In this document: piece after piece, positions 1 through 64,000 of the stretch
Layout of the letters: the number at the start of each line of letters is the position of its first letter
Numbering within the stretch: the first letter of the stretch is position 1
Source of the DNA: Candidatus Nomurabacteria bacterium
Lineage (GTDB): Bacteria > Patescibacteriota > Minisyncoccia > Phycocordibacterales > UBA9973
DNA length: 64,000 bases
Assembly (NCBI GenBank): GCA_021413905.1
Contig: JAIOPO010000004.1
Location: 1,597 to 65,596, forward strand
Direction: 5' to 3'
Position numbers and translations under genes: made by a program
Notes under the pieces: generated by a model
What the model saw: only the letters and a program-made list of their open reading frames with translations
Databases searched by the model: none
Told to the model about the DNA's origin: nothing

Positions 1-522
1 AAGTAAATTTTTACCTAGCAACACACTGTCTTGATCTGTGCTATTCAAATACGAACCGCGAATTATGAATTTTGAAATACCGGAAAACTTTTCTTCTTGT
101 ACAGGATCAATACCCAAAAGAGAACCACCAACACCGTCATTTTTTTCTCCCGGTTTTATGGTTTTACGATAGTCAGACTCCACAAAAGCACTACCAGTGT
201 ATCTTGTAGTATGATCTCTGTATCCCGGTATTGTTTTTATTATTTCTTCAACTTTTGGAGTTTGTTGTATCTCTGATCTATTTAAAAAAGGAGAAATCAC
301 AATATCACCAATAGCGTATTTTTTCTGTGCATCTTCGGAACCTTGAATAAGACCGATCAAAATACCAGACACAACTATCAAATTCAAAAAGGTCAATGTC
401 ATTACAAAAACAATCAAAGCGGTAGTCCATTTGTTAGCGTGTTTTATATCTCGCCAAGCCAAAAACCAACCAACGGATATATTTTGCGAAAAAGAATTTT
501 CTATTTTTATTTTATCCTTCAT
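1..522 (-). CDS. ABC transporter permease, FtsX/MacB-like (N-terminal part; gene runs past window start)
   Basis: Minus-strand ATG at 522 overlaps the HlyD stop (TAATG). Translation MKDKIKIENSFSQNISVGWFLAWRDIKHANKWTTALIVFVMTLTFLN... shows the FtsX-type N-terminal TM helix. Sits directly downstream of the adaptor gene. Confidence 0.55.
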   Translation of the reverse strand, partial: MKDKIKIENSFSQNISVGWFLAWRDIKHANKWTTALIVFVMTLTFLNLIVVSGILIGLIQGSEDAQKKYAIGDIVISPFLNRSEIQQTPKVEEIIKTIPGYRDHTTRYTGSAFVESDYRKTIKPGEKNDGVGGSLLGIDPVQEEKFSGISKFIIRGSYLNSTDQDSVLLGKNLL

Positions 523-2063
523 TATTTATTTTGAATCAAAGCTATTTGATCATTCTCAGAAAGTCCAGAAACAATTTCTATCATATTATTATCTCCAATA
601 AAACCAGTCTGAACTTCTCTTTCTATGTATTTTTTACTTTTTATATTAGTTATAAAATCAACAAAATATTTTCCATCTTTTTGTATTATGCCGACATTTG
701 GTATAGCTAAAACATTATTCTTTTCTCCTGCTAAAATATTAACATTTGCATTCATGCCTGGACGAATGGTTTCATCTTTTTCATTTATTAATATTTTTAT
801 TTTATAATTAACCACTCCATTATTAGTCTCCGCAGAAGGATCTATTTGTGAAACAACACCAGTAAATGATTTATCTTTACCAAAAGCATCAAAAGTAATA
901 GAAACATTTTGACCTATTTTCAAATTTGCAATATTGGCTTCATTTATCAAAGCTTCAATGTATAAATTAGAAATATCTTGCAATGAAATAACAGCCTTTC
1001 CAACTTGAGATATTTCACCGTATTTTATATCAATTTTTGTAATAGTGCCGTCTGCTGGAGCACGAATAATAGTATCTTCATAAGCTGATTGCGCAGATTC
1101 TAAATTCCCTTCTGCTGACAAAATATCTGCATTCGCTAAATCAATATCAGATTGTCGTGCATTTGCTTTTTTTAAATTTAGTTCAGCTTGCTTTTGATCG
1201 ACTAAAGATTGCGCAGATGACAATGCTGACGTTTGAGTTTTCAATGCATTTTGATAAGCATTATAATTTGTTAAATAATTTGAAGCCTGTTTGTTTGGAA
1301 TAGAAACAACCCAGCTGTCTTGCACAGAATAATTTGTGGGAAATTGTATATATAAACCCGAATCTCCCAATGCTTGTGGAGAAGAATAACTTATTGATCC
1401 TGAAGTATTAAAAACACCTGAAGTATTAAAATAACCTCCATTACCACTTTGATATAAAGATATTTTTATATCTCCTTCTTTACCTAAAATATAAGTTCCT
1501 GATATGGTCGGAGATATTGCATTTGTAAATGAGCTGGTTGGATATGCTTGCAAATTTGAATTTAATAAATTTTGATATGCATTTGAAACTAAAACATTTT
1601 GAGCATTTTTAACATTTTCAAAGTCATTTTGAGAATTTTTCAAAGCAATCTCAGCTAAAACTATTTCTTCATTTGAAGCTCCTTGTAAAATTTTATTATA
1701 TTTTGCTTTAGCGGCGAGTAATGCTCCTTTTGCTTGTGTTAATACTGCTCCAGCTTGACCCTGATCAAGAGTCGCCAAGATTTGTCCTGTTTTTACAATA
1801 TCTCCAACATTAACTTTTACAGACTTTACAGTGCCTGTTTTATTAAAAGATAAATTTAAATCTGTTTTAGAAATAACTTGACCAGTGGCTTGTATATTTT
1901 TACTTAAATCTGAAAATTTAACTTGAGAAATTTGGATATTGTCACTCTTATCTCCTGAAAACATAAAAAAACCAACAATAGCGACAACTAAAAAACCAGC
2001 AATATACAAATTTCTTTTTTTAAATAAAAAACTTTTTATATTTTCAAGATTTATTTTATTCAT
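522..2063 (-). CDS. HlyD-family periplasmic adaptor / membrane fusion protein of an efflux pump
   Basis: N-terminal TM segment, long coiled-coil region and beta-barrel/lipoyl-like segments typical of MFP/HlyD. Likely start is MNKINLENIK at 2063 rather than the ORF-track start at 2117. Confidence 0.75.
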   Translation of the reverse strand: MNKINLENIKSFLFKKRNLYIAGFLVVAIVGFFMFSGDKSDNIQISQVKFSDLSKNIQATGQVISKTDLNLSFNKTGTVKSVKVNVGDIVKTGQILATLDQGQAGAVLTQAKGALLAAKAKYNKILQGASNEEIVLAEIALKNSQNDFENVKNAQNVLVSNAYQNLLNSNLQAYPTSSFTNAISPTISGTYILGKEGDIKISLYQSGNGGYFNTSGVFNTSGSISYSSPQALGDSGLYIQFPTNYSVQDSWVVSIPNKQASNYLTNYNAYQNALKTQTSALSSAQSLVDQKQAELNLKKANARQSDIDLANADILSAEGNLESAQSAYEDTIIRAPADGTITKIDIKYGEISQVGKAVISLQDISNLYIEALINEANIANLKIGQNVSITFDAFGKDKSFTGVVSQIDPSAETNNGVVNYKIKILINEKDETIRPGMNANVNILAGEKNNVLAIPNVGIIQKDGKYFVDFITNIKSKKYIEREVQTGFIGDNNMIEIVSGLSENDQIALIQNK

Positions 2064-2151
2064 TATAAATTTATAATAACATATAAATATAAAACAAAAA
2101 AGGGCTCCTGAGAGCACCTTTTTTGAATCTTATTTTATTAAAAAATAAAAA

Positions 2152-2847
2152 TTATTTATGAGACATATCTTGTTTCAAATTAGACAAAAATTCACTAACA
2201 GAATCTTTTGCGCCTAATCCTAAAGCCAAAGCACCTCCGACAGCAAGCATACCGATGATGCCAGTGAAAAGGATACTCATATATGTATCAGCTACACCGA
2301 GTTGGCCCAATGCAATTATGAAAGCAAAAGTCCAAACAGCATACTTTGCGATAACACCAAGCATATTTGCTGAACGAAGATTCATAGCTTTTGAACCAGC
2401 TGTGATGAATTTTGACAAAGCATCAGCTACGATAGTAGCGATGATCAAAATAAATGCTGCAATAATAACTCTAGGCAAGAACATCAATACACCTTGTGTC
2501 AAAAATACAGAAACAGTATCAAGTCCTCCTACTAATTTCAAAGAAGGTAAAAGGAAAAGAACAATGATAAACCATTTAACAACTTGTCCAATAAAATAAC
2601 CTGAATTTAAATTCATTCCAGCCTTCTTGAAAAAATCACCGAAGCCTGCAGATTCTAAAAGTTTATCTACTTTTAACAAACCAAAAACATGTTCAAATGC
2701 TTTTGCAACAAGATTGCCAACCAACCAACCAATTATAAAAAGTACAACAGCCAAAATAAGTTTTGGAGCAAATTGTACAAAACCAAACCACAAATCTACG
2801 AGTGAAGAATTAAAAACATCACCCCATGTATACCAAATAGTATTCAT
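2152..2847 (-). CDS. Membrane protein with tandem 'conserved TM helix' repeats (MscS-related N-terminal module, no channel domain)
   Basis: LILAVVLFIIGWLVGNLVAKAFEHVFGLLKVDKLLESAGF matches the IIGW...AK...L PF05552-type repeat, which recurs along the protein. Confidence 0.5.
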   Translation of the reverse strand: MNTIWYTWGDVFNSSLVDLWFGFVQFAPKLILAVVLFIIGWLVGNLVAKAFEHVFGLLKVDKLLESAGFGDFFKKAGMNLNSGYFIGQVVKWFIIVLFLLPSLKLVGGLDTVSVFLTQGVLMFLPRVIIAAFILIIATIVADALSKFITAGSKAMNLRSANMLGVIAKYAVWTFAFIIALGQLGVADTYMSILFTGIIGMLAVGGALALGLGAKDSVSEFLSNLKQDMSHK

Positions 2848-2951
2848 AATAATAAATTTCGCTTTTGAGGCGAACAGCTAATAGCTGAAATTAATAATAA
2901 AACTTTTCTAAGTTCGACCTTATTAAAGCTCTAGTATTATTATATCAAATT

Positions 2952-3533
2952 CTACAACTTTTTTAAGATTTGTGTGGATAACTCTTTTGCTTGCAAAATA
3001 ATCTCATGAGGAAAATCTAGGATATCACGCACGAGCTTGTCATACATATTTAGTCTATATATAAAGTCTTTTGTTTCAAATACAGCATATACCAACTCTT
3101 TACCGATCTCAGCTTCCATTTTTTTTATATTATCTTCAATTTTTGATTTATTCAATTTATCACCAACCAATAACAAATCTACCCTGCTTTCCTTGTCTTT
3201 AATGAAAAAACCTGAAATAACCATAAATTTCAATTTTCCAACTTTTTTAAACATATCTAAAATAACATTATGTTCAAAAGTATCAGACTTTATTAAAAGA
3301 CTCTCGAATTCATTTGCATATCTAAAATTCATATCAAAATACCAATCATCATTGCGTTTTTTAACAAAACCCACAGAGCTCAAAAGACGTATTTCTCTAC
3401 GAACTGAATCTATCGCAACACGACTTCTTTTTGCCACATCTAAAGGAGTAAAAGCTTTGCTTTTATTTGATAAAAACAATCTCATAATCTTAACTCTAGC
3501 TTGATTTCCTAACAATTTTGCCAATATATCCAT
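2952..3533 (-). CDS. Putative transcriptional regulator with an N-terminal winged-helix domain
   Basis: The N-terminus ARVKIMRLFLSN...FTPLDVAKRSRVAIDSVRREIRLL is HTH-like; the rest has no recognisable family. Confidence 0.4.
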   Translation of the reverse strand: MDILAKLLGNQARVKIMRLFLSNKSKAFTPLDVAKRSRVAIDSVRREIRLLSSVGFVKKRNDDWYFDMNFRYANEFESLLIKSDTFEHNVILDMFKKVGKLKFMVISGFFIKDKESRVDLLLVGDKLNKSKIEDNIKKMEAEIGKELVYAVFETKDFIYRLNMYDKLVRDILDFPHEIILQAKELSTQILKKL

Positions 3534-3611
3534 GAATCATTTATAAACCTTTTTAAACAAAAAAACAAGCCTCCATAAGAAAACTTGTCTGTGTTCCAAT
3601 ATTTTTTTAAA

Positions 3612-4040
3612 TCATACTCTTCTTAACGGTTTAAACAAAAAAACTGTATCGAAAGTGAAGCAACTATTTGTATTTCCGAAACAAGTAGTAATCTCCAAAT
3701 TCCCTGATTCAGAAATAAAAATCTCTGCAAAAAGACAAGTCATGGCATCCTTATTTTCTTTAGTAAAACCAATCGGACTAAAACCAATTTTTACATTTTT
3801 GCCTGAAAAAATTTTTCTTAATTTTTCCTGATTTTTACCATTCAAAGTATCGAGAATATCATTCAATGATTCTTCTCTAAAGAAATCAATAGACTGAACC
3901 TCAAAAGCTTTCTTATAAATCTCTTCATAAGTAAAAGCTTGTTTATATCCAAGCTTTTTAGCTAAATTGAAAATAAAAAACTCTACTTCTGTCGTTTCCA
4001 TATTCTTTTGGTTTAAATGAAATAAACAATTAAAGGACAA
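3612..4040 (-). CDS. Hypothetical protein (probable start at internal Met, METTEVEFF, ~4001)
   Basis: ORF only; no recognisable motifs. Confidence 0.3.
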   Translation of the reverse strand: MSFNCLFHLNQKNMETTEVEFFIFNLAKKLGYKQAFTYEEIYKKAFEVQSIDFFREESLNDILDTLNGKNQEKLRKIFSGKNVKIGFSPIGFTKENKDAMTCLFAEIFISESGNLEITTCFGNTNSCFTFDTVFLFKPLRRV

Positions 4041-4090
4041 CCCTATCCTGAGATGATATTAACTTTTTTTAAAAAAACACAAGTAAAAAG

Positions 4091-4120
4091 AAAAAGCCAC
4101 AATATATATTGTGGCTTTTT
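4091..4120 (-). terminator. Intrinsic terminator downstream of rplL (perfect 8-bp stem GCCACAAT/ATTGTGGC, A/T-flanked, bidirectional)
   Basis: aaaaaGCCACAATatatATTGTGGCttttt read directly from the sequence. Confidence 0.7.
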
Positions 4121-4140
4121 CTAAATATTTGAAATTAAAT

Positions 4141-4506
4141 TTATTTAAGTTCAATTTTACCTCCTGCTTCTTCGATTTTCTTTTTCAATTCTTCAGCTTC
4201 AGCTTTCTTCATACCATCTTTCAATGTCGCTGGAGCGCCGTCTACCAAGTCTTTAGCTTCTTTCAAGCCAAGACCTAGAACTTCTTTTACGACTTTCATA
4301 ACAGCGATTTTTTGTTCACCTGCAGCCGCTAATACAACTGTAAATGAATCTTTTTCTTCAACTGCGTCTGCACCTGCTGCAGGACCAGCCACTGCTACTG
4401 CAGCAGCAGAAACTCCGAATTTTTCTTCAATAGCCTTTACTAAATCGTTAAGATCTAATACAGACATACCTTCTATTTTTTCTAACAAATCTTTAAATTT
4501 TTCCAT
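4141..4506 (-). CDS. rplL: 50S ribosomal protein L7/L12
   Basis: Ala-rich hinge and conserved C-terminal domain ([22 protein letters not shown]...[17 protein letters not shown]). Confidence 0.95.
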
Positions 4507-4532
4507 AATATTTTATTAATTAATATTTATAA

Positions 4533-5012
4533 TTATTTCTTTTTAGCAACCTCATTCAAACCTAATGCCAATCTTTGCATAGGAGATTTGAGCAAGAAAG
4601 CCAATCTTGAAAGCAACACTTCTCTGCCCGGGATAGTAGCGATTTCCATCATTCTACCACCATCTACGAATTTACCTTCAAAAATACCTCCCAAAATATT
4701 TAACATATTTTTATGAGTTTTTTGAAAATTGTAAATCTCACGAGCTGGAGCTATCTCATCTGCGGAATATGCCATTGCGACTTCTCCGCCAAGCTCTGGG
4801 ATTTCCCCTTCCGCTTTGCCAGTCAATGCGCGTTTCAACAAAGTCTTTCTTGAAACTTTATAAGAAACACCTTGATTTCTCAAGTCACGACGAAGAGATG
4901 TCTCATCTCCTGCTGTCATGCCATGAAAATTCACAAAGACAACAGATTTTGAACCGGAAACATTTGTCTCCAAATCCTTTATCATTTCTTCTTTTCTATT
5001 TTTTGTAAGCAT
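4533..5012 (-). CDS. rplJ: 50S ribosomal protein L10
   Basis: L10 fold motifs and the conserved position immediately upstream of rplL. Confidence 0.9.
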   Translation of the reverse strand: MLTKNRKEEMIKDLETNVSGSKSVVFVNFHGMTAGDETSLRRDLRNQGVSYKVSRKTLLKRALTGKAEGEIPELGGEVAMAYSADEIAPAREIYNFQKTHKNMLNILGGIFEGKFVDGGRMMEIATIPGREVLLSRLAFLLKSPMQRLALGLNEVAKKK

Positions 5013-5170
5013 AATTGATTTTATTTTTTAAATTAAAAAACGGCCTTTCAGCCGCAAATTTATACACCTAAATGTATCGACCCCTAGATAGGACCTCTTC
5101 CCTCGATAAACTCGGGATGCCTACCTTCATTGCGGTATTTAAAGTATAACACAAAACTATATTTTTGCAA
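5013..5170 (-). promoter_or_regulatory. Candidate structured rplJ leader (L10-leader-like) with a small hairpin plus U-tract attenuator just upstream of the start codon
   Basis: Locally GC-rich 5' UTR in an AT-rich genome. On the minus strand GCGGCUGAAAGGCCG followed by UUUUUU (plus 5035-5056) lies ~25 nt before the rplJ ATG. Confidence 0.35.
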
Positions 5171-5367
5171 ATGATTTTATTACAAACAAATCATCCAAAA
5201 TAATCAGTCAGAAAATAAGCAGTTAAACCTAAAATCAAAAGAAATAAAAAAATCAAAAGTGTCTTAAAAAAATGTTTATTTACCATCTTTTTATTATATA
5301 TGAAAATATAATATATTAAAAATATATAAAGCTTTATTTTAAAAATATTTTATGTATACTAATCTAT

Positions 5368-6651
5368 ATGGACAGATCAAGGAAAATGATACTTTTTGCG
5401 GGTGATATATCTATGTTATATATTGCAGGCTATTTAACACTCCTTATTCGTTTTGGTATTAAACAAGCTTCTAACGAAATACCGACTCATATTTTACCTT
5501 TTATTATTTGGACAATACTATTATCTATTATTTTTTATATTTTTAATCTTTACGAAACGACATCTGTAAAATTAACTTTTAAAAACTTAAAACAATTTTT
5601 ATTTGCATTATCTACGAGCATAGTCTCAGGTATAATGTTATTTTATTTATTTCCCTTTTCCATAACTCCAAAAACAAACTTATTATTGACTCAAATATTA
5701 TTTTCCTTATTTATTTTAATTTGGCGTAGATTTTACTACAATATTTTTTCAAAAAAATTTAAAAATCAAATTGCTTTCATTGGAAAAACAACACCTGAAT
5801 CAGAAATATTAATAAAAAATATAATTGAAAATCCACATATAGGATATTCATTTATTGGAAATTTTAAAAATTTCTCAGATTTACAAACAAGTAAAATAAA
5901 AATAAATACAATAGTTTATACTGAAAAAGATAATTCTATAAATTTGGAAGAGCTAAGCAAATCAGATTATGATTATCTAAACATAACAAAAGCATTTCAA
6001 ATCATTTTAAATAAAATACCGGTCAGTCTTATGGATAACGAAATTGCTTTAAATATTTTAGAAAACAAAAAGAACATTGTTTTTAACAGTATCAAAAGAT
6101 TAACTGATATAATATTTTCAATAACAATACTTATAATCACCTTACCAGTAACCATAATAACCGCACTTTTAATATTCATAGAAGACAGAAAAAATATATT
6201 TTATAAACAAATTCGTGTTGGTTACAAGAAAAAAAAATTTAATATAATAAAATTTCGTTCAATGAATATAAATGCCGAAAAAAATGGTGCTGTTTGGGCA
6301 ATAGAAAAAGATCCACGCACAACTTTTGTCGGAAAAATAATAAGAAAATTACATATAGATGAAATACCACAAATGATAAATATACTCAAAGGAGATATTT
6401 CACTAATAGGTCCCCGACCTGAAAGACCTGAATTTGTTGAAATTCTAGAAAAAGAAATTCCTTTTTACTTTTTACGTCAAACAATAAAACCTGGTTTCAC
6501 AGGCTGGGCACAAATAAAATTTCGATATGCACGATCAGTGGTAGACAGTAGAGAAAAATTTGAATACGATTTATATTATATCAACAATTGGAATTTGTTT
6601 TTAGACTTAGGAATTTTAATAAAAACAATTCAAATAATTTTTAGTCATTAA
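5368..6651 (+). CDS. Polyprenyl-phosphate sugar phosphotransferase (bacterial sugar transferase, WbaP/WcaJ-like priming enzyme)
   Basis: N-terminal TM helices and a C-terminal domain with KFRSM...DEIPQ...ISLIGPRPERPEFV...KPGFTGWAQI motifs. Confidence 0.85.
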   Translation: MDRSRKMILFAGDISMLYIAGYLTLLIRFGIKQASNEIPTHILPFIIWTILLSIIFYIFNLYETTSVKLTFKNLKQFLFALSTSIVSGIMLFYLFPFSITPKTNLLLTQILFSLFILIWRRFYYNIFSKKFKNQIAFIGKTTPESEILIKNIIENPHIGYSFIGNFKNFSDLQTSKIKINTIVYTEKDNSINLEELSKSDYDYLNITKAFQIILNKIPVSLMDNEIALNILENKKNIVFNSIKRLTDIIFSITILIITLPVTIITALLIFIEDRKNIFYKQIRVGYKKKKFNIIKFRSMNINAEKNGAVWAIEKDPRTTFVGKIIRKLHIDEIPQMINILKGDISLIGPRPERPEFVEILEKEIPFYFLRQTIKPGFTGWAQIKFRYARSVVDSREKFEYDLYYINNWNLFLDLGILIKTIQIIFSH

Positions 6652-7741
6652 TAATCTCTTTATAAATTTGTATTGTTTCTTGAATCATTTTTTCTAAAGA
6701 GAAATTATTTTTTGCTCGCAAAAAAGCATTTTGACTCATGCAAGTCAAAATATTTGGATTTTTATATAAATATTCAATATATTCAGCTAATTCTTGTGCT
6801 GTATTCTTTTTTAACAAAAAACCAATATCTGATGTTACTATTTCGGAAACACCTCCAACGTCACTTGCAATGACCGGCAAACCTTTAGAAATTGCTTCTA
6901 ATATAGAACGAGGTAATCCTTCTTGTTTAGTAGGTAAAATAAATAAGTCATTTTTTTCCAAAAAAGATAAAATTTCCAATCTAGATAAAGCACCCATAAA
7001 AATAACTTTTTCATTTAAATCATTTTGAATAACCAAAGAATTCAATTTGTCATAATTAGGACCATCACCCACAATATAAACAATAATATTATTTATAATA
7101 TCTTTAGGTAAAATATTTAAAGCATTTAAAAGTAATTCTGGTTTCTTTTGATTAGACAATCTACCCACAAATATTATAGATTTCAAACTTTCACGAATTA
7201 AAGGTTTTTCACTTGGTATCTCCGCTCCATTGTGTATATTTATTAATTTATAAAGAGGAGCAACTTTTAATTTAATAGCTAAATTTAAATCATATTTTGA
7301 AACACATATTATCTTTTTACAAAAATGAGAAGCCAATAATTCAGAAGGATATGTAATAATTTTTTGCAAAAAAGGTGAACCTTGTCCAAATGACCAACCA
7401 TGCGCAGTAAATATTGTTGGTTTTTTATTTAAAATAGACAATCTACCAAAAATTCCAGCAATACCACTATGGCAAGACACGATGTCTGGATCAAAACTAT
7501 CCACAGTATTTAAAATTATTTTTTTTGATTTTAAAAAATTTAAAAAACTATAAGAATTTTTAAAATAATCATTTGAAATAAAAATTCCACCCAAATCTTT
7601 TATCGCAAATTCCAACCATCCGCCAGGACTACTCATTACGGCCACATCGTGTCCTTCTTTTTTCAAAGCTCGACACAATTGAAATATATGTGTCTGTGCT
7701 CCCCCTTCTGTTGATTTAGTTATTAAAAAAAGTATTCTCAT
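6641..7741 (-). CDS. Glycosyltransferase family 4 (GT-B)
   Basis: EGLPRSILEAISKGLPVIASDVGGVSEIV is the E-x7-E GT4 motif region. Confidence 0.8.
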   Translation of the reverse strand: MRILFLITKSTEGGAQTHIFQLCRALKKEGHDVAVMSSPGGWLEFAIKDLGGIFISNDYFKNSYSFLNFLKSKKIILNTVDSFDPDIVSCHSGIAGIFGRLSILNKKPTIFTAHGWSFGQGSPFLQKIITYPSELLASHFCKKIICVSKYDLNLAIKLKVAPLYKLINIHNGAEIPSEKPLIRESLKSIIFVGRLSNQKKPELLLNALNILPKDIINNIIVYIVGDGPNYDKLNSLVIQNDLNEKVIFMGALSRLEILSFLEKNDLFILPTKQEGLPRSILEAISKGLPVIASDVGGVSEIVTSDIGFLLKKNTAQELAEYIEYLYKNPNILTCMSQNAFLRAKNNFSLEKMIQETIQIYKEIIND

Positions 7742-7750
7742 AGATTAAAT

Positions 7751-8884
7751 TTAATTAAAAAGATTTTTAATTTTCAAAACAAGATTTTCCCATTTATAAT
7801 TTTCATAAACAAAATCCTTAGCTTCTTTTATTAAATTATTTTTTAAATTTAAATCTTGTAACATTAAAATCTTTTCTGCTATATCATTAGGATTAAATGG
7901 ATCACAAAACAAACCAGTTTTTTTATCAAATAGAAAATCTACAATACCGCCAACTTTTGTGCCAATAATAGGTAGACCAAAAGACATGGCTTCAATAAAA
8001 GAATTTCCTAATCCTTCTGAAAAAGAAGGCCTGATGAATATGTCAGCATATTTAAAATAACTTGGTATTTTTTTATGTTCCACATCACCAATAAAAAAAA
8101 CTCTATCATTTAATTTATGATCGAAAACTATTTTTTTTAATTTATTTTCAAGAAACCCTGAGCCAATAATTAATAATTTGTAATTATCAGATAAATAATT
8201 TAAAGACAAAATACAATTTGCTATATTATTTTTTTCAACTAACCTAGAGGTGGTTATTAAATAAATATCATCTTGTTTCTTGTTTAAAACAATATCAGAA
8301 TTCTGTTTTACATCAGAAGAAAAAATATTTATATCTACACCGTTAGGTATTATTTCAATTTTTTTTGCTCCCATTTCAACGGCAAAAAATGCCAAATAAT
8401 TAGAAATAACATGAACTATTTTAGCTCTTTTAAATATCAATTTATAAAAAGGCATTATGAAAAAAAATTTTCTTTTAATAATTTCTACAGATTTTCCTTC
8501 TTGAATAGTTAAAATATATGGAATTTTTGAATATAAAAAATTAAAAAACAAAACGGCAAACCCTGCATAACTTGCCATTAAAGACCAAGTGAAATCGTAT
8601 CTTTTTTTATTATTCAATTGAATTGCTTTAAATAAAGCAAGCAGAGGAAATATTATTTTTTGAAAAGAAAAAAATATTTCATTTTTTGTACACCAACCTA
8701 CATTATACACATTGATGTTTCCTATTTTTTTAAATAAAGAATTATTTTTTCTTAAAGTTATCATATCAAAAACAAAACCGTCATCCATACGATCAGTAAA
8801 TTCTTTTATTGCTATTTCTGCTCCACCGACAAATTCAGGCAAAAAAACAACAGAAAATATTAAAATTTTTTTACTATTTTTCAT
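7751..8884 (-). CDS. Glycosyltransferase family 4
   Basis: FSEGLGNSFIEAMSFGLPIIGTKVGGIVDF motif. Likely start is MKNSKK (ORF track extends to 8917). Confidence 0.75.
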   Translation of the reverse strand: MKNSKKILIFSVVFLPEFVGGAEIAIKEFTDRMDDGFVFDMITLRKNNSLFKKIGNINVYNVGWCTKNEIFFSFQKIIFPLLALFKAIQLNNKKRYDFTWSLMASYAGFAVLFFNFLYSKIPYILTIQEGKSVEIIKRKFFFIMPFYKLIFKRAKIVHVISNYLAFFAVEMGAKKIEIIPNGVDINIFSSDVKQNSDIVLNKKQDDIYLITTSRLVEKNNIANCILSLNYLSDNYKLLIIGSGFLENKLKKIVFDHKLNDRVFFIGDVEHKKIPSYFKYADIFIRPSFSEGLGNSFIEAMSFGLPIIGTKVGGIVDFLFDKKTGLFCDPFNPNDIAEKILMLQDLNLKNNLIKEAKDFVYENYKWENLVLKIKNLFN

Positions 8885-9671
8885 CTTTAAACAAGATACT
8901 TGGTTTAATAAAATCAAAGCCTAATTCTTGGGCATAATCGACTATTTCTAAAAATATTTTTTTATTTTCTTCGGACATCATGTGTAAATGATTCACCAAT
9001 ATGAAATTTCCATTGATTTTTTTTGCATACAATAAACCCTTTTTTAATATATCTAAACCCAGCTCAACACGAAAAGAATATGCTTCTTGATGCTTACCAC
9101 AATCAACAATATAAGGATAAGCTGGCATTTCCAAAGAAGATAAATTAAAAAAATTTAATTTATGTAAAATCATTTTAAGAATAACAAAAACATATTCTAT
9201 TCTAAATAAAAAATTTTTTGAACCCTTGCTTCTAATTATATTCATACGAGCATTTTCTATTGCTATTATGCCATTATTGGATATTTGATCATGTGGAGGA
9301 ACAAAAATATCAACTTTTCTTTTAAAAGTTTTTTCTAACTCTTCTTTACCTCTTAATGTTTCAATTTTTAAATTCTTATTTTGTAAATATTCAAAGACAT
9401 TATTTATTTTTTCATGAGTACAACCATGTTGAAAAATATCAATATTGATATTACTGTTTATATAATTTACCAAATCAATATTTTCTGACACTAAATACTC
9501 TTTTTTTTCTTCTGAAATATTCCAAGGATATACATCACTCAACGAAGAAACAAAAGGAATAACGGAAAGTCCAACTGATATATTTCTTTTAAAAATAGAA
9601 GAATACAGATTTTCAATATCTTGAGGTTTAGTAAAAAAATTCGTATCATCATCTCTTATAATAAATTTCAT
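8874..9671 (-). CDS. Putative polysaccharide deacetylase-like protein (DUF2334-type)
   Basis: N-terminal IIRDDD and an HGCTHE His motif; located within the glycan locus. Confidence 0.35.
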   Translation of the reverse strand: MKFIIRDDDTNFFTKPQDIENLYSSIFKRNISVGLSVIPFVSSLSDVYPWNISEEKKEYLVSENIDLVNYINSNINIDIFQHGCTHEKINNVFEYLQNKNLKIETLRGKEELEKTFKRKVDIFVPPHDQISNNGIIAIENARMNIIRSKGSKNFLFRIEYVFVILKMILHKLNFFNLSSLEMPAYPYIVDCGKHQEAYSFRVELGLDILKKGLLYAKKINGNFILVNHLHMMSEENKKIFLEIVDYAQELGFDFIKPSILFKDEK

Positions 9672-9672
9672 T

Positions 9673-10833
9673 TTATTTTATATTTTCTATTTTTAATATA
9701 TTTTCGTAAATACAAAAAACTTTCTCGTTAAAACATTCTTTTTTTAAAACCGCTTCTCTGCTCGCAACACCCATATCAATACATTCTTCTTTATTTGAAT
9801 ATAAATAATTTAATGCTTTTAAAATATCATCTGATTCACCTTCACGAACAATAATACCATGTTTTCTATCTTGAAAAAAATTCTCTGTATCTGTTGCATT
9901 TTTTGTGGTAATAACAGGCACACCGCAAGACATAGACTCCGCAACTGAACGACTAAAACCTTCGGTAAAAGAAGGTAATATGGTTACATCCGAAGAGCCT
10001 AAAATAAATTCCGGATTATTCACTATTCCCAATTCTTTTATTGAAATATCTTTTTTTATTATTTTTTCGTATTTTTCTTTCATCTCAATCGGCCAAAGAT
10101 TTTTTTTACCAAGAATAATTAATTTTTTATTAGGTATATCAAATTCTTGCCACGCATCTAAAACATATTGCAAACCTTTTAATATTCCAATATTAGAAGC
10201 AGGAAAAACAACAGTAAAGTAATTCTCATTTTTTTTTAATGGAACAAATCTTTCGGTATTAATATCCAAATTAGCAACAAAAATTTTATTTTCAGGGTAG
10301 CCATTTTCTACATATGTTTTTTTTGAAAAAGGAGACAAAGCAATTAAATAATCCATATTAAAAGCATAGTCTGCTTCAATAGTGTTTTTAGGGATTATTT
10401 TTATATTATTTTTTTCTAATTCTTTTTTCATTAAACTTTCGGTATGCAAAGGATGAGAGTTTACAGCAATACCAATACATAAATTATTATTTGTTTTGTT
10501 TATATTTATAGTCTTTGGAAATTTAGGAGGATGAAAAAAAACAATTTTATCTTTTAAAATAAATTTACTTGCAAAAAAATCAAAAAAATATTCTTCTATT
10601 TTCCTTGAAGGAAAATCTTTAAAGAATTTACCAAAACCTGCAATCAAAAAATGTAAAAATAATGGTAATGCTGAATACTGATAAAAATCTTTTTTTTTAT
10701 CAGTACCAATACGAGAAATGACCCCAAATATAGCTTTTTTATTTTCAAAATAATCAATCACTCCTGCAATATCCTCAGTTTTCAAATTTCTATATTTTCC
10801 CCTATCTGCATAAGTAACAAATAATGATTTCAT
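9673..10833 (-). CDS. Glycosyltransferase family 4
   Basis: ILPSFTEGFSRSVAESMSCGVPVITT motif. Probable start is MKSLFVTYAD (ORF track start 10920). Confidence 0.75.
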   Translation of the reverse strand: MKSLFVTYADRGKYRNLKTEDIAGVIDYFENKKAIFGVISRIGTDKKKDFYQYSALPLFLHFLIAGFGKFFKDFPSRKIEEYFFDFFASKFILKDKIVFFHPPKFPKTININKTNNNLCIGIAVNSHPLHTESLMKKELEKNNIKIIPKNTIEADYAFNMDYLIALSPFSKKTYVENGYPENKIFVANLDINTERFVPLKKNENYFTVVFPASNIGILKGLQYVLDAWQEFDIPNKKLIILGKKNLWPIEMKEKYEKIIKKDISIKELGIVNNPEFILGSSDVTILPSFTEGFSRSVAESMSCGVPVITTKNATDTENFFQDRKHGIIVREGESDDILKALNYLYSNKEECIDMGVASREAVLKKECFNEKVFCIYENILKIENIK

Positions 10834-10891
10834 AAATATGATATAGTATATCATATAAATACTCTTATTTAAAAAGTATTTATATATAAAA

Positions 10892-12130
10892 ATGTCTTTA
10901 AAAATCAACCTAAAATCCATACTAAGAGATAATTCAATAAATTACACCTTAAAGAATACCTCTCTGGCAATAGTTGGTAAAACTATAATTTTTATTTTTG
11001 GTTTTCTTTTAATGAAAGCTTTTTCTCATTTTACCAGCAAAGAAACAATTGGATTATATAATTATGTTATTGCTGTACTTACAATAATAAGTATAACCAC
11101 ATTACCAGGGACAACATCGGCTCTAGTGCGCGCAATATCTAATGGTAAAGAAGGTAGTTTTTTGCATATGACCAATGCGCGTTTACGTGGTGGAATATTT
11201 GCCTTCATTTTATCTTTTTGTATTGGTATTTTTTATATAATAAAGGGAAATAATACAATTGGTTATGTCTTTTTTGTCGGCGCTTTATGCACCCCTTTCA
11301 TAGACACCCTAAGCGAAATGGCATTTGCTTATTGGCAAGGTAAAAAAAATTTCAAAAAAAGTATCTATCTTTCTATAATTTATCAAATATTATTCACAAT
11401 ACCTTCAATTCTTGTTTTAATTTTTATAAAAAAAACAATCCTATTAATTAGCTTAATATTTTTATTTCAAGCATTAAGTGGTTTTTTGATTTATAAAACA
11501 ATATCTACGGAGAACAAAGAACGCGACATTGAATCAGAAAATTTTAGCCTGCATCTTACAATAGTAAACGGATTGCATACAATAGGTATGACAATAGACA
11601 GAATAATAATCTGGCATCTTTTTGGTAGCATATCATTGGCAATATATACATTTGCAATAATACCCATAACAAAATTAGAACAACTTATTCCTATTGAATT
11701 TTTATCTTTACCTCATTTAAGCAATCAAATAAAAATAACAAATAATAAAAAAGATATCAATGAAAAAACATTACTGCTTTTTATAATACTAATCCCGTTT
11801 ATTTTATTTGGCTGGTTTATTGCACCGCTTTTTTATAAAATAATTTTTCCAAATTTTCCTGAATCAATACATCTATTTAGGATCCTTCTTTTGTTACCAT
11901 TATGTGCTTTTTTTAGTTTACCAAAAACAGCATTAATAGCGTGGAAACAACAAGAAAAATTATATTATTTAGAATTTTTTTCAATACTCATAAAAATACC
12001 GACACTTATATTTTTTGGTTTAAAATTCGGCATGACTGGTATAGCAGAAGGTTTGGTTATATCTCGAATAATTGAAGGTATAATGATTGTATATTTATTC
12101 AATAAAGTAAAAATAAAAAATGAAAACTAG
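10892..12130 (+). CDS. Polysaccharide biosynthesis protein / oligosaccharide flippase (MOP/Wzx-like)
   Basis: About 12 predicted TM helices in the polysacc_synt-like topology; glycan-locus context. Confidence 0.6.
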   Translation: MSLKINLKSILRDNSINYTLKNTSLAIVGKTIIFIFGFLLMKAFSHFTSKETIGLYNYVIAVLTIISITTLPGTTSALVRAISNGKEGSFLHMTNARLRGGIFAFILSFCIGIFYIIKGNNTIGYVFFVGALCTPFIDTLSEMAFAYWQGKKNFKKSIYLSIIYQILFTIPSILVLIFIKKTILLISLIFLFQALSGFLIYKTISTENKERDIESENFSLHLTIVNGLHTIGMTIDRIIIWHLFGSISLAIYTFAIIPITKLEQLIPIEFLSLPHLSNQIKITNNKKDINEKTLLLFIILIPFILFGWFIAPLFYKIIFPNFPESIHLFRILLLLPLCAFFSLPKTALIAWKQQEKLYYLEFFSILIKIPTLIFFGLKFGMTGIAEGLVISRIIEGIMIVYLFNKVKIKNEN

Positions 12131-13097
12131 AAATTTTAAAAAACCTAAAACAATAATAGTAACGGGTTGTGCTGGTTTTATAGGAAGTAATTTTGTAAAA
12201 GTTTTCAAAAAAGAATTTCCAAAAACAAATATAGTTGGAATTGATGATTTGTCTACAGGAAAAATTGAAAATATAAGCAATCAAATAAAATTTTACAAAA
12301 AATCTATTTTAAATGAAAAAGAAATGGAAAAAATATTCAAAGAACATAAACCAGAATACATTTTTCATTTCGCAGCATTACCAAGAGTTTCATATTCAAT
12401 AGAAAATCCAATAAAAACAAGTGAAATCAATATCACAGGAACAATAATTCTTTTAGAAAAATCAAAAAAATACAAAATAAAAAGATTTATATTATCATCG
12501 TCATCATCTATTTACGGTGGAGCAAAAAAAATGCCAACAAGTGAAAACAATAATCAACCAAATCCAAAAAGCCCTTACGCTCTTCAAAAATATGTAGACG
12601 AACAATTTTGTAAATTATTTAGTGATTTATTTGAAATGGAAACAATCGCATTAAGATATTTTAATGTTTTTGGACCTGGTCAATATGGAAAATCTGCATA
12701 CACTACGGTTATTTCTGGATGGCTGGAATCAATATATTTTCCAAAAAACAAAAAAGGATTTATCGAAGGTGATGGTAGCCAAACTCGTGATTTTTGTTTT
12801 GTTGAAAATATAGTTTTTGCAAACATATGTGCAATGAAAGCCACTGGAGTATTTAAAGGTGAAATTTTTAATATCGGTAATAATATAAGAATTAGTTTAA
12901 AAGAAGTAAAAGAAAAAATAGAAAAATATACAAATAAAAAATTGGAGCTTGAGAAAAGACCAAGTAGATTCGGTGATGTTAAACATACACACGCTGACAT
13001 TAAAAAAGCAATGAAATATTTAAAATATAAACCATTAATTAGTTTCTCAGATGGACTAAAAAAGACAATAGAATGGTTTGAGATGAGAAGAAAATAA
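12120..13097 (+). CDS. NAD-dependent epimerase/dehydratase (SDR, UDP-sugar 4-epimerase-like)
   Basis: TGCAGFIGSN Rossmann motif and a YxxxK catalytic motif (SPYALQK). Confidence 0.85.
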   Translation: MKTRNFKKPKTIIVTGCAGFIGSNFVKVFKKEFPKTNIVGIDDLSTGKIENISNQIKFYKKSILNEKEMEKIFKEHKPEYIFHFAALPRVSYSIENPIKTSEINITGTIILLEKSKKYKIKRFILSSSSSIYGGAKKMPTSENNNQPNPKSPYALQKYVDEQFCKLFSDLFEMETIALRYFNVFGPGQYGKSAYTTVISGWLESIYFPKNKKGFIEGDGSQTRDFCFVENIVFANICAMKATGVFKGEIFNIGNNIRISLKEVKEKIEKYTNKKLELEKRPSRFGDVKHTHADIKKAMKYLKYKPLISFSDGLKKTIEWFEMRRK

Positions 13098-13106
13098 AAA
13101 ATTATA

Positions 13107-13988
13107 TTATTCTGCAATAATATTTATTAATGGTATTGAATTATATTTTTCAATATAATCAGTAACTTTGTTTAAAACCTCAATCTGTTCTGGTTCTAAT
13201 ATTTTCATTCTTTTTGTAGCAATATAAAAATTGTCCTTATCCCCTTCTAAATAAAAAGTGTTAAAAAAACGTTCGTATATTTTCTTGGTAAAATCAGGAC
13301 TTGGATTAACATTTTGATTTAAACTAAATTCAAAATAATCTAACGCTGATTTATATTTTTCAGGACTAGTTGTAGCCAAAACCAAACCCATATAATAATG
13401 ACCTTCTGGAATTGAATTATTTTTATTTAAAGAATTATTCAACAAATCAATTGCTTCTTTTTTCATACCCCTATTACTCAAATTAAAAGCATAAGCGTAG
13501 ATCACGTCTTGTCTTTCTGGTGCCAAAGCAAAAGCTTGCTTGTAGTATTTTAAAGCTTTTTCATACATACTTTTATCATTATATAAATATCCATTTTGAT
13601 CATAAGCTTTTCCTAAAGAAAGATAATAATTATAATAAGCTGGTTTTTCTTTATCTAAATAATCAGAAAATTTATCAATAGCAAAATCAAATAAAGGATT
13701 TGATTGAGTCAAATCTCCGTTTTTATATTTGTTAAAAAATTCATTTACCATTGTATACCTGATCTGTCCTTGTATATAAGTATCAGGTGAAAATATAAAA
13801 GTTTTTTTAGTAAATTTCAAAGGATCATTTAATAAAATTGAAGTAAAATGTTTTGAAAACGTAACTGTTTGTATAAAAGGTATAAATGTCCAAAAAACAA
13901 AAAAAGAAGAAATAACAAAAGTGAAAAAATAACTAAATATTAATAATAAAATCTCTGTATTATTTTTTTTCATAAAATTCTTGTACAT
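13107..13988 (-). CDS. Membrane-anchored TPR-repeat protein
   Basis: N-terminal TM helix and repeated TPR-like helical pairs (ALKYYKQAFALAP..., YYMGLVLA...). Confidence 0.5.
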   Translation of the reverse strand: MYKNFMKKNNTEILLLIFSYFFTFVISSFFVFWTFIPFIQTVTFSKHFTSILLNDPLKFTKKTFIFSPDTYIQGQIRYTMVNEFFNKYKNGDLTQSNPLFDFAIDKFSDYLDKEKPAYYNYYLSLGKAYDQNGYLYNDKSMYEKALKYYKQAFALAPERQDVIYAYAFNLSNRGMKKEAIDLLNNSLNKNNSIPEGHYYMGLVLATTSPEKYKSALDYFEFSLNQNVNPSPDFTKKIYERFFNTFYLEGDKDNFYIATKRMKILEPEQIEVLNKVTDYIEKYNSIPLINIIAE

Positions 13989-15267
13989 TAAAAATAATAA
14001 ATCCAATAATTACATAAAAAAATAAATAAGAAGTAATAGTATCCATTGCAAATAAACCTTGAACAAAGAAAGCTGACAATAAAAACAAAACAAATGATAT
14101 TTCTATTCTAGATAAATTTTTTATTTTAAAAAGTTCCTTAAAAAGAAAAAACCATAAAGATAAATAAGCAAAAAGACCGAGTAGTCCATTCATTGACCAT
14201 ATATCCAACAACTTGTTATGAGTTCTATCAAATATTCCCCTATCAAAAGAAAACAATTCAGCTGGATATATTTTTTGCCATAAAAAAGAATAATTATCCC
14301 AACCCCAACCAAGTAAATTATTTTTAAAACTATTCAATTTAGGACTTAAGGACTGAACAGTTGTTTTAGCTAAAAGTAAACGAGCCTGTGTATTACCATC
14401 AGAGGTATCAAAATCTGCTAAACGAGAAAATCCAGGTATTTTTTGCCAGAACATAAAATGCCTGGTCATAAAAAATAAGGCACTAAAAGAAACGATTAGA
14501 ACAAGTATTCCAACAGATATTTTTTGTAAAGAATACTTATTTAAAAAATAAATATTTTTCCCTTTAAATACCAAATAAAAGAGAGCAAGAATTACACCTA
14601 AAAATATTCCCAACATCACCCCTCTTGATTCTGTAATCAAAATACCTAAAACAGAAAAGAGTCCGGCAAATATTCCAATAAACTTAAACCAATTATTATT
14701 CTCTTTTACACCTCTTGACCAAAACAAAAGACTAAAAAATAAAATAAAAAGCAAATAGACTGCCAAAAAAATAGGGTTATCTACCAAAGAACCAGGGCGT
14801 AAAGTTCCATTAAACTTCTCTACCATTTCAACTATAAATAAAATAAAACCTGAAAAAATACTAATTTGAAAAAAATCATACCAATCTTTTTTTTCAAAAA
14901 TTAAAATAAATAGAAAAAAGATAATATATAAAAAAGACAAACCGACAAGCCCTTCCCCGCGCTCCATTGTGCCAGTAAAAGCCACAGAAGGACTATAAGC
15001 AAAAATCGTACTTAAAACTAAAATAACATAAGAAAACAAAACACACCAAACAACTTTATTATTTTTAAATATTTGTATTTTTTCTATTATTTTTTTTCTA
15101 AATTTTAAATCAAGAGATATTAAAACAGTAAATAAAAATAGAGCTAAAAAAACCAAAGTTCTAAAAAAGAATACTTTTGGTGTAGTATATGGAATCAATA
15201 TGCTTTTCCAAAACACAACTGGAGTCAAAGCAGTAGCAAATAAAGACAATTTAAGTAAATTCTTCAT
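13960..15267 (-). CDS. O-antigen ligase / Wzy_C-domain membrane protein
   Basis: Polytopic membrane protein; central loop GILITESRGVMLGIF resembles the O-antigen ligase signature. Confidence 0.55.
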   Translation of the reverse strand: MKNLLKLSLFATALTPVVFWKSILIPYTTPKVFFFRTLVFLALFLFTVLISLDLKFRKKIIEKIQIFKNNKVVWCVLFSYVILVLSTIFAYSPSVAFTGTMERGEGLVGLSFLYIIFFLFILIFEKKDWYDFFQISIFSGFILFIVEMVEKFNGTLRPGSLVDNPIFLAVYLLFILFFSLLFWSRGVKENNNWFKFIGIFAGLFSVLGILITESRGVMLGIFLGVILALFYLVFKGKNIYFLNKYSLQKISVGILVLIVSFSALFFMTRHFMFWQKIPGFSRLADFDTSDGNTQARLLLAKTTVQSLSPKLNSFKNNLLGWGWDNYSFLWQKIYPAELFSFDRGIFDRTHNKLLDIWSMNGLLGLFAYLSLWFFLFKELFKIKNLSRIEISFVLFLLSAFFVQGLFAMDTITSYLFFYVIIGFIIFNVQEFYEKK

Positions 15268-15291
15268 ACTACTATATTAACAAATACAAAA

Positions 15292-15324
15292 CAAAAAACC
15301 ACCCCTTTCGGAGTGGTTTTTTGT
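15292..15324 (-). terminator. Intrinsic terminator of the large surface-protein gene
   Basis: Minus strand reads CCACUCC-GAAA-GGGGUGG followed by UUUUUU. Confidence 0.7.
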
Positions 15325-15379
15325 TTCGATTACGATTCGAAAACGTTTCTACTGTCCTTAGACATTTAGATCAGATCTA

Positions 15380-18300
15380 CTAATTGTAGATTGTTGAACT
15401 GAATGTGTTAGGGAAGTTGTAGATATTAGCAGTACCAGTCAATGAACCACCAGCACCTGCAACGTCTGTCCAACTAAATGCTGAACCTGTCGCAAGAGAT
15501 GTTGTCATAGAAGCACCGTTAACACCTGTACCTGTAACAGCAGTTGGAGTTACATAGACACGGAATGTCTTTGAAGTTCCAGCTGGGATCAAGTATGAAC
15601 TACCAAAAGTAATTGTACTTGAACCTCCTGTTGTAGCAGAGAAAGCTGAGTTTGATACAGATACTGTTTGACCATCAGAAGTTACAACTGAAATGTTACT
15701 TGTTGATGTTGTACTTACAGTAGCAGCATTAAGAGCAACAGTTATTGGGAAAGCATCAAGAGAAATATCTCCTTTTGAATCCGCAGCGATTGTTACGTCT
15801 ATAGCTTCTGTAGCAGCTGCAGCAAGAGTTGCTGTAGGTTTAGAAGCAGTTACTGTAGGTTTAGAACCAACGAGTGTCATTGTTGTTGTTGAAGCAACTG
15901 GTGTTATAGCACCTGATGTTGTTGTACCACCGATTGTGTATTTTCTGTAAGTCAATTCAATGATTGAAGTTGAGCCAGAAGATACACCGTTTGTACCAAC
16001 ATGGTTGTAAGAAACATAAACATCAGTTTGTAGACCTGAACCACCGTTAGGAACAGTTAGGTTAACACCTGACAAATATGCCATACCGTAAGTTGTTACA
16101 GCAGCACTATTTGAGTGAGTAGCAGCAGATGTACTGTTAACACCACGAGTTACTGTCAAAGTTGTTCCAGAAACTGCTGTTACCAACATTTCTTCAGAAT
16201 CAACTAAGAATACAGAACCAACATCCATACCAGCAGCTGAAGTAACAGAAACTGAAGTAGCTGTTGTTGTTGTTATCGCAGCACTAAGAGTAGTAGCAGC
16301 AGGAGTTACTACTGGAGCTGTTAGAGATCCTACGCGGATTGATCCAACTGTACCAGCTGTACCTCTTGTTACAAATTTCAATTCAGAAACTGTAGCTGTA
16401 CCATTTGTAGCTGAGAATTTGAATGTTTGTTTTACAGCATCTGTAGCACCACCGTTTGCTGCAACGTATTGAGCAACTGTTGATGAAGAAGCAGTAAATG
16501 TAGGTGAACCGAATGTACCACTTGACATAGTGATTGTTTGACCTGTAGTAAATGCACTAGGAGTCAAAGTAACACTTGAAGAAGTACCGACTGCTGTAGG
16601 TTTTAACTTAGCAATCACTGTAGGAGAACCTGTTGTTGAACCAATATCAGCAAATACATCAACTGTCTTTGTTGCACCTGGAGCAAGCTCGAAGTTAACA
16701 GAGAAGTTGTTTACTGAATCTTGACCAGCCGCTGCTGTTGCAGGGTTGATTGGAGTTGAACCTGAACCTGAAGTTTCAGATGTTCTCAAATTTGCGTAGT
16801 TTGTAGATGCAGCTGTAGTAAGACTAAGAGTTACTGCAAGATTAGTTACGCGAATTGATTCAGAGGTACCTTGGTTTTGAAGAACGAAAGATCCGATCTT
16901 TGCACCAGTAGCATTTGGACTCAATGTGTAATCAGCATAACCAGTATTTTTTGATACTGATAATGTACCTGTTTGAATTGTCAAACCTGAAGTAGTAACA
17001 GAAGTAGCAGGAACATTAACTGAATAAAGTGATGTCATACCTTGTGCATTATTTGAACCAGTTGAGAGTGCTACAGTAATAGATCCATCAGAGTAGTTAA
17101 GGTTTGTACTATATGTTGTAAGATCTGCACGAACTTCAAGAATTGAATCAACTCCTGCAGGAACGATCAAAGATGAACCAAGTGTAAATGTAAGTGCTTG
17201 TGTAGTAGCACTTGTCATATTTGTACTTGAACCAACTTGTGAACCATTAAAGAATAAAGTCACATTATTAAGACCTGCAGCAGTAACTGCTGATTGTCCT
17301 GACAATGTAGGTGTAACTGTAAGAGTTTGAATCTTTACATCTTCACCATATCCATGAAGTTTGAATTTCGCAATAGCAGTATTTGTAGCACCACCAGTTA
17401 CGTTACTCATAAGTTGGAAAGCAGGGTCAACATTTGCAGTTACTGAACCGTAACTAACACTAATTTTACCTGCAGTATTTGAAGCAAATGCTGTTGGACA
17501 AGTACCTGAACAAGCAGCAATATTAATACCAAGTTGTGAATCAGTAACCATTAGATCAGCCGCATTTTGAATTGAAAATGTGAAATCTCTATTAGAACCT
17601 TTTTGAACATCTCCACGAACATCAATTGTATGTGTACCTGTGTTCAATGAAAGTGGGTTTGAACCAAAATCAAAGAAAGCATAGTTGTTAGATCCAACAG
17701 TTGTTGCTGAACCTATAGCTGTACCGTCTACATAAAGTTTGATGTTTTGAACAGCGTCAATTGGAGCAGATCCAACGACACGGAAGTTAGCACCTTTTAA
17801 GAATGCTGAACGTCCACTAACTGTCAAAGGAGCTGACCATACTGTGTATCCAGGAGAACCAGCATTAATAGTTGCTACTGGTACAGTGTTTGCACCAAGA
17901 GCAATCTGACTACTGTTACTTGGTATTGCAGAAACATAGAAAACATTAGCAGCAACATTAGCAGTATTTGCTGTTGTTGAACCTGTTACCATGTAACTTG
18001 TCAAAGTAACACCAAGAGATACTGATGAAACTGGTGACGCCATATCAACTTTAACAGAAAGAGTCTTTGAACCATTAACAGCGATATTTAAACCACTGAA
18101 AACGATTTGACCATTTGTGTTAACACTTGCTCCGTCAGTTAGACGCATATTTCCATCAAAAAGGTAGACACTAGAAATGTCAGCACTTGTTGAAAGACCT
18201 GTGCGTTGTAATGTTACGTTTGAAAGTGTTCCAGAACCTGTGAAAGTAAAGTGCGCAAGATCAGCCAAAGCTTGACTTGAAAGCACAGTTCCTGCAGCAG

Positions 18301-18661
18301 GATTATCTGTAGACAACATTACTGACAATGGGCCAGTAGGAGTTGGTGTTGGATTAGGAGTTGGAGTTGTTGTTCCAGCTACTTTTCCAAGAGTCATCTT
18401 TCCAGCGATACCATCAGCTTTTAAGCCGTTAGCTGTTTGGAAAGCCATAACTGCAGCTTTTGTTAATTTACCGAAGTATCCAGTTGCTGGAGTTACTCCG
18501 AGAGCTGTTTGGAGACATGTGACTCCAGAACTTCTCATACCGAACTTAAGAGTTGTAGTACCACAATCTGTCGCAGCACTTGCTACTGTAGCAACGCCTA
18601 CGAACATAACCATAGCAACCATAACTCCAAGAAGGAATTTTGATTTGAATAATTTATTCAT
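15380..18661 (-). CDS. Large cell-surface protein with N-terminal signal/TM, peptidoglycan-binding domain (PG_binding_1), PT-rich linker and a long Thr/Ser/Gly/Ala/Val-rich beta-type region (S-layer-like)
   Basis: LQTALGV...GYFGKLTKAAVMAFQTANGLKADGIAGKMTL matches the PG-binding fold, followed by a TPTPNPTPTPTGP linker. Codon usage is GC-enriched by amino-acid composition. Confidence 0.6.
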   Translation of the reverse strand: MNKLFKSKFLLGVMVAMVMFVGVATVASAATDCGTTTLKFGMRSSGVTCLQTALGVTPATGYFGKLTKAAVMAFQTANGLKADGIAGKMTLGKVAGTTTPTPNPTPTPTGPLSVMLSTDNPAAGTVLSSQALADLAHFTFTGSGTLSNVTLQRTGLSTSADISSVYLFDGNMRLTDGASVNTNGQIVFSGLNIAVNGSKTLSVKVDMASPVSSVSLGVTLTSYMVTGSTTANTANVAANVFYVSAIPSNSSQIALGANTVPVATINAGSPGYTVWSAPLTVSGRSAFLKGANFRVVGSAPIDAVQNIKLYVDGTAIGSATTVGSNNYAFFDFGSNPLSLNTGTHTIDVRGDVQKGSNRDFTFSIQNAADLMVTDSQLGINIAACSGTCPTAFASNTAGKISVSYGSVTANVDPAFQLMSNVTGGATNTAIAKFKLHGYGEDVKIQTLTVTPTLSGQSAVTAAGLNNVTLFFNGSQVGSSTNMTSATTQALTFTLGSSLIVPAGVDSILEVRADLTTYSTNLNYSDGSITVALSTGSNNAQGMTSLYSVNVPATSVTTSGLTIQTGTLSVSKNTGYADYTLSPNATGAKIGSFVLQNQGTSESIRVTNLAVTLSLTTAASTNYANLRTSETSGSGSTPINPATAAAGQDSVNNFSVNFELAPGATKTVDVFADIGSTTGSPTVIAKLKPTAVGTSSSVTLTPSAFTTGQTITMSSGTFGSPTFTASSSTVAQYVAANGGATDAVKQTFKFSATNGTATVSELKFVTRGTAGTVGSIRVGSLTAPVVTPAATTLSAAITTTTATSVSVTSAAGMDVGSVFLVDSEEMLVTAVSGTTLTVTRGVNSTSAATHSNSAAVTTYGMAYLSGVNLTVPNGGSGLQTDVYVSYNHVGTNGVSSGSTSIIELTYRKYTIGGTTTSGAITPVASTTTMTLVGSKPTVTASKPTATLAAAATEAIDVTIAADSKGDISLDAFPITVALNAATVSTTSTSNISVVTSDGQTVSVSNSAFSATTGGSSTITFGSSYLIPAGTSKTFRVYVTPTAVTGTGVNGASMTTSLATGSAFSWTDVAGAGGSLTGTANIYNFPNTFSSTIYN

Positions 18662-19160
18662 AATATTATTTTTAATGTCCGCTTATCGGCTTCCGTCTCA
18701 GCTTTTTACGCTGAGAAAAATTTCCAAGGCGAACGATATGCCGTTAATTAGTTTCGACTTGCTCAATGTATTTTAATTACACGAGCAAAACTAAAAGCAT
18801 ATTTTTCTAATCACTATATTTTTAATTATAGTGAACAGATGAACTTTAATTGAAAACAAACACGTCTTGTTTTACAGAATATTATTCCGTAAAACTTTCG
18901 ATATTTAGTTTTCAATGATCTTGCCTTTGCTGTTTTTATTTAGAAACTTTTAAAGCAATTTCCAAACAAAAACAAGACAATTTTTGCAATGCACATACAA
19001 ACATAAATGTTTTCATATGCATCACAATATAAGTATAATACTTGCTGTAAATTACAGCAAATTATATGTGGATAAACAGCCTTTTCAGGCAATAATAACC
19101 ACTTGTTTATCTTAGCATTTTTTATACAAAAAAGCAATAAATTATTTAGATGATAAATAA

Positions 19161-20027
19161 TTAATTGATTGAATATTTTGACCAGCGTTTCTCTCCTGCT
19201 TTCTTAAGGACACCGGAGTTTACCATGGCGACTAATTCTCTTTGTAATGTCTTTTCTCCGCACGTAGAAAGATGTCCGTTAGAAGATTTAACAATGTCCT
19301 TTATCTCTGCAATAGTAGCGTCTTTTTTACCTTGTCCTTTAGATAAATCTTTTAAAATATTAACTATTTCGGATTGTCTGTCCTTTTTCAATTTATCAAA
19401 ATTATTAATTGGTTTTATTAGTGGCATCTTGTCCGTTAAAGCTTTCAACAAAGTGCTTCCCTTTTGGACACCGAGACGAGTAGTCTGATGGTTTACCGGA
19501 GCTGGAATCTGTATCGGATATTTCACAAAAAGCTGTCCTTTATTTTGATCTTTTTTATCTACAGAGTAATTATTTTTATTTTCAGTATTTAAAGAATTTT
19601 CAATATCTTTATCTTGCAAAAGAGTATCTAAAAATATATGTGTTTTATCTTGAGAAAATTCAATCAAAGAATCGTGTAATTTTACAAATTCTCTTTTTAA
19701 AATATCATGATTCATTTCAGAAATTAAATGCACTGTAAAGGCAATGTCCAATAGAGACAAAATCTGCTTAACATTACGGACACCATTATTTTTAAAGGTA
19801 GAAAATGTGTCTGATATAATTTCTACAGCCAATGTCCTTAATTGAATCCTGATAGGTTCATCAGTGTCCATTATGTCCGTAACCATGTATAAAGCGCTTA
19901 TAAGTTTATTTGTTTTTGAATAGGACCCGGAACCAAAACCTTCAGCTTGGTATGGGGCAGGTATTGACGTGGTGTCTTTTATAGAATTAGTCTTGGAAGT
20001 TTTATTTTCTTCAAACATATTGTCCAT
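19161..20027 (-). CDS. Hypothetical protein with a C-terminal winged-helix DNA-binding domain
   Basis: C-terminus TLQRELVAMVNSGVLKKAGEKRWSKYSI fits the G-x-x-R/K-W-x-x-Y wHTH pattern. Confidence 0.35.
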   Translation of the reverse strand: MDNMFEENKTSKTNSIKDTTSIPAPYQAEGFGSGSYSKTNKLISALYMVTDIMDTDEPIRIQLRTLAVEIISDTFSTFKNNGVRNVKQILSLLDIAFTVHLISEMNHDILKREFVKLHDSLIEFSQDKTHIFLDTLLQDKDIENSLNTENKNNYSVDKKDQNKGQLFVKYPIQIPAPVNHQTTRLGVQKGSTLLKALTDKMPLIKPINNFDKLKKDRQSEIVNILKDLSKGQGKKDATIAEIKDIVKSSNGHLSTCGEKTLQRELVAMVNSGVLKKAGEKRWSKYSIN

Positions 20028-20124
20028 TATATATAAAGGACAAATAAATGCAAGATTATTATTTTCTATTTATACAAAATTAGACTTATCCACAATATTT
20101 TTTTTATGTTAAAATATAATCTAT

Positions 20125-22377
20125 ATGGCAAAAAAAGAAAAAAATTCTAATAAAAAAAATGGGGATAAAAGTGGACGTGTAAATAAAGATTATTCAATGA
20201 AAATATCTACACCAAAAGTAAACTTAAAATCTGAAACAAAACACACGATTGCTTCTATCGCGTGTTTCTTGTTAGCATTATTTTTAATAATGTCCGTATT
20301 TGATATGACAGGTATGGCGGGCAGATTTATTTATAAAGTTTTTCACTATTTATTTGGCTTAGGTTATGCATTATTACCCACTCTTTTTATTTTGCTCGGA
20401 TCTTCTTTTATAAAATCTGAATATCCTCACATAGGATGGGAACGCGCATTCAGTGGATTTTTATTTTTAATTTCAGGACTCGGTATCATAGATATCGCTT
20501 CTATGAAACATGCCGGTGGTATTTTAGGCGAAATCTCTGGAGCACCATTGGTGTATTTATTTGACCCAACAGCGAGTATTTTAATACTCGGTGCAATTCT
20601 AATAATTTCTATTTTAATAATGTTTGATACTCGTCCAGAATTTATTCCTTTCTTTAAAAAATTATGGGCAATAATCACAAGAAAAAAATCTACAGATATG
20701 GCAGAAGAAATAGACACTATACCAACAACAATAGAAAATAAAGAAGAGAAAGAAAAAGAAGAAGACAAAAAAGAAAACACTAGTGAGAAAATAAAAAAAG
20801 CGTTAGGTGTAAATAAGAAAATTTCAAAAGAAGACGAAGAGGAAGAAATGCCGATTAAAAAAATGCGAGCATTGCCATCTACCTACACCCCGCCTCCTTT
20901 GTCTCTACTTGAAGAAGACAAAGGTAAACCAAATACAGGAGATATAAAAGCAAATGCAAATATAATAAAACGCACACTTGCGAATTTCGGTATTGAAGTG
21001 GAAATGGATGAGATAACAGTCGGCCCGACTGTCACACGTTATGCTTTGAAACCTGCCGAAGGAGTAAAACTCTCTCGTATAGTCGGACTTCAAAGTGATT
21101 TGGCTTTAGCACTCGCAGCGCACCCTATCCGTATCGAAGCTCCAATCCCCGGCAAATCACTCGTAGGTATAGAAATTCCAAACAAAGTAAAATCAACAGT
21201 CGGACTCGCTACTCTTTTGGCTGATGACAAATTTAAAAATTCTCCAAAGCCCCTCAATATAGCACTCGGTCGTGGAATATCCGGAAAAGCTGTATTTGAT
21301 GATTTGGCAAAAATGCCACACGCGCTAATCGCAGGAACTACAGGTTCCGGAAAATCTGTCACCATACACTCTGTCATCACTTCCCTTTTATACAGAAATG
21401 GACCAGACGATTTGAAATTTATCATGGTTGACCCAAAAAGAGTGGAGCTGACTCTTTACAATAAAATTCCCCACCTGCTGACGCCTGTTATCACTGACGC
21501 AAAGAAAACAATTCTTGCTTTGAAATGGGCAGCAAAAGAAATGGATAGACGTTATGACATATTGGGAGCTGAATCTGTCCGCGACATTGAGTCATATCAC
21601 AGTACTATATTCAACAAAAATCAAAAGAAAACAAAAATAAATGAAAATGGCGAAGAAGTATCAGATGCACCAGAACGTATGCCATATATAGTCATTATCA
21701 TAGATGAATTGGCGGATATTATGATTGCATATCCTCGTGAACTTGAGAGCGCAATAGTGCGCCTCGCTCAAATGTCTCGTGCTGTTGGTATTCACCTCAT
21801 ACTTTCCACTCAACGTCCGGAAGTAAATGTCATTACAGGTCTGATCAAAGCTAATGTCCCCGCTCGTGTAGCCCTCAAAGTATCTTCTCAAATAGATTCT
21901 CGTACTATACTCGATGCCGGAGGAGCGGAAAAACTTTTGGGTGCCGGAGACATGCTTTATTCTTCAGGCAAAGCTCAACCAGAACGTTTGCAATCAGCAT
22001 ACATAACCGAAGGTGAAGTTAAAAAAGTTGTAAAATATTTATCTGATGCTTATGCTGATGAAATATTGGAAGAAATATCATTAACATCAGGTTCTATTTC
22101 AGCTGATAAAAGTATTTTTGAAAGTACTTTAGATGATGAAAACAGTGATGATGATGAACTTTATGAAGATGCTCGTGCTTGTATCATAGAAGCAGGCAAA
22201 GCTTCTACGTCATATTTGCAAAGAAAACTCAAAGTCGGTTATGCTCGTGCAGCGAGACTCATGGATATGCTCGAAGAGCGTGGAGTGATAGGTCCGGGTG
22301 ATGGCGCAAAACCTAGAGAAGTTTTGGAAAGAATAGAAAGAGATGAGACAGGCAATAATGTAAACACGATGGAATAA
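20125..22377 (+). CDS. ftsK: DNA translocase FtsK/SpoIIIE
   Basis: N-terminal TM helices, acidic linker, Walker A GTTGSGKS, and FtsK-gamma-like C-terminus (STSYLQRKLKVGYARAARLMD). Confidence 0.95.
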   Translation: MAKKEKNSNKKNGDKSGRVNKDYSMKISTPKVNLKSETKHTIASIACFLLALFLIMSVFDMTGMAGRFIYKVFHYLFGLGYALLPTLFILLGSSFIKSEYPHIGWERAFSGFLFLISGLGIIDIASMKHAGGILGEISGAPLVYLFDPTASILILGAILIISILIMFDTRPEFIPFFKKLWAIITRKKSTDMAEEIDTIPTTIENKEEKEKEEDKKENTSEKIKKALGVNKKISKEDEEEEMPIKKMRALPSTYTPPPLSLLEEDKGKPNTGDIKANANIIKRTLANFGIEVEMDEITVGPTVTRYALKPAEGVKLSRIVGLQSDLALALAAHPIRIEAPIPGKSLVGIEIPNKVKSTVGLATLLADDKFKNSPKPLNIALGRGISGKAVFDDLAKMPHALIAGTTGSGKSVTIHSVITSLLYRNGPDDLKFIMVDPKRVELTLYNKIPHLLTPVITDAKKTILALKWAAKEMDRRYDILGAESVRDIESYHSTIFNKNQKKTKINENGEEVSDAPERMPYIVIIIDELADIMIAYPRELESAIVRLAQMSRAVGIHLILSTQRPEVNVITGLIKANVPARVALKVSSQIDSRTILDAGGAEKLLGAGDMLYSSGKAQPERLQSAYITEGEVKKVVKYLSDAYADEILEEISLTSGSISADKSIFESTLDDENSDDDELYEDARACIIEAGKASTSYLQRKLKVGYARAARLMDMLEERGVIGPGDGAKPREVLERIERDETGNNVNTME

Positions 22378-22378
22378 A

Positions 22379-22735
22379 ATGAATAGAGATGCTAAAAAAA
22401 TATTCAGTATTGCTTCCCTCTCAGTATTGTTTTTAACAATACTTGTCTATGCTTTTTTCAGCTCAAGATCTTTAATCTTTGGAGTAAAAATTAAAAATGT
22501 AAATATAACAGACGGTGCAAAAGTAGAAAAAAATATTCTAGAAATTAAAGGAAATGCTAAAAATGCAATAAATATAACACTAAATGGACGTGAAATATCC
22601 ATAAATCAACAAGGTGATTTCGATGAGACAATTATATTACTTTCGGGGTATAATGTAATAGACATAAAAGCCAAAGACAAATTTGGCAAAGAAGATGAAA
22701 AAATTTTTCGCCTCATCGGCGAATTCGCCAAATAG
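22379..22735 (+). CDS. Hypothetical small membrane-anchored protein
   Basis: Start codon is coupled to the ftsK stop; one N-terminal TM helix. Confidence 0.35.
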   Translation: MNRDAKKIFSIASLSVLFLTILVYAFFSSRSLIFGVKIKNVNITDGAKVEKNILEIKGNAKNAINITLNGREISINQQGDFDETIILLSGYNVIDIKAKDKFGKEDEKIFRLIGEFAK

Positions 22736-22768
22736 GCGAAATAATTATTAATAGTTTAAAAAAACAAT

Positions 22769-23824
22769 ATGATTAAAAAAGCAAAAAAAGCGGGCAATAG
22801 TGAAACAATGAATGACAGAGGTTTAGAAGATACACTAAAATCAATCCAAACTAAATTTGGAGAAGGAGCCATAATGAAACTTGGCGAAAAACCAAAAGTA
22901 GATGTGGACGTCGTCCCTACTGGTTCACTTGGTCTAGATATGGCCCTCGGTATCGGAGGTGTTCCTCGTGGCAGAATTATTGAAATATTCGGACCGGAAT
23001 CAAGTGGTAAAACTACTTTAGCTTTGCATATAGTCTCCGAAGCACAGAAAAAAGGTGGTGTGTGTGCATATATTGATGCCGAACATGCGATGGATCCTGT
23101 ATACGCAAAAGCTCTCGGAGTAAAAATAGACGATTTGTTGATTTCTCAACCAGACACAGGAGAACAAGGTCTTGAAATCACAGAGTCTCTCGTCCGTTCA
23201 GGGAAAATAGATGTCATTGTCATAGACTCTGTCGCAGCATTGACTCCAAAAGACGAAATCGAAGGTGATATGGGCCAAGCGCATGTCGGTCGCCAAGCTC
23301 GCCTTATGTCTCAAGCATTACGTAAACTCACAGCCATAGTCGCTCGCTCAAAGACTATTGTTATTTTCATTAACCAAATCCGTATGCAAATCGGTGTAAT
23401 GTTTGGTAATCCAGAAACAACAACCGGAGGTAAAGCTTTGAAATTCTACACTTCTATTCGCCTGGACATTCGCAGAATTGCACAAATTAAAAAAGGAGAA
23501 GAAGTAGTCGGAGGACGCACACGCGTAAAAGTCGTAAAAAACAAAGTTGCAGCTCCATTTAAACAAACTGAATTTGATATTATTTATGGTGAAGGTATTT
23601 CACACGAAGGTGAACTCATGGCTCTCGGAGAAAAACTCGGCATAATAGAAAAATCCGGAGCTTCATATTCAATGAAAGACAAAGAAGGAACTAAAGTTTC
23701 TATGGGACGTGGTTATGATGCTACTCGCACATGGCTAAAAGAAAATCCAAAAGTCGCAAAAGAAATTGAAAAAGAAGTAAAAAATCGCTTTAGTGAAATA
23801 CAAGTGGCGAGTTCGGGAGAATAA
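22769..23824 (+). CDS. recA: Recombinase RecA
   Basis: [12 protein letters not shown] Walker A, L1/L2 loop regions and conserved core. Confidence 0.97.
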
Positions 23825-23866
23825 ATATTTAGTTGATTTTATAAAATATTTTGTTAATATAAATTT

Positions 23867-24445
23867 ATGGCAACATTAGAATACAGTGAAATACGAGAAA
23901 AGAAAATAATATTACATGATGATGAACCTTGTGAAGTTGTAGAAAGCCATGTAGCTCGCACACAACAACGCAAACCTCAAAACCAAGTAAAACTTAAAAG
24001 TTTAATAACTGGTAAGACATTTGCAGCGACATTTCATGTTTCTGACAAAGCAGACGAAGCAGAAATAGAGAAAAGAGATGTTAAATTCTTGTACCATAAC
24101 AAAGGTGAATATTGGTTCTGTGATCCAGCTGATCCTAAAAACAGATTCAAACTTGATGAAATGATGCTCGGTAATACCGTTAAATTCTTAAAAGCAAATG
24201 AAAATGTTTCTGCTTTGGTTTGGGATAATGATGGAGAAGAAAAAATAATAGGACTTAAATTACCTATCAAAATGCAATTCAAAGTAAAAGAAGCTCCCCC
24301 TGCAGTACGTGGAGACACTTCAAAAGGTGGTAATAAATTTATTGTCCTTGAAAATGGTGCATCTATCACTGCTCCGATGTTCATAAATGAAGGCGACACC
24401 GTGATAGTAAATACCGAAAACGGCGAATATTACGAAAGAGCGTAA
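23867..24445 (+). CDS. efp: Elongation factor P
   Basis: KOW-like N-domain; length (~190 aa) and OB-domain pattern consistent with EF-P. Confidence 0.75.
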   Translation: MATLEYSEIREKKIILHDDEPCEVVESHVARTQQRKPQNQVKLKSLITGKTFAATFHVSDKADEAEIEKRDVKFLYHNKGEYWFCDPADPKNRFKLDEMMLGNTVKFLKANENVSALVWDNDGEEKIIGLKLPIKMQFKVKEAPPAVRGDTSKGGNKFIVLENGASITAPMFINEGDTVIVNTENGEYYERA

Positions 24446-24478
24446 ACATTTGACTAAAAATATAAAAAATGTAAACTA

Positions 24479-24509
24479 AAAACACCTACTAATTAGTAGG
24501 TGTTTTTAG
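24479..24509 (+). terminator. Intrinsic terminator after efp
   Basis: Perfect 20-bp palindrome CACCTACTAATTAGTAGGTG followed by TTTTT. Confidence 0.75.
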
Positions 24510-24526
24510 TTCTTTTACATAGTGCT

Positions 24527-24586
24527 CCCCTGTTTTGAGTTTATTTAATAAAATAATTTCAAAACAGGGGAAGCCGAAAACCTGTT
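24527..24586 (+). promoter_or_regulatory. Candidate RNA switch: 12-bp perfect stem (CCCCTGTTTTGA/TCAAAACAGGGG) whose 3' arm can alternatively pair with downstream CCTGTT
   Basis: Read from sequence; lies ~35 nt upstream of the 24621 ORF. Confidence 0.3.
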
Positions 24587-24620
24587 CCAGAGTAGGCACG
24601 ATCAAAAAAAATGAACAAAA

Positions 24621-25259
24621 ATGAAAAATCAAAAAAGTGATCAAAATTTACTTGAGCAAGAAATCTCACAAGAACTTGCCAATGCAGAAAAAATTGCAAA
24701 ACAAGTAATAGCTAAAAAAAACAGAGCTAATTCTTTAAAAGAAGAATTGGACAAAGCAAAAAAAATAAAAGTATCTAGCGTCGTTCATAAATATCAAAAC
24801 CATGCGACTACTGTTACATGGAAAGATATAGAGGAATTCAATATTAAAACCGATAAACTTCTCCTTGATATAATAGAAGAAGTTTTTCAAAAAAACAAAA
24901 CAGTTCACTCTCCAAAACAGACTTATTTTCATTCGAAAATAGAAGAGTACTCAACAGACTTTGAGGTAATCAAAAACCTTAAAATAAATACTTTTCTGAG
25001 TATTGAGGAAATAATAATACTCTGTTATGATCTTATTTTAACAGAAAGATCCGGTAGTGGGCCATTGTATAACTCGGATTTTAAAAAATCAAAAATCCTT
25101 AATCTTGGCTATATAAATCACCCAGATTTAGGACTTGCATCAATCAGACTGGAAAGAAAAAGACTAAACCATTCTGAAGGCGAAGCAAGAGAGTATCACT
25201 TGCATTTTTACAGTGAAACAAGGCGATATTACGCGGGAAATGAATTTCTCGTTAAATAA
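24621..25259 (+). CDS. Hypothetical protein (isolated transcription unit)
   Basis: ORF bracketed by two strong terminators; no recognisable family. Confidence 0.35.
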   Translation: MKNQKSDQNLLEQEISQELANAEKIAKQVIAKKNRANSLKEELDKAKKIKVSSVVHKYQNHATTVTWKDIEEFNIKTDKLLLDIIEEVFQKNKTVHSPKQTYFHSKIEEYSTDFEVIKNLKINTFLSIEEIIILCYDLILTERSGSGPLYNSDFKKSKILNLGYINHPDLGLASIRLERKRLNHSEGEAREYHLHFYSETRRYYAGNEFLVK

Positions 25260-25265
25260 AACAAA

Positions 25266-25298
25266 GCAAAAGCCCCCGACGAAGTCGGGGGCTTTTTT
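25266..25298. terminator. Bidirectional intrinsic terminator
   Basis: GCCCCCGAC-GAAG-TCGGGGGC followed by TTTTTT, between convergent genes. Confidence 0.85.
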
Positions 25299-25309
25299 AA
25301 TTGCATTTT

Positions 25310-25510
25310 TTATTTAGCTACGAAAGGCAATAATCCTAGAAATCTTGCTCTTTTGACTGCTGTCGATAGAGCGCGTTGATTTTTAGAAGTCACACCTGTG
25401 CGCTTGTGATTCATTATCTTTCCATTTGGATTCAAAAACTTTTTCAAGATTTCAATATCTTTATAGTCGATAAATTTTATGTTATTTGATGAGAAATAAT
25501 CTTGTTTCAT
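25310..25510 (-). CDS. rpsR: 30S ribosomal protein S18
   Basis: Conserved S18 core ...[40 protein letters not shown]. Confidence 0.9.
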
Positions 25511-25526
25511 AATTTTATATTAACTT

Positions 25527-25982
25527 TTAAAAAGGAATATCTTCAGGGTTTATATCTTCTTCAGGATATTCGATCATATCTGCTTCAGCTTCTTCCCCTT
25601 TTGGTCCGGAAGTCATCCCCGGAGCTGTTTGAGTACCACCACTAGAACCTGCATTACCCTTTGGGCCAAATTGAGTTCTGTCAGCGATAATTTCTGTGCG
25701 ATATTTCTTTGAACCGTCTTTATCGTCCCAACTTCTTGTTTGCATTCTGCCTTCCACTAACATTGAATTTCCTTTCTTCATATATTGAGCGACAGTCTCA
25801 GCTTGTCTACCGAAAACCACAACATTGTGATAATCAGCGGATTCTTGTTTAGCTCCATTTTTGTCTTTCCAAACACGATTTGTAGCCAAAGAAAACGAAC
25901 AAACTTTTATACCAGATGGTAATGCGCGAAGTTCCGGATCGCGAGTAAGATTTCCTATAACGATTGCTTTATTTAGATACAT
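25527..25982 (-). CDS. ssb: Single-stranded DNA-binding protein
   Basis: OB fold, Gly-rich tail and acidic C-terminal DIPF tip. Confidence 0.9.
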   Translation of the reverse strand: MYLNKAIVIGNLTRDPELRALPSGIKVCSFSLATNRVWKDKNGAKQESADYHNVVVFGRQAETVAQYMKKGNSMLVEGRMQTRSWDDKDGSKKYRTEIIADRTQFGPKGNAGSSGGTQTAPGMTSGPKGEEAEADMIEYPEEDINPEDIPF

Positions 25983-26022
25983 AATTTATTTTTGGTTTTT
26001 TAAAAAACCTATTAATTAATAA

Positions 26023-26508
26023 TTAAGCCTCTACCATAGCATCGATTTCTTTATCGATTTCTTCTTTGTTTATTTCAACTGGAGTCTCTTCCCCTTCTTT
26101 CTTTGGAGAATGTTTGTATTTACCCATATCAGCACGGACAAATTTCTTTGTTGCGATAGTATTTTCTTTTACAGTTTTAGTTGTCAAAAATCTGATAACT
26201 TTAGGATCCAAGTCCATTTTCTTTTTCAAGTCAGCGACTTTTTCAGGATTCATTTCAAATTTAATCCAACCAAAATATGCAGTGTCAAATTTATTTCTGA
26301 TATTTTGCACAACTTTAAGCATTTGATATGCAAGGTTGATTTGTTTTGGCATTTCATCAGCAATAACTTCCCCACCCAAAGATGAGATAAGTTCTTTTAG
26401 ATTTCCATAAACAGCAGGCACTTCATCACCTGGAATTGTGGGAACCAAAAGATAACCGACTTCATACACGCGAGCATCAGAATCTGTATTTTTTATATTT
26501 TCTTCCAT
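26023..26508 (-). CDS. rpsF: 30S ribosomal protein S6 (with C-terminal extension)
   Basis: YEVGYLLVP... S6 N-terminal pattern and conserved rpsF-ssb-rpsR order. Confidence 0.75.
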   Translation of the reverse strand: MEENIKNTDSDARVYEVGYLLVPTIPGDEVPAVYGNLKELISSLGGEVIADEMPKQINLAYQMLKVVQNIRNKFDTAYFGWIKFEMNPEKVADLKKKMDLDPKVIRFLTTKTVKENTIATKKFVRADMGKYKHSPKKEGEETPVEINKEEIDKEIDAMVEA

Positions 26509-26630
26509 TTTGTTTAAATTTTAAATTAATTAATATATGTCATGGCCATTGTCACATAAGGACAAATGCAGTACAGACGACCTGCTGTATTGAACATATA
26601 AGCTCATATTAGCGAAAAATAGCCTTGTTG

Positions 26631-27422
26631 TCAAACACTAAACACTCTTTTGGCATTTTTGATGATAGCTTCAGCCACTTCGTTCTCAGGAAGTTCTTTT
26701 ATGCGAGCAATGGCTTTCACAATTTCACACACCATATATGGTTCACAAGTTTTACCCCTATAAGGCACAGGGGCTGCGAAAGGCGCATCGGTCTCGGACA
26801 TTATATATTCCAAAGGCAAAAATCTAATAACTTCATCATAATCTGACGTGAAAGTAATAGGCCCATCAAAAGACATCGTAAAATCTATATTCATCGCGCG
26901 TTTTGCGATATTTATATCACCGACAAAAAAATGAAAATTGCCGGACAAAATAGAACCATGTTCTTTTTTATAATTTTCTAAAATATCGAGAGCGTCTTCA
27001 TATGCATCCATGCTCCCCTTTGATGGACGTGCGTGTATCATGAGAGGTTTTTTCATTTTAATTGCAAGCTCGATATGTTTCTTGAAAATTTCTTTTTGTT
27101 TTTCTTTTATATTTTCATCTGCTCCACGAAAATAATCCAATCCGCATTCTCCAACACAAACGACTTTTTTATCTTGCGCCAATATTTCATATTTTTCAAT
27201 ATTAAAAATTTCATTTGTATTATCTGTCGGATGAAGCCCAACTCCAGCCCAAACAAAATCATATTTATTGGCTATTTTTATAGCTTGTTTTGATGTCTCG
27301 TAATCCACACCGATAGTTATAGTGCTCACATTATTTTCTACCATGCGAGCAATAACCCCTTCATGGTCAGCATTGAGAGGTTCTAAATTCAAATGTGAAT
27401 GTATATCTATGTATTTCTGCAT
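26631..27422 (-). CDS. tatD: TatD-family metal-dependent hydrolase/DNase
   Basis: IDIHSHLN metal-binding start and TIM-barrel TatD motifs; start overlaps the metG stop (TAATG). Confidence 0.85.
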   Translation of the reverse strand: MQKYIDIHSHLNLEPLNADHEGVIARMVENNVSTITIGVDYETSKQAIKIANKYDFVWAGVGLHPTDNTNEIFNIEKYEILAQDKKVVCVGECGLDYFRGADENIKEKQKEIFKKHIELAIKMKKPLMIHARPSKGSMDAYEDALDILENYKKEHGSILSGNFHFFVGDINIAKRAMNIDFTMSFDGPITFTSDYDEVIRFLPLEYIMSETDAPFAAPVPYRGKTCEPYMVCEIVKAIARIKELPENEVAEAIIKNAKRVFSV

Positions 27423-28897
27423 TAATCTTTTCGTAAAAACAAAGGCTCAATGGGCATTTTACCTGACTTCACTATTTCAATAATTTTTTTACTGGTTTCC
27501 GGAAGAACGGGCGTCAACATCTGACCTATATTATGCAATTTTATTACCAAATTTTTTATTATTTCCAACGCTTCTTCTTTGTTAGTTTTAACAAGTTTAA
27601 ACGGTTGTTTACTTTGAATTGTTTCATCTAATTCTGTAACATGTTCAAATACAATATTCATTGCTTCTGTAATATTAAAATTATTCATTGCAATCAATGC
27701 AGGCGTCCAGTCTTCAGACAATTGCATTTGTGGAATTTCTACAGGTTTTTCAAAATTCGTCTCCGCCATTTTCATAATTCTACTTGTTAAATTTCCCAAA
27801 CCATTCGCCAATTTTGCATTGTAACAATCTTTAAAACGCTCCATTGTCACAGGAGAATCTTCGAAAGAAGAAATTTCGGAAAGAAGAAAAAATCGCAAAG
27901 CGTCTGTACCATATTCATCCACGATATCTTTCGGATTTATAACATTACCCAAAGATTTTGACATTTTTACACCTCCTCCACCCATAATAAAACCATTGAT
28001 TATTATCTGATGAGAATTTGGCAAATCAGCTGCCATTAGCATCGCTTGCCACATTGCAGACTGAAAACGCAAATTGTCTTTTCCGCAATACTGCGTAGGG
28101 TTTCCATTTACCCAGTATTTTTGAAATTTCTCACTTGCGACAAGACTCTCCAAAGTATCCACACCTTCATCCGCCAATGTAGAAATATAATTCGTCAAAG
28201 CATCAAACCACACATACATCACATGTTCGCTATCGTTGGGCACTTCTATTCCCCACGGCATTTTATTTTTCAACCTTGAGATTGAAAAATCTTGCAAACC
28301 TCTTTCTACAAAAGATTTTATTTCATTAAATCTAAAATCAGGCACGACAAAATCCGGACGTTCTGCATAAAATTTATTCAATTTTTCTGTAAATGCACTA
28401 TATTTGAAAAAATAATTTTCTTCTTTGATTATTTCGAGCTTTGAACCCGGATGATCCGGACATTCGCCATTTTCATTTAATTCAGAATCGGTTTTTTCAC
28501 TTTCACAACCCACGCAATATTTTGTCTCATAATTTTTCTTGTAAATGTAGCCGTTGTTAAAACATTTCATCCAAAAATCTTTAGCAATGTTTTCATGTTT
28601 TTTATCTGTAGTGCGAATAAAATTCAAATCGTCGCTCATTCCAAAAATCTTCACGGATTCTTTGAAATTTAAAAAACTCTGATCTACAAATTCTTGCACG
28701 GAAATATTTTGCCCTTTTGCTTTTTCAAAAATCTTCATACCATGTTCATCCGTGCCAGTGTTAAAATAAACATCAAAATCTGCAAGCTTTTTATAACGAG
28801 CAATACTGTCAGCACGCACAAATTCAAGAGCATGACCCAAATGAAGATCTGCGTTCACATATGGCAAAGTTGTAGTAATGTAAAAACTATTTTTCAT
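27422..28897 (-). CDS. metG: Methionyl-tRNA synthetase
   Basis: HLGH and KMSKS class I motifs; MetRS zinc-knuckle cysteines. Confidence 0.95.
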   Translation of the reverse strand: MKNSFYITTTLPYVNADLHLGHALEFVRADSIARYKKLADFDVYFNTGTDEHGMKIFEKAKGQNISVQEFVDQSFLNFKESVKIFGMSDDLNFIRTTDKKHENIAKDFWMKCFNNGYIYKKNYETKYCVGCESEKTDSELNENGECPDHPGSKLEIIKEENYFFKYSAFTEKLNKFYAERPDFVVPDFRFNEIKSFVERGLQDFSISRLKNKMPWGIEVPNDSEHVMYVWFDALTNYISTLADEGVDTLESLVASEKFQKYWVNGNPTQYCGKDNLRFQSAMWQAMLMAADLPNSHQIIINGFIMGGGGVKMSKSLGNVINPKDIVDEYGTDALRFFLLSEISSFEDSPVTMERFKDCYNAKLANGLGNLTSRIMKMAETNFEKPVEIPQMQLSEDWTPALIAMNNFNITEAMNIVFEHVTELDETIQSKQPFKLVKTNKEEALEIIKNLVIKLHNIGQMLTPVLPETSKKIIEIVKSGKMPIEPLFLRKD

Positions 28898-29963
28898 GGC
28901 TCATTCTGGCAAAAATCTTATCTTTTTCAATATCATTCAAAAATTCCATTATACAAACAGCAAAAGGAATAGCGAGTATTAAGCCCCACACTCCACCCAA
29001 ATCAAAACCGATCAACACTGCCAAAATCACAACCAAAGGAGACAAGCCGATAACTTTTCGCACTATTAAAGGAGCTAAAAGATAAACTTCAAATTGATGA
29101 ATTATTAAATATGCTCCGGCAACCATCAATGAACTGGACAATCCTCCGGACAAATACGCCAAAGCTATTGCAGGAATCATTGCTATTAAAAATCCATAAG
29201 GGACGAGTTCCACAATACCTGTCAAAATTGCAAGTAAAAATGCATATTGTATGCCAAGCAAAGACAAAACCAAATAAACCAAAATACCCACAAGTAAACC
29301 AAGCAACATTTGTCCCTTTATCCAAAGGGCTATCTTTCTGCGTGAGCGTTCCCACAAATCCACTGCATAATTTTCATGTTTAGCCGGCACAACAATACGT
29401 AAGAAATTCTCTATACCCTTTTCTTGAATAGATAAATAAAAAGAAATTATTATAATCATACCGACATTGAACAAACTTCCGAAAGCAACGGACAATGTTT
29501 GGAAAAATCCTCCGGAAAGATTTGAAATGAAAGCTTTTGAAGTTGCAAGCAATGTGCCAAGAGAAAAATTATGAGAAAGAGTATTTACAATATTTTTTGC
29601 TCCGGAGAAAGCATCATTTTGAAAGAAATCCAAGAAATTCGCATCTGGAATATATGATTCTAAAAATACTGAAAAATTATATATTTCAGTTATGAGCAAT
29701 GGAGCGAAAAGATAAAACAAACCCGCTAAAAATAAAATGGAAATAACATACAAAATAACAACAGTGGAAACTCTGCCAATACCTATCTTTTTAAATCTTG
29801 AAACAGCAGATTCCATAAAAGAAGCTATAACTATCGAGGTCAAAAAGACTAAAACAATATCTCTCAAGAAATATATTAAAAAGAAACCCAAACCCACTAA
29901 TACAGCACGAATCATTGTATTGGTAGATATGGACACATTTATATTTTTGTCTTTTTCTTGCAT
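28887..29963 (-). CDS. AI-2E family transporter (PerM/UPF0118)
   Basis: About 8 TM helices and the conserved GxVELVPYGF-like motif. Confidence 0.7.
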   Translation of the reverse strand: MQEKDKNINVSISTNTMIRAVLVGLGFFLIYFLRDIVLVFLTSIVIASFMESAVSRFKKIGIGRVSTVVILYVISILFLAGLFYLFAPLLITEIYNFSVFLESYIPDANFLDFFQNDAFSGAKNIVNTLSHNFSLGTLLATSKAFISNLSGGFFQTLSVAFGSLFNVGMIIIISFYLSIQEKGIENFLRIVVPAKHENYAVDLWERSRRKIALWIKGQMLLGLLVGILVYLVLSLLGIQYAFLLAILTGIVELVPYGFLIAMIPAIALAYLSGGLSSSLMVAGAYLIIHQFEVYLLAPLIVRKVIGLSPLVVILAVLIGFDLGGVWGLILAIPFAVCIMEFLNDIEKDKIFARMSHEK

Positions 29964-29985
29964 TTATACATTGTAACACTAAACA

Positions 29986-31254
29986 CTAAACTTTCAAAAA
30001 AGGCAGAAATTCTTTACTGTCATTAAATGGACCAATAAGAGCAAGATTTAATTTGTCATTTTTAAATATTTCTCTAGCCATATCACGCACTTGTTTTGGG
30101 GTCACCATCTTTATTTTTTTTGCTTTTTCTTCAGCTGATTCTATTTTCTTTAAAAGTATTTCTTGTCCTCCGTAAAAATTGGCAATATCATCTGTGGCTT
30201 CCAAACCCATTTTCATACCGGAAATAAAAATCTCTTTTACTTTATTTAATTCTTTTTCTGAAACAAGTTCATCTTTTAATTTTGAACATTCTTCCAATAT
30301 CGCAGTGATGACTTCTTTGACACGCTTATTGTCCACACCAGAAGAAATCTGAAATACTCCGTGGTCAGTATACGGGTCTGTATTTGCGCGAACATAATAA
30401 CAAACTCCCATTTCTTCGCGAAGTTTATAAAAAAGTCTGGAGCTCATCCCTGCACCCAAAACACCGGACAATACGGACAGTATTGCATTTTTTTTGTTAA
30501 AAATATCAAATGCGCGAAAACCTAAAACAAAATGTGTTTGATCTGTGGCTTTATGTTTTATTTTAATATTTGGCTTATCTTGTTTTTCAATTGTCTTTAT
30601 TTTTCCAAATTTTTTATCATTCTTTAAATCACCAAAAGCTTTTTTAATTTCCTGCATCATTTCTTTTTCAGATACTCCCCCTGCGACGACCACCGTTGTG
30701 GCTTTTGGAACATATTGTTCTTTTTTATATTTAACAAAATCATCGCGTTTCATTTTTTTAATATTCTCAATCGGACCGGCAATATTCCAACCCGCAGGCT
30801 GATCTCCATACAATACTTCCATAAGCATGTCTTGCACATGACGCATTGGTAAATCTTCATACATATTTATTTCTTCTATTATCACTCCTTTTTCTTTTTC
30901 CATTTCAGTTTCTGGAAAAGTGGAATTCAAATAAATATCAGAAACTACATCAAAAATTTTCTTGAAATGTTTCACATCACTTTTTGCATAATAACCTGTA
31001 TATTCTTGGCCGGTAAAAGCATTGTATTGCGCTCCCATAGTGTCTAACTCTGTAGAAATATCACGCGCAGTCGGACGCTTTACAGTACCCTTGAAACACA
31101 TATGTTCCAAAAAATGTGATAAACCGTTTAACTCTCGAGTCTCATATTTGGAACCTGTTTCCACCAACACCAAAGCTGTCACCGTCGGGCTTTCTTTCAT
31201 TGGTATTGTAATAACTCGTAACCCATTCTTTAAAATTGTTTTTTTAGCTTTCAT
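29986..31254 (-). CDS. M16 family zinc peptidase (insulinase-like)
   Basis: HFLEHM inverted zinc-binding motif (HxxEH) near the N-terminus. Confidence 0.85.
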   Translation of the reverse strand: MKAKKTILKNGLRVITIPMKESPTVTALVLVETGSKYETRELNGLSHFLEHMCFKGTVKRPTARDISTELDTMGAQYNAFTGQEYTGYYAKSDVKHFKKIFDVVSDIYLNSTFPETEMEKEKGVIIEEINMYEDLPMRHVQDMLMEVLYGDQPAGWNIAGPIENIKKMKRDDFVKYKKEQYVPKATTVVVAGGVSEKEMMQEIKKAFGDLKNDKKFGKIKTIEKQDKPNIKIKHKATDQTHFVLGFRAFDIFNKKNAILSVLSGVLGAGMSSRLFYKLREEMGVCYYVRANTDPYTDHGVFQISSGVDNKRVKEVITAILEECSKLKDELVSEKELNKVKEIFISGMKMGLEATDDIANFYGGQEILLKKIESAEEKAKKIKMVTPKQVRDMAREIFKNDKLNLALIGPFNDSKEFLPFLKV

Positions 31255-31264
31255 GCCTTTTATA

Positions 31265-31762
31265 TTAGCACATTTTTGAAAGTGTTTCTTTTATCTCTTT
31301 ATTATTATGAACAATGAAAACTTGTTTTGTATCTTTATAGCTTTCAGCTAAGACAAGCATTTCTTTGTTTGGCCATAGGAGAATGTATTTTATTAAATCA
31401 AAACTAATCTTTTGTTTTGCTCCATCTGGTTTATCAAATGGCTTATCTGTATTAAAAATTCTTACAAAAGCTCTCCATACACATCTCCACTTTGGAAAAT
31501 CAAAAAATATAATTACATCAGCTCTTTCTAATCTACTAGGAAGAGTTTTTTTATAATTACCATCAATAATCCATTTGTCTTGTTTTACAAATGGCTCTAC
31601 TGCATTTTTAAATTCCATTTTTGTGGAATATACTTCTTTCCAGTCTTTAGTCCAGTACAATTTATCAAGATGCACCACTGGTAAATCTAATTTCTTTCCA
31701 AGCTCATTTGCCAATGTAGACTTCCCTGATCCAGATACTCCAAAAATAGTTATTCGATCCAT
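31265..31762 (-). CDS. P-loop NTPase, topology-modulation (FlaR)/adenylate-kinase-like putative nucleotide kinase
   Basis: Walker A GVSGSGKST at the N-terminus and a WIIDGNY motif. Confidence 0.55.
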   Translation of the reverse strand: MDRITIFGVSGSGKSTLANELGKKLDLPVVHLDKLYWTKDWKEVYSTKMEFKNAVEPFVKQDKWIIDGNYKKTLPSRLERADVIIFFDFPKWRCVWRAFVRIFNTDKPFDKPDGAKQKISFDLIKYILLWPNKEMLVLAESYKDTKQVFIVHNNKEIKETLSKMC

Positions 31763-31795
31763 AAAATTATTCTATCACAGAATTCCAATAACTCA

Positions 31796-31815
31796 ATCTA
31801 CGCCATGGCGTAGAT
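31796..31815. repeat. Perfect 20-bp palindrome ATCTACGCCATGGCGTAGAT (copy 1)
   Basis: Read from sequence; 8 nt downstream of the Cas2-like stop and ~34 nt upstream of the kinase start. Confidence 0.8.
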
Positions 31816-31822
31816 ATAAAAT

Positions 31823-32200
31823 CTACATACTACTCTTTTTTGTATCATAAGGTTTAGCTAATTTAAAAGTTTTAAAGTTATCCCCTATTTTTATTTCTTT
31901 CAAATAGCTCGTAAAATCTTTCGGTAAGGGTGAAGGTCCTACCCAAACACTTTTTTGAATCATTACATAACCGAACTTAATTAAATGCCTACGAAACCAA
32001 TCGCGTTCTTTCTTTTGCTCACTAGGAATGTCGTACATGATGATTAAATTTTTTACAGAATCTTTTTGAAAAGGTGACAAAAAAGAGCCAAGATAAAGCC
32101 GCTTTGGATTTTTTATTATTGAATTTTTCTTTTCGCTAATTAAAATGGGTAAACCAAAAGAATTTACTTTTACACCTTTATAATATTTAGACATGAACAT
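31823..32200 (-). CDS. Cas2-family protein (type II Cas2-like core) with ~50-aa N-terminal extension; orphan, no cas1 or CRISPR array in window
   Basis: IIMYDIPSEQKKERDWFRRHLIKFGYVMIQKSVW aligns with SpyCas2 [37 protein letters not shown]. The core may start at the internal Met (~32038). Confidence 0.55.
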   Translation of the reverse strand: MFMSKYYKGVKVNSFGLPILISEKKNSIIKNPKRLYLGSFLSPFQKDSVKNLIIMYDIPSEQKKERDWFRRHLIKFGYVMIQKSVWVGPSPLPKDFTSYLKEIKIGDNFKTFKLAKPYDTKKSSM

Positions 32201-32216
32201 ATTATACCACCAAAAT

Positions 32217-32239
32217 TCATCTACGCCATGGCTGAGATG
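32217..32239. repeat. Degenerate second copy of the 20-bp palindrome (ATCTACGCCATGGCTGAGAT)
   Basis: Differs from copy 1 by a gt->tg swap; lies 17 nt upstream of the Cas2-like ORF start. Confidence 0.7.
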
Positions 32240-32288
32240 TAAGAAAAGTTATTCTTTCTATTCGAAATAAAAGCTTTTAGTTGATTAT

Positions 32289-32933
32289 TTAATAACTAAA
32301 GTCTTGTATCTTTAAAAATACAAGATTATCTTTTTTATTATCGTCATAAAAACCATTTATAAATTTCTCGAAAACATCCCATTCTTTATGGTATCCATAA
32401 ATAAATTTATTATATTGTTTTAAATATTTTGGCAAAAATTTCATAAACGCAAATTCAGAAAGAATATAATGAGTTCCAATTTGAATATCACTTAATTCAA
32501 TACTTTTCTTTTTAAAAGGATTTTCTATCAAAACATTTTTTGTTGCTTGATTTATATCTTTTTCAAAGTCTTTATTTGTAAAATATAAATTTTTAACGTA
32601 ATTATATTCTTTTTTATAATCATTATTATTTTCAATATTTTCTTTTTGCCAATCAAAAACTAGAATATGACTTTCATTAAGATTTTGATTTTTAATAGAT
32701 CTTTTTACTCTATTTTTAAAATTATTACCTTGAGGAATTGCTTTTTTACCACGTGCAATATTTTCTGAATAACCAAGAGCTAGGTATGTTGAAATTGCTG
32801 GAACATCTGGAATAAATATTCCTAAATTTAAATACTCATCTGAATATTTTTTTAATATCCTATCAATAACCTCTTGTTTAAAGTAGCCATTACCAGGACT
32901 CATCCCTATAACTAAAAAATCTTCTACGTTCAT
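32289..32933 (-). CDS. tRNA-dependent cyclodipeptide synthase (CDPS family, NYH subtype)
   Basis: VIGMSPGNGYF matches the catalytic-Ser box (AlbC GISAGNSYF, YvmC GISPFNSRF). YILSE matches the AlbC Y178/E182 box (YVLAE). YGYHKEW matches the Y202-H203 box. ATG lies 2 nt after the glyS stop. Confidence 0.7.
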   Translation of the reverse strand: MNVEDFLVIGMSPGNGYFKQEVIDRILKKYSDEYLNLGIFIPDVPAISTYLALGYSENIARGKKAIPQGNNFKNRVKRSIKNQNLNESHILVFDWQKENIENNNDYKKEYNYVKNLYFTNKDFEKDINQATKNVLIENPFKKKSIELSDIQIGTHYILSEFAFMKFLPKYLKQYNKFIYGYHKEWDVFEKFINGFYDDNKKDNLVFLKIQDFSY

Positions 32934-32935
32934 TT

Positions 32936-34264
32936 CTAATTCAATTTATTTTTTATATAAGAAATTAATTCAGAAATTTTTATTCTTTCTTGGTTTCCGG
33001 TATCTCGATCGCGGATAGTCACAGTATCCAAAAGCTCTGGATTTTCACCAAGGGTGTCGAAGTCGATGACGATGCACCACGGCGTGCCGATTTCGTCTTG
33101 TCGGCGATAACGCTTGCCGATGTTGCCATTGTCATCCCAAGCCACACGGCCGAATTCTTTTTTTAACATAGAAAATACTTCCCTACTTTTTGATACTAAT
33201 TCTGGTTTATTTTTCAACAGTGGAGACACAGCACAAAGCACAGGGGCAATTTGTGGACGAAGTTTTAAATATATACGAACTTCTCCACCCATTTCATCTT
33301 CAGTATATGCAGATAATAATATAGCTAATAATGCCCTCTCTACACCAAATGAAGGCTCTATCACATGTGGAGTAATCTTTTCGCTGTTCTCCTCGTCTAC
33401 ATATTCAAGCTTGTGTATCTTCAAATCAAAATCTCCTCGATATGCAAGACCGAAAAGCTCTTTTCGGCCAAAAGGATAATCAAACTCAAAATCTACTGTG
33501 CGTTTTGAGTAGTGTGCCAAATCTTCTGATACTACTTCAAGCTCGTGTACTTTATTCATATCAATACCCACGCTACTCATCCATAAATGCATTTCATTTT
33601 TCAATTCATTAAAAGCATTTTCCCAATTATTTTCTCGTACAAAATATTCTATTTCCATTTGCTCAAATTCACGAGAACGAAAAATAAAATCTCTGGGTGT
33701 AATTTCATTTCTAAAAGCTTTACCAATTTGAGCAATACCAAATGGAATCTTTGGATGATGTGTGTCCACAATGTTTTTAAAATTCACAAATATTCCTTGT
33801 GCAGTCTCTGGGCGAAGATATGAAATAGCAGAGGAATCTTCTGAGGCTCCCACTTTTGTTTGAAACATCATATTGAATTGGCGAGCTTCCCCTAGTTTGC
33901 CTCCACAATCAGCACAATTATTTTTATCTTCAATTTGATCTATTCGAAAACGATGCTGACATTTTTCACATTCTACCATTGGATCTGCAAAATGCTCCGC
34001 ATGTCCGGTAGCTTGCCACACTTCTTGACGCATCAAGATTGCAGCACGAATACCATACATATCTTCACGATTAGAAACAAATTTTTCCCACCAAGAATTT
34101 TTTATATTATTTAAAATTTCATTTCCAAAATGCCCATAATCCCAAGTGCCCGCAAATCCCCCGTAAATTTCAGAACCCGGAAAAATAAAACCGCGTCTCT
34201 TACAAAGACTCACTATTTTTTCCATTAACTCACTTTCTTCTTTTTTATTTTCTTTATTAGACAT
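32936..34264 (-). CDS. glyS: Glycyl-tRNA synthetase (class II, dimeric archaeal/eukaryotic-like type)
   Basis: Class II motifs and the GlyRS-specific FIFPGSEIYGG...WDYG region. Confidence 0.9.
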   Translation of the reverse strand: MSNKENKKEESELMEKIVSLCKRRGFIFPGSEIYGGFAGTWDYGHFGNEILNNIKNSWWEKFVSNREDMYGIRAAILMRQEVWQATGHAEHFADPMVECEKCQHRFRIDQIEDKNNCADCGGKLGEARQFNMMFQTKVGASEDSSAISYLRPETAQGIFVNFKNIVDTHHPKIPFGIAQIGKAFRNEITPRDFIFRSREFEQMEIEYFVRENNWENAFNELKNEMHLWMSSVGIDMNKVHELEVVSEDLAHYSKRTVDFEFDYPFGRKELFGLAYRGDFDLKIHKLEYVDEENSEKITPHVIEPSFGVERALLAILLSAYTEDEMGGEVRIYLKLRPQIAPVLCAVSPLLKNKPELVSKSREVFSMLKKEFGRVAWDDNGNIGKRYRRQDEIGTPWCIVIDFDTLGENPELLDTVTIRDRDTGNQERIKISELISYIKNKLN

Positions 34265-34276
34265 ATTTATATTAAA

Positions 34277-36217
34277 TTATTGTATAACAGTATTGGACCC
34301 TGCCGAAGCATTCGAATCATTTGATAAACTTATATTAAGCGTGCCTTTATTGACCTGTATATTCACATTAGCAAAATCATCGTGTCCCGTCAAAACGAGA
34401 TTATTTACCAATGTCGGAGATGTAGCCACTTGAGAAGAAGAAGGAGTAAATGCTAATTGAAAAGATATTTCTCTATCGGCTTCTGTAATACCAGTTCCGC
34501 GTGGAATACCGCCGATATTCCAAACTAAATCATGAGTTGAAGGATTGTAATTCAAATCTTCATTTGCCGGAGAAATACTTCCGACAAATCTGACCCATGG
34601 TGGCAATGTCGTCATGAGTTGAGCTTTGGAAATATTGTTGGCTGTATTTGAAAGAGTCCAGACTACTGTATAGGTAGTCTCTTGTCCGACTTTCGGAGGA
34701 ATGGGTCCATTATTTTTAAATGAACCGGAATAATACAAAATTTTATTTGCAATACCTAAATCAGAAGTGATACGAATTATTTTTGATTCAGAATTATTTA
34801 ATTGTTGCAATACATTGCCTTCTACAGCTTGTTTGCCATTTATAGAAACATCGATATTTACAGTGGGTGAATTTGCAATACTCCCTGCAGAAAATAAAGA
34901 TATTGGAGAAAATGAAAAAGACAAAGCACCAGACGCTCCGGGTTCTACTTCAGACAAAGTACTATCAGCATTTTTATCCCAAATAATAGTATTTTGATTT
35001 GAATCATAAAATCCACCTTGTGTATTTATGGTTTTCCTATTCACAGCATTGCCGGAAATCTTTGCGACAATTTGCAAATCATTTACTTTTGTAGGTAAAT
35101 TATTTACCCAATTTATTTGTCCTTGTATTGGTGTTTTAGAATCCACTGCGTATTCTCTTTGGTATACTCCATTTATAAAAAGCTGAGCATCGATAAATGG
35201 TTTTTTGATATTTATAGTATGACCTAAAGAATTAAATACAATACCTATCAAAGTCTTGTCATTGTCAGCTTGTGAACCACTCCAAACATGAAAAGTTTTA
35301 TCTTCACCATCGGAAACATCGGACATTTTGCCTAAAATTGTAATATTGCTTTCTGCTCCTGGAGCCAAATCACCCAAAGACCAAACGTTATTACCAAAAG
35401 AAGGCATCGGTATTGCTTTATCAAATTGAAAACCAATAGGATAATCCACTCTTAACAACATTTTATTTACTGTTTTTGTTGAATTGAGAGTCGCTTTTAT
35501 ATTCAAAGTAATATCTTGATTCGGACTTGCTTCTGTCGGCGCATCTATGGATAAATTAATCGGGGCTGAACTTATAGACACAGGATAATCTTTTTCTTTT
35601 ACGAAAATAGCATTGGAGCCTTCGACCCTGTATTCAATTGAAATCTTTACTGGTTGAATACTGTCTTGTTCTCCAAACAAAACTATTTTTGTATTTTCAG
35701 TATGAACAGATCCGGCTGATACCGTTCCGATTGATTGACGCAAATGCGACATATTTCCGGAAGCATCACTGGAGCCTTTTGGATAATCAATAACGAGATC
35801 CACTAATTGCAAATCGGCATTATTTCTATTTGTTATTTCTATTTGCAAAGGCAATTCTTCCCCACCGGCAGTAAAAGTATTTCCCAAAACAGCAATATCT
35901 ATATTGTCATTCGACACTGTATTTCCGCCAAAGAAAAAAGAATACGAAGCAAATAACATAGCCAATATAAAAAAACCTATCGAGAACATAAAGAATTTCT
36001 TGAACATTGAAGTTTTCATAAAAAATTTATTCATAGTATTTTCTTGTTTTTCCGTAGCCCAAACATCAGGCACGTCTATTTCTTTTGATTCTGAAAAACT
36101 CGTATGATATGGGTCGTGCACTTTATAACCCTTGCTAAACAATCTGACTTTCATCTCTTCAAGTCTATTTAATTTACCTTTATCATTTTCTAACATCTGA
36201 TAATTATACCATTTCAA
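34277..36217 (-). CDS. Hypothetical membrane-anchored large protein with repeated beta-sandwich-like extracellular segments
   Basis: Single TM helix after a ~70-aa cytoplasmic N-terminus; Asn/Ser/Thr-rich beta-type repeats. Confidence 0.35.
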   Translation of the reverse strand: MKWYNYQMLENDKGKLNRLEEMKVRLFSKGYKVHDPYHTSFSESKEIDVPDVWATEKQENTMNKFFMKTSMFKKFFMFSIGFFILAMLFASYSFFFGGNTVSNDNIDIAVLGNTFTAGGEELPLQIEITNRNNADLQLVDLVIDYPKGSSDASGNMSHLRQSIGTVSAGSVHTENTKIVLFGEQDSIQPVKISIEYRVEGSNAIFVKEKDYPVSISSAPINLSIDAPTEASPNQDITLNIKATLNSTKTVNKMLLRVDYPIGFQFDKAIPMPSFGNNVWSLGDLAPGAESNITILGKMSDVSDGEDKTFHVWSGSQADNDKTLIGIVFNSLGHTINIKKPFIDAQLFINGVYQREYAVDSKTPIQGQINWVNNLPTKVNDLQIVAKISGNAVNRKTINTQGGFYDSNQNTIIWDKNADSTLSEVEPGASGALSFSFSPISLFSAGSIANSPTVNIDVSINGKQAVEGNVLQQLNNSESKIIRITSDLGIANKILYYSGSFKNNGPIPPKVGQETTYTVVWTLSNTANNISKAQLMTTLPPWVRFVGSISPANEDLNYNPSTHDLVWNIGGIPRGTGITEADREISFQLAFTPSSSQVATSPTLVNNLVLTGHDDFANVNIQVNKGTLNISLSNDSNASAGSNTVIQ

Positions 36218-36238
36218 ACAAAATTTTAAAATGTCTTT

Positions 36239-36820
36239 TTACAAATGTGTTTCTTTTAAAGCACGATTTATTTCATTTAATATTTTCAAACGATTTTTAC
36301 CCATTTCAAAAATCAAATCTTCTTCAAATGGTGATTTTGTGAATTTTCCAAAATCATCCCCCGCTCCGACATAACCTAAATTATTTAGAATACGCAATAC
36401 CATGACAGATTCTATATTTTTTATTTCTTCTTTATTTTCAGCTTTTTCCAAAACCGAAAAACCTGAAATCAAATCGGTAAACAAAATATCATTTTTTTCT
36501 TCTCCCGCCAACAGGCGTTTCAGTAAACGCGCAATATTAAAAATTATTGCGAAAGTATCCGGATTTCTAGAAAGATTCTCTAGAGCATTTGTTTTCGATG
36601 CACTAGTCAAACGCCAAAAATCTTTACCCCGCACGAGGTCGAGTTTGATATAAGAAAAATCCTGCAAAACATAACGAAGTTTCGAAGACATTTTTCGCAC
36701 ACCTTGCGCAGATGCAAAAATCATCCCTAAATCACGCGTAAAAATGTAATAACATTTCCCCGCCTCGCCATAATTCTTGCTTCCCAATATTATTCCCTCC
36801 GTGTGATAAATGTGATGCAT
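36239..36820 (-). CDS. recO: DNA repair protein RecO
   Basis: N-terminal OB-fold pattern TEGIILGSKNYGEAGKCYYIFTRDLGMIFASAQGVRK. Confidence 0.65.
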   Translation of the reverse strand: MHHIYHTEGIILGSKNYGEAGKCYYIFTRDLGMIFASAQGVRKMSSKLRYVLQDFSYIKLDLVRGKDFWRLTSASKTNALENLSRNPDTFAIIFNIARLLKRLLAGEEKNDILFTDLISGFSVLEKAENKEEIKNIESVMVLRILNNLGYVGAGDDFGKFTKSPFEEDLIFEMGKNRLKILNEINRALKETHL

Positions 36821-36864
36821 AAAATTAAACTAAACCTTTCCTAAAGGGAAAGATTTTCATACCT

Positions 36865-39800
36865 TTATTCTATCACAACCTTAAATACCAATTCGTTGAT
36901 TTTTATTTCATTGCCGTCATTTTTTGTAAAATCAATTTGTTTAACGCCGACAATCTTCAAAAATTCATCTTTGAATTTATTTATTATTTCTTTGCCTTTT
37001 TCATCAGTATCAATTTTCAACACTATCAAATCACTAGGCATCAAACCTTTTGTTTTCCGCATATCTTGCACAGCTCGCACTAGCTCGCGATAATTGCCTT
37101 CTATTTTTAATTCTGGTGTGATTTCTGTATCTAATTTTATAACATCTTCTACATTTTCAGATTTAATAAATTCAACATTTTTTATATTCAATTCTTCTTT
37201 TAGAATCTCTATATAATTTATATTAAATTCATGATAAAAAATTTGAATATTACTCAAAGGCTGTCTTACGGGAATTCCTGATTTTTGTCTTTCTTTTAAA
37301 CCAGATGAAACAATTTCTCTGACTTGTTTCATATTTTCTAAAATTTCATCATTAAAATTTAAAATATTTACTTCCGGCCATTCTGCCAAATGTACAGATT
37401 CTACATCATTTTTATTTTTTAATTTTTGCCAAATATCTTCGGACGCAAAAGGCGCAAATGGGGCCATAATTTTCACTAAATTTTTCAACACAAAATACAG
37501 AGTTTGTTTTGCTTCGATATCTCCATTTTTAATTCTCTCTCTTGAACGACGCAAATACCAAGTAGAAAGATCATCGATAAAATCACGAACAGCACGCACT
37601 GGTTCCAATGTTCTATAATTGTCTAAATTATCTGTTACAGTTTTATTCAATTCATTTAAACGCGCCAAAATCCATTGATCTAAAATATTTTCAGATTTTA
37701 ATTCTGTGAATACTTCTAATTGTGGATCTCTATAGAGTTCATAAAAAGCGACGACGTTATAAAGCAAACCAAAAAATTGACGATGAATTTCCATGACAGT
37801 TCTCTCATCAAAATTCTTTGATTCACCCGGTTGATTTACGGAATACATCCAAAGACGAATAGTGTCCGCGCCATATTTTTCAAACATAAGCCAAGGGTCC
37901 ACGACATTTCCTTTTGACTTTGACATTTTTTGTCCATTTGCGTCTAAGATATGCCCCAAACAAACGACATTTTTATAAGCATTACCAGGTTCATCAGAAA
38001 GTAAATTTATAACTGCATGCAAAGTATAAAACCATCCGCGAGTCTGATCTATCGCTTCAGAAATATAATCCGCTTTTATCGGATTAAAATCAATCTCTTT
38101 ACCCAGAATATGATTTTGAGCATAAGGCATAGCCCCAGAATCAAACCACACATCCATCACTTCTCCCGTGCGAATCATTTTTTGACCATTATCTTCCAAA
38201 ACTATCTCATCAATATATGGCTTATGAAAATCCAATTCGTAATTTGCATTATGAGGTAATGGCACAAAATCTAATTCCTTGATTTCAGCATTTTGAAAAA
38301 AATGAAAATCTTTTTTATCTAAAATCATTTTTAATGTTTCTTTTACATTTTTTCCTTCAATACCTGCACACAACAACCAAGCAGGACCACCATGAGTCAC
38401 AAATAAAATATTTTTGTCTTTGTATTTTTCTTCAACATCATACAAAAATGCTGTCATACGATTTTTCACATCTTGATATGATTCATCATCCTCTACATGC
38501 AAATTAAAATTTGCTTCCGTTTTTATGTGATATTTATGATATTCTTCCCAATTCTTTCCATCAAAAGAATACGCTCCTATTTCTCGCAGTCTTTCATCTT
38601 TGATAATATTTTCTTTATTCAATCCCAATTTTTGAGCGACGATTTCCGCAGTTTCAATAGTACGAGTAAAATCAGAAGTAAATATCAAATCAATTTTTTT
38701 ATCTTTCAGAAATTCTGCGGAAATTTCCACTTGCTCTTTACCGTCTTTATCTAAATGCCATTTACCTGAAGGTTGTGTGCAAATTATATTTTTTTTATTT
38801 GCTTCTGTTTCTCCATGTCTCATTACAAAATATTTATTGCCTGATTTTTTAGTATATTTTTTCAAATCAGCCAAAGAACCGACAACTTTATAAGAGCCAT
38901 CTTCTTTTTGCCAAACAGGTATCGGTGTACCCCAATATCTATCTCTGGATATAGCCCAATCTTTTATACCATCAAGCCATTCACCAAAACGTCCTTTTTT
39001 AATATATTCCGGCTCCCAATTTATTTTTTCATTTCCTGCGAGCAATTGTTCGCGAAGCGCACTCATGCGGAAATACCAAGAAGAACGTGCGTAATAAATG
39101 AGCGGTGTATCACAACGCCAACAATGCGGATAGCTATGCATATAATTTTCTTTTTTAAACAAAAGACTTCGTTCTGTTAAATGATTTATTATATCCACAG
39201 CCAAAGTAGGTTTACCGTTCTCATCTGTTTCTTTTACATATCTACCTGCTAAGAAATCCGTACCGATGACGAATTTTCCTTCTTCATTTACTGTATGATA
39301 TTTAGGCAAACCGACTTTTGTACCAAGCTCAAAATCATCTGCTCCATACATAACAGCGGTATGCACTATACCCGTACCGTCAGTAGTCGTAACAAAATCC
39401 GCTCCGTAAATTTTAAAAGCATTTTTTATTTTTTCATCATCTTTAGCCAAATCTTTTAAATATGGGAACAATGGTTCGTATTCCATACCAATCATTTCAC
39501 TGCCTTTATGTTCAGCAATAATTTCATACGGCTGATTTAATATTTCCAATCTTTCTTTTGCCAACACTAAAATCTCATCACCGACTTTTGCCTCAACGTA
39601 AATAAAATCATTACCAACTGCAAGTCCGACATTTCCCGGTAAAGTCCAAGGCGTTGTCGTCCATGCCAAAAAATATGCGTGATCGAAATTTTTAATTTTA
39701 AATTTTATATATACGGACAAATCTTTCACATCCTTATATGCTCCCGGTTGTGAGAGTTCATGACTTGAGAGGGCCGTACCACAACGTGTACACCAAGGCA

Positions 39801-40344
39801 AAACCTTAAAATCTTTATATAAAAATCCTCTATCATTTATTTTCTTTACAACACCCCACAATGCTTCTATATAACTGTTTTCATATGTCACATATGGATT
39901 TTCTTGGTCAATCCAATAACCCATTCTTTCTGTAAATTTATTCCAAAATTCCAAATATTCCCAAACATTCTCTTTACACTTTTGATTAAAAAGTTTTACA
40001 CCATAATTTTCTATTTCTTTTTTTGATTTTAAACCAAGAGCTTTTTCCACAGCCAATTCAACAGGCAAACCATGTGTATCCCAACCCCCTTTTCTACCAA
40101 CATGAAAACCTTGCATTGTTTTGTAACGAGGAACAACATCTTTGAAAGAACGAGCTTCTAAATGATGAATACCTGGTTTACCATTTGCTGTCGGTGGTCC
40201 TTCATAAAAAATATAATCTCCTTTTGGATTATCTTTTCGATTTATCGTCTTTTCAAAAATTTTATTTTCTTTCCAGAATTCTAAAACTTTTTCCTCACGC
40301 AAAGCTGTCTCACTTTTTGTAATATTTTCTTTATTTTCAGACAT
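36865..40344 (-). CDS. ileS: Isoleucyl-tRNA synthetase carrying an inserted histidine-phosphatase (PGAM-like) domain
   Basis: PGIHHLEA (HIGH), KMSKS and CP1 editing region are present. Between the WAISRDRYWGTPIP and DVWFDSG motifs lies a ~170-aa RHGETEAN...IFTSDFTRTIETAEIV...VTHGGP insert. Confidence 0.9.
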   Translation of the reverse strand: MSENKENITKSETALREEKVLEFWKENKIFEKTINRKDNPKGDYIFYEGPPTANGKPGIHHLEARSFKDVVPRYKTMQGFHVGRKGGWDTHGLPVELAVEKALGLKSKKEIENYGVKLFNQKCKENVWEYLEFWNKFTERMGYWIDQENPYVTYENSYIEALWGVVKKINDRGFLYKDFKVLPWCTRCGTALSSHELSQPGAYKDVKDLSVYIKFKIKNFDHAYFLAWTTTPWTLPGNVGLAVGNDFIYVEAKVGDEILVLAKERLEILNQPYEIIAEHKGSEMIGMEYEPLFPYLKDLAKDDEKIKNAFKIYGADFVTTTDGTGIVHTAVMYGADDFELGTKVGLPKYHTVNEEGKFVIGTDFLAGRYVKETDENGKPTLAVDIINHLTERSLLFKKENYMHSYPHCWRCDTPLIYYARSSWYFRMSALREQLLAGNEKINWEPEYIKKGRFGEWLDGIKDWAISRDRYWGTPIPVWQKEDGSYKVVGSLADLKKYTKKSGNKYFVMRHGETEANKKNIICTQPSGKWHLDKDGKEQVEISAEFLKDKKIDLIFTSDFTRTIETAEIVAQKLGLNKENIIKDERLREIGAYSFDGKNWEEYHKYHIKTEANFNLHVEDDESYQDVKNRMTAFLYDVEEKYKDKNILFVTHGGPAWLLCAGIEGKNVKETLKMILDKKDFHFFQNAEIKELDFVPLPHNANYELDFHKPYIDEIVLEDNGQKMIRTGEVMDVWFDSGAMPYAQNHILGKEIDFNPIKADYISEAIDQTRGWFYTLHAVINLLSDEPGNAYKNVVCLGHILDANGQKMSKSKGNVVDPWLMFEKYGADTIRLWMYSVNQPGESKNFDERTVMEIHRQFFGLLYNVVAFYELYRDPQLEVFTELKSENILDQWILARLNELNKTVTDNLDNYRTLEPVRAVRDFIDDLSTWYLRRSRERIKNGDIEAKQTLYFVLKNLVKIMAPFAPFASEDIWQKLKNKNDVESVHLAEWPEVNILNFNDEILENMKQVREIVSSGLKERQKSGIPVRQPLSNIQIFYHEFNINYIEILKEELNIKNVEFIKSENVEDVIKLDTEITPELKIEGNYRELVRAVQDMRKTKGLMPSDLIVLKIDTDEKGKEIINKFKDEFLKIVGVKQIDFTKNDGNEIKINELVFKVVIE

Positions 40345-40388
40345 AATAGGATTTTAGCATAAATTGAACTTTTTTCCAGCCCAAAAAA

Positions 40389-41738
40389 TTAAAAAGAATT
40401 CAAATAATTTTTGTGCATCTTTTGAGTTTCTTCTTTTGAGAGTTTACCGAAAACTTTCACCGCTTCGGAAGATTGATCTTTGAAAAAAATATCTTTTTCT
40501 AAAATATCTGGATGCACTTTAAAAGCTCTATCATTTATGCCGAGCAAATACAAACCCGACAATCTACGCACACGAGAAAGCGCCACATATCCTTGCCCGT
40601 ATTCAAAAACTTGTGACAAATCCATAATAGCCGAATCGAGCGACATTCCCTGGCTTTTATGCACTGTCATCGCCCATGCCAAACGCAAAGGCACTTGCGA
40701 AATCATCGCGCGCACTTTGCCATTTTCTTCGACAACCCAATCCAATGGTGAAACTGTAAAACTTTTTCCGTTTTTCTTTTTAATTATCGGGTAACCGGTA
40801 AACTCTTCAAAATCCTCCACTACACCGAGTGTGCCATTCACATAACCTTCTTTCGGATTGTTTTTCGTGCACATTACCACTGCACCGATTTTAAGCGTCA
40901 AAATTTCCGGTGACAAGCATCCTTTCTTGAGTGACATTACCAAAGGTTCACGCCCTTCGGAAACCATTTCAAAAATTCTTTTCTCTTCACTTATTTTTTC
41001 AAGCTCAATATTATTTATCTGATCCACATTATAATTGTGCGAAAAAAGTTTCGTGACATCGTCTGGCACATCGTCTAAAATGGTTTGCCTAGCTGTGACG
41101 TATTCCATATGCTCGTCATTTATTTTATCTGCGCGTATTGCCGAAAGTAAATTTAAAAAATCCGGATCATCCTGACGATGTTGTTCTGTCAGATAGCAAA
41201 TGACCAAGCCCGCCCTACCCCAAGACACTGCGTCATATGCAAAAATACTTTTCTTTTTTTCTATCAAAAGACTATTTTGTTTTTCTTCTGTATTGCTACG
41301 CACTATCGGTGGCAATTGAAAAAAATCTCCAACTAAAATTATTTGTATTCCGCCAAAAGCTTCACTGTTTTGTTTTACTTCTCTGCACACTGCGTCTATC
41401 ATATCGAGCATATTTGCCGTTAGCATTGATATCTCATCAATTATCAAAACACGCGTTTTCCTAATGCGTCTTGAAATATATTCAGTGCTCGCTATTTTGT
41501 CCAATTCGTATTTATCAAGTTTCGTGCGTATACCTATGCCACTCCAAGAGTGTATCGTCATCCCGCCTATATGCGTCGCGGCTATACCTGTTGATGCGGT
41601 TATCGCGGGCTCCACGCCATTGTTACGCAAATAATTCACAAAAGAATTGATAGTATAACTTTTACCTGCCCCCGGCTCGCCAGTCAAAAAAACATTCGCT
41701 CCCGTTTTTAAAATATTTAGCGCTTGCTCTTGGGTCAT
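40389..41738 (-). CDS. PIF1/RecD-like ATP-dependent DNA helicase (AAA_30 + UvrD_C_2)
   Basis: Walker A GEPGAGKSY, Walker B LIIDEISM, helicase motifs. Confidence 0.75.
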   Translation of the reverse strand: MTQEQALNILKTGANVFLTGEPGAGKSYTINSFVNYLRNNGVEPAITASTGIAATHIGGMTIHSWSGIGIRTKLDKYELDKIASTEYISRRIRKTRVLIIDEISMLTANMLDMIDAVCREVKQNSEAFGGIQIILVGDFFQLPPIVRSNTEEKQNSLLIEKKKSIFAYDAVSWGRAGLVICYLTEQHRQDDPDFLNLLSAIRADKINDEHMEYVTARQTILDDVPDDVTKLFSHNYNVDQINNIELEKISEEKRIFEMVSEGREPLVMSLKKGCLSPEILTLKIGAVVMCTKNNPKEGYVNGTLGVVEDFEEFTGYPIIKKKNGKSFTVSPLDWVVEENGKVRAMISQVPLRLAWAMTVHKSQGMSLDSAIMDLSQVFEYGQGYVALSRVRRLSGLYLLGINDRAFKVHPDILEKDIFFKDQSSEAVKVFGKLSKEETQKMHKNYLNSF

Positions 41739-41779
41739 TAAACTATTCTACTACATACGCACGAGTAAAGAAACGAAAA

Positions 41780-42409
41780 TTATTCTACTTTCCAAGAATT
41801 CTCATCAAAATATAACTTTGATGCATCCATATCCTTCTTATAAAAGAGAACACTGTAACTTTTTCCATTATAATCGTAAAAAACAAACTTAATCTCTTCA
41901 AAATTAAGAACTAATTTAAAATCTGTTGATTTTTCTTTTTCAACAACAAAACTAACATAATAAGAATTAGCTTTATCTTGTTTTAAATAAGTTATAAACA
42001 AAAGATCTTTATCTGATGGAATTCTCAAGATATTTTTTTTACCATTGTTAAATTTATATTCAACATCGTCAGATTTATAAGCTTTAGCAGAATAATACTT
42101 TTCATCTCCTGGGTATTTTACAAATACATCAAAATCTTTTATATTTATTGCTTTCTTTAGAACTGTTAAAGAAACCTGTAAAGTATACCCAAAACCATTT
42201 ATAGTTTTATTTTCTAAGTTAATATCTGTATGTGTATAAGAGATACTTGGACTCCCAGTAAGACTTATAATTCTACCATTAATTTCTGGCTTAATTGGCC
42301 AATAAGGCCTACTAGCAATGATTAAAGCTAAAATAGAAATTACTATAGTTGCCCAATCTTTAAAAGAAAAAGATTCACAATTATTTACCATAAAATTTAT
42401 TATACACAT
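41780..42409 (-). CDS. Hypothetical membrane-anchored protein
   Basis: ORF with N-terminal TM helix; no recognisable family. Confidence 0.3.
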   Translation of the reverse strand: MCIINFMVNNCESFSFKDWATIVISILALIIASRPYWPIKPEINGRIISLTGSPSISYTHTDINLENKTINGFGYTLQVSLTVLKKAINIKDFDVFVKYPGDEKYYSAKAYKSDDVEYKFNNGKKNILRIPSDKDLLFITYLKQDKANSYYVSFVVEKEKSTDFKLVLNFEEIKFVFYDYNGKSYSVLFYKKDMDASKLYFDENSWKVE

Positions 42410-42420
42410 AATATTAATTA

Positions 42421-44136
42421 CTACATTCTCTCCGGCAATTTAATGCCCAAAAGCCAAAGACCATTTTGCATTGTGGTTAGGAATGATTTTGTGAGAGAAA
42501 TATAATACGGAGAATATTTGTCTTCCGAATTTAAGATTTGTGTTTGTGCGTAAAAAGAATTGAAGCTGGAAGCCAAAGCTGTCAGATATGTGGCAATGTG
42601 ATGCGGTTCTAGTTCTTCATATGAGTGAACGACGACTTCCGGGAAACGATAAATTATTTTTTCTAATTCAGAAATTTGTTCAGGAATTTCTGAAGCTTTT
42701 TTTATTTCACCAGCTTTCACGAGGATTGATTTCGCGCGCATTGCGGAATATTGTAAATATGGACCGGAATCCCCTTCAAAAGAAATTGATTTTTCAAAAT
42801 CATAAATAATATCAGAACCCAAAGATGAGCGAAGAATAGAATATTTCAAAGCAGACACGCCAACAATTTCTGAAACTTTCTTTTTTTCTTCTTCGGTGAA
42901 ATCTCTGTCTTGGATTTTCTCCAATACTACATCCATAGAATCCCGCAACAAAGATTCCCCTGTTATGACATTGCCTTTTCGTGAAGACATCTTGCCGGAA
43001 GCAAGGCGCATCATACCGTGCGTGATATGTTTCATTCTTTTTTCAAGTTCCGGATGCATCAATGCAATCGCTTGCTGGACGACTTTCATATATTCTCCTT
43101 GCTCGATGGCTGTATCAACTATAGAAATATCCGGATTTTCTTTTTCAAACTTTATCATTGTCAGTCCTATTTCTTTCGTCTCATAAAGCGGTATGCCTTG
43201 AGAAGTCAAAAATACTCGCGTATGAAGTTTCGGATTATATTTTTCTGCGTGAAAAACTATAGCGCCTTCTGATTCTTCAAAGACATTTGGCACATTTGCG
43301 CGGACAATTTTCTCACCTATAGGCGCCATCTCACTTTCAAAAAAATAATAATCAAATTTTGTGCCAAGAATTTTATAAATTTCTTCAAATGCTTCAAGAG
43401 TAACTTTCCTACCCCAATCATAAATTTTATTTATTTCCGCATCGCTCCTGTCGTAAACTTTTTTATTTATTATGTCGATTTCTTTTTTCGCTTCTTGGTC
43501 ATTGTCATACAAATCACTGCCTTTTGAATAGCACTCACCAATATATTGAGCAAGAACAGAAGCAGGCGCAGATTCATCTGCCGGAGCACCTGCTTTATAC
43601 ATCCCATAAATCGCTTTCGCAATATGCGGACCGACGTCGCCTTGATAATTTGCACGGATAGTTTTCGCTCCGGAGAATTCCACAATTCTCGAAACTGATT
43701 CCCCAATAGCATTACTCATCAAATGCCCAATATGAAAAGGCTTGAAAGGATTTGGCTGAGTGTATTCCACCATTACTTTTTTGCCAGACAATACTTCATT
43801 TTTCCCCCAATCTTCTCCTTTATGTAAAATATCTTTTACATAATCACTGAAAAATTCTCTTGTTAAATAAAAATTAATAAACCCTGCGCCGGCTATTTGA
43901 ATAGTGTCTACTCCTACTATTCCTTTTTCATTTGTATCTTCATAAAGTTCAGCAATTAGTTTCTCTGCTAAATCTATTGGTTTCATTTTTAATTTTTTCG
44001 CGCAAACCATAGCGACATTTGTAGAATAATCCCCATTCTTTAAATCTTCCGGATGCTCCACGACAAAATTCATCTCTTCGTTTATATCAAGTTTTTTTAA
44101 CGCCTCTTTTATTAAATTTTCTATTTGTTGTTTCAT
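42421..44136 (-). CDS. argS: Arginyl-tRNA synthetase
   Basis: PNPFKPFHIGHLMSNAIG HIGH-region and ArgRS anticodon-binding C-terminus. Start likely MKQQIENL (ORF track 44175). Confidence 0.9.
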   Translation of the reverse strand: MKQQIENLIKEALKKLDINEEMNFVVEHPEDLKNGDYSTNVAMVCAKKLKMKPIDLAEKLIAELYEDTNEKGIVGVDTIQIAGAGFINFYLTREFFSDYVKDILHKGEDWGKNEVLSGKKVMVEYTQPNPFKPFHIGHLMSNAIGESVSRIVEFSGAKTIRANYQGDVGPHIAKAIYGMYKAGAPADESAPASVLAQYIGECYSKGSDLYDNDQEAKKEIDIINKKVYDRSDAEINKIYDWGRKVTLEAFEEIYKILGTKFDYYFFESEMAPIGEKIVRANVPNVFEESEGAIVFHAEKYNPKLHTRVFLTSQGIPLYETKEIGLTMIKFEKENPDISIVDTAIEQGEYMKVVQQAIALMHPELEKRMKHITHGMMRLASGKMSSRKGNVITGESLLRDSMDVVLEKIQDRDFTEEEKKKVSEIVGVSALKYSILRSSLGSDIIYDFEKSISFEGDSGPYLQYSAMRAKSILVKAGEIKKASEIPEQISELEKIIYRFPEVVVHSYEELEPHHIATYLTALASSFNSFYAQTQILNSEDKYSPYYISLTKSFLTTMQNGLWLLGIKLPERM

Positions 44137-44137
44137 T

Positions 44138-44566
44138 TTATTTATGTCCTGTGCTACCTTCCCTGCTATCACCACGCACCGTATCAGTCAAATCTTCCAC
44201 TTCTTCTACAATATCACAATGTTCGAATTTTTGTATCAACATCTGAGCAATTTTATTTCCTTTTTCCAAAGTCACTTCCTTATCAGAAGTATTTAGCATA
44301 CACATAATTATTTCTCCGCGATAACCAGCATCAATGACTCCACCCATAACTTTTAAACCCATATTAAAAGAAATACTGGATTTATCCCAAATCAAACCCA
44401 CATATCCTTCGGGTATTTCCACAGCCACACCAGTATGTATTTTCATTTGTTTTCCGGCAGGAATCGTAACATCATTCACAGTATAAAAATCCATACCCGC
44501 ATCCCCCGGATGTCCGTGTGTCAGCAATTTTGCATCATTATTTAATTTTTTTACTTTTAGTTGCAT
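44138..44566 (-). CDS. dut: dUTP diphosphatase
   Basis: dUTPase motifs (GDAGMD, GVIDAGYRGEI, RGDSREGSTG). Confidence 0.9.
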   Translation of the reverse strand: MQLKVKKLNNDAKLLTHGHPGDAGMDFYTVNDVTIPAGKQMKIHTGVAVEIPEGYVGLIWDKSSISFNMGLKVMGGVIDAGYRGEIIMCMLNTSDKEVTLEKGNKIAQMLIQKFEHCDIVEEVEDLTDTVRGDSREGSTGHK

Positions 44567-44582
44567 GAATTTTACTTAATTT

Positions 44583-45272
44583 TTATTTTACTACTTTTTT
44601 AACTATCTCATAAACCTCCTCGTGTATATCTTCTCGAGTGCAAATTTGATTTTTATTTGCGCAATTTATTTTTACAAAGTTTTTTAAATAAGAAGAAAGC
44701 CACAATGCACTTTTACGAGAATTTTCTAAAAAATCAACATCGCTCTCATGCACATCTTTTTTCTTTTTCAAATATTCTCTTTTCATTTTAGATTGACGTT
44801 CTTTCATTAAATCCAAACTAATACTAACAGGCAAAGATAAATACAATGTCATATCTGGACGAGGAATCTTAAAAACTTCGTATTCCATTTCATCTAACCA
44901 TTTTATAAATTCTGATCTTTTTTTAGCGTTTTTTATTTTACCCCCCTGGTGAATCTGATTCGCGGAAACGTATCTATTAGCTATGATTATTTTTCCTTGT
45001 TTTAACCATTTTACAATATTTTCTTTTGTCTCCCATCTATCAGCGGCATACAAAACAGAAGCTATCTTTGGATGCACATTTAAAAAATTATAATATTGTT
45101 CAGAAAGACAGTGTCCGATAAATTTACCAAAAAAATTATTATAGTATTCTGGAAAATCCAACATCTCTACTTTGTGTCCTTCTTTTTTCAAACGTTTGAT
45201 CAGTAAATCCACCTGTGTCGCTTTCCCCGACCCATCAGTGCCATCTATTACTATGAGTTTTCCTTTTTTCAT
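44583..45272 (-). CDS. tmk: Thymidylate kinase
   Basis: IVIDGTDGSGKAT P-loop, DRW motif; start likely MKKGKLIV. Confidence 0.85.
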   Translation of the reverse strand: MKKGKLIVIDGTDGSGKATQVDLLIKRLKKEGHKVEMLDFPEYYNNFFGKFIGHCLSEQYYNFLNVHPKIASVLYAADRWETKENIVKWLKQGKIIIANRYVSANQIHQGGKIKNAKKRSEFIKWLDEMEYEVFKIPRPDMTLYLSLPVSISLDLMKERQSKMKREYLKKKKDVHESDVDFLENSRKSALWLSSYLKNFVKINCANKNQICTREDIHEEVYEIVKKVVK

Positions 45273-45279
45273 ATTATTT

Positions 45280-46524
45280 TTACACAAACTTTTTAGGTAT
45301 TGGGAATTTTTTGGCGAGTTGTTTTATCTTCTTTGCAATTTCTTCTTTTTTCTTTTTATTGTCTTTATTGCGTAATGTTTCAAGCAAAAGCTCTGCTACG
45401 AGTGCGCATTCTTTTTCTTTAAATCCGCGTGTTGTGATAGCTGGAGTGCCGAAACGAATTCCAGATGGATCAAGCGGTTTACGAGTATCCCCTGCAATAG
45501 AATTCATATTTAAAGTCATACCCACTTCATCCAAAACAGTCTGCGCTTCTTTACCAGTAACACCGAGAGAGCCGAAAACATCTGCAAGTATCAAATGATT
45601 ATCTGTGCCTCCGCCGATCATTCGCACTTTGTTTTTCTTCATAACCTTTTCCATCGCTTTCGCATTTTTCAAAACTTGTTTTGCGTATTTTTTAAATGCC
45701 GGAGTTAATGCTTCTCCGAAAGCCACAGCTTTAGCAGCGATAGTATGCATATGTGGACCACCTTGAATGCCAGGGAAAATAGCTTTATCTATTTTTTTCG
45801 CAATTTCTTCACTCTCGCGTGTCAAAATAATTCCTCCACGTGGTCCGCGCAAAGTCTTGTGTGTAGTGGAAGTAATAATATCAAAACCATCATCAAAAGG
45901 ATTTCGCAATACTCCGGCTGCGATGAGCCCTGCAATATGCGCCATATCCGCCATCGTGATAGCACCAACTTCTTTTGCAATACTGACAAACTTTTTATAA
46001 TCAAGAGTTCTGGAGTATGCAGAAAATCCGGCAATGATTAATTTTGGTTTAGTTTCTTTTGCAACTCGGAGCATGTCCTCATAATCAATTTCACCTGTCT
46101 CCGGATTTTTCATTTTGTAAGTGACAAATTTATAAATCTTTGCCGGCAATGTCATTGGATGTCCGTGTGTCAAATGCCCTCCATGAGAGAGATCCATACC
46201 GAGCACTGTGTCTCCTGGCTCAAGGAGCGCTGAATAAACAGCCAAGTTTGCCGGAGCGCCAGAATGTGGCTGAACATTTGCAAATTTACATTTGAAAAGT
46301 TTACATACACGTTCTATTGCAAGGCGTTCCACTGCGTCAGTCCAATCTTGCCCTCCATAGTACCGCCTACCCGGATAACCTTCAGAATATTTATTAGTAA
46401 AAATCGAGCCATTTGCAGTCAGCACATCAGCGGATACATAATTTTCAGATGGTATAAGTTCCAATCCTTCGGATTGTCTTTTAGCTTCGTTTTTAATAAA
46501 CTGCTCGATTTTTTTGTCTTTCAT
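45280..46524 (-). CDS. glyA: Serine hydroxymethyltransferase
   Basis: LELIPSENYVS, HGGHLTHG and PLP-Lys region (TTTHKTLRGPRGG). Confidence 0.97.
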   Translation of the reverse strand: MKDKKIEQFIKNEAKRQSEGLELIPSENYVSADVLTANGSIFTNKYSEGYPGRRYYGGQDWTDAVERLAIERVCKLFKCKFANVQPHSGAPANLAVYSALLEPGDTVLGMDLSHGGHLTHGHPMTLPAKIYKFVTYKMKNPETGEIDYEDMLRVAKETKPKLIIAGFSAYSRTLDYKKFVSIAKEVGAITMADMAHIAGLIAAGVLRNPFDDGFDIITSTTHKTLRGPRGGIILTRESEEIAKKIDKAIFPGIQGGPHMHTIAAKAVAFGEALTPAFKKYAKQVLKNAKAMEKVMKKNKVRMIGGGTDNHLILADVFGSLGVTGKEAQTVLDEVGMTLNMNSIAGDTRKPLDPSGIRFGTPAITTRGFKEKECALVAELLLETLRNKDNKKKKEEIAKKIKQLAKKFPIPKKFV

Positions 46525-46588
46525 CAGTATTTAATATAATTAATTTTAATATACTCATTCTATCATATTATTAACACAACAAGGAAAG

Positions 46589-47458
46589 TTATTTTAAAAA
46601 AGAAAAATTAAAAGTTTTTCCGTTTGATTTCATCACTATTGTGCCTAATAAATCAGTACGAAAAACCTTTGCTTTAAACTGATTTAGAATATCCAGAGTT
46701 TCCTTGTGCGGATGTCCGTATTTATTATTTTTACCATCTGAAATCATCGCATATATAGGAGAAACAGCCTGCATAAATTCAGGTGAAGTGGAGGTATGCG
46801 AACCGTGATGCCCGACTTTTAAAATCGTCGATTTTAAAAGTCGGGCATCATTTTCCTTTAACACTATCCTCTCCGTCAATTTTGTCGCATCCCCCGTCAA
46901 CATCACCGAAGTTTCTCCGTACGACAAACGCGCAATCACCGATCCATCATTCGTCTCCCAGTTCGCAACATCTCTATCCGGAAATAAAATATCAATTACT
47001 GCTCCGCCACCAAGATTCAACCTCATTCCCTTTTTTACTAAAATGTCCGGAATATTTTGCCTTTTTATTTCTGCTTCTAAATTCTTATAAGTTTTCGAAT
47101 TATTAAATGTTCCCGGCTCAAAAACTTTTCCTACTTTATAATTTTTCAAAATATCTAAAAATCCTGCAATGTGATCTGCATCCGGATTAGTGATAACAAT
47201 AGCATCTATTTTTTTATCATATATCGGCATCACTTGAGAAAGCGGACTTAAAACTTTATGTGCTAGACCTGCATCAAACATCACCTGCACCCCAGCCGGC
47301 GATTCTATAAAAAGCCCGTCCCCTTGCCCGATATCAAGCATAGCAAAAGTCAGACCACGATGAACATTTTGTCTGTCTAAAGAAAAAATATAAATATTTA
47401 CACCTAAAAGCATCACTGCAAGAATCAACAAATAGTATTTTTTGCAATTTTCAAACAT
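46589..47458 (-). CDS. ComEC-type metallo-beta-lactamase-fold domain protein (standalone ComEC C-terminal nuclease-like domain)
   Basis: MLDIGQGDG...DAG, ITNPDADHIAG and HHGS MBL motifs; N-terminal TM/signal. Confidence 0.7.
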   Translation of the reverse strand: MFENCKKYYLLILAVMLLGVNIYIFSLDRQNVHRGLTFAMLDIGQGDGLFIESPAGVQVMFDAGLAHKVLSPLSQVMPIYDKKIDAIVITNPDADHIAGFLDILKNYKVGKVFEPGTFNNSKTYKNLEAEIKRQNIPDILVKKGMRLNLGGGAVIDILFPDRDVANWETNDGSVIARLSYGETSVMLTGDATKLTERIVLKENDARLLKSTILKVGHHGSHTSTSPEFMQAVSPIYAMISDGKNNKYGHPHKETLDILNQFKAKVFRTDLLGTIVMKSNGKTFNFSFLK

Positions 47459-47472
47459 GCTATAATATTACC

Positions 47473-48066
47473 ATGCAACAATTTATACAAAAAGAATTTA
47501 ATTTAAAAGATTTAAAAGGAATTTCAAATAAAAACATTGAAGAGCATTTGAAGCTTTATGCAGGATACGTGAAAAGTGCAAACTTGATAGTGGAAAAAAT
47601 TAGCGAACTTATGGCTGACCCAGAGAAGAATACTTACACTATCGGCGAATTGCAAAGAAGATTTGGTTTTGAATTCAACGGAATGAGAAATCACGAATAC
47701 TATTTCAAGTCTTTGGAAGGCGGAGCGAAACCATTGCCAGAAAATTCTGAATTAAAAACTGCTATTGAAAAACAAGCGCCATCTTTTGATGCTTGGCTTA
47801 GTGGTTTTAAAATGCTCGCTATGACTCGCGGAGTCGGCTGGGCAGTTTTGTATTACGATAAACAAACAGACCAATTAATACATACTTGGGTAGACGAACA
47901 GCATTTAGGACAATTAAATGGCTTGCCATATATCCTCGGTATTGATATGTGGGAACACGCTTACGTTTATGATTACCCCACTTCTGAAAAGAAAAAATAT
48001 GTGGAAGCGTTTTTTGAAAATCTAAATTGGGAGGTTATTGAGCAGAATTTTTTAAACTCCCGCTAA
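47473..48066 (+). CDS. sod: Fe/Mn-family superoxide dismutase
   Basis: Metal ligands are conserved: H in IEEHLKLY, H in NHEYYF, D and H in DMWEHAYVYDY; plus GVGWAVL. TATAAT lies 6 nt before the ATG, suggesting a leaderless mRNA. Confidence 0.75.
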   Translation: MQQFIQKEFNLKDLKGISNKNIEEHLKLYAGYVKSANLIVEKISELMADPEKNTYTIGELQRRFGFEFNGMRNHEYYFKSLEGGAKPLPENSELKTAIEKQAPSFDAWLSGFKMLAMTRGVGWAVLYYDKQTDQLIHTWVDEQHLGQLNGLPYILGIDMWEHAYVYDYPTSEKKKYVEAFFENLNWEVIEQNFLNSR

Positions 48067-49501
48067 ACAACCAATAAGCAAAATAAATATAAATAGCTAT
48101 TGTCAAAATCAACGGAAAATTTGGCACAGCGAAAGCAGCAAAAGGCAGATGCGAAAAGAAGCTTATAGTGCTGAGTTCATAGTGCAATAAAAGATAAGAA
48201 ATATATCCAAAAGGCAAAGCTAAAATATGCCAGATAAGTCCGGCAAAACCTGTAATAAAACCAAAAATCATAGTGATAGGAATAAAAGGCAAAATCATAA
48301 TATTTGCCGGCAATGCCACTATTGAAAGATTACCCATTTTGTAAAGTATAAATGGTAAAACGAAAACATAAGCAGAAAACGTGACACACACAACATCGCG
48401 CAAGCCCCATCTTTTTGTAATCCAATAAAAATATTTTTCCATTTTCGGCGAGACGAATATCACAGCCACTGTGGCAATAAAAGAAAGCTGAAAAGAAACA
48501 TCGTATACTAAAATATACGGATTAAATAAAATCATAATTACTCCTGCGAGGACTAATGCTCGCGCAATGTCATATGTGCGCCCTGTCGCGCGAGCTATGA
48601 GTGCCAAACTCGCCATCATTCCCGCTCGCACAGCCGTGGACTGCCCGCCCGCCATCACAACAAAAAGCAAAATACCAAGTATTCCCATTCCGAAACCAAA
48701 ATTCCTCGGCAGAAATGCAAAAGCTTTCATTATCCATTCGGCGACTATCGTGACATTGTATCCAGACAAAGCGACTATATGTATCGTGCCAGTATCAATA
48801 AATTTCTGCCTCATTGCTTGATCAAAAGAAGAACGCTCACCTAAAATCAGCCCGCCCATCAAAAGCGATTCTGGTTCTCGTATCGCCATATTCATTTTCT
48901 CCAAGAATTTTTCTTTCGCAGAAAATAAAATACTTTTTATAAAATTGCCATTATCTCGCGACAATATTTCAATCTTCGGATATTGCATCACATAAAAAAT
49001 CCCGTCTTTACGCAAATAATTTACATAATCAAATTCTTTACCTTGATCTGTCAAAAAATTCTCTGGTTTTTCTAAAATCCCTGAGAAATTTATTTCGTCG
49101 CCGTATTTATAATCTTCATCCAGCCCCGCAGATAATAGTATTTTTGTTTTGTATCCATTATCATCTGCCTTTATTGTCAGCTTCACATTGTTTTCTCTGC
49201 CATCTGGCTCGTCTATTATTTCTCCGTGAAGTGCCACTTTTTTGCCAAGCTGTGATTCGAAAACATACGGCGCAGGTTTATCTGCAATATGAAATCTAAA
49301 AATTCCAAAAGAAAATGCAATTATAAAAATACTCACTAATATGCCAATATTATTTTTAGAAATTAAATTAAAAAATATAAATAAAAATACAGATATCAAA
49401 CCGAGAAATAAAGCAAAGTATAAATTTATCTCAACCAAAGAACGTAAAAGAATTCCGAAAGCAAATCCGAAACATAATAAATAAAAAATTTTATCTCGCA
49501 T
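48035..49501 (-). CDS. comEC: ComEC/Rec2 competence membrane channel domain protein (DUF4131 + Competence domain)
   Basis: Polytopic membrane protein with the conserved ComEC core (MAGGQSTAVRAGMMASLALIARATGR...). Confidence 0.75.
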   Translation of the reverse strand: MRDKIFYLLCFGFAFGILLRSLVEINLYFALFLGLISVFLFIFFNLISKNNIGILVSIFIIAFSFGIFRFHIADKPAPYVFESQLGKKVALHGEIIDEPDGRENNVKLTIKADDNGYKTKILLSAGLDEDYKYGDEINFSGILEKPENFLTDQGKEFDYVNYLRKDGIFYVMQYPKIEILSRDNGNFIKSILFSAKEKFLEKMNMAIREPESLLMGGLILGERSSFDQAMRQKFIDTGTIHIVALSGYNVTIVAEWIMKAFAFLPRNFGFGMGILGILLFVVMAGGQSTAVRAGMMASLALIARATGRTYDIARALVLAGVIMILFNPYILVYDVSFQLSFIATVAVIFVSPKMEKYFYWITKRWGLRDVVCVTFSAYVFVLPFILYKMGNLSIVALPANIMILPFIPITMIFGFITGFAGLIWHILALPFGYISYLLLHYELSTISFFSHLPFAAFAVPNFPLILTIAIYIYFAYWLFSGSLKNSAQ

Positions 49502-49502
49502 T

Positions 49503-49970
49503 TTAGTGAGTTATTAATTCTATTGGTTCCCCGTCTGCAAAGCTCGTCGCTATCACATCTGCGCGTTCATTGTATTTTATTCCTGAATGCCCTTCTACGT
49601 AAGTCCATTTTATTTTAAAATCTTTTACCAAATCATAAAGCTCTATCCAAAGCTCTTTGTTTAAAACAGGTTTTTTCGCCGTATTTCGCCAATTATTTTT
49701 TTGCCAATTAAAAATCCATTCTGTGATTCCCAATATCACATATTTTGAATCAGAACATATTTCAATGTCTCCATTAAACTTGATATGTTTTAAATATTTC
49801 AACGCTCCTATCGGCGCAGAAAGTTCCATTTGATTATTTGTAGCGTGGTCTGCCCTGCCTCCCAATTCATGTACCTTTTCACCCGAAATCACAATAGCCC
49901 CCCATCCGCCTTTCCCCGGATTCCCCCTCGCCGCCCCGTCTGTATAAATAATTACTTTTTCATTTTGCAT
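49503..49970 (-). CDS. rnhA: Ribonuclease HI
   Basis: IYTDGAARGNPG, NQMELSA and SDSKYV motifs with catalytic D/E/D/D. Confidence 0.9.
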   Translation of the reverse strand: MQNEKVIIYTDGAARGNPGKGGWGAIVISGEKVHELGGRADHATNNQMELSAPIGALKYLKHIKFNGDIEICSDSKYVILGITEWIFNWQKNNWRNTAKKPVLNKELWIELYDLVKDFKIKWTYVEGHSGIKYNERADVIATSFADGEPIELITH

Positions 49971-49982
49971 ATTTATATTATA

Positions 49983-51761
49983 TTACATAATATCAACAAT
50001 CCTAAGCCTCAGCTCTTCACGACCGCGGAAACGAGATAAATCAAAAGTCGCCAGTAAGTTTACAGACAATCCTTCGGCTAAAGGAATTTTAAAGGAATCT
50101 AAGCCAGAGAAAAATGAAATCGCTGTGGCTTTTTTGTTATTATCGGAAAAAATAATTTCTAGATGTTCTTGTGAATTATTTTTTCCGAATTTTTTCAATT
50201 TTTCTATTTTCACATTTTCAAAAAGAAAAATAGGCTTTGGATTTTCACAACCAAATGGCGCCATTTTTTCTATTTCTTTCCAATTTTTCATATTTACGTC
50301 AGTGAGAGATAATTTTAAATCAAAAAGTGTGGGAGATTGCTTTTCTGTAGCCGAGGACTGTCTGAGCGTAGCGAGTTCCGCAGGCAAAGAAAAAATATCA
50401 CCTGCACTTTTTGCACGAATATTTACAAAAGAACTAGACAAAGCTTCCTCCAAAAAATGCACTTTTTCTGTATGCACTGTAAATCCTCCCGCGCCTTCGT
50501 GCCCGCCAAATTCCAAGAAATACTCACGTGTTTCTGTCATCAACTCAACAACAGACACTGAGCCATCTGACCGACAAGAACCTTTTATAAAATCATTCTC
50601 ATCTTTACCCCACACAAACACGGGCTTTTTATGTTCATCACAAATCTTACCCGCAACAAGACCGAGCACACCCACTTTCCATTCCGGATGCCCTATAACT
50701 ATCACTTCGTTCATTTCACGTTTCTCGAATTTTTTATTCACATCTTTCATAATACCAGCAACCATTTTTTTTCTTTCGTCATTTATTTTCGTCAAATGAT
50801 TTGCCAAAATTCCTGCCTCCGTTTCATCTTGCGTTGCCAACAATTCAAAAGCTCGGCGCGGATCATCCATACGCGATGCAGCATTAAGTCGAGGCGTCAC
50901 CATAAAACCAATATCGTCTTCAGAAATATATTTCTGATCTATGCTCATCTTTGCCAAAAGTTTTTGCAAACCCGGACGCGGAGATTTCCTAAAAACTTTC
51001 AAACCAAAATATGCAATCACTCTATTTTCTCCCAACAACGGCACCATGTCAGAAAGTGTCGCTAGCCCCGCCATATCAAGCAACCATTTCTCCCAAGAGA
51101 GAGGCGCGGGTATTGTGTTTTCTGTAGCCGAGGACTGTCTGAGCGTAGCGAGTTCCGCAGGCAAAGGAAACACAATACCCGCGCCTCCATACTTCTTCAA
51201 AAAACCTTGCACCAATTTAAAAACAACCCCAGACCCACATAACATTTTTTCCGAATATTCGTCTACTTTCGGATTCAAAATAGCATACGCTCGCGGAAGC
51301 TCTGCGTGCGGAATATGGTGATCTGTAATTATAACATCAATGCCGTACACAATAGCTTGAGCTACTTCTGCCACAGCTGTGATGCCTAAATCAATCGTGA
51401 TTAAAAGCTTCACACCGTCTGCGTCCATTTTTTTTACCATTTCCAAATTCAAACCATATCCTTCAGAATTTCTTTGCGGAATATATACTTCAAAATTTTT
51501 ATAATTTAATTTATTAAAAAAGTCATTCAATATCACCGCGCCTGGAATGCCGTCGCAATCATAATCCGCATATACCAATATTTTTTCTCCAGCTTCCATC
51601 GCTTCAAAAATCCGCACGCAAGCTTTTTCCATATCGCGCATTAAAAAAGGATCGTGCATATCGCGTTCATAATTTGGATTTAGGAAAATCTCTTTTTGCT
51701 CGGCTGTTGTAATGCCTCGTTTTTCCAATAATTCATTTAATAGGCTACTTGGTTGCATAAA
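49983..51761 (-). CDS. recJ: Single-stranded-DNA-specific exonuclease RecJ (DHH/DHHA1), with two in-frame copies of a ~73-bp repeat element
   Basis: DHH motifs (YADYDCDG, DHH) and DHHA1. Probable start is MQPSSLL (ORF track start 51908). Confidence 0.85.
   Translation of the reverse strand, partial: FMQPSSLLNELLEKRGITTAEQKEIFLNPNYERDMHDPFLMRDMEKACVRIFEAMEAGEKILVYADYDCDGIPGAVILNDFFNKLNYKNFEVYIPQRNSEGYGLNLEMVKKMDADGVKLLITIDLGITAVAEVAQAIVYGIDVIITDHHIPHAELPRAYAILNPKVDEYSEKMLCGSGVVFKLVQGFLKKYGGAGIVFPLPAELATLRQSSATENTIPAPLSWEKWLLDMAGLATLSDMVPLLGENRVIAYFGLKVFRKSPRPGLQKLLAKMSIDQKYISEDDIGFMVTPRLNAASRMDDPRRAFELLATQDETEAGILANHLTKINDERKKMVAGIMKDVNKKFEKREMNEVIVIGHPEWKVGVLGLVAGKICDEHKKPVFVWGKDENDFIKGSCRSDGSVSVVELMTETREYFLEFGGHEGAGGFTVHTEKVHFLEEALSSSFVNIRAKSAGDIFSLPAELATLRQSSATEKQSPTLFDLKLSLTDVNMKNWKEIEKMAPFGCENPKPIFLFENVKIEKLKKFGKNNSQEHLEIIFSDNNKKATAISFFSGLDSFKIPLAEGLSVNLLATFDLSRFRGREELRLRIVDIM
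50331..50402. repeat. GC-rich repeat element copy A (49-bp identical core with imperfect terminal inverted repeats), in-frame inside recJ
   Basis: Core ttttctgtagccgaggactgtctgagcgtagcgagttccgcaggcaaag is identical to the copy at 51118-51166; encodes ...LPAELATLRQSSATE... Confidence 0.85.
51108..51180. repeat. GC-rich repeat element copy B with perfect 13-bp terminal inverted repeats (GGGTATTGTGTTT...AAACACAATACCC), in-frame inside recJ
   Basis: Read from sequence; 73 bp spans 24 codons plus 1 nt in the recJ frame. Confidence 0.85.
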
Positions 51762-51794
51762 GACAATTTTAACACAGTTTGATATAATATTGAT

Positions 51795-52205
51795 ATGGAA
51801 GAGTGTATATTTTGTAAAATAATAAAAGGGCAAATCCCTAGCACGAAAATTTATGAGGATGATAAAACCCTCGCCTTTTTGGATATTGCGCCAGTAAACA
51901 TCGGGCACGCTTTAATAATACCTAAAGAACATTATGCAAATATATATGAAACTCCGGAAGACACTATGTCAGACATAATAAAAGTAGCTAAAAAAATATC
52001 TCTCGCTGTGAAAGAAGCAGTAAAAGCAGAAGGAGTAAATATTACAATGAACAATAACCACGCTGCCGGGCAAGTAATATTCCATTCACACATTCACGTC
52101 ATCCCCCGTTTCTCAAACGATGGCTTTGAACTCTGGCACGGTAAAAGAGCATACGAAGATGACGAAATGAAATCTGTTGCTGAAAATATTACTTCAAAGC
52201 TTTAA
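51795..52205 (+). CDS. HIT-family (histidine triad) nucleotide hydrolase
   Basis: HSHIHVIP histidine-triad motif; N-terminal CxxC-like IFCKI. Confidence 0.9.
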   Translation: MEECIFCKIIKGQIPSTKIYEDDKTLAFLDIAPVNIGHALIIPKEHYANIYETPEDTMSDIIKVAKKISLAVKEAVKAEGVNITMNNNHAAGQVIFHSHIHVIPRFSNDGFELWHGKRAYEDDEMKSVAENITSKL

Positions 52206-53232
52206 TTAAATTTTTATCATTAAAAAATTTAGAAAGTTTATACCCCCTACAATGAGACAAAATTCCTAAATAAGAAAACTTTGACTCTTTGAATAAATTT
52301 TGTTTCACTTTTCGTAAAATTCTTTTTTTAGTGGAAGTTCGCAAAACTTTATAATGTGTAAGAACTACATAACCAAGAAAATCCACTCCTTGCGATACTT
52401 TTCTAATTTCAACTTTTTTGGGATGTAATTTTAATTTAAGTTTCTCTTCTAAAAATTCGGAAATTTTTGGTAAAAGTAATTCAAGAAAATATTTATCTTT
52501 TGAAACGCACACGAAATCGTCACAATATCTTGCATAATATTTTACTTTTAAAACATGTTTCATAAACTGATCAAAAACATTCATATAAACATTTGCAAAA
52601 AGTTGACTTGTCACATTACCAAGAGGAAGACCTTTGCCTTCTAATTTTTCAAAACTTTTTATAATATTTTCTAAAAGCCATTTGGTTTCCAAGCACTCAA
52701 TTTTTTCAAAAAGAATTTTCTTTAAAATTTCGTGATCTATTGAATCAAAAAATTTAGAAATATCACACTTTAATACCCAAGCATTATTTTTATAATTTTT
52801 TGTTTCTTTTCTTAAAAAACTTTCAAGACGCTCAACTCCCGCGTGAGTGCCTTTATTAAATCGGCAAGCATAAGAATCATAAATAAAAGATGGATCATAA
52901 ATTTTATAAAGTTGGCGAAAAACAGCTTGATGCACTACCCTGTCTCGAACCTGTGCTTTGTGTATATGTCTTATTTTGGGGTCGCAAACATAAAAAGGCA
53001 CATATGGCTCATTTATATATGTTTTTCTTCGTAGAGAAAAATGAATATCCAAGATATTTTTTTCTAAATTAAATTCAAATTTCTGTATATCAGTTTTTTT
53101 ATTTTTTCCACGACGAAACTCTCGCCACGCAGACAAAAGATTGGAAGTGGAAATAATATGATAGAATAAATCACTATGATGACCCCCCCACTTACTTCCA
53201 ATAAAATTATCGAGCTCCCTGTTATTCTCCAT
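52189..53232 (-). CDS. Diversity-generating retroelement (DGR) reverse transcriptase
   Basis: RT motifs including YCDDF (motif C) and the DGR-specific motif 4 LPLGNVTSQLFANVYMN (I/LGxxxSQ instead of QGxxxSP). About 347 aa with no maturase domain. Confidence 0.85.
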   Translation of the reverse strand: MENNRELDNFIGSKWGGHHSDLFYHIISTSNLLSAWREFRRGKNKKTDIQKFEFNLEKNILDIHFSLRRKTYINEPYVPFYVCDPKIRHIHKAQVRDRVVHQAVFRQLYKIYDPSFIYDSYACRFNKGTHAGVERLESFLRKETKNYKNNAWVLKCDISKFFDSIDHEILKKILFEKIECLETKWLLENIIKSFEKLEGKGLPLGNVTSQLFANVYMNVFDQFMKHVLKVKYYARYCDDFVCVSKDKYFLELLLPKISEFLEEKLKLKLHPKKVEIRKVSQGVDFLGYVVLTHYKVLRTSTKKRILRKVKQNLFKESKFSYLGILSHCRGYKLSKFFNDKNLIKALK

Positions 53233-53562
53233 GTAAAGAGATTATATAAAATAATATATCAATTGGGAATAAAAATGCCGAAACAAAATAAATTGGGCAT
53301 ACATAAAGTGTTGGAAGAAAAAACATTACTAATACTTACTACATTAATTGATTCAGCACTTAGAAGTAGGCAAGACAAAATACAAACTCTAAATCAAGCT
53401 CGTAGAGATATTGAAGTCTTGAAACATCTTATTCGCCTAGAATATGAATTAAATATAATACAAGAGAAATCTTATATAAATTTATCAGCGATGCTTGAAA
53501 ATATCTCTATGATGACAACCGGTTGGATAAAGTCTCTCGGAACACAAAAGCCCCTCTATTGA
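53176..53562 (+). CDS. Avd-like four-helix-bundle protein (23S rRNA IVS protein family), DGR accessory variability determinant candidate
   Basis: ...IYQLGIKMPKQNKLGI...LNQARRDIEVLKHLIRLEYELNIIQEKSY...WIKSLG parallels IVS/Avd proteins. Start uncertain (53176 overlaps the RT start on the other strand; alternative ATG at 53275). Confidence 0.6.
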   Translation: MMTPPLTSNKIIELPVILHVKRLYKIIYQLGIKMPKQNKLGIHKVLEEKTLLILTTLIDSALRSRQDKIQTLNQARRDIEVLKHLIRLEYELNIIQEKSYINLSAMLENISMMTTGWIKSLGTQKPLY

Positions 53563-53583
53563 GGAGCTTTATGAGAAACTTCT

Positions 53584-53693
53584 GACGGAGACCGTTGTCG
53601 GAATTACGGTTGTCGCGATTGTCGTTGCTGATGTTGAACTGACCATTGTCGTTGCGGTTCATGTTCATCGCGTTACCGTCTGAATCGAGGGCT
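53584..53693 (-). repeat. DGR template repeat (TR), 110 bp
   Basis: Aligns base-for-base with 53959-54068. Of 20 mismatches, 19 fall where the TR coding (minus) strand has A; the TR coding frame is AAC/AAT-rich. Confidence 0.85.
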
Positions 53694-53884
53694 CTTTCTG
53701 TGAGTGTCCACCAATATCACCACATATCTTTTTCAAAATATGTTGAATTTTCCGGCACTAAAGCCGTCTCTGTTTGGAATCTAAATTCCCTAGACTCTCG
53801 CAGGCAGTTTCTATTGTTTGGCAAACTGTCATCACATTTTTTAAACGGATCAGCTTAACAGCCGAGTTAATTATAACAAAATTG

Positions 53885-53926
53885 TAAAAAAAAGTTCCCC
53901 TTGAATTAAAAAATCCAAAGGGAACA
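53885..53926 (-). terminator. Intrinsic terminator of the DGR target gene
   Basis: Minus strand reads GUUCCCUUUG(G)...CAAGGGGAAC, a ~10-bp stem, followed by U8. Confidence 0.7.
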
Positions 53927-53944
53927 AGATAATAGTCAAGAGGT

Positions 53945-54691
53945 TTAGAAACCTACTTGACGGAGACCGTGGTCGGAAAGACGGCCGCCGCGATGGCCGC
54001 TGCCGATGTAGAACTGACCATAGTCGCGGCGGATCATGAACATCGCGTGCCCGCCTGAATCGAGGGCTGCAAAACGTGTGAGTCCTTTGACATCATACAT
54101 TTTACTAGTCTCAGTCCGATGACGAAAAGCGGCGATGATGCCTTCTTTCGGCACCATAAACTTGGTGCCGGCTTCGATACCGTCATCATAGCTTTTGCCT
54201 AGCATGTCGGGCTCGTCTCCGCCGACGTGGCACATGGGATAGTCGCCTTCGGGGCGCGCTTGCTGTTCGCGAATTGCATCGGTGATGCTGTCGTAATATT
54301 TCCATACAGCATCCTTTCCGAACTTTTTCGCATAGGCTTCAAGTGCCTGATCCTCGGTGATGTCGGAAAAAATAACCTCAAGGCGAGACATTTTTTCAGT
54401 TTTCACCGGCAAAGAAAGTTTCGTCCAGTCAACCTGACGGTTGAAGAATTTTTTGTAAAATATTTCTATCTTACGTTTTTCTTCAGTCCAGTGGTCAACT
54501 TTTACACCGAGAACTTCTTCGCAGAATTTCTCGGTCAGTTCTTCAAGCTCTTTTTTGTCACTCAAGACAAAGTGTTGCGCTTGGTCAAAACTGAAACCTC
54601 CATCGCCCAGCACACGAATAATGGTGCCGGCAATTTTAAAACCAATTGCAGACAACTGCCCCGTGGTTGCGGGTTTTTGCTGATTTGTCAT
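53945..54691 (-). CDS. DGR target protein with C-terminal variable region (C-type-lectin/FGE-like fold suspected); GC-rich relative to neighbours
   Basis: 3' 110 bp (53959-54068) is the variable repeat. C-terminus ...IGSGHRGGRLSDHGLRQVGF resembles the CLec-fold VR ends (…GFRxV) of known DGR targets. Confidence 0.75.
   Translation of the reverse strand: MTNQQKPATTGQLSAIGFKIAGTIIRVLGDGGFSFDQAQHFVLSDKKELEELTEKFCEEVLGVKVDHWTEEKRKIEIFYKKFFNRQVDWTKLSLPVKTEKMSRLEVIFSDITEDQALEAYAKKFGKDAVWKYYDSITDAIREQQARPEGDYPMCHVGGDEPDMLGKSYDDGIEAGTKFMVPKEGIIAAFRHRTETSKMYDVKGLTRFAALDSGGHAMFMIRRDYGQFYIGSGHRGGRLSDHGLRQVGF
53959..54068 (-). repeat. DGR variable repeat (VR) at the 3' end of the target gene
   Basis: See the TR alignment; adenine-specific substitutions. 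Confidence 0.85.
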
Positions 54692-54857
54692 AAGACTCCT
54701 CCTTTAAAAAGAACATTAATTTGTTGAGCCAAAAACCACAAAGGTTATCAAGGGTGCTCATACCCTTAATATCTAAAGTATACACCTTTTAGAGTAAAAA
54801 GTCAAGAGCTAAAAATAGCTGTAAAATAAAGCTTTTCCCTATGTCAGACATATGTAT

Positions 54858-55925
54858 TTATTTCAAAGCTTTAATTCCAGGCAAGGTGCCATTAGCGAGA
54901 AAGTCCAGTGTCGCCCCTCCGCCAGTGGAAACAAAAGAAAATTTGTCTTCCATTTTATTTTCAGAAATTAAAGATACCGTGTCTCCTCCACCAATAATGC
55001 TTTCAGCTTTAGAATTGGCAACCAACTTCAAAACACTTTTTGTGGCTCCACCATTCAATACTTCGTATTTCCCCAAAGGTCCGTTCCAGAGAATCATTTT
55101 AGCTTTCCTTATTATTAGTGCGAGATTTTTTATTGATTCAGACCCAACATCTAAAATGATTTCATCTTTTTGTACTTCAGTTACTTTTTTATTTATAAAA
55201 GTCCCATCAGTTTTTTTTACCACTACATCAGTAGGTAAAATAAGTTTTTTATTATTTATAAATTTATTAATCCCAAAGTCACTTTCATCAACAAGAGACT
55301 TACCCACTTCATAACCTTTCGCTTTCAAAAAGTCATTTACTAGAGCGCCCCCTATGAAAATATTATCAGCGAGATTTAAATACTTTTTAATCAAAGGCAT
55401 TTTAGTGGAAAACTTCGCTCCGCCTAGAATAAACAAAAATGGATGCTTTGGATTTTTCATAACCTTGGAAAGATTTTTCACTTCTTCTTCAAGCTGAAAG
55501 CCCGCATAGCTGGGCAAATATTTTGGAACGCCGACAACAGATGCATGCGCTCTATGAGAAACAGAAAATGCGTCATTCACATAAATGTCTGCGAGACTTG
55601 CCAAATGTTTCGCAAAATCTTTATCATTCTTTTCTTCACCGGGGAATTTACGAACATTTTCAAAAAATTCTATTTTGTTTTTAGGAATTTTAGAAAGAGT
55701 AAAAAAATTTTTAATCACTGGCTCAAGTGAAGCTGTACCGTCTTTACCTAAATGAGTTAGCAAAATTACTTGCGCACCTTTTTTTAATAAATAATTTATA
55801 GTTGGCAAAGATTTGCGAATACGAAAATCATCTTCAACCTTGCCATTTTTAATAGGCACATTGAAATCCACCCTCACGAGAACTCTTTTACCTTTTATGT
55901 TTTTTAATTTTTTGATTGATTGCAT
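54858..55925 (-). CDS. pgk: Phosphoglycerate kinase
   Basis: RVDFNVP N-terminal motif and the conserved hinge and C-terminal nucleotide-binding region. Confidence 0.9.
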   Translation of the reverse strand: MQSIKKLKNIKGKRVLVRVDFNVPIKNGKVEDDFRIRKSLPTINYLLKKGAQVILLTHLGKDGTASLEPVIKNFFTLSKIPKNKIEFFENVRKFPGEEKNDKDFAKHLASLADIYVNDAFSVSHRAHASVVGVPKYLPSYAGFQLEEEVKNLSKVMKNPKHPFLFILGGAKFSTKMPLIKKYLNLADNIFIGGALVNDFLKAKGYEVGKSLVDESDFGINKFINNKKLILPTDVVVKKTDGTFINKKVTEVQKDEIILDVGSESIKNLALIIRKAKMILWNGPLGKYEVLNGGATKSVLKLVANSKAESIIGGGDTVSLISENKMEDKFSFVSTGGGATLDFLANGTLPGIKALK

Positions 55926-55939
55926 TTTTTTATTATGAA

Positions 55940-56039
55940 GCAGAAACTTGTTTTTTAAAAGCCTTGGTAGGAGCGACGGCGACGGACAGAGAAAGTTTTC
56001 AACAGAAAACTTTCGTGCTTTTTAAAAATTAGTTTCTGC
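55940..56039. repeat. ~100-bp imperfect palindromic element between tpiA and pgk with a GC-rich core and a nested perfect 10-bp hairpin
   Basis: Outer arms cagaaacttgttttttaaaagc / gctttttaaaaattagtttctg; inner GAAAGTTTTC-aaca-GAAAACTTTC; core ggagcgacggcgacggacag. Confidence 0.5.
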
Positions 56040-56798
56040 GGAGCTTACTATTGATAAAAACTTCTTCACATCCAAACTATCCCTGCCGACTAAAAATCCA
56101 TCTGCGCCTTCCGCCAAAAAACCCTGCACATTTTCCGGATGCACAGAACCGCCATAAATTATTCTGGGCATATTTATTTTAATTCCAAATTTATCTGACA
56201 AAATTTTCTTTACATAAATACTCATCTCACGAAATTCCGCAGGAGTAGCTTCCCTTTTTGCATTCTTACCAATAGCCCAGATTGGTTCATACGCAATAAT
56301 CATTCTTGAAATATTTTCTTTTGATATTTTTTCTAAACATTCTTCGATTTGTTTTTTAATAAAAATCAAATATTCATGATTTTCATCTCTTTCATTTTCA
56401 CCAAAACAAAAAACAGGAACAAGGCTTGAATCTAATGCCATTTTTATTTTTTTATTTACATCTTGATTACTTTCCCCGCTTAGCGGGGCAAGCACCCCTG
56501 CGCGTCTTTCTGAATGCCCTAATATTACATATTTTGCTTTTATGTTTATCAACATTTCTGCTGACACTTCTCCGGTATAAGACCCAACACCATTTTCCAA
56601 ACAAATATTTTGTGCTCCTAAAGAAACTTTTTTTGATATTTTGCCCAACTTTTCCAAATATAAAAATGGCGGACAAATAGCCACTTCTGTTTTTTTATTT
56701 TTTAAATTTTTAGAAATTCCAGAAAAGATTTTCTCCGCTTCTTTCATAGTCAACGGATTCATTTTCCAATTACCAATAATTATTTTCTTTAAAATCAT
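56022..56798 (-). CDS. tpiA: Triosephosphate isomerase
   Basis: IIGNWKMN, catalytic GHSERR and AYEPIWAIG motifs. Confidence 0.95.
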   Translation of the reverse strand: MILKKIIIGNWKMNPLTMKEAEKIFSGISKNLKNKKTEVAICPPFLYLEKLGKISKKVSLGAQNICLENGVGSYTGEVSAEMLINIKAKYVILGHSERRAGVLAPLSGESNQDVNKKIKMALDSSLVPVFCFGENERDENHEYLIFIKKQIEECLEKISKENISRMIIAYEPIWAIGKNAKREATPAEFREMSIYVKKILSDKFGIKINMPRIIYGGSVHPENVQGFLAEGADGFLVGRDSLDVKKFLSIVSSAETNF

Positions 56799-56811
56799 AA
56801 TACTATTATAA

Positions 56812-56842
56812 CAAAAAAATCCCCATTTGGGGATTTTTTTGT
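56812..56842 (-). terminator. Intrinsic terminator downstream of the 56858-58711 gene
   Basis: aaaaaaATCCCCatttGGGGATttttttt. Confidence 0.7.
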
Positions 56843-56857
56843 AAAGTTAAATTAAAT

Positions 56858-58711
56858 TTACTTAACACACATTTTCATAGGTCCAGCACTTGTTATATTA
56901 TATGAAGTGCCAGAGCTACCAGTAGTTAAACCCATTGTAGCAACACCAACACCAAGATCTTGTACTGTAAAACCAGTAGGACAAGAACACCCAGCAGTAA
57001 AAGTGTTTGATTTTAAACAAGTTGAATTATCAAAACCAACAATATAAGAACCTCCAAAACCATAAGTAGCTCCCCGAATAGTTGAAGTAGATCCAGCAAT
57101 AACAACATTCCCAGAATTTGTTAAAACTCCAAAAGAGTCTATACCGCCAGTAAGATAAGATTTACCATTTACAGTTAAAGCATGACCAGAAACTGGTGTT
57201 GTGCCTATAGCAACATTTCCACTTCCATAAGTAATATCATTTCCTGACACAGTCCAAGATGGTGATGGTAATGTTTGCCAACTTGCTAAACCATTAGCAT
57301 CAGAAGTTAAAACTTTTCCAGCTCCAGGTGAACCACCAGAAATTTTTATTTTTCCATTTACATCTAGATTTGTTGCAGGAGTTGAAGTACCAATACCTAC
57401 ATATTTATTATTTGTATTATAAATACTTGTATTACCAGTCTCTGGATCTGTTGCAGAAGCCCAAGGTGAAGTTACAGTTCCACCACCAGTAGCTGGTGTC
57501 TGCCAACTTGCCAAACCATTAGCATCAGAAGTCAAAACTTTTCCAGCTCCAGGTGAACCACCAGCAACAGTAAGTTGCCCAGGAATTTTAAAATTAGCCG
57601 GACCATAGACATTGCCTGTCGCTGTCGGAGTATTACCAGTGCCTAATATAAAAGTTTTTTCATTTGGATACCAAGATATATTTCCATGCGCAACGCCAGA
57701 TCCTCCAAAAAATATTCCTTGACTAGCTGTACCAGCACCACCCGCTGTACCATTCAAATAAAAACCACCATTTGAATTTAAAGTATTCGCTACACCTAAA
57801 TCACCGTTTACAGACAAAGTATTTGTCGGTGTATTTGTACCAATTCCAACTTTTCCTGCTGTGTAAAAAATATCATTTGTGGAACCGATGCCTGTTCCAG
57901 CAGACCAATAAGAACTAGCAGTGGAAGCAGAACCTATATCAGTCCAAGCTGTTCCATTACAAAACTGCATTTTCATTGGCATCAGTAAATTATTATATCT
58001 TTGAGTACCAGCTAATGCTGTAGTACAAGGAGCATTTGTATTACCAATTTTTACAGTACCAGAAACATCAGCATTTCCATTTATTTTTAAACCGGTAGCA
58101 GTAATCAAACCATCTGAAGTAAGTCCCGCATCAAAAATCGCAGAAGTCATACTACGAAGACCTCCTAAAACAATATTTGCTGACTGTAAAAAAGTAGGAC
58201 CTGCAACAGTCAATCCATCAGAAATCTGAACATCACCACGAACATCAAGACGAGAGGTTGGAGAAGTTGTACCAATACCAACACTTCCATTATCTTGGAA
58301 AGTCATTATTGAGCCAGTTGTACCAGTATTAAAAGCACCGTTTACTGTTTCTTTTAATCTGCCTATATGAAATTTCCATCCTGTTTTATCACCAAAACGC
58401 AAATAACCAGCATTTGGTGAAGAATCACTTTTATTCAACATAAAAGAACCCAGAGATAGATTGTCAGAAGTAACAGTACCAGACGAAGTAATCCCTTGAT
58501 CAAAAATAGAAGGACCAAAAGATCTAAAACCATTTACCAAAACAGATCCTGGTTTATATTGAGTAGAAGTACTTACATTCAAAGGAGCTGAGACATTAGC
58601 ATTTGGAGGTGTTCCTGTTGGATTTTGCCATACAGCCAAAGCTTGAACAGAAAAAGCAATAGCCAAAATAACAAATGCTGATTTAAATATTGTTTTGTTT
58701 ATATAATTCAT
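56858..58711 (-). CDS. Secreted Gly/Thr/Ser/Asn-rich repeat protein with tail-fibre-like repeats
   Basis: Signal peptide; three VGIGT(T/N/S)xPxxxLxVxG repeats and a duplicated GGSPGAGKVLTSDANGLASWQT segment (~65-bp near-identical DNA repeats at ~57290 and ~57500). Confidence 0.5.
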   Translation of the reverse strand: MNYINKTIFKSAFVILAIAFSVQALAVWQNPTGTPPNANVSAPLNVSTSTQYKPGSVLVNGFRSFGPSIFDQGITSSGTVTSDNLSLGSFMLNKSDSSPNAGYLRFGDKTGWKFHIGRLKETVNGAFNTGTTGSIMTFQDNGSVGIGTTSPTSRLDVRGDVQISDGLTVAGPTFLQSANIVLGGLRSMTSAIFDAGLTSDGLITATGLKINGNADVSGTVKIGNTNAPCTTALAGTQRYNNLLMPMKMQFCNGTAWTDIGSASTASSYWSAGTGIGSTNDIFYTAGKVGIGTNTPTNTLSVNGDLGVANTLNSNGGFYLNGTAGGAGTASQGIFFGGSGVAHGNISWYPNEKTFILGTGNTPTATGNVYGPANFKIPGQLTVAGGSPGAGKVLTSDANGLASWQTPATGGGTVTSPWASATDPETGNTSIYNTNNKYVGIGTSTPATNLDVNGKIKISGGSPGAGKVLTSDANGLASWQTLPSPSWTVSGNDITYGSGNVAIGTTPVSGHALTVNGKSYLTGGIDSFGVLTNSGNVVIAGSTSTIRGATYGFGGSYIVGFDNSTCLKSNTFTAGCSCPTGFTVQDLGVGVATMGLTTGSSGTSYNITSAGPMKMCVK

Positions 58712-58762
58712 ATTTTTAATTTAATTAATAATTTATTCTAATAATTATAACATATATTACTT

Positions 58763-60061
58763 TTAATTCGCCGCGCCATCTGTTTTTATTTTGATATTTG
58801 GACTCAATCCTTGTCCTGGTTCAACATATTTTGGATCTCCAGGCTTTGGAGTAGTATCATTTGGATTTTTTATTCCACTAGATACAAATACCGGATTAGC
58901 ATCTATCTTAGAACCATCAACAGTATTAAAACAATACAAATCATATCTGGTAGGATTGTACAAGACATCAACTTTTTTTGAAGAAATAGAATCAGACAAA
59001 TTTCCATTCCAACCTTGTATAGTACTAGCATTGTTAGAACTGCTTGCCACACAACTTTTAATGGAAACATTTGAATTCCAATTCAAAGTGACAGTTGAAG
59101 GCAAAGAAGCTACAGAACCAGGAGTAGCATAAAATGTAATACTTGGAATATTTACACCGATTGAGACATTACTATTTGCTGTGGTGCCAGCAGTTAATCC
59201 ATCACAATTGATAGTATAAGTAATATTTTGAATCAAAGAAGAAGTCGTGAAAGTACCAGAAGGAGAAGGAACTTTTATTTTATCTGAATTCAAAGAATTA
59301 GCGATGACACATCCTTCTGCACTATTTACCAAATTCAAACCAGTCCAAGACAATGTAACTTTTGAATTTTTTGGAACAGAATATGAATTAGAACTCAAAC
59401 TAACAACAGGAACAGTAATAGGATCATAAGAAACACTATAAGGTATTTTTAAATCTGAAAAATTAATCCAACCAACAATATCAGAACCCCAAGCGTAACC
59501 ATTTATTTTTTTTGTTTCTTTATCAAAAGAAACTTTATAATCTTTACCATTAAGACTCACCCATCCATCCCAACCACCATTAGAAGTATTATTCCCAGCA
59601 AAACCTAAACAAGTATTTGTATTAGATGCAACAGAACAAAATCTTGCCCAACCTGTAACAATCCCAGTAGATAAATCAAGTTTTGCATTTTCTGATACAG
59701 TACCAGAGCCAATTGGAAAATCAGAGAGTCCTCCGAATTTCAACCAACCATAATTAGGAGACCAAGCATAACCGGAAATAATTCCAGTATCTGGGTTTAT
59801 ATTTACTCCATAAGAAGAACTTGCACAGGAATTATTGTCTTTACAATTAAAACTTAAAAAACCAACACCTCCAGTTTCTTCATTAGGAAAATCTTGAGTA
59901 TTATTATAAGGCAATAAATCCATCCAAGATCCACCCCAAGCATAACCGGAAACATTGTCTATATTACTAGAATTTACAAAACTAAAAAAACCCAAAAACA
60001 ATAAAAAGGAAGCAGTAATAAATACAGAAACCCACTTTTTTTTAAAATTATTTTTTTGCAT
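58763..60061 (-). CDS. Secreted protein with repeated GYAW(S/G)xxxGW(I/L)xF motifs and Ig-like C-terminal region
   Basis: Signal/TM at the N-terminus; motif repeated at least 3 times. Confidence 0.45.
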   Translation of the reverse strand: MQKNNFKKKWVSVFITASFLLFLGFFSFVNSSNIDNVSGYAWGGSWMDLLPYNNTQDFPNEETGGVGFLSFNCKDNNSCASSSYGVNINPDTGIISGYAWSPNYGWLKFGGLSDFPIGSGTVSENAKLDLSTGIVTGWARFCSVASNTNTCLGFAGNNTSNGGWDGWVSLNGKDYKVSFDKETKKINGYAWGSDIVGWINFSDLKIPYSVSYDPITVPVVSLSSNSYSVPKNSKVTLSWTGLNLVNSAEGCVIANSLNSDKIKVPSPSGTFTTSSLIQNITYTINCDGLTAGTTANSNVSIGVNIPSITFYATPGSVASLPSTVTLNWNSNVSIKSCVASSSNNASTIQGWNGNLSDSISSKKVDVLYNPTRYDLYCFNTVDGSKIDANPVFVSSGIKNPNDTTPKPGDPKYVEPGQGLSPNIKIKTDGAAN

Positions 60062-60063
60062 AT

Positions 60064-60390
60064 TTATTGTTTTTTAACAGAACCTAGTTCTTGTAATACT
60101 TTATCATTATCAATAGATTTTATTGATGGATTTGGAATAGAATTCAAATCTTTCAATATTTCTTCTGGATTTCTCATGTTATCGGAAGACTTATACTGCA
60201 TTAATTCTTTTGTAGCGGGATCTGTAATTTCAACATTTATATTTTGATTTAATTTTTGTGTATTTTTTGATTGAAAATATAAAAATCCAACAACCAACAA
60301 TACTAAAAAAATCAAAATAACTAAAAATAAAACTAAAGTTCTTTTAGACATATACAATATTATACAACTAAAGCATATTAATTGAAACAA
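60064..60390 (-). CDS. Small membrane-anchored hypothetical protein
   Basis: One TM helix; probable start at internal MSKRTLV. Confidence 0.35.
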   Translation of the reverse strand: MFQLICFSCIILYMSKRTLVLFLVILIFLVLLVVGFLYFQSKNTQKLNQNINVEITDPATKELMQYKSSDNMRNPEEILKDLNSIPNPSIKSIDNDKVLQELGSVKKQ

Positions 60391-60394
60391 AATT

Positions 60395-60468
60395 TTGACT
60401 CTTGTGTGGATAAACGAAGTATGATATACTGCATTTCAGTAGAGTCCTGCGAAACAGGGCTTTTTATA
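60395..60468 (+). promoter_or_regulatory. nusA promoter (TTGACT...TATGAT) followed by a leader hairpin plus U-tract (candidate attenuator)
   Basis: TTGACT at 60395-60400 and TATGAT at 60420-60425; GUCCUG-CGAAA-CAGGGC UUUUU at 60444-60465, ~30 nt before the nusA ATG. Confidence 0.4.
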
Positions 60469-60493
60469 TTAAAAAATTAAATAAAATAGACAT

Positions 60494-61681
60494 ATGTTGG
60501 ACATAAAAACATTTAAATCAGCATTAGAACAACTTGAACAAGAAAGAAAAATACCCAAAGAAAAGGTATTGGATGCTATTGAACAAGCCATGGCTGCAGC
60601 TTATAAAAAAGATTACGGCAAAAAAGGGCAAATAGTCCGTGCTAAATTTGATATGGAAACAGGTAAAACTGACTTTTTTCAAATTAAAATAGTTGTCGAT
60701 GACACAATAGTCCGAATGGAAGAAAAAAGCGAAGAAAATAATGAAGAATACACAAAAGACGAAGACGAACGTCCATATTTCAATGATGAACATCATATTT
60801 TACTTGAAGATGCTAGAAAAATTAAAAAGGATGTTGAATTAAACGATGAAGTAGTATTCCCTCTTGAACCAAAAGAAGATTATGGACGTATTGCGGCTCA
60901 AACAGCAAAACAAGTCATTATTCAAAGAATTAGAGAAGCTGAACGTACATCTATAATAGACGAATACGGCATAAAAGAAGGTCAAATCATCTCTGGTGTT
61001 GTTCAAAAAGTTGAAAGAGGTAATGTTTATATAGATTTTAACCGTGCAACAGGTATTTTACCCGCTGAAGAACAAATTCCTGGTGAATTTTTCCAAAGAG
61101 GACAACGTGTACGTGTTTACCTATATTCAGTAGAAGATACACCAAGAGGCATAAATCTTCGTCTTTCTCGTACACATCCTAAATTCTTGCAAGAATTATT
61201 TACTGTTGAAGCTCCTGAAATCGCAAGTGGAGTAGTAGAAATAAAGTCCATTGCCCGCGAAGCAGGATCACGTTCCAAAATCACAGTGCATTCAAATGAT
61301 TCTCACATAGACCCAGTTGGATCTTGTGTTGGACAAAAAGGTGCTCGTGTAAATACTGTTACAACAGAGCTCGGTGGTGAAAAAATCGATATTATTCCAT
61401 GGTCAGAAGACCCTAAAGAATTTATTACAAATTCTCTTTCTCCAGCGAAAGTTCTTTCTATTGAAGTTGATGAAAAAGAACACAAAGCTGTGGTAGAAGT
61501 AGCAAATGATCAATTATCCCTGGCTATCGGTAAAGGCGGACAAAATGTGCGTTTGGCAGCGAAACTCACAGGCTGGAGAATCGACATAAAGGGCGACGGC
61601 ACAGAAGTGGCAAAAACAGATGGAAATAAAGTTGAAATTGCAGAAGATATAGCTCCTTCAGTTGAAGAATCAATGGAATAA
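60494..61681 (+). CDS. nusA: Transcription termination/antitermination factor NusA
   Basis: N-terminal domain, S1 and two KH domains (GxxG motifs); an acidic insertion is present. Confidence 0.9.
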   Translation: MLDIKTFKSALEQLEQERKIPKEKVLDAIEQAMAAAYKKDYGKKGQIVRAKFDMETGKTDFFQIKIVVDDTIVRMEEKSEENNEEYTKDEDERPYFNDEHHILLEDARKIKKDVELNDEVVFPLEPKEDYGRIAAQTAKQVIIQRIREAERTSIIDEYGIKEGQIISGVVQKVERGNVYIDFNRATGILPAEEQIPGEFFQRGQRVRVYLYSVEDTPRGINLRLSRTHPKFLQELFTVEAPEIASGVVEIKSIAREAGSRSKITVHSNDSHIDPVGSCVGQKGARVNTVTTELGGEKIDIIPWSEDPKEFITNSLSPAKVLSIEVDEKEHKAVVEVANDQLSLAIGKGGQNVRLAAKLTGWRIDIKGDGTEVAKTDGNKVEIAEDIAPSVEESME

Positions 61682-61722
61682 TATATAATTAATATATTAA
61701 AAAATAAATAAAAAATAAAAAC

Positions 61723-62259
61723 ATGAATCTTTGGCACGACATAACAATAGGAAAAAATTCTCCGGAAGAATTCAATTGCATAATTGAAATTCCAAAAGGG
61801 TCACACAATAAATACGAGATAGACAAAGAAACCGGTTTGATAAAACTCGATAGAGCCAACTACGGACCGGCGGCGTATCCTTTTGACTACGGCTTTGTCC
61901 CTCAAACTCTCTGGGAAGACGGCGATGCGCTAGATGTGATTTTACTTTCCACATTTCCTGTGAATACAGGAGTCTTGGTAAATGCCCGTCCTGTGGCTCT
62001 TTTAGAAATGACAGATTCAGGTGAATCAGATTACAAGATAATCGCTGTGCCTGTGGAAGACAGAAGATGGGAAGATGTGAAAGACTTGGCAGATTTAAAC
62101 AATCATTCCCTGCGCGAATTCCAGAATTTCTTTGAAACTATAAAGCAATTAAAGGGCAAGCCTGCTGTAGTCGAAATACACGGGTATAAAGGAAAAGCTG
62201 AAGCTATAGAAGCCATAGAAAAAGCGCAAAAACTTTACTCTGAAAAGTTTGGTAAATAA
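61723..62259 (+). CDS. ppa: Inorganic pyrophosphatase (family I)
   Basis: DGDALDVI and the characteristic EIPKGS...KYE and YGFVPQT motifs. Confidence 0.92.
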   Translation: MNLWHDITIGKNSPEEFNCIIEIPKGSHNKYEIDKETGLIKLDRANYGPAAYPFDYGFVPQTLWEDGDALDVILLSTFPVNTGVLVNARPVALLEMTDSGESDYKIIAVPVEDRRWEDVKDLADLNNHSLREFQNFFETIKQLKGKPAVVEIHGYKGKAEAIEAIEKAQKLYSEKFGK

Positions 62260-62321
62260 AATATTAGGTATATAATATTAGCAGGTCTAATTATTATAAG
62301 TTTTTTAATGTGCAAAATTTT

Positions 62322-63023
62322 ATGAAAAAATATTTAGGATTGTTTATAGTTTTAATTATGACTTTTAGTTTAGCGAATATAGCAAAAGCGGAAGATGGAG
62401 CAAGTGAAAATTCAGATGATTCATTAAAAACAGGATTGCAACAAGAAAGACAAGATATGCGTGAAGGTATCAAAGAAAACAGATTAAAAATGCGCGCGCA
62501 AATTTTAGGTGACAAACAAGGTTTAAAAGAAGATTTAAAAAATGAAAGAGATACTTTTCATGATGACCTAAAATCAAAAATGGATGCATTTAAAATTGAA
62601 GTAGAGAAACAAAAATCTGATTTTAAAACAAATATAAAAACAAAAAGAAGTGAATTTAGAAAAAATGCCGAAGAAGTAAAAACAACAAAATTCACTGGAG
62701 CAATCACAAGTATTGAAGCAATACAAACAAAACTCTCAGAGAGAATTGCAAAAATGACAACAGATGGAAAGGATACAAAAACAGCAAAAGAATATCTTGA
62801 TGCTTCTGTTAAAGATTTAGCTGACGCAAAAATAAAAATAGCAGAAATAAAAATTCCTACTACTGACACAGCATTAACAGCTGATGATTTTGCTCAAATA
62901 AAAATCACAGTACGTGATGCGAGAAATCTATTAGAAAAAGCAAAAAATGATTTGCAAAATGCTATTAAAAGTCTAAAAACTGCAAACACTGCAAAAACAT
63001 CTGCAGAAAATACAAATCAATAA
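62322..63023 (+). CDS. Secreted coiled-coil hypothetical protein
   Basis: Signal peptide (MKKYLGLFIVLIMTFSLANIAKA) followed by a Lys/Glu-rich heptad-like sequence. Confidence 0.4.
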   Translation: MKKYLGLFIVLIMTFSLANIAKAEDGASENSDDSLKTGLQQERQDMREGIKENRLKMRAQILGDKQGLKEDLKNERDTFHDDLKSKMDAFKIEVEKQKSDFKTNIKTKRSEFRKNAEEVKTTKFTGAITSIEAIQTKLSERIAKMTTDGKDTKTAKEYLDASVKDLADAKIKIAEIKIPTTDTALTADDFAQIKITVRDARNLLEKAKNDLQNAIKSLKTANTAKTSAENTNQ

Positions 63024-63054
63024 ATTATTATCAACATTAATTAATAAAAAAATT

Positions 63055-63267
63055 ATGGAACAAAAATCAAATGGTGCATTAATAAGTTTGATAATTATAG
63101 TTGCTTTGCTTGTTATTGGTGGATTTTATTTATATCAAAATAAAATGAAAGAAAATGCAAAAACAAAAGAAATTCAAATTCAACAACAAGTACAACAAGA
63201 TGATTTGTCAGACATTGAGACAGATTTAAACAACACAGATCTAGAAAGTATAGATAAAAATCTGTAA
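63055..63267 (+). CDS. Small membrane-anchored hypothetical protein
   Basis: One TM helix then Gln-rich tail. Confidence 0.3.
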   Translation: MEQKSNGALISLIIIVALLVIGGFYLYQNKMKENAKTKEIQIQQQVQQDDLSDIETDLNNTDLESIDKNL

Positions 63268-63282
63268 AAATAAAAAATAAAA

Positions 63283-63313
63283 TTAAAATACACAGGATAT
63301 CCTGTGTATTTTA
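63283..63313 (+). terminator. Intrinsic terminator
   Basis: TACACAGGAT/ATCCTGTGTA perfect palindrome followed by TTTT. Confidence 0.7.
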
Positions 63314-63351
63314 ATTTTGACAAAATGAGTCAATAAATATAATATGGAAAT

Positions 63352-64000
63352 ATGAATATAAAAATAAACAAATTACCAAAAAGTGAAGTGGAAATAGACG
63401 GCGAACTAAATGCTGATATTTTTGAAAGTTATTACGAAAAAGCTTTAAAACACTTAGGTGAACACGTAGAAATAGATGGATTCAGAAAAGGAAAAGCACC
63501 AGAAAATGTGTTAATTTCTAAAATACCTGAAATAAAAATATTGGAAGAAATGGCGGAAATGGCATTAGGTGAACATTACCCAAAAATATTGGAAGAAAAC
63601 AAAATAGATGCTATTGGCAATCCTCAAATTTCTATCATCAAACTTGCTCGCAAAAACCCTTTGGCTTTTAAAATAAAGACAGCTGTAATACCGGAAATAA
63701 AACTCCCTGAATACAAAAAACTCGCAAAAAAAATAATGTCTGAAAAAAACGAAGGAGGGAAAGATCTTGAAGTTACAGATGAAGATGTTGAAAATACTAT
63801 TATGGATATCCGTAAATCTCGCGCACCAAAGAAACACATGACTGAAGCTCACACCCATGAAGACGGCACAGTACACACACCCACTGAAGAAGAAAAAAAT
63901 ACCGAACCAGAACTTCCTGAATTCAATGACGAATTTGTGCAAGCGCTTGGACCCTTTGAAAATGTAGAAGATTTTAAAATAAAACTTCGCGAAAATATAA
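63352..64000 (+). CDS. tig: Trigger factor (N-terminal part; continues beyond window end)
   Basis: MNIKINKLPKSEVEIDGEL... with the GFRKGKAP ribosome-binding signature. Confidence 0.8.
   Translation, partial: MNIKINKLPKSEVEIDGELNADIFESYYEKALKHLGEHVEIDGFRKGKAPENVLISKIPEIKILEEMAEMALGEHYPKILEENKIDAIGNPQISIIKLARKNPLAFKIKTAVIPEIKLPEYKKLAKKIMSEKNEGGKDLEVTDEDVENTIMDIRKSRAPKKHMTEAHTHEDGTVHTPTEEEKNTEPELPEFNDEFVQALGPFENVEDFKIKLRENI

Follow-up and report, generated by a model that had tools for sequence, protein, structure and literature searches.

The sequence of a Cas2-like gene in a 64-kb stretch of DNA from an ultra-small Patescibacteria bacterium (the window) indicates a stripped-down PaaX-type regulator and not a stray CRISPR Cas2. 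We consider it fairly probable that its product is a minimal regulator of this type, which binds the palindrome flanking its own gene as duplex DNA and represses its own promoter. The fold of the protein, the bracketing of the gene by two palindromes in ~95% of loci, the phasing of the promoter, and an amino-acid/base co-variation were all observed in silico. The gene is encoded on the minus strand at 31823-32194 or 31823-32200, giving a protein of 123 or 125 amino acids (ORF; Pfam, NCBIfam, and PADLOC matches). The second ATG (32194) is the likelier start: in nearly all homologous loci a spacer of 6-9 nt separates TATAAT from the ATG, but here the TATAAT at 32201-32206 directly adjoins the first ATG. 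The 123-aa form is also the one annotated by NCBI.

Profile comparisons gave PF20803 (PaaX_M) as the best match of the protein; it covers residues 53-116 and scores 50.9 bits (cut-off, 24). PF09827 (CRISPR_Cas2) and TIGR01573 (Cas2) also passed their curated cut-offs (31.9 vs 23.8 and 31.7 vs 24.5, respectively), confirming the Cas2-type core described in an earlier note on this DNA. The full-length PaaX equivalog TIGR02277 (COG3327) scored 19.5 bits against a cut-off of 264.55, and PaaX_M and Cas2 were the only matches in Pfam and PADLOC. The AF2 model had a pLDDT of 76.6 overall and 82-92 over residues 41-120, with low confidence in the N-terminal 31 residues. When this model was submitted to Foldseek, the top matches were type II-A Cas2 proteins (probability 0.9-1.0, E ~1e-2), with PaaX (8a39) at rank 22; the fold is also common to VapD, and D57 occupies the position of the conserved Asp in strand β1 of Cas2. 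The likeness to type II Cas2 proposed in the earlier note is thus borne out by the fold matches, but the best family is the PaaX middle domain (50.9 vs 31.9 bits).

No HTH profile matched the protein, in which just ~50 residues precede the PaaX_M domain, and PaaX_C is absent, the protein ending 7 residues past the middle domain. Residues 1-49 contain a conserved YYKGxxVNxFGLP motif and a basic linker. Alignments revealed that the N-terminal ~50 aa are conserved throughout the family, running from YYKGxxVNxFGLP through the basic linker to Y..SF.SPF; the ~50-aa extension, previously called atypical, is real and is a conserved feature of the family. The family alignment shows neither an invariant His72 nor a HUH motif. 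The family comprises highly conserved proteins of ~125 aa from Patescibacteria, with at least 1800 clusters in 318 species. At least 1800 homologues share 64-100% identity, and identity between species is 65-80%.

Direct reading of the sequence confirmed the ORF and the two bracketing 20-bp palindromes, neither of which is assigned a strand. The downstream copy, at 31796-31815, is a perfect 20-nt palindrome, ATCTACGCCATGGCGTAGAT. The upstream copy, the predicted operator, lies at 32219-32238 and has 2 mismatches to ATCTACGCCATGGCGTAGAT, reading ATCTACGCCATGGCTGAGAT on the plus strand and ATCTCAGCCATGGCGTAGAT in the orientation of the gene. Its dyad falls between 32228 and 32229, its complementarity reaches 22 nt (32217-32240), and its gene-5' half-site has a recurrent TCAGC variant. 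The two copies are 423 bp apart; the upstream one is separated by 18 nt from the first ATG and by 24 nt from the second (32192-32194), and 7 nt separate the stop codon from the downstream one. Matches with up to 3 mismatches in the 64 kb were limited to these two copies, and 0/100 dinucleotide shuffles gave any. In this window the palindromes are specific and not a generic repeat. A covariance model built from other loci likewise returned just these two copies in the window at E ~1e-5 (upstream, 35.5 bits, E 1.8e-5; downstream, 36.3 bits, E 1.1e-5), the next match having E = 0.58.

An extended -10 element, TGgTATAAT, is present on the minus strand at 32201-32209 (TATAAT, 32206-32201; TG, 32209-32208). 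This promoter has no -35 hexamer, and the palindrome fills that position. No Shine-Dalgarno sequence was present in the homologous loci examined, and the mRNA of the Cas2-like gene is probably leaderless. The same arrangement was seen across the family, where the upstream copy lies at -34 to -37 from the ATG and 82% of upstream copies have a -10 hexamer beginning +22/+23 from their dyad, as compared with ~1% of downstream copies and ~1-2% of solo copies, which is the background level.

Two copies of one 20-30-bp palindrome bracket the gene in 78 of 82 loci from different species (~95%). In 80 of the 82, the second (3') copy is found between -19 and +61 relative to the stop codon, which it often overlaps. 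Locus-specific variants of the palindrome are common to both copies (e.g. loci L060, L077, L067, L051, and L054), and paralogues within one genome each have their own palindrome flavour. Dyad symmetry extends to ±15 nt, with compensatory changes over ~15 nt per arm (81% paired vs 68% in shuffles; 0/500 shuffles as high), and within one locus the two copies have different arm sequences. Mismatches of the G.T and A.C types occur equally often, with no strand bias.

Each copy had been thought to lie upstream of a start codon. This holds for the upstream copy; the position of the downstream copy is a local coincidence, since the family ties it to the 3' end of the gene. The next gene, encoding a kinase, has a promoter-like site on the minus strand at 31769-31796 (TTGAGT, 16 nt, TAGAAT, with TG before the -10) whose -35 hexamer abuts the downstream palindrome by 1 nt. 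This site is specific to the window; across the family, the downstream copies show no phasing with a promoter further downstream. Helically phased DNA looping was also considered and rejected: dyad-to-dyad distances range from 382 to 513 bp with no periodicity (Rayleigh R ~0.1).

The residue adjoining the invariant YDIP, residue 60, co-varies with the centre of the palindrome. In 80/80 loci, Asp or Glu at this residue accompanies a CTATAG centre, and His or Ser accompanies CCATGG. An acidic residue 60 was found with a non-CG pair at ±2 in 29/29 loci and a non-acidic one with CCATGG in 48/51, the other three being half-changed (2x2 table 29/0/0/51; Fisher p = 2e-22). On protein-similarity trees, which were UPGMA trees on identities and not a proper phylogeny, residue and base switched together 14-15 times. 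The best other residue predicts the centre in only 69/80 loci, indicating that the co-variation is not block linkage. With metagenome loci added, 106 of 108 loci obeyed the rule, and in the window the CCATGG centre of the upstream copy agrees with Ser60. Pairing of Asp/Glu with A-T and of His/Ser with G-C fits ordinary hydrogen-bonding preferences between side chains and bases. A second rule, linking base pair ±8 to the basic linker, was rejected; its top mutual information fell in residues 27-38, which are high-entropy columns, and it had many exceptions.

For the upstream copy, the earlier proposal of an operator bound by a dimeric regulator is a very good fit, and the co-variation between residue 60 and base pair ±2 suggests that the regulator is the gene's own product. 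From the sequence we infer dimer binding, repression, and a leaderless start. A homodimer of the Cas2-fold protein, without the usual winged-helix domain, would bind its cognate palindrome as duplex DNA, and the loop after strand β1 (YDIP-x60), near the dimer axis, would read the base pairs ±2 from the dyad. The promoter is of the extended -10 type and probably leaderless, and the upstream palindrome would stand in for its -35 element, so that a bound dimer would shut off its own transcription, an autorepression by occlusion as for PaaX at the Px promoter. The 3' palindrome may be a second binding site of the same unit, serving as a barrier, loop partner, or recombination site, and the palindrome-promoter-gene-palindrome array would be inherited as a block, here within a hypervariable accessory-gene slot. 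Reading as a duplex and not as a hairpin is suggested by the co-varying change at ±2, which is symmetric on both half-sites, by the poor folding of the window upstream copy as a single strand (z -1.15), and by the lack of strand bias among mismatches. As single-stranded DNA the downstream palindrome folds at -6.8 kcal/mol (z -4.8).

PaaX of E. coli and Pseudomonas (PDB 8a39 and 3l09), which represses phenylacetate catabolism, shares its central Cas2-like domain with the family. As a dimer it binds an inverted-repeat operator, and it represses its own promoter, Px, by keeping RNA polymerase from binding; its middle region is described as a dimerisation motif (PMC9493321). In the present family, binding to an inverted-repeat operator at the gene's own promoter is predicted, with strong in silico support from architecture and co-variation. 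The family differs from PaaX in that it has neither the N-terminal winged helix nor the helical C-terminal ligand-binding domain (125 aa vs ~300 aa), two operator copies bracket the gene, there is no link to paa genes, and the specificity residue lies within the Cas2-like domain, in PaaX described only as a dimerisation motif. Some observations sit less easily with the regulator model. The protein is without a recognised DNA-binding domain, and we know of no precedent for sequence-specific DNA reading by a Cas2 fold. Differing arms with symmetry to ±15 nt go beyond one base-reading protein, and autoregulation alone leaves unexplained the ribosomal-protein-like conservation, the obligatory 3' copy, and the solo copies elsewhere.

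Tus/TerB, RTP/Ter, ParB/parS, and MatP/matS are site-specific chromosome proteins encoded beside one of their sites. They resemble the family in having few high-affinity sites per genome, some of them inside genes, and in autoregulation (predicted for the family); in tus-TerB, one site overlaps the protein's own promoter, giving autoregulation. Their fold is unrelated to that of the Cas2-like protein, the sites here are symmetric and paired round the gene, and no evidence places them near the origin or terminus.

It is possible, though unlikely, that the palindromes are att-like or end sites of a recombining or mobile cassette, where the unit and at times other genes would enter or leave, with the Cas2-fold protein as site-recognition factor or nuclease and the left-end promoter giving an IS-like autoregulation. 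DNA binding is part of this reading too, which is set apart solely by the purpose that binding would serve. In the window the gene lies in an accessory block (31265-32933, minus strand; Pfam/NCBIfam annotation) that fills a variable slot between glyS (32936-34264) and an M16 peptidase gene (29986-31254) and also contains a cyclodipeptide synthase gene (32289-32933) and a FlaR-like P-loop kinase gene (31265-31762). Among relatives with a 77-80% identical GlyRS, L205 has nothing in this slot and L202-L204 have different genes there. Elsewhere, empty sites with exactly one palindrome are found where other genomes have palindrome-gene-palindrome: L091 (SMC/palindrome/S11 peptidase) and L122 (rpsG/palindrome/85-aa gene/fusA). 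The unit occurs in at least four different conserved contexts, shifts among the same neighbours (folD-[unit]-EamA-PAP2 vs folD-EamA-[unit]), has highly variable neighbour genes, and is present twice in seven genomes. A third copy was seen in 8 loci, enclosing unrelated genes (HAD hydrolase, kinase, and genes of 207 and 402 aa). Some downstream copies have hybrid outer arms (cccc|acac), and comFC orthologues carry 1 or 2 in-frame copies. The right-hand palindrome often contains the stop codon, and the left-hand one contains the promoter, a layout common among IS elements.

Against movement, identical proteins on 15 and 24 contigs from many samples were always in one context each, and recent transposition was rejected on this ground. 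Neither the unit nor its surroundings contain a recombinase or transposase (window and L202-L221). The outer palindrome is missing at most variable neighbour genes, and the idea that such palindromes surround all of them was discarded, as they were found in only ~8-10 loci. Carriage by phages or plasmids was likewise rejected, since no relative was present among 2.9 million viral contigs; a palindrome match did occur in one single viral contig. The conservation and single-copy status of the gene resemble those of a housekeeping gene, and deletion between two repeats could also yield empty sites. The earlier suggestion that the palindromes are the ends of an inserted cassette is partly supported: it agrees with the empty glyS/M16 junction in a close relative, with its other fillings, and with the one-palindrome empty sites elsewhere, but the block inserted here extends beyond the bracketed gene, and there was no sign of recent movement.

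Known mobile units show similar features. In IS elements, integron attC cassettes, and Acinetobacter pdif modules, the element's own protein binds the ends (predicted for the family), the left end contains the promoter, and the stop codon is in or close to the right end; two copies mark an occupied site and one copy an empty site, and extra genes are occasionally found between copies. Unlike these, the family has no transposase or recombinase of a known class and no recent mobility seen, and its unit of ~440 bp is shorter than any known autonomous element.

A more doubtful proposal is that the Cas2 fold is a sequence reader, perhaps a cutter, of a ~30-bp palindromic repeat, the repeat-gene-repeat arrangement having arisen by repeat-duplicating insertion (one copy in the empty site, two in the occupied one). 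If so, the family would be a free-living relative of the Cas2/CRISPR-repeat relationship, showing what roles Cas2-like proteins had earlier than, or apart from, CRISPR adaptation. It would also define a new minimal class of self-bracketed cassettes that mark gene-insertion hot spots in Patescibacteria.

The solo copies bear on several of these readings. Their positions are mixed: they are intergenic in all orientations, with 29 more inside ORFs. Among the matches listed in the solo-copy scan, some GC-rich metagenome ones may be chance 20-mer pattern matches. At more than 2 kb from the gene, 4 candidate sites (2-3 convincing) were present in roughly 530 kb of flanks, and some metagenome contigs are denser. 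A role as operator of a wider regulon was rejected, the solo copies having no -10 box at the family phasing.

A role of the palindromes as hairpins in RNA or DNA (intrinsic terminators, mRNA stabilisers, or REP-like elements), with an RNA-binding or RNase-type relative of Cas2 and VapD acting on them, is improbable. Dyad symmetry of ~15 nt per arm with compensatory changes is consistent with hairpins, as are the clusters of 2-4 copies and the solo copies enriched between convergent genes, some of which have A- and T-runs on their flanks. RNase activity is reported for some Cas2 and VapD proteins, also in descriptions of the structure matches. However, no T-tract follows either flanking copy (at least 5 T in 5% and 11%, vs 11% background), a scan of the window region found no terminator-like site, and in L208 an ordinary terminator already lies 5' of the upstream palindrome; intrinsic terminators were rejected on these grounds. 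The upstream copy precedes the likely transcription start, the equal frequency of G.T and A.C mismatches rejects a strand-specific RNA hairpin, the ±2 bases would sit in the loop, where a symmetric change is senseless, and copy number is low (2 in 64 kb).

RAYTs, the REP-associated tyrosine transposases, are flanked by their own REP palindromes. Like them, the family is a single-copy, vertically inherited small gene with a cognate palindrome on both sides (78/82 loci here) and with further solo or clustered intergenic copies enriched at gene 3' ends. In contrast to RAYTs, it has no HUH motif or Y1 transposase (no Pfam match), its copy number is very low instead of tens to hundreds dispersed per genome, its upstream copy is fused to the promoter, and recognition looks to be of a duplex and not of an ssDNA hairpin.

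That the protein is a VapD/Cas2-like toxin, belonging to a toxin-antitoxin or defence module and having the palindrome as its operator, is very improbable. The fold is common to VapD and the gene lies in an accessory-gene slot, but no partner ORF lies between the palindromes, neighbours vary, PADLOC matches Cas2 only, and the gene is vertically stable, near-universal in its clade, and very conserved. The standalone VapD-like toxin role raised in the earlier note found no support: there is no partner gene, and the protein is extremely conserved.

Least credible of all is a displaced or degenerate CRISPR cas2 with partners elsewhere in the genome: the Cas2 profile cut-offs are passed, NCBI names the protein 'CRISPR-associated endonuclease Cas2', and the closest solved folds are type II-A Cas2, but PaaX_M outscores the Cas2 profile, the conserved N-terminal region and the promoter are the gene's own, palindromes flank it in ~95% of loci, its neighbours are housekeeping genes (rpsG/fusA, smc, gatC, folD, glyS), the 65-80% identity between species is unlike that of cas2, and neither a cas gene nor an array lies within the 64-kb window. 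Neighbours in the 82 loci cluster as housekeeping or assorted accessory genes (selected clusters annotated). That the gene is an orphan, without cas1, other cas genes, or an array in the window, had been stated earlier, and TRF and PADLOC agree: TRF found no CRISPR array in the window (none with a period of 50-80), and PADLOC found no cas protein among the 59 window ORFs besides the Cas2-like one. A single 'Cas1_IIIb' match was rejected, as it covers only the RT part of the RT-Cas1 model and falls on an RT gene. CRISPR Cas2, especially type II-A, shares with the family the ferredoxin-like fold, the β1 'hhhhYD(I/L)P' and 'FRxxLxxxG(F/Y)xMxQxSV(W/Y)' motifs, and an association with ~30-bp palindromic repeats, whereas no cas1, array, or cas operon is present in the window, and the family has an extra conserved N-terminal region, its own promoter, and a housekeeping context.

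Patescibacteria are largely without CRISPR, and the Cas2 label on hundreds of their genomes is misleading and inflates counts of CRISPR components. Until now the Cas2 fold has been seen as a scaffold or as a nuclease without sequence specificity and, in PaaX, as no more than a means of dimerisation; Cas2 in solved Cas1-Cas2 complexes is not known to read DNA sequence. If our reading of the protein as a regulator that binds its own palindrome is right, this fold can recognise DNA sequence, with a predicted rule of one residue for one base pair, in which Asp/Glu would go with T-A and His/Ser with C-G. The link between a Cas2-fold protein and ~30-bp palindromic repeats bears on how Cas2 and CRISPR repeats joined. 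Among the papers searched, none linked PaaX and Cas2 or described this family in Patescibacteria, and the pair predicted here would be among the first regulator-operator pairs for these uncultivated, regulator-poor bacteria. The palindrome can also be flagged as a landmark of variable accessory-gene slots, such as that of the cyclodipeptide synthase in the window. Relatives of 155-200 aa have a winged helix inserted in the N-terminal region, with weak PadR/HTH_45 matches; these longer proteins are bracketed by palindromes of their own, and the one in L202 shows the same +23 phasing.

The Cas2-like open reading frame (31823–32200, minus strand) lies in an AT-rich window (33% G+C) of tightly packed housekeeping genes from a Candidatus Nomurabacteria (Patescibacteria) genome; the source record of the identical protein is an 86-kb NCBI contig from Candidatus Nomurabacteria. 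The minus-strand gene order is glyS (32936–34264), a cyclodipeptide synthase (CDPS) gene (32289–32933; PF16715, 77 bits; TIGR04539, 102 bits), the Cas2-like gene, a FlaR-like P-loop kinase gene (31265–31762) and an M16 peptidase gene (29986–31254). Searches of the 64-kb window found no cas genes and no CRISPR-like array, in agreement with the earlier note, which had described an orphan gene with a Cas2 core. Profile searches recovered that core as well, the protein passing both Cas2 profiles (PF09827, 31.9 bits; TIGR01573, 31.7 bits), though it scored highest (50.9 bits) with PF20803, which describes the "central Cas2-like domain" found in PaaX repressors. Residues 1–31 of the structure model had low confidence; in the Foldseek search type II-A Cas2 structures ranked highest and E. 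coli PaaX (8a39) came 22nd, E-values being weak (∼1e-2) and probabilities near 1. Profile alignments matched D57 in the "MYDIP" motif to the conserved β1 aspartate of Cas2.

Clustering at 90% identity gives at least 1800 clusters for the family, which is unusually conserved; the best 120 matches of these share 64–100% identity and are 116–169 aa long, mostly ∼125 aa. We confirmed 318 loci in GTDB species-representative genomes, and a literature search found no paper on this protein family or its palindrome. The N-terminal extension, previously called atypical, proved to be conserved family-wide (YYKGxxVNxFGLP, a basic linker and Y..SF.SPF). Distant relatives of 155–200 aa retain the YYKG..FGLP motif and carry a winged-helix-like segment (weak PadR/HTH_45 matches) in place of the basic linker, indicating from sequence comparison that the 125-aa family is a PaaX-like protein pared to its Cas2-like domain and a short N-terminal arm. 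Its nearest working likeness is PaaX autorepression, but the winged helix and C-terminal domain of PaaX are absent and the equivalog score is not reached; nor is its context that of a CRISPR Cas2 gene.

Two palindromes bracket the gene, as had been claimed. The downstream copy, a perfect ATCTACGCCATGGCGTAGAT at 31796–31815, lies 7 nt 3′ of the stop codon, and the upstream copy, ATCTCAGCCATGGCGTAGAT in gene orientation at 32219–32238, lies 18 nt 5′ of the first ATG and differs from the perfect palindrome by two adjacent changes. No further copy with up to 3 mismatches was present in the 64 kb, and 0 of 100 shuffles contained any. A covariance model from other genomes matched the two window copies with E ∼1e-5 and its third-ranked hit with E = 0.58, all E-values being rough only.

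We then aligned the flanks of 80 loci from different species, almost all labeled Patescibacteria, with ORFs called by simple rules. Nearly all shared an element 5′ of the ATG, repeated at the 3′ end of the gene; 78 of 82 genes had both copies. Upstream, the dyad lies 34–37 nt 5′ of the ATG; downstream, it lies −19 to +61 nt relative to the stop codon, where the palindrome commonly covers the last codons (TCA GCC ATG GCG TAA, encoding ...SAMA-stop). Locus-specific variants are common to both copies (TCCACCATGGTGGA twice in locus L060, TTCGCCATGGCGAA twice in locus L077), and in seven genomes with two paralogous genes (59–73% identical) each paralogue has a separate palindrome flavor. Dyad symmetry extends ∼15 nt into each arm, and compensatory changes are numerous: 81% of cells pair, compared with 68% after shuffling (0 of 500 shuffles reached 81%), and sliding the register lowers pairing to 22–55%. 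Although the two copies at a locus differ in their outer arms, these arms are still self-complementary, which one protein reading bases cannot account for; this may stem from a potential to form hairpins or cruciforms, or from arm-to-arm correction. At one locus (L206, an NCBI MAG scaffold) the upstream palindrome is doubled, one on either side of a run of Ns (3708 and 3863), and Logan contigs from that population are broken at a terminator hairpin close by; assembly there is apparently disrupted by inverted repeats.

The upstream copy is phased to a promoter. In 82% of upstream copies a −10-like hexamer begins 22–23 nt from the dyad, and in most others at 24–25 nt, so placed that the palindrome occupies the exact position expected for a −35 box; downstream copies, and solo copies elsewhere, had no such phasing. 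The ATG follows 6–9 nt after the hexamer with no Shine-Dalgarno sequence, a spacing that implies a leaderless or near-leaderless mRNA. The window has TGgTATAAT at 32209–32201 (minus strand), its dyad 22 nt upstream, and by family spacing the second ATG, at 32194, is probably the true start. TATAAT-like boxes 6–9 nt 5′ of an ATG, again with no Shine-Dalgarno sequence, are frequent for genes of these genomes (31769–31774 and 32201–32206 in the window, and many other loci), which suggests that leaderless mRNAs are widespread in them.

Among alignment columns scored for mutual information with the palindrome center, residue 60, which directly follows the invariant Y56-D57-I-P59, reached 0.93 bit and the runner-up column 0.41 bit. 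Asp or Glu at this residue accompanied a T-A type pair at ±2 from the dyad (CTATAG or half-changed) in 29 of 29 loci, and His, Ser, Phe, Ala, Asn or Gln accompanied CCATGG in 48 of 51, the other three having a center changed on one side only (2 × 2 table 29/0/0/51; Fisher p = 2e-22). The window fits, with Ser60 and CCATGG, and once metagenome loci were added the rule was obeyed in 106 of 108 loci. On three protein similarity trees (UPGMA, column 60 left out) each character changed 14–15 times, and the combined character likewise 14–15 times, so residue and base-pair switches always coincide. A linked block carried by recombination is ruled out, because the best any other residue does is to predict 69 of 80 centers. 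The center change is symmetric over both half-sites, and acid with adenine, as against His/Ser with guanine, is in line with common hydrogen-bonding preferences; from these features we infer that the protein sits on duplex DNA as a symmetric dimer, its β1-α1 loops close to the dyad. At the interface of Cas2 dimers, the β1 aspartates lie opposite each other.

From the observed architecture and co-variation we propose that a Cas2-fold dimer would occupy the upstream palindrome and, once bound, would keep RNA polymerase off an extended −10 promoter without a −35 of its own, resulting in negative autoregulation; binding, dimerization and repression are all predictions from sequence. The family thus pictured appears to be a PaaX-type regulator pared to a Cas2 fold that itself reads DNA. 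Negative autoregulation is documented for PaaX at the Px promoter (PMC9493321). For the upstream copy, promoter phasing and residue-60 co-variation favor the suggestion that these sites are operators for a dimeric regulator.

The 3′ copy is as constant across the family as the promoter copy; a role as terminator was rejected. It is looser on the residue-60 rule, keeping CCATGG in 7 of 48 acidic-type loci, perhaps because of its frequent coding overlap. The earlier note had placed each copy shortly before a start codon. In the window the 3′ copy does adjoin the −35 of the kinase promoter, but family-wide it has no phasing to the next gene's promoter. Dyad-to-dyad distances (382–513 bp) lack helical periodicity. 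An exact-pattern scan of metagenomes gave at least 120 contigs with the palindrome, about one-third of those listed having the gene nearby. Solo copies among the matches listed are mainly extended palindromes, intergenic and enriched between convergent genes; some form clusters of 2–4 and others lie in-frame within genes. Extra copies around the Cas2-like gene are rare and close by. Seven comFC orthologues (L084, L094, L103, L124, L154, L170 and L181) carry one or two in-frame copies, translated as ..NLRHSVD.. or ..LRHGVN.., at the same loop of this ComF-type phosphoribosyltransferase; none are present in L014, an orthologue further removed. Among viral-collection contigs, just one had the exact pattern (L201, IMG/VR, 129,911 bp), in three copies within ∼550 bp; the 2.6 kb fetched from it contained no Cas2-like gene.

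A gene between cognate palindromes with solo copies elsewhere recalls RAYT/REP and, as a palindrome-flanked gene, IS elements, but the protein belongs to another class than theirs. That the palindrome-promoter-gene-palindrome unit is a cassette ranks second; this reading, which we consider unlikely, does not compete with DNA binding but can go together with it. The unit occupies at least four conserved neighborhoods (rpsG|fusA, smc|S11-peptidase, upstream of gatCAB, and folD|PAP2), always adjoins highly variable accessory genes and differs in position relative to the same neighbors; at eight loci there is a third palindrome, bracketing an unrelated gene, and some downstream copies have hybrid arms. 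Two metagenome contigs present an "empty" form of sites that hold the unit in other genomes, with exactly one palindrome, at the smc|S11 peptidase junction (L091, 5706–5725) and the rpsG|...|fusA junction (L122, dyad at 6203). Against active mobility, two identical proteins, present on 15 and 24 contigs across many samples, each had one unchanging context, viral contigs yielded no relative, and no recombinase lay near the unit. At the glyS|M16 junction, four relatives (GlyRS 77–80% identical) were empty (L205) or held a 130-aa gene (L203), NUDIX and DUF559 genes (L204), or a 107-aa gene and a 195-aa PaaX_M gene with its own bracketing 39-bp palindromes (L202). Compared with some relatives, the block of CDPS, Cas2-like and kinase genes is therefore inserted, and such slots repeatedly hold PaaX_M units. 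The proposal of an inserted cassette is partly supported by this slot, empty or otherwise filled in relatives, but the inserted block is larger than the bracketed gene and no recent movement was seen. The tRNA-dependent CDPS gene itself directly follows the glycyl-tRNA synthetase gene, in a slot that is empty or otherwise filled in close relatives.

The related genome L202 has two PaaX_M genes of 186 and 195 aa (3146–3813 and 8667–9357), bracketed by their own 30–39-bp palindromes with cores CAGCGGCCGCTG and ATATGCTATAGCATA, so self-bracketing is a property of the wider family; further self-bracketed longer relatives occur in L147, L113 and L111. For the 195-aa gene, TATAAT and dyad are 23 nt apart, with the ATG another 6 nt on. 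This gene and the L147 gene fit the residue-60 rule, both with Glu and CTATAG; the 186-aa gene, with Glu at position 60 and center GCGGCCGC, is outside its reach.

Elsewhere in the window, a reverse transcriptase gene (RVT_1, 90 bits; 52192–53232, minus) adjoins a bAvd-like gene (53176–53559, plus; 37 bits, slightly below cut-off). The pair (52192–53559) looks like a candidate diversity-generating retroelement and explains a spurious PADLOC "Cas1_IIIb" match. The 1159-aa isoleucyl-tRNA synthetase (36865–40344, minus) has an inserted His_Phos_1 histidine-phosphatase domain, an insertion also found in L202, L204 and L205.

Follow-up and report, generated by a model that had tools for sequence, protein, structure and literature searches.

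Does a cyclodipeptide synthase (CDPS) gene that begins directly behind the gene for glycyl-tRNA synthetase (GlyRS) work together with it to make a glycine-containing product, or is glyS simply where the CDPS gene landed? The question is raised by a 64,000-nt stretch of a Candidatus Nomurabacteria genome (referred to here as the window, with positions counted from its first letter), in which a first-pass annotation had placed a CDPS of 214 amino acids (aa) at positions 32289 to 32933 and had proposed that it is translationally coupled to GlyRS. The open reading frame (ORF) is present on the minus strand, in the following setting.

28887..29963, minus strand: AI-2E family transporter (PF01594, 154.8 bits)
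29986..31254, minus strand: M16 peptidase (PF00675, 129 bits; PF05193, 125 bits)
31265..31762, minus strand: P-loop NTPase or kinase-like protein, 165 aa (weak AAA_18/P-loop matches below the gathering score)
31823..32200, minus strand: Cas2-like/PaaX_M-domain protein, 125 aa (PF20803, 50.9 bits; PF09827, 31.9 bits)
32289..32933, minus strand: CDPS of the NYH subfamily, stand-alone, 214 aa (PF16715, TIGR04539, AF2, Foldseek)
32934..32935, minus strand: 2-nt spacer AA separating the stop codon of glyS (TAG) from the start codon of the CDPS gene (ATG), read from the sequence
32936..34264, minus strand: housekeeping glycine--tRNA ligase glyS, alpha2-type GlyRS (NF003211, 556.9 bits; cutoff, 312)
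34277..36217, minus strand: conserved 646-aa protein (X), function unassigned, preceding glyS in the order recO-X-glyS (no Pfam match)

The window ORF is a genuine tRNA-dependent CDPS by family, with activity predicted from its sequence and modeled structure. The profile PF16715 matched it with 77.1 bits (E value, 2.1e-21; gathering score, 27), and TIGR04539 did so with 102.1 bits (E value, 3e-29; cutoff, 45). The AF2 model (pLDDT, 95.9; pTM, 0.90) has the class-Ic aminoacyl-tRNA synthetase (aaRS)-like Rossmann fold and superposes on solved CDPSs; this is the fold of YvmC and AlbC, at a TM of about 0.8. When the model was compared with the PDB using Foldseek, the top 44 matches were exclusively CDPS structures (TM of 0.81 to 0.83 for YvmC, 0.77 for AlbC, and within 0.77 to 0.83 for BtCDPS), and TyrRS was a far weaker match. 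A profile built from the family found BtCDPS, YvmC, Shae-CDPS, Rv2275, and AlbC at E values of 4e-20 to 2e-13; a phmmer search of the PDB with the window protein gave a weak match (E value, 5e-5), and AlbC and the XYP structures were reached via the family profile.

The motifs quoted in the first-pass annotation are all there: VIGMSPGNGYF at residues 8 to 18, YILSE at 156 to 160, and YGYHKEW at 179 to 185. Sequence and profile alignment onto the verified AlbC numbering, rather than coordinate superposition, equates Ser12 with S37, Asn15 with N40, Tyr156 with Y178, Glu160 with E182, Tyr181 with Y202, and His182 with H203, and the equivalents of these six residues are unvarying across 31 family members. 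The catalytic residues S12, Y156, and E160 are therefore kept, as is Y181. With the profile hits, the predicted fold, and these residues in place, none of the refuting conditions named in the annotation applies. The NYH subfamily is defined by Asn40, Tyr202, and His203 (PMC5816076, PMC7613923), and the equivalents of these residues (N15, Y181, and H182) are invariant in the clade, so the assignment to this subfamily holds. A predicted helix at residues 57 to 82, bearing K63, K64, K73, R75, K77, R78, and K81, aligns with the R/K-rich helix (alpha4) of AlbC and may serve in tRNA binding. By analogy with AlbC and YvmC, the aminoacyl group of a first aminoacyl-tRNA (aa-tRNA) would be transferred onto Ser12, a second aa-tRNA would be accepted to give a dipeptidyl-enzyme, and a 2,5-diketopiperazine would be released with the aid of Tyr156, Glu160, and Tyr181.

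The annotation was not aware of a CDPS in this lineage. However, NCBI names the identical protein tRNA-dependent cyclodipeptide synthase (Candidatus Nomurabacteria), members of its own NYH clade from the candidate phyla radiation (CPR) appear in a 2018 CDPS census, and ParcuCDPS from Parcubacteria has been characterized and crystallized; CDPSs in CPR bacteria are therefore not new. The window CDPS is an ordinary additional member of a known enzyme family, and since the family, its occurrence in the CPR, and the annotation of the window protein are all public already, the import of the gene as such is limited.

The junction is as tight as described, with the CDPS start 2 nt past the glyS stop (TAG-AA-ATG; the minus strand reads TAGAAATG). 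Among same-strand neighbor pairs in the window, 12 of 45 (27%) overlap or are separated by at most 2 nt, so the glyS-CDPS spacing is unremarkable. Upstream of the CDPS start, we found neither a Shine-Dalgarno motif nor a TAnAAT promoter-like motif; a start-proximal TAnAAT motif was present at 21 of 58 window genes, the CDPS gene not among them. A separate scan for promoter consensus sequences performed at chance level (29 found versus 27.8 expected). No terminator was found between glyS, CDPS, and the next gene. Given the 2-nt gap and the lack of a start-proximal TAnAAT motif at the CDPS gene, the proposed cotranscription is plausible, and these sequence features make it probable that the glyS message also serves the CDPS. 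Expression would then be tied to glyS, which is a point against a purely incidental adjacency. Searches for tRNA genes in the window and for Rfam matches (T-box or riboswitch) in positions 25000 to 48000 found none.

To place the junction in context, we turn to 80 related glyS loci from metagenomes, many of which show the conserved row ileS-recO-X-glyS-M16-AI2E-metG. The 646-aa protein had tblastn matches at the equivalent position in about 40 related loci and also in L058 and L076, the two relatives that share the glyS-CDPS junction. None of the 80 loci carries a CDPS. M16 stands directly after glyS in at least 14 related loci that lack a CDPS (e.g., L085, L087, L099, L100, and L141), and AI-2E follows M16, or glyS directly, in such loci. 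Both genes had been suggested as tailoring or export partners located downstream of the CDPS. They do lie downstream on the CDPS strand, but they are not the next genes, as those for the Cas2-like/PaaX_M protein and the P-loop NTPase intervene; moreover, since both are conserved in the row without a CDPS, they are not CDPS partners. In other relatives, the glyS|M16 junction is occupied by toxins of the YafQ-like and HicA kinds, by a CYTH protein, or by a PaaX_M protein (of 200 aa in L095). The Cas2-like/PaaX_M gene (31823..32200) and the P-loop NTPase gene (31265..31762) of the window are accessory cargo at this junction; a tblastn search of the related loci gave no match for the latter, and both L058 and L076 have M16 directly behind the CDPS gene, with neither cargo gene between them.

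Viewed from the side of the CDPS, glyS lies upstream in 3 loci (the window, L058, and L076) among about 80 CDPS loci, the genes of the relatives having been called by simple ORF heuristics. The glyS-CDPS gap is 2 nt long in the window; L058 has 8 nt at this place and L076 has 1 nt. The CDPS orthologues at this junction are intact and 62 to 75% identical. With such a tight junction in three genomes whose GlyRSs are as little as 65% identical, the arrangement has some persistence. CDPS relatives at about 60 to 63% identity sit in unrelated gene contexts, and in a poorly resolved neighbor-joining tree, where all are at about 60 to 65% identity, L058 did not fall beside the window and L076. Genes for aaRSs account for 4 of 133 immediate CDPS neighbors (about 3%), LysRS and SerRS among them; LysRS, SerRS, DnaK, helicases, or unrelated genes adjoin the CDPS at other loci. 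All-against-all clustering of the neighbors revealed no recurrent family except an Lrp/AsnC-type regulator in archaeal loci. The proposed aaRS coupling thus dissolves once relatives are compared: there is no conserved aaRS-CDPS operon, with glyS at 3 of about 80 CDPS loci and a CDPS at 0 of 80 related glyS loci. The literature searched contained nothing pairing a CDPS with GlyRS, the candidate phyla radiation, or solute-binding domains.

Two other settings were considered and rejected. A link to antiphage defense was dropped, the CDPS having no PADLOC hit and the upstream neighbors no consistent defense family, and so was carriage by phages or mobile elements, as 2.9 million viral contigs contained no relative of the CDPS. 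Some CDPS relatives lie near methylase, reverse transcriptase, helicase, Avd, or restriction genes; the CasR/CARF hits were merely the wHTH of the archaeal regulators.

We consider it likely that the window gene encodes an active-looking NYH CDPS of the CPR clade, carried as cargo at the glyS|M16 junction, and that its adjacency to glyS is incidental. The CDPS would be accessory cargo in a variable junction of a housekeeping row, in this genome and two relatives, and the adjacency would tell where the gene landed and not which tRNA serves as the substrate. If the gene was placed by insertion into a conserved row, the adjacency is uninformative about a Gly product.

The pocket residues, too, give no support to the Gly-containing product that had been hypothesized. 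The window CDPS has the pockets P1 VGFPWFMY and P2 ANVEKWD, and this P1 is identical in glyS-linked and unlinked CDPSs. Compared with Gly-using CDPSs 87, 8, 78, and 102 (the comparison set consisting of cGE, cGG, cGV, cCG, and cFG producers), P1 agrees at 1 to 3 of 8 positions, and the window pockets match none of the four. P1 position 2 is Gly in the window CDPS and a pocket-blocking Phe in the cGE group, the D-P signature that CDPS 8 and CDPS 102 have at P2 positions 204/206 is missing, and P2 position 207 is Asp, with Pro usual in the clade. The P1 lining is bulky (F40, W95, F163, M164, and Y179) and, judged by these residues, would suit a small side chain, making it compatible with Gly. 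Agreement is better with the P1 of CDPS 82 (LGFPWFMF, cPL; 6 of 8 positions). By its residues, the window P1 is of the xGxPWxxF/Y type, a pattern shared by NYH enzymes that accept Pro, Leu, or Phe, and looks most like the Pro-accepting ones; the clade is not phylogenetically close to any characterized cPX enzyme. The authors of the pocket code regard cPX-type predictions as uncertain, and similar P1 motifs are also found in the cFI and cLV producers CDPS 84 and CDPS 77 (Gondry et al. 2018), so the likeness to CDPS 82 serves as a lead rather than as an assignment.

The clade to which the window CDPS belongs is widespread. A set of 100 homologs came mostly from metagenome-assembled genomes of Patescibacteria, and among 908 CDPS-like clusters (1.84 billion representatives searched), 121 cluster representatives fell within the clade at an E value of 1e-30 or less, so that clustering at 50% identity divides the clade into about 120 clusters. 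The members are mainly CPR/Patescibacteria, with DPANN archaea and Melainabacteria-type genomes also represented. In a locus set of 75 species-level loci, an SBP_bac_3 domain directly follows the CDPS domain in 42, with no transmembrane segment; the window CDPS is a short stand-alone form, and about 40% of the clade likewise lacks the SBP domain. A tblastn search for an SBP_bac_3 homologue elsewhere in the 64-kb window found none (best E value, 0.6). D43, P45, A46, T49, Y50, G54, Y55, W95, and W185 are invariant in the clade and unconserved in alignments with YvmC, BtCDPS, and AlbC, and CPR NYH clade members were labelled "unpredictable activity" in the 2018 CDPS census (PMC5816076 supplement).

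How do other explanations fare against incidental cargo? If glyS and the CDPS gene formed a functional unit, local Gly-tRNA(Gly) would be converted into a cyclo(Gly-X), to be processed by M16 and exported by AI-2E. The 2-nt gap, the equally tight junction in L058 and L076, the lack of a promoter-like motif at the CDPS gene, and a bulky P1 lining that a small residue could fit are all consistent with such a unit. However, glyS is a conserved housekeeping gene in an ancestral row and not an extra biosynthetic copy, the pairing is as rare as stated above from either side, and M16 and AI-2E stand behind glyS where no CDPS gene is present. More than a quarter of the window's same-strand gene pairs are packed as tightly, P1 does not differ between linked and unlinked enzymes, and the pockets are unlike those of known Gly-using CDPSs; we therefore regard a functional unit as quite improbable. 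That the gene is a decaying or nonfunctional remnant carried in the housekeeping row appears more improbable still: accessory context, patchy distribution, and the Asp at P2 position 207 might hint at decay, but the reading frame runs unbroken over its full length, no catalytic or clade-invariant residue has been lost, the structure model is very confident, and the orthologues at the same junction are intact as well.

A further alternative concerns the chemistry and not the location. The enzyme might form the aminoacyl-Ser intermediate and pass the group to another acceptor, e.g., a ligand held by SBP_bac_3, so that the product would not be a diketopiperazine. The presence, in over half of the loci, of a cytoplasmic domain of the ligand-binding type joined to the CDPS domain would fit this idea, as would the clade's own set of invariant residues; in addition, the clade had no characterized member in the 2018 census, and the literature searched contained no paper combining CDPS with "solute-binding." On the other hand, the residues for second transfer and cyclization (equivalents of Y178, E182, and Y202) are all invariant, the window protein and many clade members do without the SBP domain, the window supplies no separate homologue, and functional CDPSs fused to other domains are known (PMC5816076). 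We judge partial chemistry of this kind to be improbable. There is a modest chance, offered tentatively, that the CPR/DPANN NYH clade has a product or role unlike those of the roughly 120 characterized CDPSs, with expression hard-wired to glyS in the sublineage of the window. One such role could be that of a conserved signal, a diketopiperazine passed between episymbionts with reduced genomes and the hosts they live on. Few secondary-metabolite routes are affordable for genomes of this kind, and a diketopiperazine pathway of a single gene is among them. The remaining value of the locus is as a pointer to this widespread clade, which is often fused to a solute-binding-type domain.

Among known systems, the best matches in both sequence and structure are the Firmicutes NYH cyclo(Leu-Leu) synthases YvmC, BtCDPS, and Shae-CDPS (3oqh, 6ztu, and 6ez3; profile E values of 4e-20 to 1e-16; TM of 0.77 to 0.83), which share with the window CDPS the Rossmann-type fold, the Ser/Tyr/Glu/Tyr set, and the N-Y-H trio. 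They are 15 to 19% identical to it and differ in pocket residues; the N terminus of the window CDPS is much shorter (Ser at 12 versus 37), and the motif D-x-P-A-x-x-T-Y-x-x-x-G-Y of its clade is missing in all three. AlbC (Streptomyces noursei, cyclo(Phe-Leu) synthase; 3oqv), at a TM of 0.77, is the reference for mechanism and numbering, and its P1 (V65, V67, L119, L185, F186, and L200) is less bulky than that of the window CDPS (F40, P42, W95, F163, M164, and Y179). The closest P1 is that of CDPS 82 (Streptomyces varsoviensis, cyclo(Pro-Leu); cPX group), with an xGxPW core common to both, but its P2 (LKAGQFE) is unrelated.

ParcuCDPS (CDPS 90, Parcubacteria bacterium RAAC4_OD1_1; 7qb8), which makes cyclo(His-Pro)/cyclo(His-Glu), is a characterized enzyme from the same superphylum. 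It belongs to the XYP subfamily, however, and is a much weaker match (profile E value of about 1e-8; TM of about 0.61), with different pockets (GAYAWELY/FEWKYTR). Nearer are the CPR NYH CDPSs of the 2018 census (OGZ44804 from Ryanbacteria, OGY31047 from Andersenbacteria, OGY85379 from Kerfeldbacteria, and OGI43181 from Moranbacteria), which have in common with the window CDPS the pockets x-G-x-P/A-W-F/L-x-Y and T/A-x-V-x-K/R-W/M-x. Among these proteins is the C-terminal "ABC transporter" (SBP) fusion of roughly 250 aa that also occurs in 42 of the 75 loci, while the window CDPS is stand-alone and from a genome of the Nomurabacteria type. Dedicated aaRS paralogues exist in aa-tRNA-dependent biosynthetic clusters; the valanimycin cluster, for instance, has a seryl-tRNA synthetase. 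In clusters of that type an aaRS gene adjoins that of an aa-tRNA-using enzyme, as glyS adjoins the CDPS gene; there, however, the aaRS is an extra cluster copy, whereas here glyS is the housekeeping gene of a conserved row and the CDPS gene is the newcomer.

Four neighboring genes on the minus strand are as follows.

32289-32933, minus strand: cyclodipeptide synthase (CDPS), a 214-aa ORF with motifs VIGMSPGNGYF, YILSE, and YGYHKEW
32936-34264, minus strand: glyS, canonical glycyl-tRNA synthetase (GlyRS; NF003211, 556.9 bits, cut-off of 312), immediately upstream of the CDPS on the same strand
31823-32200, minus strand: Cas2-like/PaaX_M protein, 125 aa, adjoining the CDPS, between it and the M16 peptidase gene
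31265-31762, minus strand: P-loop protein, 165 aa, between the Cas2-like/PaaX_M and M16 peptidase genes

The ORF, its three motifs, and the position of glyS directly upstream were correctly called in the first-pass annotation, as judged from the window ORF, the GlyRS profile, and the sequence of the junction (TAG-AA-ATG on the minus strand). The M16 peptidase that it placed downstream is also present, but the two intervening genes (Cas2-like/PaaX_M and P-loop) had been omitted. PaaX_M relatives (e.g., in L019, L031, L002, L004, and L058) lie within 5 kb of the CDPS in 6 of 71 loci and are directly adjacent in 3, a proximity that could be coincidental should these genomes commonly carry the family.

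Profiles and a predicted structure identify the ORF as a CDPS of the NYH subfamily. It matched PF16715 at 77.1 bits (gathering score, 27) and TIGR04539 at 102.1 bits (cut-off, 45). A profile of alignment A1 (31 relatives), searched against PDB sequences, recovered BtCDPS, YvmC, the S. haemolyticus cLL synthase, Rv2275, and AlbC at E values of 4e-20 to 2e-13; structures of the XYP subfamily, including ParcuCDPS, were far weaker matches. The AlphaFold2 model computed on A1 had a mean pLDDT of 95.9 and a pTM of 0.90, and the first 44 Foldseek matches in the PDB were all CDPSs, with YvmC on top (TM score, 0.81 to 0.83), AlbC at 0.77, and TyrRS only far below. The AlbC sequence and numbering were checked against 3OQV and then aligned to the family. 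S12, N15, Y156, E160, Y181, and H182 aligned with AlbC S37, N40, Y178, E182, Y202, and H203, and all six are invariant across the 31 relatives; the protein thus has the full catalytic set and belongs to the NYH type. The N terminus is short, with ~5 residues ahead of the first strand. The first-pass CDPS call and subfamily assignment, together with the proposed PF16715, AlbC/YvmC fold, and catalytic Ser/Tyr/Glu (S12, Y156, and E160) comparisons, were therefore borne out.

All four steps of a plausible mechanism follow by homology from that summarized for AlbC (PMC5816076). A first aminoacyl-tRNA would be bound through the basic helix at residues 57 to 82, and its aminoacyl group would be moved onto Ser12 and held in pocket P1. 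A second aminoacyl-tRNA would place its residue in pocket P2, giving a dipeptidyl-enzyme, and cyclization assisted by Tyr181 would release the diketopiperazine.

Under the published definitions (P1, AlbC positions 33, 35, 65, 67, 119, 185, 186, and 200; P2, positions 152, 155, 156, 159, 204, 206, and 207) (PMC5816076), the pockets read VGFPWFMY (P1) and ANVEKWD (P2), and the clade consensus is I/V-G-x-P/A-W-F-x-Y and A/T-x-V-x-K/R/N-W-P. Characterized enzymes share P1 positions with the window CDPS as follows.

P1 pockets of characterized CDPSs, their products, and positions identical to the window CDPS
CDPS 82: LGFPWFMF; cyclo(Pro-Leu); 6/8
CDPS 83: VGLPWFFF; cPR; 5/8
CDPS 84: LGLPWFLF; cFI; 4/8
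CDPS 77: LGFPWLVF; cLV; 4/8
Nvec-CDPS2: LGFPWYIF; cWL; 4/8
Gly-using CDPSs 87, 8, 78, and 102: various; Gly-containing products; 1 to 3/8

Nvec-CDPS2 also has the R/K-W-P end of P2 found in the clade consensus, and the P2 signatures of the Gly-using enzymes differ from that of the window CDPS. Our best guess from these residues is that P1 accepts a small or medium-sized hydrophobic residue or Pro, although the authors of the pocket code regard cPX-type predictions as uncertain (PMC5816076). The pockets neither indicate nor exclude Gly as a substrate, and the Gly-containing product proposed from the glyS linkage is unsupported, given the low P1 identity to Gly-using CDPSs and the differing P2 signatures.

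We then asked how the CDPS and glyS are distributed. A pattern scan with one genome per species gave 75 loci, mostly from Patescibacteria, with ~9 labeled DPANN-type archaea, 7 Obscuribacterales/Melainabacteria, 1 Dependentiae, and a few assigned elsewhere. Across 1.84 billion cluster representatives, an exhaustive search by profile returned 908 CDPS-like clusters (121 at E ≤ 1e-30). Only one of the 75 loci (L058) has glyS upstream of the CDPS. Look-ups of the closest proteins added L076, whose CDPS (P0002, 75% identical) lies in the order recO-X-glyS-CDPS-M16-AI2E, X being a 646-aa protein. Relatives at ~60 to 63% identity occur in unrelated contexts: with hypothetical genes and a GH3 gene around the CDPS (L078), near MacB and thioredoxin genes (L079), near SPOUT and Avd genes (L080), after reverse-transcriptase and helicase genes (L081), after dnaK (L002 and L004), and after lysS (L003). 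Aminoacyl-tRNA synthetase (aaRS) genes account for 4 of 133 immediate CDPS neighbors (~3%; GlyRS, LysRS, another class II D/K/N-type enzyme, and SerRS). With ~20 aaRS genes per genome of 600 to 1,000 genes, chance alone would give a similar frequency; the window itself has 3 among 58 called genes. Since a CDPS directly follows lysS in L003 (4529-5992; ~6-nt gap) and lies directly beside serS in L022 (7431-8690), aaRS neighbors of differing specificity occur with near-identical CDPS pockets. Moreover, P1 is VGFPWFMY in all three glyS-linked CDPSs and also in the unlinked relatives P0003, P0006, P0008, P0009, and P0019, and unlinked P0010, P0012, and P0024 differ only by Ile at position 1; the specificity residues are thus independent of the neighbor.

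From the glyS side, metagenome contigs were scanned with the window GlyRS. None of the best 80 loci (52 to 79% identity) contained a CDPS, although in 66 of them the sequence continues for at least 600 nt past glyS. These loci share a conserved row, ileS-recO-646aa-glyS-M16-AI2E-metG, with M16 directly after glyS in at least 14 (e.g., L085, L087, L099, L100, and L141). Where glyS and M16 are apart, the cargo differs: a YafQ/RelE-type toxin-antitoxin pair (L093:2538-3050), a HicAB pair (L096:7383-7845), a CYTH protein (L095:6215-6775) plus a PaaX_M-like protein, the CDPS alone (L058 and L076), or the CDPS with the Cas2-like and P-loop genes (window). Within an otherwise conserved array, the junction is therefore a slot of variable content. 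CDPS presence is patchy even among equally related loci: L058 has it (recO and M16, 65% and 64% identical to the window), and L100 does not (70% and 65%). The window CDPS also lies within a 20-gene codirectional run, and gaps of ≤2 nt separate 12 of 45 same-strand gene pairs. Because glyS linkage is rare, aaRS neighbors are at ~3%, the glyS loci lack a CDPS, the slot is variable and patchily occupied, P1 is shared, and packing is tight, the adjacency is not meaningful; the coupling is positional and lineage restricted. The proposed check of glyS-CDPS synteny in related genomes showed no conserved linkage, and the M16 and AI-2E genes, suggested as tailoring or export partners, follow glyS in loci without a CDPS and thus belong to the housekeeping row.

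Other features of this region were observed. In L095, a PaaX_M protein (6850-7452) occupies the same junction as the window's Cas2-like/PaaX_M gene. The 646-aa protein (34277-36217, minus strand) is fixed in the row recO-X-glyS in ~40 related metagenome loci (21 to 60% identity), had no match in Pfam or PADLOC, and looks like a conserved lineage-specific protein. Within the catalytic core of an IleRS-like class I synthetase of 1,159 aa (36865-40344, minus strand), residues 506 to 676 form an inserted histidine-phosphatase domain (His_Phos_1, PF00300, 118 bits) that interrupts the tRNA-synt_1 match.

Shine-Dalgarno motifs are essentially absent upstream of the 58 ORF-called window genes. In 21 of the 58, a TAnAAT hexamer occurs no more than 22 nt upstream of the start codon (background, 6%; p ~1e-11), most often ending 6 nt ahead of it. 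This pattern suggests that promoters in this organism lie close to start codons and that its mRNAs are of the leaderless type. No such motif precedes the CDPS start. The glyS-CDPS gap is 2 nt in the window, 1 nt in L076, and 8 nt in L058; unlinked orthologues have upstream spacers of 120 to 270 nt. Because the CDPS lacks TAnAAT and the gap is 2 nt, cotranscription with glyS and translation by reinitiation are most likely, and the first-pass inference of coupling was reasonable in this respect.

The window CDPS is the short stand-alone form. In 37 of the 75 loci (L006-L008, L012, L014, L018-L020, L022, L023, L025, L026, L028-L039, L042-L044, L046-L054, and L056; L006 is cut by a contig end), a 406- to 508-aa protein joins an N-terminal CDPS half to a C-terminal SBP_bac_3 half (PF00497, 68 to 74 bits), and no hydrophobic segment separates the two. 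SBP_bac_3 lies directly downstream in 5 further loci (42 of 75 fused or adjacent). This cytoplasmic domain has no membrane segment, and no homologue of it is encoded anywhere in the 64-kb window. The 2018 census labels the fused domain only “ABC transporter domain” (PMC5816076), and our literature search found no paper addressing the fusion. In seven DPANN-type archaeal loci (L059, L061, L062, L063, L065, L066, and L068), a divergent regulator gene (340 to 354 aa) lies upstream on the opposite strand; its product combines two winged-helix domains with an Lrp/AsnC ligand-binding domain. This gene is the only conserved CDPS neighbor seen anywhere in the clade.

Contrary to the earlier impression that no CDPS was known in this lineage, the NCBI entry for the identical protein reads [quoted passage not shown] In the supplement of Gondry et al. 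2018, proteins from Ryanbacteria, Andersenbacteria, Kerfeldbacteria, and Moranbacteria appear on the “NYH CDPSs” sheet (activity not predictable), with pocket motifs LGMPWFIY/TGCGRMP, VGLAWFLY/TAVGKWT, and IGFAWFLY/TGVGKWE (PMC5816076). The window CDPS is thus a real member of an established subfamily, and CDPSs of its lineage and clade had already been annotated and listed. Within the same superphylum, a Parcubacteria bacterium encodes ParcuCDPS (CDPS 90), which produces cyclo(His-Pro) and cyclo(His-Glu) and for which crystal structures are available; ParcuCDPS, however, is of the XYP type, whereas the window CDPS is of the NYH type.

Follow-up and report, generated by a model that had tools for sequence, protein, structure and literature searches.

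Two copies of one sequence in recJ

The recJ gene of a Candidatus Nomurabacteria bacterium contains a 49-nt stretch twice, within the 64,000-nucleotide piece of DNA that was analysed (the window). The locus raises the question of whether these segments belong to RecJ or were inserted into it, and of what in them is conserved. The gene and the parts of the two copies, A and B, are as follows.

49983-51758, minus strand: recJ coding sequence, 591 amino acids from ATG, host of both copies, identified from Pfam and database identity
50321-50413, plus strand: copy A hairpin, about 93 nt, with imperfect arms, encoding RecJ residues ~450-479
50321-50344 and 50390-50413: copy A arms, an imperfect repeat of about 24 nt, read from the sequence
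50341-50389, plus strand: copy A 49-nt stretch, an exact match to copy B
50352-50383, plus strand: copy A 32-nt module, from string match and nhmmer
50366-50372, plus strand: copy A apex GCGTAGC, within the module
51101-51187, plus strand: copy B, complete 87-nt hairpin (arm, tip, arm), encoding RecJ residues 191-220
51101-51120, no strand assigned: copy B 5' arm GAGGCGCGGGTATTGTGTTT, perfect reverse complement of 51168-51187
51118-51166, plus strand: copy B 49-nt stretch identical to copy A, comprising the module and the inner stem
51129-51160, plus strand: copy B 32-nt module CGAGGACTGTCTGAGCGTAGCGAGTTCCGCAG, matching the cross-phylum consensus (nhmmer E = 4e-13)
51143-51149, plus strand: copy B apex GCGTAGC, fitting the GCGNAGC DNA mini-hairpin motif
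51168-51187, no strand assigned: copy B 3' arm AAACACAATACCCGCGCCTC, with perfect 20-nt pairing to the 5' arm

The host gene encodes a RecJ protein with the domains DHH (8.6e-22), DHHA1 (2.3e-10), and the RecJ OB-fold (RecJ_OB, 1.1e-21) in the order characteristic of the family. A RecJ entry under "Candidatus Nomurabacteria bacterium" in the database has the same sequence (100% identity), and the protein matches the solved RecJ chains 8y30, 5f54, 1ir6, and 2zxo. The neighbors of recJ are RNase H, ComEC, HIT, a DGR cassette, and housekeeping genes.

The window contains the 49-nt string exactly two times, as the preliminary description reported, with zero occurrences expected from 100 shuffles. 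Both copies are in frame in recJ and encode the peptide LPAELATLRQSSATE at residues 199-213 and 458-472. The element is also more GC-rich than its host gene, as had been noted: the GC content is 55% in the 49-mer, 38% in the rest of recJ, and 33% in the window. A profile search with the core (nhmmer) found no further copy in the 64-kb window, and a scan of the window for other GC-rich islands that could be additional hairpin inserts found none of this kind. A marginal nhmmer match at 38631-38651 is a partial chance match rather than a third copy. The suggestion of a repeat family in this genome finds no support: the window holds two copies only, and the same 32-nt module is present in distant phyla.

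The segments are insertions in RecJ

Both copies are insertions that are translated as disordered surface loops tolerated by RecJ. At the copy B position, 87 of 120 orthologues keep an uninterrupted loop in which KKYGEYF is followed directly by KIKEGAEKW, which confirms the earlier view that the segments are not native to the protein. Each insert adds 21 residues relative to orthologues without inserts. Related inserts are present in more than 25 RecJ orthologues from NCBI, ENA, JGI, and Logan assemblies; at the copy A site, the element is found in this protein alone among the 120 orthologues. Two comparisons of filled and empty sites in sister genomes show a net gain of 63 nt exactly at the junction of TTT and AAA, with the 5' arm overwriting seven native codons. 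No target-site duplication was detected in these two comparisons, in which the pairs have diverged so that short duplications could be erased.

The AlphaFold model of RecJ is a confident fold with a mean pLDDT of 86.7. The inserts form its sole long low-pLDDT loops (18 and 22 residues), in agreement with their earlier assignment to loop regions. The pLDDT is below 50 at residues 198-219 (copy B) and 455-476 (copy A), and both inserts fall in gaps against the solved RecJ structures.

These observations bear on the reading of the repeat as native RecJ sequence, a chance similarity, or an artefact of assembly or adapters. Read-through of a hairpin adapter can in principle produce a sequence, a loop, and the reverse complement of the sequence. 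However, the arms are merely about 20 nt long and the gene is in frame on both sides of them. The inserts in orthologues from several assembly collections, the presence of related inserts in complete chromosomes and cultured isolates, and the expectation of zero chance matches already refute this reading, and its probability is negligible.

The hairpins differ in their arms and share their tip

Copy B had been described as flanked by a perfect 13-bp inverted repeat. The repeat is indeed perfect, but it is 20 bp long. The element size of about 73 bp given earlier was likewise too small, as the whole hairpin measures 87 nt in copy B and about 93 nt in copy A. Within the 49-nt stretch there is an inner stem of a Nomurabacteria type, TTTTCTGTAGC / GCAAAG, and the orthologues show the same inner stem in the form TTTTGYAGM...GCAAAA. 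Copy B folds as RNA with -54.5 kcal/mol on the plus strand (z -8.9) and -47.0 on the minus strand; the corresponding values as DNA are -29.6 and -26.2. Copy A folds with -32.1 kcal/mol on the plus strand (z -3.5) and -25.0 on the minus strand.

The arms of copy B are unrelated to the arms of copy A and to those of the orthologues. The flanking repeats of the two copies are therefore not the terminal repeats of one element. The initial picture of an element flanked by terminal inverted repeats is not supported: the inverted repeats differ at every locus, and it is the loop that is conserved.

A 32-nt module is shared across phyla

The conserved unit is the tip of the hairpin, a 32-nt module with the sequence CGAGGACTGTYTGAGCGNAGCGAGTTCCGCAG and the layout CGAGGAC-TGTYT-GA-GCGNAGC-GA-GTTCCGCAG. 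It was found at at least 120 loci in genomes, at 49 in metagenomes, and at one annotated as "viral". The hosts belong to about nine phyla, spanning Patescibacteria to Nitrospirota, Bacteroidota, Bacillota, and Proteobacteria, and include complete chromosomes and cultured isolates. The tip is almost identical among the matches listed, and in them it always caps arms that are unique to the locus and complementary to each other. Part of this invariance is by construction, since the scans demanded 23 fixed bases, a requirement that makes divergent relatives invisible. Nevertheless, of the seven positions that the search pattern allowed to vary, five show no variation, and the information content falls abruptly at both ends of the module. 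Positions 15-21 are GCGNAGC, in which the free N is A in 79 cases, C in 19, T in 10, and G in 7.

The distribution of the module is patchy, with a few to dozens of copies per genome. Complete genomes that contain it include the Nitrospirales chromosomes OZ244941.1, OY763007.1, and OX638327.1, Stagnimonas OZ257257.1, and Maricurvus nonylphenolicus AP031498. In Patescibacteria, copies are in frame in genes for RecJ, TsaD, SHMT, TopA, a class-I aminoacyl-tRNA synthetase, a DEAD/RecG-like helicase, and a Pif1-like helicase. Such copies use three reading frames and both orientations in real proteins. Outside Patescibacteria, the module is mostly intergenic and often multicopy. GC-rich genomes carry the hairpin as the leading part of a composite of about 200-250 nt with three hairpin modules, whose order is the same in several phyla. 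Near-identical copies of this composite occur at several loci of a single genome.

Pairing of the arms is retained while their sequence changes

At the orthologous recJ site, identity is 95% in the core, 67-77% in the recJ flanks, and 47-48% in the arms, compared with 42% for random sequences. The two arms of one locus nevertheless match each other: the median complementarity score is 14 within a locus and 5 between loci. In a subset of 15 loci aligned in the same register, which were pre-selected for good pairing, 96.7% of the cells pair, as opposed to 57.5% after shuffling and 41-51% after sliding, and 24 of the 26 arm pairs have changed on both sides. Copies within one metagenome-assembled genome differ by a swap of C-G to G-C. 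The module thus tops hairpins that are specific to each locus, and it does so in many phyla.

Selection acts on the nucleotides rather than on the peptide. Five of the six frames are open through the element, and the amino-acid variants S/T/A/P and R/K correspond to the two free bases, N and Y.

The recJ segment could be regarded as an intragenic invertible switch, in which recombination between the inverted repeats flips the tip and yields two RecJ isoforms containing either ...LPAELASLRQSS... or ...EDCLSEASSA.... Both orientations do occur at the same recJ site in one clade, where locus L131 (reverse) and loci L135 and L155 (forward) share arms, with the flipped segment being GTTTTAGCAGC-core-GCAAKAAAAT, and either orientation is an open reading frame. 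However, no recombinase is present among the genes within about 8 kb of recJ, and the arms differ between species, so that there is no conserved recombination site. Copies of the module in other phyla lie mostly between genes, and the insert forms a disordered loop distant from the conserved RecJ motifs. A switch is very improbable, and flipping would rather be a by-product of the inverted repeats.

The folding strand and its chemistry

Mismatches in the arms identify the strand that folds. When one representative was taken from each of 93 families, the strand reading CGAGGAC contained 46 G·T or T·G mismatches and 10 A·C or C·A mismatches (p = 1e-6). This excess shows that the folding strand is the one that reads CGAGGAC.... 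In both recJ copies, the plus strand folds better than the minus strand. The folding strand coincides with the C-rich strand in 56 cases and not in 21, a bias that is weak in GC-rich genomes. The wobble bias is compatible with RNA as well as with single-stranded DNA.

The module could be the core of a structured RNA, such as a cis-acting or small RNA hairpin with a long stem and a protein-binding tip of the kink-turn or K-loop type, with the recJ copies as incidental or degenerate insertions. Extreme conservation together with covarying stems is a classic signature of RNA, and the enrichment of G·U-type mismatches on one strand fits it as well. From a reading of the sequence, tandem G·A pairs can be drawn beside a GNA loop in the core, and the three-hairpin composite keeps a constant order in several phyla, as an RNA gene would. 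However, searches of Rfam at gathering and at permissive thresholds returned only chance matches to microRNA-like hairpins, far below threshold. The folding strand is mostly antisense to the neighboring genes (14 cases, with 2 otherwise); for most recJ orthologues it is the strand complementary to the mRNA, and one and the same site can hold either orientation. A promoter would not fit beside copies that lie inside genes, and the apex motif is far less stable as RNA than as DNA. On this balance a structured RNA is unlikely.

The apex suggests a link between the module and single-stranded DNA. As DNA, the motif GCGNAGC is much more stable than its RNA counterpart, and it is found at priming sites on single-stranded DNA (PMC13037366). 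The usually antisense position of the folding strand and its preference for the C-rich strand also favor DNA over RNA. Mini-hairpins of the type GCGNAGC/GCGNNAGC mark the primase-dependent complementary-strand origins of phages G4, St-1, and alpha3 as well as ssiA of RSF1010, and such hairpins bind SSB poorly (PMC13037366). The hairpin might therefore be a signal useful to the host, similar to ssi sites, that keeps SSB off and brings in primase or a different factor of replication or repair, and that is kept by host selection rather than by selfish spread. Besides the mini-hairpins of known priming origins, purifying selection on the core at a fixed orthologous site and the orientation preference of the folding strand relative to GC skew speak for this. 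So do two CTG triplets immediately 5' of the apex, CTG being the preferred start site of DnaG. The position of CTG relative to the hairpin differs from that in G4, which counts against the proposal. So do the patchy taxonomy with a few to dozens of copies per genome and the lack of the element in most RecJ orthologues. The module is absent from E. coli, plasmids, and phages: the collections searched contained no real match, apart from weak 28-nt matches to Ralstonia megaplasmids with E = 0.1. A host signal of this kind thus seems doubtful, with a chance of perhaps one in eight or nine.

A proposed hairpin-forming insertion element

The reading that we prefer, with a probability of about 0.5, is that each recJ segment is a copy of a short insertion element that is non-autonomous, forms hairpins, and works as single-stranded DNA. 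In this element, the 32-nt apical module would be the functional unit and the arms would be free in sequence as long as they pair. The active form would be a single-stranded DNA hairpin whose folding is nucleated by the very stable apical GCGNAGC mini-hairpin. An activity provided in trans may recognize the tip, and the element would spread, or would have spread, in this way; in GC-rich genomes, the composite versions occur in multiple copies. The arms would stay complementary while turning over rapidly, with either correction templated by the hairpin or selection for pairing as the cause. One of the two recJ copies may have given rise to the other by a local event, which would account for 49 identical nt enclosed by unrelated arms.

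No transposase, nuclease, or other protein was found consistently near the element, and clustering of the proteins that neighbor it recovered translated repeats only, with no shared protein. A Y1 transposase beside recJ in one related genome (L001) was considered as a partner and rejected, as it has its own unrelated palindromes and is absent elsewhere; a tblastn search with this protein found no Y1 transposase in the window or in about 170 loci. No two copies from Patescibacteria share arms, and movement of whole hairpins is thus not seen in that group. At a recJ site that is old and vertically inherited, the core is 95% conserved, which suggests that this particular copy is under selection. 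A purely selfish element would not predict such conservation there.

More tentatively, and at roughly one chance in three, the module may be a previously undescribed cross-phylum nucleic-acid signal, with a sequence-specific hairpin tip that a conserved protein of the cell or of a mobile element reads in the form of single-stranded DNA or perhaps of RNA. Its arms would evolve freely, it could be written into coding sequences in either direction, and it would be under purifying selection even inside genes. If this holds, the module represents a new class of bacterial repeats with its own mechanism of propagation or maintenance, and not a variant of REPs, MITEs, or Rickettsia palindromic elements (RPEs).

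The module is without a description in the catalogues and literature searched. Pfam searches with translations of the composite repeat returned nothing, and nothing relevant came up in the literature under the sequence, the peptide, or related keywords. A search of a set of 5.8 billion proteins with the five translated frames concatenated gave 337 word candidates, none with E <= 10, ten-residue matches being too short for the tool. A sequence of 32 bases that is fixed across phyla and yet absent from the catalogues searched implies an unrecognized interaction between a nucleic acid and a protein, which may concern replication, repair, or mobility. With a tip that is read and arms that merely pair, the element offers a natural system for studying how palindromes are created, perfected, and inverted in bacterial genomes. 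It also explains recurrent "extra loops" in essential proteins of candidate phyla and spurious open reading frames in GC-rich genomes, which is relevant to annotation. Three of the carriers, Pseudobutyrivibrio sp. YE44, Iodobacter arcticus CCUG 62945, and Maricurvus KU41E, are cultured and give direct experimental access.

Comparison with known systems

To our knowledge, the core fits none of the hammerhead, twister, kink-turn, BHB-intron, SECIS, attC, dif, parS, or CS-6/ssoA elements.

Like REPs and REPINs, the element belongs to the short GC-rich multicopy palindromes that lie mainly outside genes in GC-rich genomes and in some cases form part of mosaic repeats, and both are probably hairpins of single-stranded DNA that depend on an enzyme acting in trans. 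In REPs and REPINs, however, the stem is conserved and the families are lineage-specific, whereas the present element has a free stem and a loop that stays constant from phylum to phylum. The window and about 170 loci yielded no RAYT (Y1_Tnp, PF01797) close to any of the copies.

MITEs such as Correia and NEMIS are also small and non-autonomous, carry inverted repeats at their ends, and occasionally lie inside genes. Their terminal repeats are conserved, bind the transposase, and are accompanied by direct target duplications. In the present element, the terminal repeats vary between copies, and direct duplications were not seen in the two diverged filled-versus-empty pairs.

Yeast mitochondrial GC clusters are likewise small GC-rich palindromes that enter AT-rich genomes and can sit in frame within coding regions. 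They belong to another domain of life, share no sequence with the module, and have a family-specific consensus of the whole element.

Intragenic invertons resemble the recJ segment in being bounded by inverted repeats, translatable, and present in both orientations in close relatives; for recJ the two orientations between inverted repeats were seen between related species only. In contrast to invertons, there is no dedicated invertase here, no recombinase among the genes around recJ, and no conserved recombination site, and the module is mostly intergenic elsewhere.

The mini-hairpins of ssi sites share the apex, which in the module is, by its sequence, exactly GCGNAGC with a free N; the known motif acts in single-stranded DNA, resists SSB, and marks priming (PMC13037366). 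The known sites are single-copy origins of phages and plasmids, whereas the module is chromosomal, multicopy or intragenic, and has 25 further invariant bases.

The closest parallel in behavior is with the RPEs, and the likeness proposed in the preliminary description stands in this respect. In both cases, palindromic hairpin-forming repeats are inserted in frame into housekeeping genes of a reduced AT-rich genome (here those for RecJ, TsaD, SHMT, TopA, a class-I aminoacyl-tRNA synthetase, and RecG-like and Pif1-like helicases), the open reading frame is kept, and the repeats are translated as surface segments that leave the protein intact. RPEs are about 100-150 bp long, alignable over their full length, and confined to Rickettsia. 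Here, only a tip of 32-49 nt is shared, the arms are at random identity, and the hosts are Patescibacteria and other phyla, about nine in all; the module is set apart from RPEs on the basis of their described properties. The in-frame colonization of genes by hairpin elements is thus not peculiar to Rickettsia.

Hairpin insertions in recJ

The window contains exactly two occurrences of a 49-nt string, both on the forward strand (50341-50389 and 51118-51166); shuffled sequence gives an expectation of no chance matches. A core profile search of the 64-kb window detected no copy beyond these two, named A and B.

Features of the recJ locus
49983-51758, reverse strand: recJ open reading frame hosting copies A and B, counted from the ATG, 591 residues
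50321-50344 and 50390-50413: arms of copy A, imperfect, ~24 nt
51101-51120 and 51168-51187: inverted repeat of copy B, perfect over 20 bp, 87-nt hairpin

The host reading frame contains DHH, DHHA1, and RecJ_OB domains and is identical to a database RecJ of 'Candidatus Nomurabacteria bacterium'. The two copies, both in frame, encode the peptide LPAELATLRQSSATE at residues 199-213 and 458-472. Exact matches, the reading of the frame, and shuffles thus confirm the preliminary description of an identical core placed twice in frame in recJ. The element is also GC-rich as described, with 55% in the 49-mer vs 38% in the remainder of recJ and 33% in the window. The inverted repeat flanking copy B is present and perfect, but it is 20 bp long instead of 13 bp. 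The 49-mer is open in five of the six reading frames. The arm sequences of copies A and B are unrelated, and the 49 nt identical between them most simply reflect a tip that was duplicated or converted locally.

The alignment of 120 RecJ orthologues (~70% identity) bears out the proposal that the segments are insertions. Site B is uninterrupted and constant in length, KKYGEYF|KIKEGAEKW, in 87 of the orthologues, and about 25 have 17–29 additional residues there. Within this alignment, the element at site A is unique to the RecJ of the window. Each of the two inserts adds 21 residues. In an AlphaFold model calculated from 96 sequences, which has a mean pLDDT of 86.7, both inserts fall in low-confidence segments of an otherwise confident structure: residues 198-219 and 455-476 correspond exactly to the inserts, and the only other such stretch has four residues (97-100). 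Solved RecJ structures have alignment gaps or breaks at both positions. The segments are insertions tolerated by RecJ. In each of two comparisons of a filled recJ gene with an empty sister, the filled gene has a net gain of 63 nt exactly after TTT|AAA, and the 5' arm replaces, at constant length, the seven native codons (KKYSEFF) located 5' of this junction. No direct duplication was seen at the insert in either pair.

Some other RecJ orthologues have in-frame inserts of a different kind, which are GC-rich and palindromic and do not contain the 32-nt module (alignment columns 181-211; site A of two recJ loci, L005 at ~7900-7975 and L179). One of them, with a hairpin energy of -42 kcal/mol, encodes ...SGGEEPRTSPDKG...; a second encodes ...GTSPHVGGGQ... 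(CCTCCCCCCATGTAGGGGGAGG), and short ...GGHSS... inserts are found likewise. Hairpins have landed repeatedly in the same loops of RecJ.

Conserved core and locus-specific arms

The peptide at site B reads ...FLPAELASLRQSSAAK... in many orthologues and ...VAEDCLSEASSAGKK... in others, the latter being the same DNA read as its reverse complement. In the DNA of eleven insert-bearing recJ orthologues, the mean identity is 95% in the central 32 nt, 67-77% in the recJ flanks, and 47-48% in the arms, relative to 42% for random 21-mers, and the two arms are mutually complementary in all eleven. The amino-acid variants of the insert, S/T/A/P and R/K, map exactly onto the core's two free bases, so the nucleotides are under selection and not the peptide. 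Insert-bearing RecJ proteins are distributed over at least eight clades of a neighbour-joining tree, one of which contains both orientations. The same arms enclose a reverse core in locus L131 and a forward core in L135 and L155, and the difference is an inversion of GTTTTAGCAGC-core-GCAAKAAAAT.

Complementarity of the arms is a property of each locus: the median score is 14 for arms from the same locus vs 5 for arms from different loci. In 15 loci of the same register, 96.7% of the cells of a 26-bp helix pair, vs 57.5% in shuffled and 41-51% in slid controls; the subset was selected for good pairing, which inflates the absolute level and leaves both controls unaffected. Changes occur on both sides in 24 of the 26 helix pairs. 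Six loci from one Pseudomonadales metagenome-assembled genome (L040, L086, L087, L098, L102, and L108), all copies of one composite family, display a compensatory C-G to G-C exchange, of which the arm of L040 represents the mismatched intermediate. The arms are unlikely to be carried along as fixed terminal repeats. They are probably remodelled fast, a process that may rely on correction templated inside the hairpin or on recurrent rounds of insertion or inversion.

Distribution and genomic context of the module

Scanning a single genome per species for the pattern CGAGGANTGNNTNAGNGNAGCGAGTTNCGC identified at least 120 loci, and a metagenome scan for the AT-flanked subtype added 49. The module is not restricted to recJ or to Nomurabacteria. 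According to the record titles of the matches listed, carriers include Nitrospirales, with several copies per complete chromosome; Methylotenera, Gallionella, Iodobacter, Janthinobacterium, and many marine and soil Gammaproteobacteria; Lachnospiraceae, Eubacteriales, Bacteroidales, Spirochaetota, and Sulfurimonas; and Desulfobulbaceae, Thermodesulfobacteriota, Oligoflexia, Saccharibacteria, and other Patescibacteria. We take these groups to amount to about nine phyla. Cultured isolates account for three of the carriers: Maricurvus nonylphenolicus KU41E, Iodobacter arcticus, and Pseudobutyrivibrio sp. YE44. Of the pattern's seven free positions, only Y11 and N18 vary and the other five are invariant; the information content drops abruptly beyond G(-1) and C(+33). 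In L177, L179, and the second copy of L070 (at 3569), the apex GCAAAGC replaces GCGNAGC and the peptide becomes LPAELALLKQSS; the first genome scan missed part of the family because its pattern required G at this place.

Plasmids, phages, and E. coli genomes yielded no credible match, no Rfam family matches the module, the translated repeats match no Pfam family, and a literature search did not find the sequence. The single IMG/VR match (L127) shares its arms and core with the topoisomerase I copy of a Saccharibacteria locus, L054, and is probably a cellular, Saccharibacteria-like contig rather than a viral one.

In Patescibacteria the hairpin is often intragenic and in frame, and the copies use both orientations and three distinct reading frames. 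Host proteins other than RecJ are TsaD, SHMT, topoisomerase I, a class-I aminoacyl-tRNA synthetase, and DEAD/RecG-like and Pif1-like helicases. Persistence within permissive protein loops is the best-supported reading for these compact genomes. In GC-rich genomes the hairpin is intergenic and forms module 1 of a composite repeat that is ~200-250 nt long and lineage-specific.

Composite repeats
Module 2: AT-rich stem of 10-13 bp, cap GGCGAAGC or CCGAAA
Module 3: GC stem, CGAAA loop
Locus L016, 7350-7760: composite repeat
Loci L032, L119, L012, and L044: composite repeat downstream of the core

The later hairpins are likewise capped by GCGAAGC- or CGAAA-type loops, and the module order is constant across Nitrospirota, Beta-/Gammaproteobacteria, and Bacteroidales. 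Composites at separate loci of one genome are near-identical, indicating dispersal. The repeat also yields spurious reading frames, such as ...FCFGKRTQN... and ...LLLRQKESNQRKGDP....

Across its loci, the module has no constant protein neighbour. In locus L001 (4800-6100), recJ is followed just downstream by a Y1 (IS200/RAYT-like, PF01797) transposase gene. A palindrome of its own, ACTTGGGAGTTCAACTCCCAAGT, which is unrelated to the element, brackets this gene, and the transposase was not found elsewhere. In locus L160, two hairpin copies of opposite orientation (3765-4842) flank a xerC/xerD-like tyrosine recombinase gene (3832-4863, reverse strand), a single sighting that may be a coincidence. 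The surroundings of recJ in the window comprise only housekeeping genes and a complete diversity-generating retroelement (DGR; 52189-54691), which adjoins recJ.

Other features of the window
52189-53232, reverse strand: DGR reverse transcriptase
53176-53562, forward strand: bAvd-like four-helix protein
53583-53693: template repeat
53958-54068: variable repeat, at the 3' end of the reading frame 53945-54691 (reverse strand)
24564-24598, forward strand: DUF805b RNA motif, the sole Rfam match (41.5 bits vs gathering score 35.6)

The template and variable repeats differ at 20 positions, 19 of them a forward-strand T, corresponding to a coding-strand A. HIT and PGK border the cassette on either side; in the syntenic locus L003 these two genes stand next to each other.

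Folding strand and active form

In a strict arm alignment with one representative for each of 93 arm families, mismatches on the CGAGGAC strand are G·T/T·G in 46 cases vs A·C/C·A in 10 (p = 1e-6), with 30 families favouring G·T and 6 favouring A·C; a looser alignment made the count uninformative. Given the usual position of the strand, deamination bias would be expected to give the opposite sign, and pairing on the CGAGGAC strand therefore appears to be selected. This is the forward strand of the window, which folds better than the reverse strand in both copies with RNA as well as DNA parameters. The CGAGGAC strand coincides with the local C-rich strand at 56 of the 77 loci that have clear skew. 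In AT-rich genomes it runs antisense to the genes on both sides 14 times vs sense to both twice; the orientation bias is weak in GC-rich genomes.

Positions 15-21 of the module, GCGNAGC, are the 'mini-hairpin DNA' motif, which has a far higher stability in DNA than in RNA, is bound poorly by SSB, and occurs at primase-dependent single-stranded DNA origins and in RSF1010 ssiA (PMC13037366). Together, the wobble bias, strand folding, orientation, and apex make a single-stranded DNA hairpin the more probable active form; it could also be an RNA.

Comparison with known systems

In the best-supported account, the element would be a non-autonomous hairpin, the tip of which would be the recognised or selected part, and the arms of which would need only to pair. 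A host-level or otherwise new function is a real possibility, since an old, vertically inherited copy keeps a core conserved at 95%. We estimate a chance of about one in three that the module is a new kind of signal. A dedicated inverton would be expected to include a recombinase, which the element lacks. The preliminary interpretation, which likened the element to Rickettsia palindromic elements, is supported in part: the behaviour is alike, but in those elements, as in REP/REPIN and MITE sequences, conservation covers the whole element or resides in its stem, and the element described here fails these defining features.
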